A DNA stretch of 15,373 bases from Zygophlyctis sp. KS116 (lineage: Eukaryota > Fungi > Chytridiomycota), in contig BAAFSQ010000236.1 of NCBI GenBank assembly GCA_054661495.1, positions 1 through 15,373 of the forward strand, written 5' to 3'. Position numbers and translations under genes: made by a program. Under the pieces are notes generated by a model, which had not been told where the DNA came from, searched no databases, and saw only the letters and a list, made by a program, of their open reading frames with translations. This document shows, one piece after another, positions 1 through 15,373 of the stretch. The stretch's first letter is position 1; each line of letters starts with the position of its first letter.

Positions 1-86
1 AACTACATCTCCGTTTTGACTTGATTGGAGTTCGTTTATCATCTATTAAAGATCTTATATCATTGAGGTGTAACACTTCCGGCCCT

Positions 87-168
87 GACACTTTGACGGA
101 GTGGTTAACGTGATGGCCTGCTAAGCCATTTCCCAATGGGAGCGTGGGTTCAAATCCCACAGGTGTCG
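87..168 (+). tRNA. tRNA-Ser (anticodon GCT)
   Basis: Full cloverleaf: acceptor GACACTT/AGGTGTC, D-arm ACG-GAGTGGTTAA-CGT, anticodon arm ATGGC-CTGCTAA-GCCAT, long variable arm (TCCC-AAT-GGGA), T-arm GTGGG-TTCAAAT-CCCAC, discriminator G. No encoded CCA. Confidence 0.96.
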
Positions 169-173
169 TTTTT
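169..173 (+). terminator. Pol III oligo-T terminator
   Basis: TTTTT immediately follows the tRNA discriminator base. Confidence 0.8.
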
Positions 174-195
174 GTACAAGTGCTCGATTTGAGTA

Positions 196-214
196 ACGTT
201 ATTCCGACGGTCGA
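196..214 (+). repeat. Left TIR of pogo copy 1
   Basis: ACGTTATTCCGACGGTCGA versus reverse complement of right end CCGTAATTCCGACGGTCGA. Confidence 0.85.
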
Positions 215-288
215 TATAAAAACCTTTACTTTACGAAAATAATGCACTTACCCCCTTCGCTACATCAAGAAAGTAGTGTCGTGGTTTT

Positions 289-531
289 AAACCAGATATT
301 TTTTTAAACGCAGAAGAGAAGAATGAGTATTGTGTGAACGCTTTTGAAATACGAGATGGTTTTGAATCAGGATTTATAGGCTATGTTGGTAAAGAATTCC
401 TTGCCTTTAATGGAATCTAAGAAAACAAATTGGCCCAAGTAACAAAATTATATTCCAATTCCAAAAATACTCAAGAAAGAAAGGTCTCTGCTGATAGAAA
501 AGGAGTTTCTCTTTGCACAATAATCAGTTGA
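289..531 (+). pseudogene. Second (antisense) ORF of pogo copy 1, HIRAN-like, disrupted
   Basis: Translates KPDIFLNAEEKNEYCVNAFEIRDGFESGFIGYVGKEFLAFNGI*ENKLAQVTKLYSNSKNTQERKVSADRKGVSLCTIIS*. Ungapped 43/80 identity to ORF 14864-15175. The internal TAA (418-420) aligns with Tyr, and the N-terminus (~240-288) is frameshifted. Absent from the ORF track. Confidence 0.85.
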
Positions 532-575
532 AAATATACAAATAATTAAATAATTTACTTAATAATAATTGCACT

Positions 576-1695
576 TTACTTAATAATAACCGCACTTGTG
601 GAAAATCTTTTGAATTGAATCTTCCCAGTAATTTTTTGCCTTGATATTTCTTTCAAATCATTGCTTAGCATATGTTTTACCCATGATTTTTTTAGATGGT
701 CCTTCAAGGGCTTATTAACTCCAACATCCATTGGTTGTATTCTTGAAGTAGAGCCGCCAGGCAAAACAGAGACCATACATCCAAGTAAACGAATTGCCTT
801 AATAACAGCAGCAACTGTATGCGAACTATAGTCATCCATCAAAACATCCTAGATTCTGAGAGACATATGGTTTCAGTACAAGATTAACCCTCTTTAACAT
901 AGCCTCTGAATCATTCCAAGCTGCCGATTGAAAACAGTATTTTGCATCGGGGGAATATCAATTTACAACCGTTGCCTTTTTTTCATTTGTTTGACTTAAT
1001 ACTTTAAATGATTTTTTGACCTACCTTGTTGCCCTTTGAAAATTACCAGAGACATTAACTTTTTTCCTGAAGCAGAAGAGGGTTACTTAAGTTTTTGCGC
1101 CATTAACAGTCTTTGCGCCTTTTGTGAAAACCCTACAATTAGGTCAATTGTCGTAGTAGCAAGGTGTTTCATCCATATTGATCACAGAATCAGGATGAAT
1201 ATTCATGAAATGATTGATTTCAGTTACATACGTAGCAAAATCTAAACATAATTCAACATCACATTCTTTTTGGGCAACATGTATCTTCTTGCGAATACAA
1301 AAGTTATTTCTTTGCAGATATACATACAGCCATTTCTGTATTTGAACAAAATTTGAATCTTTAAATCATGGATCAAAACTTATAATTGTATATACAATGG
1401 AATCAACTGAACATTCCTTTTGACTTTGTTCTTGTCCTTCAATATACGAGTCTATAACGTTTTCCAAGTTTTCTCCAAGTGACTTTGGTCCAGTATGAAA
1501 GGTATATTGGCCGTTTGGATAATCTACATCTAGATTGATAGTTTTTTTCCACCCAGAGAAGGTCCCTTTTGGTATGTTATATTCAGAGCACACGAGGGCT
1601 TGAGAAGTTTCCTGTGCTTTCAGGAGTAATTTTTTCTTCTCGGATAAGTCAAAATTGTAATTTCTTTTTCTTTTATGAACAGGAGTAGTTTCCAT
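576..1695 (-). pseudogene. pogo-type transposase (HTH + CENP-B-type HTH + DDE_1), fragmented
   Basis: N-terminal HTH (VCSEYNIPKGTFSGWKK), VINMDETP (MDET at 1176-1165), LVIFKG, MDDYSSH...LPGGSTSRIQPMDVGVNKPLK with 35 residues between the 2nd and 3rd Asp. Multiple stops, frameshifts and deletions. Confidence 0.9.
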
Positions 1696-1754
1696 TTCTT
1701 CTGCCGAGCGAACTCTCACAATTAAATTATTTAAAAAGGATCCGACGCGTTCGC

Positions 1755-1773
1755 TCGACCGTCGGAATTACGG
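1755..1773 (-). repeat. Right TIR of pogo copy 1
   Basis: TCGACCGTCGGAATTACGG followed by TA. The extended 28-nt end matches the copy-3 end at 14776 in 23/28 positions. Confidence 0.88.
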
Positions 1774-2399
1774 TAGCTATAAATAAGAACGAATTGTTGG
1801 GGATAATTGTCAAGTTGATCTTTATATTAGTTAAGAAACTTTTGTAACTGATTATGAAGCTGATAAGTCTATAATCGTTCTTCAACTTGGTATTCATTAG
1901 ATCGCATGCATTCTTATGTATCAAACCTATCGGAGTCATTGATCTCGTCATTCAAGGATAATTTTAGGATAAAAAATAAATAATTGAATAAGCTTACTAA
2001 AGATAAGCTTAACAATGGCGTTATCACCACCAAAACTATATTAGAAAACTAAAAAAAACTTTTAAAAAATTAAAATATGAAAAATTAAAAGAAAAATTAA
2101 TGTGAAATTTAAGATCAATTAACTTGAATGCTATGCCTCCCAAGTTTGCGGGTTAAACATCTTGCGGATCTAGTTACTTCATCATGAAAATACATGGCTG
2201 CTAATCGCTACCAATCCCCAGTTTTCTACAAGCATCCCTAACTACCTTCAATTTAATATCAGTTTCAGCTTTGAGTAAGAAAAACTGCGTGGAAAATTTT
2301 ACTCAAAACTCAGTGATCGTTGTACTTGGCGATGAAACCATATTCATCTGAACTGCTGAAAACGGGAAATAATATTTAGATGTAGGAGAAAGGAAGAAT

Positions 2400-2575
2400 T
2401 AATGATGTGACCTAGATATTTAAACCAGGTACGATAGAATGAGCATTTTTTGACGGAGAATTTTCTTACTTTTGAAAAACCATTTGGAGATGTTGCTCTT
2501 CGTTTGAATTACTAAAGACACAAATATCGTCAATATAAACGATAACAAACTGAAATAAATATGGTGCAAGGATCG
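2400..2575 (-). pseudogene. Ty3/gypsy reverse transcriptase fragment
   Basis: Minus strand reads ILAPYLFQFVIVYIDDICVFSNSNEEQHLQMVFQK (YIDD at 2537-2526), then KYLGHII (YLGH at 2418-2407) after a frameshift. This is a different frame from the listed ORF 2420-2644. Confidence 0.82.
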
Positions 2576-2579
2576 TTCG

Positions 2580-2680
2580 TGCTGCATCACATGACAAGTA
2601 TTCGATTCAACATTATGTTTAATTGACTCTTCCATATCTGGCATTGGAATTCATCGGTAAAAAAGATTGAAATATGCAAA
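2580..2680 (-). pseudogene. BED-type zinc-finger fragment (possibly hAT transposase-derived)
   Basis: AYFNLFTDEFQCQI(W/C)KSQL then, after a frameshift, KHNVESNTCHVMQH. Fits the YF...CxxC...T..l..H BED pattern; the second Cys is intact in the copy at 3128-3165. Confidence 0.45.
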
Positions 2681-3165
2681 CGATCGTCAACAATAAATAT
2701 AAATATATAAATGACAAGACACACCATTAAATCAAAATGAATTCTACTTTGGACCTTAGACTATAAGAAGATGGGTACTATCATTGTCCCCCTTCTGGCT
2801 GTGCATCCAAGGGAGTACCCAATTATAGAAACCGTCATGGAAGCATATTGAGAAAGAGCATCCGAAAATAAAGTCTGTATTTCCAAAAGAACCAAGAAAA
2901 GAAGCAGAGTTATTGACTGAAGGCAGTAATAGACTCCATAAATGTAGAGATGAGAAAGCCCAAAAGGTAAAAATATTTTCTGGTATTAGAGCTGTTGAAA
3001 TGGAATTTTAACACAGAGTGAAAACCAAGAGGTTTGCATCCGCCTGGATTGTAAATACTACCGACTTTTTGTAAAATTGATTACTTTCCTGTTAACGACT
3101 CTTCTATCCCTTACTAACCCTAAGTTTTTTAATTGACTCTTGCATATCTGGCATTGGAATTCATC
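2618..3165 (+). repeat. 38-bp direct repeat pair (2618-2655 and 3128-3165)
   Basis: TTTAATTGACTCTT(C/G)CATATCTGGCATTGGAATTCATC, 37/38 identical, 510 bp apart. Confidence 0.9.
2768..2870 (+). pseudogene. Degraded C2H2-like zinc-finger fragment
   Basis: Across frameshifts: EDGYYHCP / SGCASKG / WKHIEKEHPK. Confidence 0.3.
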
Positions 3166-3729
3166 CGAAATAATTTCTATATATTCTGATCGATATAATC
3201 GGTAAACAGTCTCTGGAAGAAGAGGTTAATTGAATTAAAATGTTTTAATTTCTTCTATTAATTTTAAATTCTTTAATAAATTTAAAATCAATATCCACTG
3301 AGTCCTAACTCTGTGAAGAAGTCTTGAATATTGACAGCATTTTATAGGTTGCCTTGTATGTTTTGTTATATTTTGGTCTTTTATCTGGCTTTACCTATAT
3401 GGATCTGTAATCGCTGTTGTAACAACACCGTGGCCTTCATTTAAGACGAAGGCACGTCGACCTTCAACTAAGAGGACTCGCCGCCCGAACTCTAATTGAA
3501 TAAAAATTCAGGGTTCGGCTAAGAATGTAGCAAGTCATTACACTTTAGTGCAGCTACTACTGCTCCAGATGATGGCGAAAACGAATCTTCAGGTGAAAAC
3601 CTAACCTTACCCTCGACTCTCTGCTCTGTTCCACTAGTCCCAGATAGGTGATTTCGTAGGTTTAAAGAAAAAATTTCCAATGAAAAGGGCAAATGCTGTG
3701 TTAGTTCTGGGTGAGTGCTGGGCAACCTT

Positions 3730-3927
3730 TGTTGGAGATTTTAGGTCAAGGCTAAGGAATCTCATATGGCGCAGATAAGTTTAATATGTGGCGTATTTTT
3801 TACAGGAATTTAGAATAGAATAAGTGACAGAAGGTTATAACAAATGAGTAGCGATAGAGTATTGAGATCAAGACAGTTGGTGTTCCTAGTCGGATACCTA
3901 GAGCTATTGGGGTTCAAATTCCTAACA
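3730..3927 (+). repeat. 5' LTR
   Basis: TGTTGGAGA...TCCTAACA; identical by eye to 8125-8322. Confidence 0.97.
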
Positions 3928-3941
3928 CGTTATCAGCACCA
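3928..3941 (+). promoter_or_regulatory. Primer-binding site complementary to the anticodon arm of tRNA-Ile
   Basis: CGTTATCAGCACCA; reverse complement TGGTG-CT-GAT-AA-CG matches the eukaryotic tRNA-Ile(AAU/IAU) anticodon stem-loop as I recall it, with G at the wobble position. It does not start with TGG, so it is not a 3'-CCA primer. Confidence 0.7.
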
Positions 3942-5510
3942 ATGGCTGAAGAAGTTGGAGAGCGTAGAAATGAAGCAAATGCTAATTTATCTAATCCAGA
4001 AGGGGCTTTTAGAGAATTGGCAAATAGGATTTCAGACGTGGAATCAAACTTAGAGGTTATGATAGAAAATCAGTTGAAGACCGCTTTACAAGGAGTAATG
4101 AGCGAGTATCTCAATAGAGAGAGAGTAATAATGCGTAATGAAGGAAATTTAACACAGAGAGGAGAAATGCTTGATGGAGAATTACGTGGAAATAATGAAG
4201 GAAATTATTCACGTACCGAGGAGACCCGAGGAAGGTCACGTGACAATTCAAGGTCACGTGGAGAAAAACGGAATTTTAAAATTCCCAAAGTTAAAATTGA
4301 ACCAAAATTAAATGGACCCTCAAACTTTAACTACTGGAGATTAATGATGGAAGGACAAATGAAAGCTACGAATATATTTTCAGCTATAAATCAAAGATTG
4401 GATGAAAATGATGAAATGAATTTAGTTGCACTTGATTTTATTGTTAGAAGTGTGGGAAATCAAATGATACCACTCGTATTGGATACTAAAACTGCATATG
4501 ATGCGTGGGATAAAATTAAAAATTATTGTGCACCAAAAAATGCTAGTGAAATTAGAAGAATTAGGAAACAACTCGCATTGAAGGAAATGGAAGGAAAGAA
4601 TATAGATGGTTACATTATGAGTTTTAAAAAATTATACTCAGAATTATGCAATCAGGGAATACTTATACAAGATGATGAATTAATTTCTTATATCTTAAAT
4701 GGTTTACCAAATGAATTAAGTACAATTGCAGCATTGGTGGAAAATCAAGCAGTAAATTTTGAAGATGCATGTTCAAAATTAAGATCTATGATCAAAGATA
4801 TGAAAGATTACACAGGAGGCAGTGATAAATATTCAGAAAAAGGATTGTTTGCACAAAATGAAAAAAATTCAAAAAATTCAAGAGGACAATCTGGAAGAGG
4901 AGGACGTGGAAGTTCAAGAGGAGGAGTAAACCAAAATCAGAAAAAATGCTACGTCTGTGGGGATAAAGGACATTTAACAAAGAATTGCAAGTACGTGAGG
5001 TGTCATAGTTGCAAAAAGGAAGGTCATACAGCAGATAAATGCACTGAAGGAAGAAATAATAAGAAAAATGAAGGACAATCTGACGATTCAGACTTCGGGT
5101 TGATGTTGCAAGAAGTTGCACTGAAAGGAGGAATGAAGGAAATAGACTGGATTTTGGATAGTGGCTGTTCATCTCATGTATGCAGGGAGAAAAATCTTTT
5201 TGTCAATTTTAAGCAGGAAAGAAGATTATTGGGACAATTGGATAAATCGAATCCAATTATATCATATGGAATCGGATCAATTAAACTACAAAGCTTAAAG
5301 TTAGATGATGTCTTATATGTACCAGATTCAGGATACAATTTAATTTCTGTTTCAAGACTAACGAAAAACAATCTAAATATCAATTTTGATGAGAATGGGG
5401 CAAAAATTGAAGGAGCGGGAATTGATCTTCATTTTATACTCAGGAACAATATATATGTCTTATCAAAGGATATGGCATTGATCAGTTTTTCAATGGATGT
5501 TTATGCATAG
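3942..5510 (+). CDS. gag: Copia Gag-protease polyprotein
   Basis: KLNGPSNFNYW copia Gag motif, ILNGLP, two CCHC knuckles (CYVCGDKGHLTKNC, CHSCKKEGHTADKC), aspartic protease WILDSGCSSH and VLYVP...NLISVS. Confidence 0.95.
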   Translation: MAEEVGERRNEANANLSNPEGAFRELANRISDVESNLEVMIENQLKTALQGVMSEYLNRERVIMRNEGNLTQRGEMLDGELRGNNEGNYSRTEETRGRSRDNSRSRGEKRNFKIPKVKIEPKLNGPSNFNYWRLMMEGQMKATNIFSAINQRLDENDEMNLVALDFIVRSVGNQMIPLVLDTKTAYDAWDKIKNYCAPKNASEIRRIRKQLALKEMEGKNIDGYIMSFKKLYSELCNQGILIQDDELISYILNGLPNELSTIAALVENQAVNFEDACSKLRSMIKDMKDYTGGSDKYSEKGLFAQNEKNSKNSRGQSGRGGRGSSRGGVNQNQKKCYVCGDKGHLTKNCKYVRCHSCKKEGHTADKCTEGRNNKKNEGQSDDSDFGLMLQEVALKGGMKEIDWILDSGCSSHVCREKNLFVNFKQERRLLGQLDKSNPIISYGIGSIKLQSLKLDDVLYVPDSGYNLISVSRLTKNNLNINFDENGAKIEGAGIDLHFILRNNIYVLSKDMALISFSMDVYA

Positions 5511-8007
5511 GAGATTTGCTCATATGAACCAAAAAATGCTAAAATTCATGTTTAAAAGGAATATGGTTGAAGGAATAGATAATTTGGAAAATGGAAAAAA
5601 TGATTTTTGTGATGTTTGTCATCTAGCAAAAATGACCAGGAAGAAATTTCAGACGAAGGGCTTAAATGATTTAAAGTGCTTAGAAATGATACATGCTGAT
5701 TTGTGTGGCCCACTACCAAATTCTTTAGGAGATAACAAATATTTTCTCTTATTTACAGACGAAAAGACAAGATTTAGATGGATATACTTTTTAAAGTTGA
5801 AAAGCCAGACTTACAAATATGCAGTGGAATTTATTAACTTGTTGAAGAATCATTTCAAAGATTGTTTTAAATTTCTTAGATCTGACGGTGGTGGAGAATT
5901 TATTTCAAACGCTTTTCAAACTTTGCTCAAGGAAAATGGGATTTTACATGAAAGGACGGTAGTATATACTCCTCAATCAAATGGAATCTCAGAAAGAGGA
6001 AACAGGATAGTTGTAAATGGAATAAGATGTTTACTGGTGGATGCTAATTTGTCTTATATCTTTTGGGCAGAAGCGGCGCAAACAGTTGTTTACATATTAA
6101 ACAGGAGCTTTACTCATGTTTTGAAGGATAAAACTCCGTATGAAGCATTATATGGAACTAAACCGAACGTTAGTAATTTGAAAATATTTGGATCAAATTG
6201 CATTTTCAAATTGCATGACGAGTTGAGAAAGAAATTGGAAGGGAAAGGCAAATATGGAATTTTTCTTGGTTATGAAGGAAACTCGATCTATAGAATTTTT
6301 GATCAGGAGAGACAATTAGTGATTCGAAGCAGAGATGTTATTTTCAAGGAGGGAGATTTTACACGGAGAGAAAATGTGGATGATCAGGACGTTATAGTGG
6401 TTAAAGATGTGGAAGATGAAGAAATTGAAATTTATGAAGGGATAGAGAATGCTTTATTTACTGTTGATGGACTACCTGAAACATATGATGAAGCAATAAA
6501 GGAAGATTCTAATTGGAAGGATGCTATGTATGATGAATTCAATAGTTTGGTTAAAAATAATACTTGGGAGTTAGTGGAGAGACCAAAAGGTAGAAAAATA
6601 ATTAAAGGAAAATGGGTTTTTGTAAAGAAATTCAACTCTACAGGAGTTTTGGAACGGTATAAAGCCAGATGGGTGGCAAAAGGATATACTCAAATAAAGG
6701 GAATTGACTATCAGAATGTTTTTTCGCCAACGGCACGAAATGTGACATTAAGAATGATGTTAAGCATTATTATTCAGAAGGGATTACATTCAAGGCATTT
6801 TGATGTTGAAACGGCTTTTTTGAATGGAATTTTGGAGGAGGAGATATATATGGAGCAGGTGATTGGATTTGAGGATGGCTCAGGAAAAGTATGCTTATTA
6901 AAAAAGGCGTTGTATGGATTGAAGCAGGCTGGAAGAGAGTGGAACAAGAGAATATCTAATTTTTGGATTAAAAGGAATTTCAAAGCTGCAATGATGGATC
7001 CATGTTTATTCCATGGATATAAAAGCGGAAAGTTAATCCTAGTTTTGGTTTATGTGGATGACTTGATTGTTGCAGTGGAAGAAAAGGAGGATTTGAAATA
7101 CTTGGAAAATGAATTAAAACAAGAATTTACTATTAAGGATTTAGGAGAATTGTCTTTTTATTTGGGATGGAAGATTGAAATTGGAAATGGAACGGCTACG
7201 ATTACACAAAATTCATATAAAAAGAAAGTATTGGAAAGATTCAAGAATTACAGATTTGGAAGAGGATTATCTCCAATATCAAAGATATTGAGAGGAGAAG
7301 AATGTGGAACTGAAGATTACCCTTTCCAGAGAATATTGGGAAGTTTAATGTACTTATCGACTTCAACAAGACCGGATTTAACTTTTTCTATATCATTCTT
7401 ATCAAGATCTATGAAAAATCCGAAGAAAGACGATGAGAGGATGTTAAATGGCGTACTGACGTATTTGGAGAATAATGGAAATTTGGGACTAAAATACAAA
7501 AAATTAGATGGTTTGACTGAAAATGAAGTGGAAGTTACATTATATTGTGATTCTGATTGGGCTGGCGACAGAACTGATTGTGCATCTACTTCTGGATACT
7601 TGTGTTTTTTAAATGGTAATTTAGTCAGTTGGAGATCAAAAAAGCAAGATAGAGCTGCTCAGAGCTCTACAGAAGCTGAGTATATTGCTCTTTATCATGG
7701 AATACAGGAGGCTGTATGGGTAAGACAATTATTGGAGGAAATGGGATTCAAACTCAAAGGAAATTGTGTGAAGATATACCAGGATAACAAAGGTGCAATT
7801 TATTTAGCAGAAAATGCTGTCTATAGTCCAAGAACTAAGCATGTTGATATAAAATATCATTTTGTTCGGCAAGCAGTAGAAAGAGGGGAAGTTAAATTGC
7901 AATATGTTTCTACCCATGATATGAAGGCAGATGGGTTAACGAAAGCAGTACATGGTAAAAGATTGAAGGAATTATTATTTGGAAATCATCAAGACAAGAA
8001 GAGTTAA
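5497..8007 (+). CDS. pol: Copia integrase-reverse transcriptase-RNase H (in the +1 frame relative to gag-PR)
   Basis: HHCC (HRRFAH...CDVC), integrase HADLCGP/RSDGGGEF/NGISER, RT FDVETAFLNG/LKKALYGLKQ/VYVDD, RNase H YCDSDWAG/SSTEAEY/YQDNKGA/ADGLTK. No internal stops. Confidence 0.96.
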   Translation: MFMHRRFAHMNQKMLKFMFKRNMVEGIDNLENGKNDFCDVCHLAKMTRKKFQTKGLNDLKCLEMIHADLCGPLPNSLGDNKYFLLFTDEKTRFRWIYFLKLKSQTYKYAVEFINLLKNHFKDCFKFLRSDGGGEFISNAFQTLLKENGILHERTVVYTPQSNGISERGNRIVVNGIRCLLVDANLSYIFWAEAAQTVVYILNRSFTHVLKDKTPYEALYGTKPNVSNLKIFGSNCIFKLHDELRKKLEGKGKYGIFLGYEGNSIYRIFDQERQLVIRSRDVIFKEGDFTRRENVDDQDVIVVKDVEDEEIEIYEGIENALFTVDGLPETYDEAIKEDSNWKDAMYDEFNSLVKNNTWELVERPKGRKIIKGKWVFVKKFNSTGVLERYKARWVAKGYTQIKGIDYQNVFSPTARNVTLRMMLSIIIQKGLHSRHFDVETAFLNGILEEEIYMEQVIGFEDGSGKVCLLKKALYGLKQAGREWNKRISNFWIKRNFKAAMMDPCLFHGYKSGKLILVLVYVDDLIVAVEEKEDLKYLENELKQEFTIKDLGELSFYLGWKIEIGNGTATITQNSYKKKVLERFKNYRFGRGLSPISKILRGEECGTEDYPFQRILGSLMYLSTSTRPDLTFSISFLSRSMKNPKKDDERMLNGVLTYLENNGNLGLKYKKLDGLTENEVEVTLYCDSDWAGDRTDCASTSGYLCFLNGNLVSWRSKKQDRAAQSSTEAEYIALYHGIQEAVWVRQLLEEMGFKLKGNCVKIYQDNKGAIYLAENAVYSPRTKHVDIKYHFVRQAVERGEVKLQYVSTHDMKADGLTKAVHGKRLKELLFGNHQDKKS

Positions 8008-8115
8008 TCAAAGAAGGACTGTCAAAGCTATTGATATTTTTCCCATTTGGCAAATTAACGATGTTATTTTGGGTTTTTTATCGATCTTTAGTGGGGCAGT
8101 ATTAAACATCTCAAC

Positions 8116-8124
8116 GAGAGGGGG
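8116..8124 (+). promoter_or_regulatory. Polypurine tract
   Basis: GAGAGGGGG directly abuts the 3' LTR. Confidence 0.9.
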
Positions 8125-8322
8125 TGTTGGAGATTTTAGGTCAAGGCTAAGGAATCTCATATGGCGCAGATAAGTTTAATATGTGGCGTATTTTTTACAG
8201 GAATTTAGAATAGAATAAGTGACAGAAGGTTATAACAAATGAGTAGCGATAGAGTATTGAGATCAAGACAGTTGGTGTTCCTAGTCGGATACCTAGAGCT
8301 ATTGGGGTTCAAATTCCTAACA
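8125..8322 (+). repeat. 3' LTR
   Basis: Identical copy of 3730-3927, followed by TSD ACCTT. Confidence 0.97.
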
Positions 8323-8479
8323 ACCTTAACAAAAAAATGGTGCTTATCTTGTGATGGGTCACCGCGGTTCATGCAGAAAAAATTTATTCATTAATATAAT
8401 ATTGCTAACGAACCGACAAAATTTCTCATGACGTAGGTTCTGTTGAGATATGTTTAGATAATCTAATTCAGGTTGCTCA

Positions 8480-8545
8480 CTAGACTACTAGATTCCTTTC
8501 AAATAATATTTATTTACCTAGACTATTAGATTCCTTTCAAATAAT
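8480..8545 (+). repeat. 28-bp direct repeat x2
   Basis: CTAGACTA(C/T)TAGATTCCTTTCAAATAAT at 8480-8507 and 8518-8545. Confidence 0.85.
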
Positions 8546-8673
8546 CTAGGTCTCGATGACGTATAACTAAACTTATGACGTTCGTGCATTATGTCCGATA
8601 CATTTGCATTTTGGGGATTCTCACTCACAGATTCCTTATCATTCTTGTGATTCAGATTCAGATCAGGTCTGGG

Positions 8674-8726
8674 TTTCAACAGGTTCAACTCTCACTTCAA
8701 TTTTTTCAACAGGTTCAACTCTCACT
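8674..8726 (+). repeat. 23-bp direct repeat x2 (30-bp period)
   Basis: TTTCAACAGGTTCAACTCTCACT at 8674-8696 and 8704-8726; partial third copy near 8732-8744. Confidence 0.85.
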
Positions 8727-8807
8727 ACCCTTTTCAACGTTCAATTTACGGAGTATTATCTTTATTCCGAACGGTCTAACCTCATAATTACGTCATTGAG
8801 AAGACAT

Positions 8808-8840
8808 GGGCGCGTTTTTCGCGACGCGTCGCTCTATAAA
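8808..8840 (+). promoter_or_regulatory. Candidate compact promoter with CGCG (MCB/E2F-like) cluster and TATAAA
   Basis: GGGCGCG-TTTTTCGCG-ACGCGT, perfect palindrome GCGACGCGTCGC (8821-8832) and TATAAA (8835-8840), ending 10 nt before ATG 8851. Confidence 0.45.
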
Positions 8841-8906
8841 TTTAATAAAAATGATGACTGTTGATCCGCAGACTCCTAAAAGACCATTAACAACTCAGTT
8901 GGAAAC

Positions 8907-8933
8907 GTAAACTTTATTTTAAATAATTCTTAG
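8907..8933 (+). other. 27-nt spliceosomal intron
   Basis: GTAAAC...TTCTTAG; removal eliminates in-frame stops and gives ETPSKKRQK. Confidence 0.8.
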
Positions 8934-8984
8934 CCCTTCAAAGAAAAGACAAAAATCTGAAATGGAAGAAATTGTCAATCAAAG

Positions 8985-9010
8985 GTATTATTGTAATTTT
9001 TACGATTTAG
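8985..9010 (+). other. 26-nt spliceosomal intron
   Basis: GTATTA...ATTTAG; removal joins the upstream exon to the frame of ORF 9012-9671. Confidence 0.8.
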
Positions 9011-9090
9011 AGTGGTTGATTGTTTGGCTATATCTCCAGAATCTGCAGATCTATGTGGGCCAGAAACCTCCTTACTTCTTAGTTCGATAG

Positions 9091-9117
9091 GTAAAATAAT
9101 TGTATTAATTTCCATAG
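9091..9117 (+). other. 27-nt spliceosomal intron (in-frame, no stop)
   Basis: GTAAAA...CCATAG, AT-rich, same size class as neighbours. Confidence 0.68.
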
Positions 9118-10037
9118 GGCAGTCTTTGGCTGTTGACCCAATAGGAATTTTGACAGTTTTACTTCCAGTGATTTCTTTTCTTATTGGATCGAACGCTTAT
9201 GTGACTGCCGATTCAAAAATGAAATGGGAAGAACCCATTATATTATTTGCGCTTTTAGTTGGGAAAAAAGGATGGCGGAAATCACCAATTCTCAAGTTAA
9301 TCTGTGACCCCCTACGAGAATTAGTTTATCAAAATCAGAATGATGGTGCGGATTATGTTTTTTTGGATGGACTGGAGGGGATGACATCGCAATTAATGAT
9401 CAATGACGGAGAAATGTTGCAGATTGCAAATGAAGCGCAATCAATTTTAATGAAGCTTTTCTCTTCAAAAGGTTTGCATATTAAGTCTAATCTCAAATTC
9501 AAATTTCTCACCAAAATTCGTGGAGCCACGATTGTTGATCATGTTGCCTTGAATTTTATCGGATGCTTACATCCTGAAAGTTGTTGGTTGATCTTGCAAA
9601 TATGGGTTTACCAACCGGAGTTGAATTATTGGATACAATTTCTCCTCAGTTTTTATTATCAATTTTCTTAACCGTCACGACCAAAACCATGACGGTCTAT
9701 TAGAAAGGCTGTACAGATTCTTAATTTCAACATTTAATGTCGAATATTCAACGATGGACACCATGAGAGATAATATATTTGACAATACTACGTTGAAAAG
9801 TTTTTTATCTTTTAAAAAATAGTTTTATATCAAAAAATCTAAGACTCACATCATGGAGAAAGCAGACAGAAAAAGGTCTATGCCCCTGATAATTTTGCAC
9901 AATGCAAATTCGATTCTATCTTTAATGAGATATCTTCTATTAGAAAGAGTTCAGATGATGAAGAGCTTATCGCAGAGTACTCAAAACTTCCTGGAATGAT
10001 TTTAAGAATAGCAGGAGTATTGCATGTACTCGATAAT

Positions 10038-10064
10038 GTATATTCTGTTCGAAATTTATAATAG
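10038..10064 (+). other. 27-nt spliceosomal intron
   Basis: GTATAT...TAATAG containing in-frame stops; removal joins LHVLDN to ALRDEI. Confidence 0.8.
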
Positions 10065-10153
10065 GCATTACGCGACGAAATCGCCCCTCCATACATTTCA
10101 GTAGAAATTTTCGAACAAGCCTATGATGTTGCCAATTTTTACTTGATGCAACG

Positions 10154-10178
10154 GTAATTTATTCTTTGAAGGTTTTAG
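10154..10178 (+). other. 25-nt spliceosomal intron
   Basis: GTAATT...TTTTAG; removal joins YLMQR to the frame of ORF 10234-10455. Confidence 0.72.
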
Positions 10179-10637
10179 GGTAATTCTTAAAACGGGGAGA
10201 TTTTTTCAGGTCGGTAAAACTGACCAGCAAGAATTGGAGGAGGTCCTTATCTGTCCTTCTTATAATGACATACTAAACGTCAAAAGAGTTCTGTATTGCC
10301 CGGGAAATTTTTTATCAAACTCAGATATAGTCAGATCTCGCAGAGTAGATGTCTGTGATATCGAGAGAATATTTAATTTGATACATTTGGCTGGATTTGG
10401 AATCCTAACGAAGACCAAAAGTGTCTCAAATCGTAATAAAGGGGTACTTTTCTAATATTAAGGAAATGATTCTAAAAATTCATCAGAAATTATCAATTCT
10501 ACTGCAGTAGGAAGAGCGCGCTTTCGTCTGTTCCGGCTGGAAAGTCATCATCTTGACGAATGTTTAACAGGCTTAGACGATGATTTATTCAACACCCTCC
10601 AGACCCAGCCCCTTGTTTAAAAATAAATTGATTTTGA

Positions 10638-11330
10638 TTAAATTTTTTGTCCAAAATGCTCTAGATTTACGATGATATTTTAATAGCTTGACTGCAAGAA
10701 GAGTCATTACCCATGCCTGTAAATCTTCCAATTTGTTTGATGAGAGCCAGCTTCTTCTTAGTAACAAAAGTTCCATTGGGGTTAATGGAGTGCTGCCATT
10801 TACTTCATGGTCAGCTCCATTAATCGCACTCAGCTGAGATGAATTTTTATATCGTGAACATTGTCTTGAATCACTTAGGGTTAGTGTCTTGAATCACCCT
10901 TTCTCCATAAATGTGGATTGCCACGATGTATTCTGCAGCCTTGATAATTTATCTGTTCTTCCAGTTTGAGACACTCGTCACTGCAATCAGAATATGGTCC
11001 AAATATCTCTTTGGCAGTAAACAATGCATTCAATGCAGAACTTAGACTTTCAACATTGTTTCCAGGAGCCATCACATTTTATAGGTTGTCCAAAAATATC
11101 ATATACTTGATGACCATCCTTTTCCTGTCCCTTTATATCATACTTGTAAGTCCGATTCTTTGCTCGGTTCACTATGGTTCAAGCCTCATGGGTCACATCT
11201 ATTTTTTTATCATTTTGTTTAAAATTATACAGAGATGGTGCTTATCTTGTGATTGTTGTGATGAACGATGCCAGTATTGTTCCAGTATGGGATATACATG
11301 GCCCAATGTAGTTCGAATTCGTGGAGCGTC
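10638..11330 (-). pseudogene. Decayed tyrosine-recombinase-like (Crypton-like) gene: N-terminal half present, catalytic core apparently deleted
   Basis: Stitched frames: DIFGQPIKCDGSW / PGNNVESLSSALNAL..GPYSDCSDEC..GCRIHRGNPHLWRKGD / GSTPLTPMELLLLRRSWLSSNKLEDLQAWVMTLLAVKL. This resembles, from memory, the region just before the first catalytic Arg in protist/fungal YR proteins. No RHRY residues are visible. Candidate 32-nt intron at 11230-11199. Confidence 0.5.
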
Positions 11331-12665
11331 TGGTACAAACGTAAACGTAGGAAGGCATATGAAATTCCATCCTTGCTGCAAGAGACAAACCAAGAAAGCA
11401 GTTATTCACCCCTCATCAATCGTCCTTTAATTGTGGATGCATTGTCAGTTGAATTAGAGGCAAGAATCTTTCTGCATTTTAAAGAAAATCCACCACAGAC
11501 TCATCCATTCCCAAGACCTGTGGAATCATTATTCGATGCCCATGTACATTTTCAGATATTCTGATCTAACGATAGAATGTAAATATAGCTGAACTGGACC
11601 ACGAACAGGAGGATGAAGTGCTTGTTGATTACCATAATGAATCAGCGCTATCTCCACCTGAATTAGGTTTCCAAAGAGATTAATTTTCGTACTGTTTACT
11701 GAACAGAATGTTTGGCTATGTGATCAAATAAAGAAAGTTACAATTGGTGCTAAGATTAACATTGCAAGAGAAAGATTATTAAAGTCAATAAATTAATAAC
11801 CAATCTTTTCTATATGGTAATAATTTAAAATCTATAACTCAAAGAACAAGGATGAATTCTAAGTTCACCAAGTTGTAAAACATATTTTTTCTTTTATAAT
11901 TTTTCTTTCCTTTTTTTGAGAAATTTTACATATAGATCAATTTCAAACAATTTACTGCATGCCAATACAACTACACACACACAAATTTTAAGCACTAATA
12001 TTGCCCTAAAATATTAAGTCTGGATGAAATAAAAAATCTTAAAGAAAAAAAGGAAAATTATAAATTATATACAATTGCTGAAGAGGCTCTGTATTCTAAT
12101 TAAAAAACATGTACTTAGTTGTATTTTGAAAATTGACAATCCTCCTGGTTATGCACTTAGAGTTATATTTCATTTCCAGTCTCCGAAATGTATTTCAACC
12201 CATGTTCATAATTGATACAGGCGTAACGGTCTCGTTTGTCAAACCTCTAAACGAAACCACTACCTCTGTCACCTTCGCCGATTTTTCTCAAGCTCTAGCT
12301 ATAACCAACTCACAAATGCTAAGAATTTTAGCGTCCTTGATTATCTACACTCTTTACATCAATAAAAAATCTACCCTAATTATCAGTACAAAACGACATT
12401 TACCTGGAAAAATCAACGATCTAGGTTTTTTGGTGCTCCTTTTGGCCTCAAACCACTAACTGAATTTATTCGGCACAATCAATACGAGATTTTTCCAAAG
12501 CATTAACTTACATATTTCTCCAGAAGCACAAGAATCCAATGCTCTTAGGATCGATACAAAAGTTGGATTTAACCTAACCTCCCCTTCTTTTACTACCGTA
12601 TTTCGCGGAATATAGGAGGTTTTTAATATAAGAGGGTTTTGTATTTATTTATATTTTTACGATTT

Positions 12666-13001
12666 ATGATATCTCTTGATTTTAAAAGCATAGAAATTGT
12701 TGGGACTCGTCAAGGAAATAATGGCAGAATGTGTGGTTATCACCCTTCAGGTTGTGGAGCATCATTAGATGTAGGAACAAACTTAATCCTACGCAATGCA
12801 ACTATTCAAGTCCCAATAGAAACACAGATTCCAGTATCAGTGGATGAGGAAATGCCAATAAAAACTAAAAAGCGAGGAAGGCCTAATAAAGTTGTTCAGC
12901 AGTACCGTACAGAAATGGTTATGACCGATATAGCTACGATAAAAGCCTTTGTATGGAAGAATGGCATAGAATCTTGTTGTGTCGGTTTTGTTTCGTCATG
13001 A
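12666..13001 (+). pseudogene. Second (antisense) ORF of pogo copy 2, HIRAN-like with Cys/His cluster and AT-hook-like insert; TGA probably premature
   Basis: IEIVG..GRMCGYHPSGCGASLDVGTNLILR..KKRGRPNK..IKAFVWKNGIESCCVGFVS aligns with VNAFEIRDGFESGFIGYVG of copy 1. The frame continues after TGA as FQKIYENSLEGRVLNVRRIL (cf. YEFKLAQVVKLY) to ~13065. Confidence 0.65.
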
Positions 13002-13071
13002 TTTCAAAAAATATATGAAAATAGTTTAGAAGGAAGGGTATTAAATGTTCGCAGAATACTTGATAATTCAG

Positions 13072-13770
13072 GCAGGGAATACTTTCCCATGAATTGGCTA
13101 TCCATCGCCCCATTAACTCTCTGGTAACTTTGCCGTTAATATTATCAATCATAAATCGATTATAATGTGCTTTCATATAATCCTTAAAGGGCTTGTTTAT
13201 TCCGACATCTAAAACCTGCAACCTACTCGTCATATTAGGAGGGAGATAAAGTTGTGCCCAACCACAATCGGACAACTCCTTTCTGACTGAAGAAATTAAA
13301 TGAGCAGAAAAATTATCCATCATAAGCAATGCTGGACGCTTGGTATTATGCACAGGCTTCAGACATTTTTGAATCCAAAACAACATCATATCCCGGTCAC
13401 AATATCCTTTTTCTTGCGTTTGATATTCATTTCTTGGATCCAAATCACTTAAAGACTTACTAACCGTCCCATTTTTTTTCCCTTTAAAAACAACCAAGGG
13501 CTTGAGTTTTGTACCATCAAGTGCCACAGCCAAAAAAACAGTACAATGAGCAGGATTTCCTGTAGATCTAACAGCCACATGCTTTGCACCTTTGGTATTT
13601 ACAGTCGTATTAGAAGTCATATCAAAGTCTAAACCAGTTTCATCCATATTTACAATTAAATTGAAAGGTATATCATGGAAATCTTTAAGTCTTTGAAAAT
13701 GCACAACAAAGTCTAAATGAATTGCACCCATTTCGTGCTCTGCAAGGCGAGTTTGGTCGTGTGTCTTTCT
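13072..13770 (-). pseudogene. pogo-type transposase DDE_1 domain (DD35D) lacking DNA-binding N-terminus
   Basis: RKTH, IVNMDETG, DGTKLKPLVVFKG, LMMDNFSAH...LPPNMTSRLQVLDVGINKPFKD (35 aa spacing), WIANSW. Confidence 0.93.
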
Positions 13771-13779
13771 TCCAAAACT

Positions 13780-14745
13780 CTTCTTTTGCTCAAAAATATT
13801 TCTAATATGTCTTTTTTGTTGATTGATAAAATTCTTTTCTCTATTTACCATTGCTATTTGAATTTTTCTCTTTCCACCTAACCCTTTTTGCCAACTGTTT
13901 TCTCAATGATCTTAATATATTTCTGTATCGTTCCTATTGATGCATCTTCTTGGTTCATATTATGAATTGATTCACTTAATTGAAATGTAGTTTAAGGTTC
14001 ATATAGCAATGTCATTTTTTTCTCAACTGGGACGTTGTTCTGATGGATCTCAAAGATTTTCTTAAATGTTTTATAGTGTGATTTCCTATATTTTTTTATT
14101 TTATCTTTTACTACAAAGTCACTAATGATGCCTTTATCAAACACTGGAAAAGCTGCATCCAAGATATTCTTGTTGACGATATTGTAACCTAAAAAAATGT
14201 TATATTTTTTCTGTTGTATTTGGTGGAACCAGTTCTGTCTAGAATTCGGACACTCATTTAGATCACCCTGAATTATTATTTGTGGATTATTTATTTCTTT
14301 TTCGAATACATATTAATGAAGTTTTTAATAGTATTTATTATTTTCTTATAATTGTTATTTGATCTAGATGGGGAATAAACAGTAATATATATTAAAAAGT
14401 TTTTGTTTATTTTGGATTTGATTGCTATTGCATGTCCAGATAGCCTTTTAATGTTAGTTATATATTTCTTTAGATCTTCTTTGATTAGAATCATACATCC
14501 TTTCCCCAAGGATTGATGATCTCCATATTTGTTATCTGATAAGATTATATATTTTTTTTGAGATTCCTTGAGAATGTGATCCATAGCATATTTATTTTTT
14601 AAGTTTGTGTTAAGATGTGTTTCACTGAGACTATCAAGTTGGGCCTGGTTAATGTAGTAGAGTAGTTTATTTTGGCGGACTACTTAGGGTTATTTAATCT
14701 TGAATATTCTGGTGGACAAAGTTCAGGGTAGTGTTTCCATTGATT
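13780..14745 (-). mobile_element. Decayed non-LTR retrotransposon (LINE) fragment: APE endonuclease and pre-RT region
   Basis: APE motifs in order on the minus strand: QNIQ, LSETH, GKGCMILI, VYSPS, IIQGDLN, followed by A-rich Lys/Ile-rich coding remnants. RT absent. Confidence 0.8.
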
Positions 14746-14863
14746 GTATGTATTAATTTATTAGATATTGATCTACCGTAATTCAGAGAATGGAGCGAAC
14801 GCGGTTTGTCTAACGAACTCCACTAAAAAAAGTTTCCCCTAAAAAATTGTCAACATAAATTAA

Positions 14864-15175
14864 ATGAAAATTTTACTAGTCAGTCTCCACAATAATGAAA
14901 CAGAACTCAAAGCTGACGATACTGTTTATCTGAAACCCGGTGTTTTTCTTAATGATGATAACAAGAATCAATATTGTTTGCGAGCTCTTAAGATGGTTCA
15001 GGGAGTAGAAGCAGACGTAGCTGGATATGTCGCACAGGAATTTCTTACTTTTAGCAAATGCTATGAATTTAAACTAGCTCAAGTAGTCAAGTTATATTCT
15101 AAATCTAAAAATAAGCAAGAAAAAAATGTTTCGGCCGAGAGAGAAGGTGTTTGCGTTTGTAAAATCAGAAGTTAA
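14864..15175 (+). CDS. Intact 103-aa second ORF of pogo copy 3, HIRAN-like
   Basis: ATG-to-TAA open frame, homologous to 289-531 with many synonymous differences (e.g. TTG/CTA, GCC/GCT, AAA/AAG, TCC/TCT). The pattern L..DD.V.L.P....N.Y.L.A......AGYVA resembles HIRAN. Confidence 0.8.
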   Translation: MKILLVSLHNNETELKADDTVYLKPGVFLNDDNKNQYCLRALKMVQGVEADVAGYVAQEFLTFSKCYEFKLAQVVKLYSKSKNKQEKNVSAEREGVCVCKIRS

Positions 15176-15184
15176 AGAGTTTTA

Positions 15185-15373
15185 TTCATTGTTTTTGCGC
15201 CTGCAATAGTTTTGCAACCTTTTGAGACAAACTTTTTATTATTGATAATTTTTTAAATAGACAGGCGTTTCATCCATATTTATAATAGAATCCGGGGATA
15301 TTAAAAATGTCTCATTCACTTCATTAACATAATCAACAAAGTCACAACAAGTTTCCAAGTCGCATGACTTCTG
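15185..15373 (-). pseudogene. pogo transposase fragment (first catalytic Asp region)
   Basis: QKSCDLETCCDFVDYV...PDSIINMDETPVY (MDET at 15277-15266), then frameshifted SKGCKTIAGAKT (copy 1: TKGAKTVNGAKT). The rest of the DDE domain is missing. Confidence 0.88.

Follow-up and report, generated by a model that had tools for sequence, protein, structure and literature searches.

A Passer-type pogo clade, present as decayed copies in a chytrid genome, carries a second gene predicted to encode a divergent HIRAN barrel

We analysed a 15,373-nucleotide stretch of DNA from the chytrid Zygophlyctis sp. KS116 (contig BAAFSQ010000236.1; hereafter the window) and found three pogo elements with a common layout, in which a TA and a terminal inverted repeat (TIR) are followed by a small ORF on the forward strand and, tail-to-tail with it, a transposase on the reverse strand. 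All three are decayed, and their ends, TA followed by CCGT, are Passer-type. Very likely they are dead copies of a Passer-type pogo clade whose autonomous form spans 1.7-2.6 kb in the order TA, TIR, gene (+), transposase (-), TIR, TA, and whose small gene is a long-inherited accessory gene under selection. Model predictions make it likely that this gene encodes a divergent HIRAN beta-barrel that stands alone, and that in most members the loop following strand 1 holds an added Cys3-His metal site. The features of the window are as follows.

194-195 and 196-214, forward strand: element 1 left end, TA and degenerate TIR, 90% complementary to the right end
286-531, forward strand: element 1 accessory ORF remnant, predicted HIRAN fold (family profile E 5e-24; left-end alignment)
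576-1695, reverse strand: element 1 pogo transposase, DD35D (DDE_1 E 5e-9; translations; transposase profile)
1755-1773 and 1774-1775, reverse strand: element 1 right end, TIR and TA, inverted repeat with the left end
12594-12620, forward strand: element 2 left end, TA at 12594 and a TIR of another family (sequence)
12666-13073, forward strand: element 2 accessory ORF, zinc-loop subtype (family profile; own-genome search)
13072-13772, reverse strand: element 2 pogo transposase, catalytic half (DDE_1 E 5e-22; DD35D spacing 35)
13773-14775, reverse strand: LINE-like multi-copy fragment, separate from the pogo elements (both boundaries, 13773 and 14775, are loose ends)
14774-14794, forward strand: element 3 left end, TA at 14774 and a TIR related to that of element 1
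14864-15175, forward strand: element 3 accessory ORF, 103 aa, open, loop-less subtype (HIRAN-like fold predicted)
15230-15373, reverse strand: element 3, remnant of the transposase with the region of the first catalytic Asp (profile E 4e-9; translation)

Element 1, whose right-TIR motif occurs at 11 places in the genome, has lost the 5' part of its accessory ORF, which also carries a TAA at 418-420; its transposase is broken by stops and frameshifts, with the DD35D still countable. The accessory ORF of element 2 has a basic insertion of about 30 aa, a TGA at 12999-13001 and a missing C-terminal end (the query was the sequence up to the stop; one script instead read through it with X). By comparison with run X3, about 108 bases are apparently absent at 13071, where the ends of the two genes meet; 12589-12620 recurs with another flank on one contig of the same run, and contig C747 carries an end related to the left end of element 2. 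The LINE-like fragment, of which many variant contigs and other copies were found, gave no Pfam match and shows APE-endonuclease-like motifs by eye only. It stands in place of the 5' half of the element 2 transposase and the right TIR, and it thus truncates element 2 at about 13773. The left end of element 3 is 84% complementary to 1746-1776 over 31 nt. Its ORF is open, with alterations at three conserved columns (G to S, E to Q and R to Q), and its DD35D cannot be counted because the transposase has lost its C-terminal half and the contig runs out. No intact copy was found in the genome; every copy found was decayed.

These results bear on a sequence-only reading of the window. The layout that it claimed for all three elements held, with both TIRs present only in element 1, and its DD35D in all three held in part, being countable in elements 1 and 2. 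It described the ORFs as "antisense" to the transposase: the convergent arrangement held, but the accessory ORF does not overlap the transposase frame, and short gaps separate the stop codons of the two genes. The ORFs of elements 1 and 3 are, as claimed, identical at 43 of 80 codons without gaps, with many synonymous differences (dS ~1.6, dN 0.33). Element 2 was said to combine a different TIR and transposase with a more distant relative of the ORF; the relative was confirmed with a family profile built without it (E 3e-13 to 7e-13), and the TIR is of another family.

The accessory ORF belongs to a family of proteins of ~105-130 aa. All of the outside homologues looked up (13/13) and all copies in the Zygophlyctis sp. 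KS116 genome (9/9) lie tail-to-tail with a pogo transposase, and own-genome searches found no unlinked host copy. Both TIRs were found in six outside elements, two of these at several insertion sites, and likewise in L179. Since one two-gene element sits at different flanks (L031-L034, and again L035-L038), the two genes move as one unit. The converse look-up, starting from the transposase and limited to only two loci, revealed an unannotated accessory gene inside a Plasmodiophora element (E 2e-22), and the second gene was present in every complete element examined. A metagenome scan with a narrow alignment gave 3 loci. Scans of viral contigs and prokaryotic genomes detected no relatives, but as they rely on short patterns they do not show absence. 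P0015 was rejected as a family member, being a chance match with cadherin/Ig repeats.

We then considered the placement of the clade. The pogo hallmark DDE_1 (PF03184) is met by elements 1 and 2, element 3 keeping the first Asp region only, while short TIRs with a TA duplication are met by element 1, the six outside elements and L179. The catalytic spacing is 35 in 7/7 transposases counted, plus element 1, and the TIRs start with CCGTA, as in the Passer supplement (PMC9976928), the left end of element 1 being degenerate. Passer transposases are defined at the N-terminus by BrkDBD plus HTH_Tnp_Tc5, or HTH_Tnp_Tc5 alone (PMC7386202, PMC9976928); BrkDBD exceeded the cut-off in L032 only, and HTH_Tnp_Tc5 was undetected in six transposases of the two-gene clade. 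Fot elements are also DD35D, but mostly have TAA targets and longer TIRs (PMC7386202). The assignment to the Passer type rests on DD35D, TA and CCGTA TIRs, without a tree that includes reference transposases.

The accessory gene showed a dN/dS of 0.15-0.49 between families and of 0.77-0.82 within families. The low ratio between families and the ratio of about 0.8 within them therefore indicate selection during transposition and decay after insertion. ORF distances co-vary with transposase distances (Mantel 0.74, P 1e-4), and the two trees have 7 of 15 splits in common versus 0.28 by shuffling. Linkage, between-family dN/dS and co-divergence together support the earlier claim of a long-maintained accessory gene; neither of the outcomes named beforehand as refuting it, a between-family dN/dS near 1 or homologues mostly unlinked to pogo transposases, was seen. 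That the ORF is captured junk or a shadow frame without protein function could be argued from the lack of a Pfam match and of RNA evidence, but purifying selection, the confident fold, the glycines invariant in the family, putative metal ligands that co-occur in 44/44 and the non-overlapped transposase frame all but exclude it. A host-helping cargo, for example in DNA-damage tolerance, passively carried and without a role in transposition, would suit a repair-associated domain such as HIRAN. This is largely refuted and very unlikely: the genomic copies are all decayed, the within-family ratio is about 0.8, no unlinked host copy was found, and the host encodes its own Rad5-type HIRAN gene.

AlphaFold models of the accessory protein (pLDDT 91-95; ORF3 AF2 pLDDT 94.6) predict a six-stranded barrel with helices, in the element order of solved HIRAN structures. 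For each of two independent models, HIRAN structures were the top three among 48,161 chains, with Z of 8.4, 7.6 and 6.0 for ORF3; Z 6-8 is a range that common folds also reach. Foldseek against HIRAN gave a probability of 0.97-1.0 and a TM of about 0.45-0.54, with E not significant (best 0.059). The Atlas gave a TM of 0.55 to one HIRAN cluster, and ORF3 as the query of a language-model Atlas search yielded nothing informative (best score 0.78). By sequence, neither Pfam nor the PDB returned a match to ORF2, ORF3 or the family, and Pfam HIRAN (PF08797) matched none of 52 family members. A profile alignment set the family motifs IVGL, AIK and VGFxPR against VAG, AI and LGYIPR of HIRAN (P 0.002-0.012). 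The HIRAN-like fold that had been proposed is thus supported by the structural ranking, with no Pfam match.

HLTF uses D94, Y72 and Y93 of its HIRAN domain to bind 3' ends: Y72 and Y93 stack and D94 contacts the 3'-OH (PMC5773155, PMC4666394). Bacterial HIRANs served as the alignment bridge to HLTF; the host Rad5 HIRAN was dropped from this use as too divergent. In a motif-anchored sequence alignment without superposition, equivalents of HLTF Y72, Y73, Y93 and N91 were not conserved in the family, the Y72 and Y93 columns being variable, and the N-P-Y-D loop had no counterpart. A near-invariant Glu (55/60) lies one residue after the D94 position. Conserved R20, R74 and E52 and a basic C-terminal helix are compatible with a nucleic-acid surface, and the family median pI is 6.9, that is, not strongly basic. 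Because the family lacks a conserved tyrosine clamp and a probable Cys3-His zinc site has been added in most members, 3'-OH binding is unproven. End binding as in HLTF is an inference without binding data, weakened by the missing clamp and loop, and the suggestion of the sequence-only reading that the product binds excised ends, or ties transposition to forks or repair, likewise remains inference and is weakened by the absent clamp.

The explanation that best accounts for the whole, which in the absence of expression or biochemical data we hold no more firmly than its negation, is a two-gene Passer clade with a HIRAN-fold helper for transposon-made DNA ends. The end-binding role in cut-and-paste is itself inferred and slightly more likely to prove wrong than right. 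During cut-and-paste, the accessory protein would bind the resulting DNA ends or short single-stranded tails, either the 3' ends of the excised element or the donor-site break. Bound ends may be protected, or repair may be steered so that the sister chromatid serves as the template for restoring the element, which would give the element a greater net copy gain. The protein would act as a helper, not as an obligatory subunit.

A more distant Passer, L180, holds a canonical HIRAN gene within its TIRs. This gene matches Pfam at the cut-off, scores 0.95 in the Atlas, carries an aromatic GYH motif and falls in a separate subfamily from the accessory family; HTH_Tnp_Tc5 is present in L180. The gene is divergent and upstream, so the convergent layout is not universal. 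Two rival roles must be weighed here. In the first, possible but less likely, the HIRAN-fold protein would no longer bind ends and would instead serve the transposase as cofactor or inhibitor, or engage host factors (Rad5/HLTF partners, silencing machinery) as adaptor or decoy; the absent aromatic clamp, the new Cys3-His site, the neutral median pI and strict co-inheritance with the cognate transposase favour it. Against it, the GYH-bearing canonical HIRAN of L180 points to nucleic-acid function as a retained trait, and the conserved Arg residues of the family align with the HIRAN binding face. A sequence-specific DNA or RNA binder controlling element expression, through the TIR, sub-terminal DNA or overlapping 3' ends of the convergent transcripts, would fit the constant tail-to-tail layout with its short intergenic gaps, the OB-like barrel and co-divergence with the element family. 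We regard it as unlikely, given the gene orientation in L180 and the lack of RNA data.

A bolder reading than the preferred end-binding helper, and one that we think rather less likely than not, is that Passer-type pogo transposons across eukaryotes generally have a stand-alone HIRAN gene as an overlooked second gene. It would come in at least two forms (zinc-loop in protists, canonical in animal-type elements) and would let the element work on the broken ends of its own DNA, or at replication forks, so that cut-and-paste is coupled to fork repair.

A widespread eukaryotic cut-and-paste group, described as transposase-only in the literature searched, carries a small second gene, and the standard account of pogo/Passer elements changes accordingly. 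Its predicted shape, that of a repair domain that grips DNA ends, suggests that the elements bring their own helper for the breaks they make. Copy gain by cut-and-paste depends on replication timing and donor-site repair, and host factors usually receive the credit for it. With a HIRAN-fold protein encoded by the element itself, one small gene can be removed or supplied, and the question becomes testable. Many stand-alone eukaryotic HIRAN proteins may be transposon genes, and the finding is relevant to Passer as a gene-transfer vector, in use without any helper. In the literature searched, which did not extend to Repbase or Dfam, we found no description of a HIRAN gene paired with a pogo element or other transposon.

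The clade shares with Passer (PMC7386202, PMC9976928) DD35D, the TA duplication, short CCGTA TIRs and, in one relative, a BrkDBD-like N-terminal HTH; Passer too is found in animals and chromists. Pogo elements are described with one or two ORFs, encoding the transposase (PMC7386202, PMC9976928). Passer was published with a single ORF, whereas this clade adds a second, unrelated gene; since the single-ORF criterion fails, it is a Passer variant and not a textbook member. With HIRAN (PF08797; HLTF, Rad5, Lactobacillus lp_0118), the family shares the predicted barrel, the element order and the top structural matches, and its strand 1 Gly, Ala-Ile strand and G-aromatic-x-x-basic motif align. Unlike HIRAN, it has no Pfam match and no Tyr clamp, a long hairpin replaces the N-P-Y-D loop, a Cys-x2-His-x2-Cys loop and a distal Cys are added, and it is encoded within a eukaryotic transposon. 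The ciliate TBE/Tec elements (PMC7325037), which also belong to IS630-Tc1-mariner, likewise enclose additional conserved ORFs between their TIRs (in Tec, one lies in complement), but they are ciliate-only, their transposases are DD34E, and their extra genes are a zinc-finger protein, an unknown ORF or a recombinase, not HIRAN. PIF/Harbinger two-gene transposons, of another superfamily, pair the transposase with a separate small nucleic-acid-binding partner, as this clade is inferred to do; their Myb/SANT partner is needed for transposition, whereas fish Passers need no helper, since TIRs are all that their transposases require in human cells (PMC9976928).

The entire 15,373-base contig C236 (from a 12.7-Mb assembly in 1,175 contigs; GC about 34%) consists of nested mobile elements. 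The sequence runs with matches come from DNA sampled in fresh water and estuaries.

Mobile-element features of the contig
194-1775: element 1, TA flanking each of both TIRs (inverted-repeat search)
286-531 (+): ORF1, small accessory ORF of element 1, 5' part deleted, one stop
576-1695 (-): element 1 transposase, broken
2330-3330 (-): decayed gypsy-like RT fragment with a YIDDICVFS motif; 46-bp direct repeat at 2618 and 3128
3730-8322 (+): Copia-type LTR retrotransposon, probably very young; its two 198-bp LTRs are identical, and its frames are long and open (gag-protease 3942-5510; integrase-RT-RNase H 5497-8007)
9012-10160 (+): broken ORF, Walker-A-like motif, weak DUF3987 match (E 6e-5); possibly a relic helicase/primase from another mobile element
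12594: TA starting element 2, TIR unlike that of the other elements
12666-13073: ORF2, stop at 12999; family-profile match E 3e-13 (profile built without ORF2)
13773-14775 (-): multi-copy LINE-like fragment; APE-endonuclease-like motifs seen by eye
14774: TA starting element 3
14864-15175: ORF3, open, 103 aa

The sequence-only reading had claimed three elements, each with TA/TIR and a small ORF converging on a DD35D transposase. All three were found, with only a piece of the element 3 transposase present before the contig end; that of element 2 is DD35D. A recount of codons confirmed that ORF1 and ORF3 share 43/80 residues without gaps. Positions 13773 and 14775 are break points in the contigs of other samples, with numerous variant copies in between; this stretch is a separate repeat, not part of the pogo elements, and thus truncates element 2 where that reading had ended it, near 13775. 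Inside this stretch, at 14110, one contig from another sample, run X3, switches to TTTTGGGG repeats, which may be the telomere repeat of the host. Judging from record coordinates, a contig of another sample has about 108 additional letters at 13071, which would be consistent with the missing ends of both element 2 genes. None of the local copies is intact, and ORF3, having lost three conserved residues, is probably decaying.

ORF3 had no Pfam match. Sequence searches gave about 60 relatives, mostly of 100-170 aa, two of them from Spongospora subterranea; in the Atlas, a protein language-model resource, the few labelled members of the nearest cluster by shape include diatoms. We inspected 13 distinct outside homologues, picked for larger surrounding contigs, and each lies tail-to-tail with a pogo transposase (13/13). 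Six of these elements have TA/CCGTA at both ends and enclose only the two genes. Two element families (loci L031-L034 and L035-L038) occur at several differing flanks, so ORF and transposase move as a unit. Within the genome of the contig, each of the nine ORF matches has transposase pieces next to it, again tail-to-tail. ORF-less transposase pieces (C383, C615, C653 and others) lack a TIR at that end and are therefore fragments rather than counter-examples. A 380-bp internally deleted derivative (L019:845-1227, from C159) keeps both TIRs and scraps of both genes. In the converse search, starting from transposases, only two loci were testable; one, a complete two-gene element of Plasmodiophora brassicae (L179:2706-4950, OVEO01000017.1), contained a family ORF (E 2e-22) uncalled in the record. 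The claimed pairing thus held; mostly unlinked homologues, which would have refuted the accessory-gene reading, were not seen.

Pairwise dN/dS was 0.15-0.49 between families (dS measurable, near saturation) and 0.77-0.82 within families (two pairs only). Low values between families and higher values within them are the usual transposon pattern. As had been proposed, the ORF is an accessory gene that is under selection during the element's active phase; a between-family ratio near 1 would have spoken against this, and the rival that it is a junk ORF can be virtually dismissed. ORF and transposase distances correlate across 18 elements (Spearman 0.74, P 1e-4), and their trees have 7/15 splits in common, versus 0.28 expected. 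This correlation, which is not independent of shared ancestry, indicates co-inheritance, not interaction. Some supported splits disagree in the loop-less group, perhaps through occasional exchange or poor resolution.

In most members, strand 1 is followed by a Cys-x2-His-x2-Cys loop, and a further, distal Cys is present. ORF2 retains the loop; ORF1 and ORF3 are loop-less. Loop and Cys are co-present in 44 sequences and jointly absent in 16, which suggests a putative four-ligand metal site; 15 of the 16 losses probably reflect one ancestral event, weakening this count.

AlphaFold2 models of ORF3 and a loop-bearing member (pLDDT 94.6 and 90.9) were compared with 48,161 chains. For each model the best three matches were, in order, lp_0118, HLTF HIRAN and the Rad5 of K. 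lactis, with Z of 8.4, 7.6 and 6.0 and about 80 residues aligned at rmsd 2.5-3.6; an OB fold came next at Z 5.3; lp_0118 matched our HIRAN profile at E 3e-18. Foldseek placed HLTF HIRAN first or next to first (probability 0.97-1.0, E only about 0.06-0.1), and profile alignment to bacterial HIRANs was weak but agreed motif for motif (P 0.002-0.012). Consequently, the product is likely a HIRAN homologue, and the HIRAN-like fold inferred earlier, which lack of any structural match would have refuted, stands as a model prediction. Separately, the host has a Rad5-type gene of its own that includes a HIRAN domain (L043, G000:C7:64591-67848); next to it lie an rps12 gene of bacterial type and a cullin-like C-terminus.

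HLTF grips the DNA 3' end via D94, Y72 and Y93 (PMC5773155, PMC4666394). By motif alignment, without coordinate superposition, the family retains G69, A97 and G109, while Arg usually replaces K113 and Phe usually replaces H110. Neither Y72 nor Y93 is conserved, and the position just past D94 holds a Glu that is almost invariant; the metal loop fills the region after strand 1 where HLTF has Y72 and Y73. The binding face is therefore remodelled, and 3'-OH end binding, suggested earlier from likeness to HLTF, is weakened and should not be taken for granted.

When a Tc1/mariner-type element is excised, its own ends carry a 3'-OH and the donor site is left with a double-strand break. The family protein, whose function is untested, may act on such ends, a reading that we hold at about even odds and prefer to its rivals. 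It could protect element ends or the donor break, or favour repair from the sister chromatid, restoring the donor copy. A rival in which the product regulates at the protein level is less likely though possible, one in which it regulates expression through DNA or RNA is unlikely, and one in which the ORF is host cargo is very improbable. Since fish Passer transposases function alone in human cells (PMC9976928), the gene is unlikely to be obligatory for transposition in general.

The ORF family was not found in L180, a more distant canonical Passer (HTH_Tnp_Tc5 and DDE_1) reached by transposase-first look-up. Within its TIRs (L180:1041-5840, from ENA ERZ25069853) lies an intact 118-aa canonical HIRAN gene (2105-2461, -), upstream of the transposase and divergent: evidence independent of structure prediction, though from a single locus. 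By this case, stand-alone animal HIRAN proteins may conceivably be Passer genes. The Atlas cluster nearest to this HIRAN is sponge-rich.

A full-text literature search, covering few subscription journals and neither Repbase nor Dfam, found no link of HIRAN to a eukaryotic transposon. The pairing is real and general and apparently undescribed; prior notice is possible. Our elements match Passer by DD35D, TA and CCGTA ends (no reference tree). Pogo is described with one or two transposase ORFs (PMC7386202) and Passer as single-ORF (PMC9976928), whereas these elements carry an additional, non-transposase ORF. Ciliate ITm elements (PMC7325037) are likewise multi-gene, but the genes they carry are other ones.
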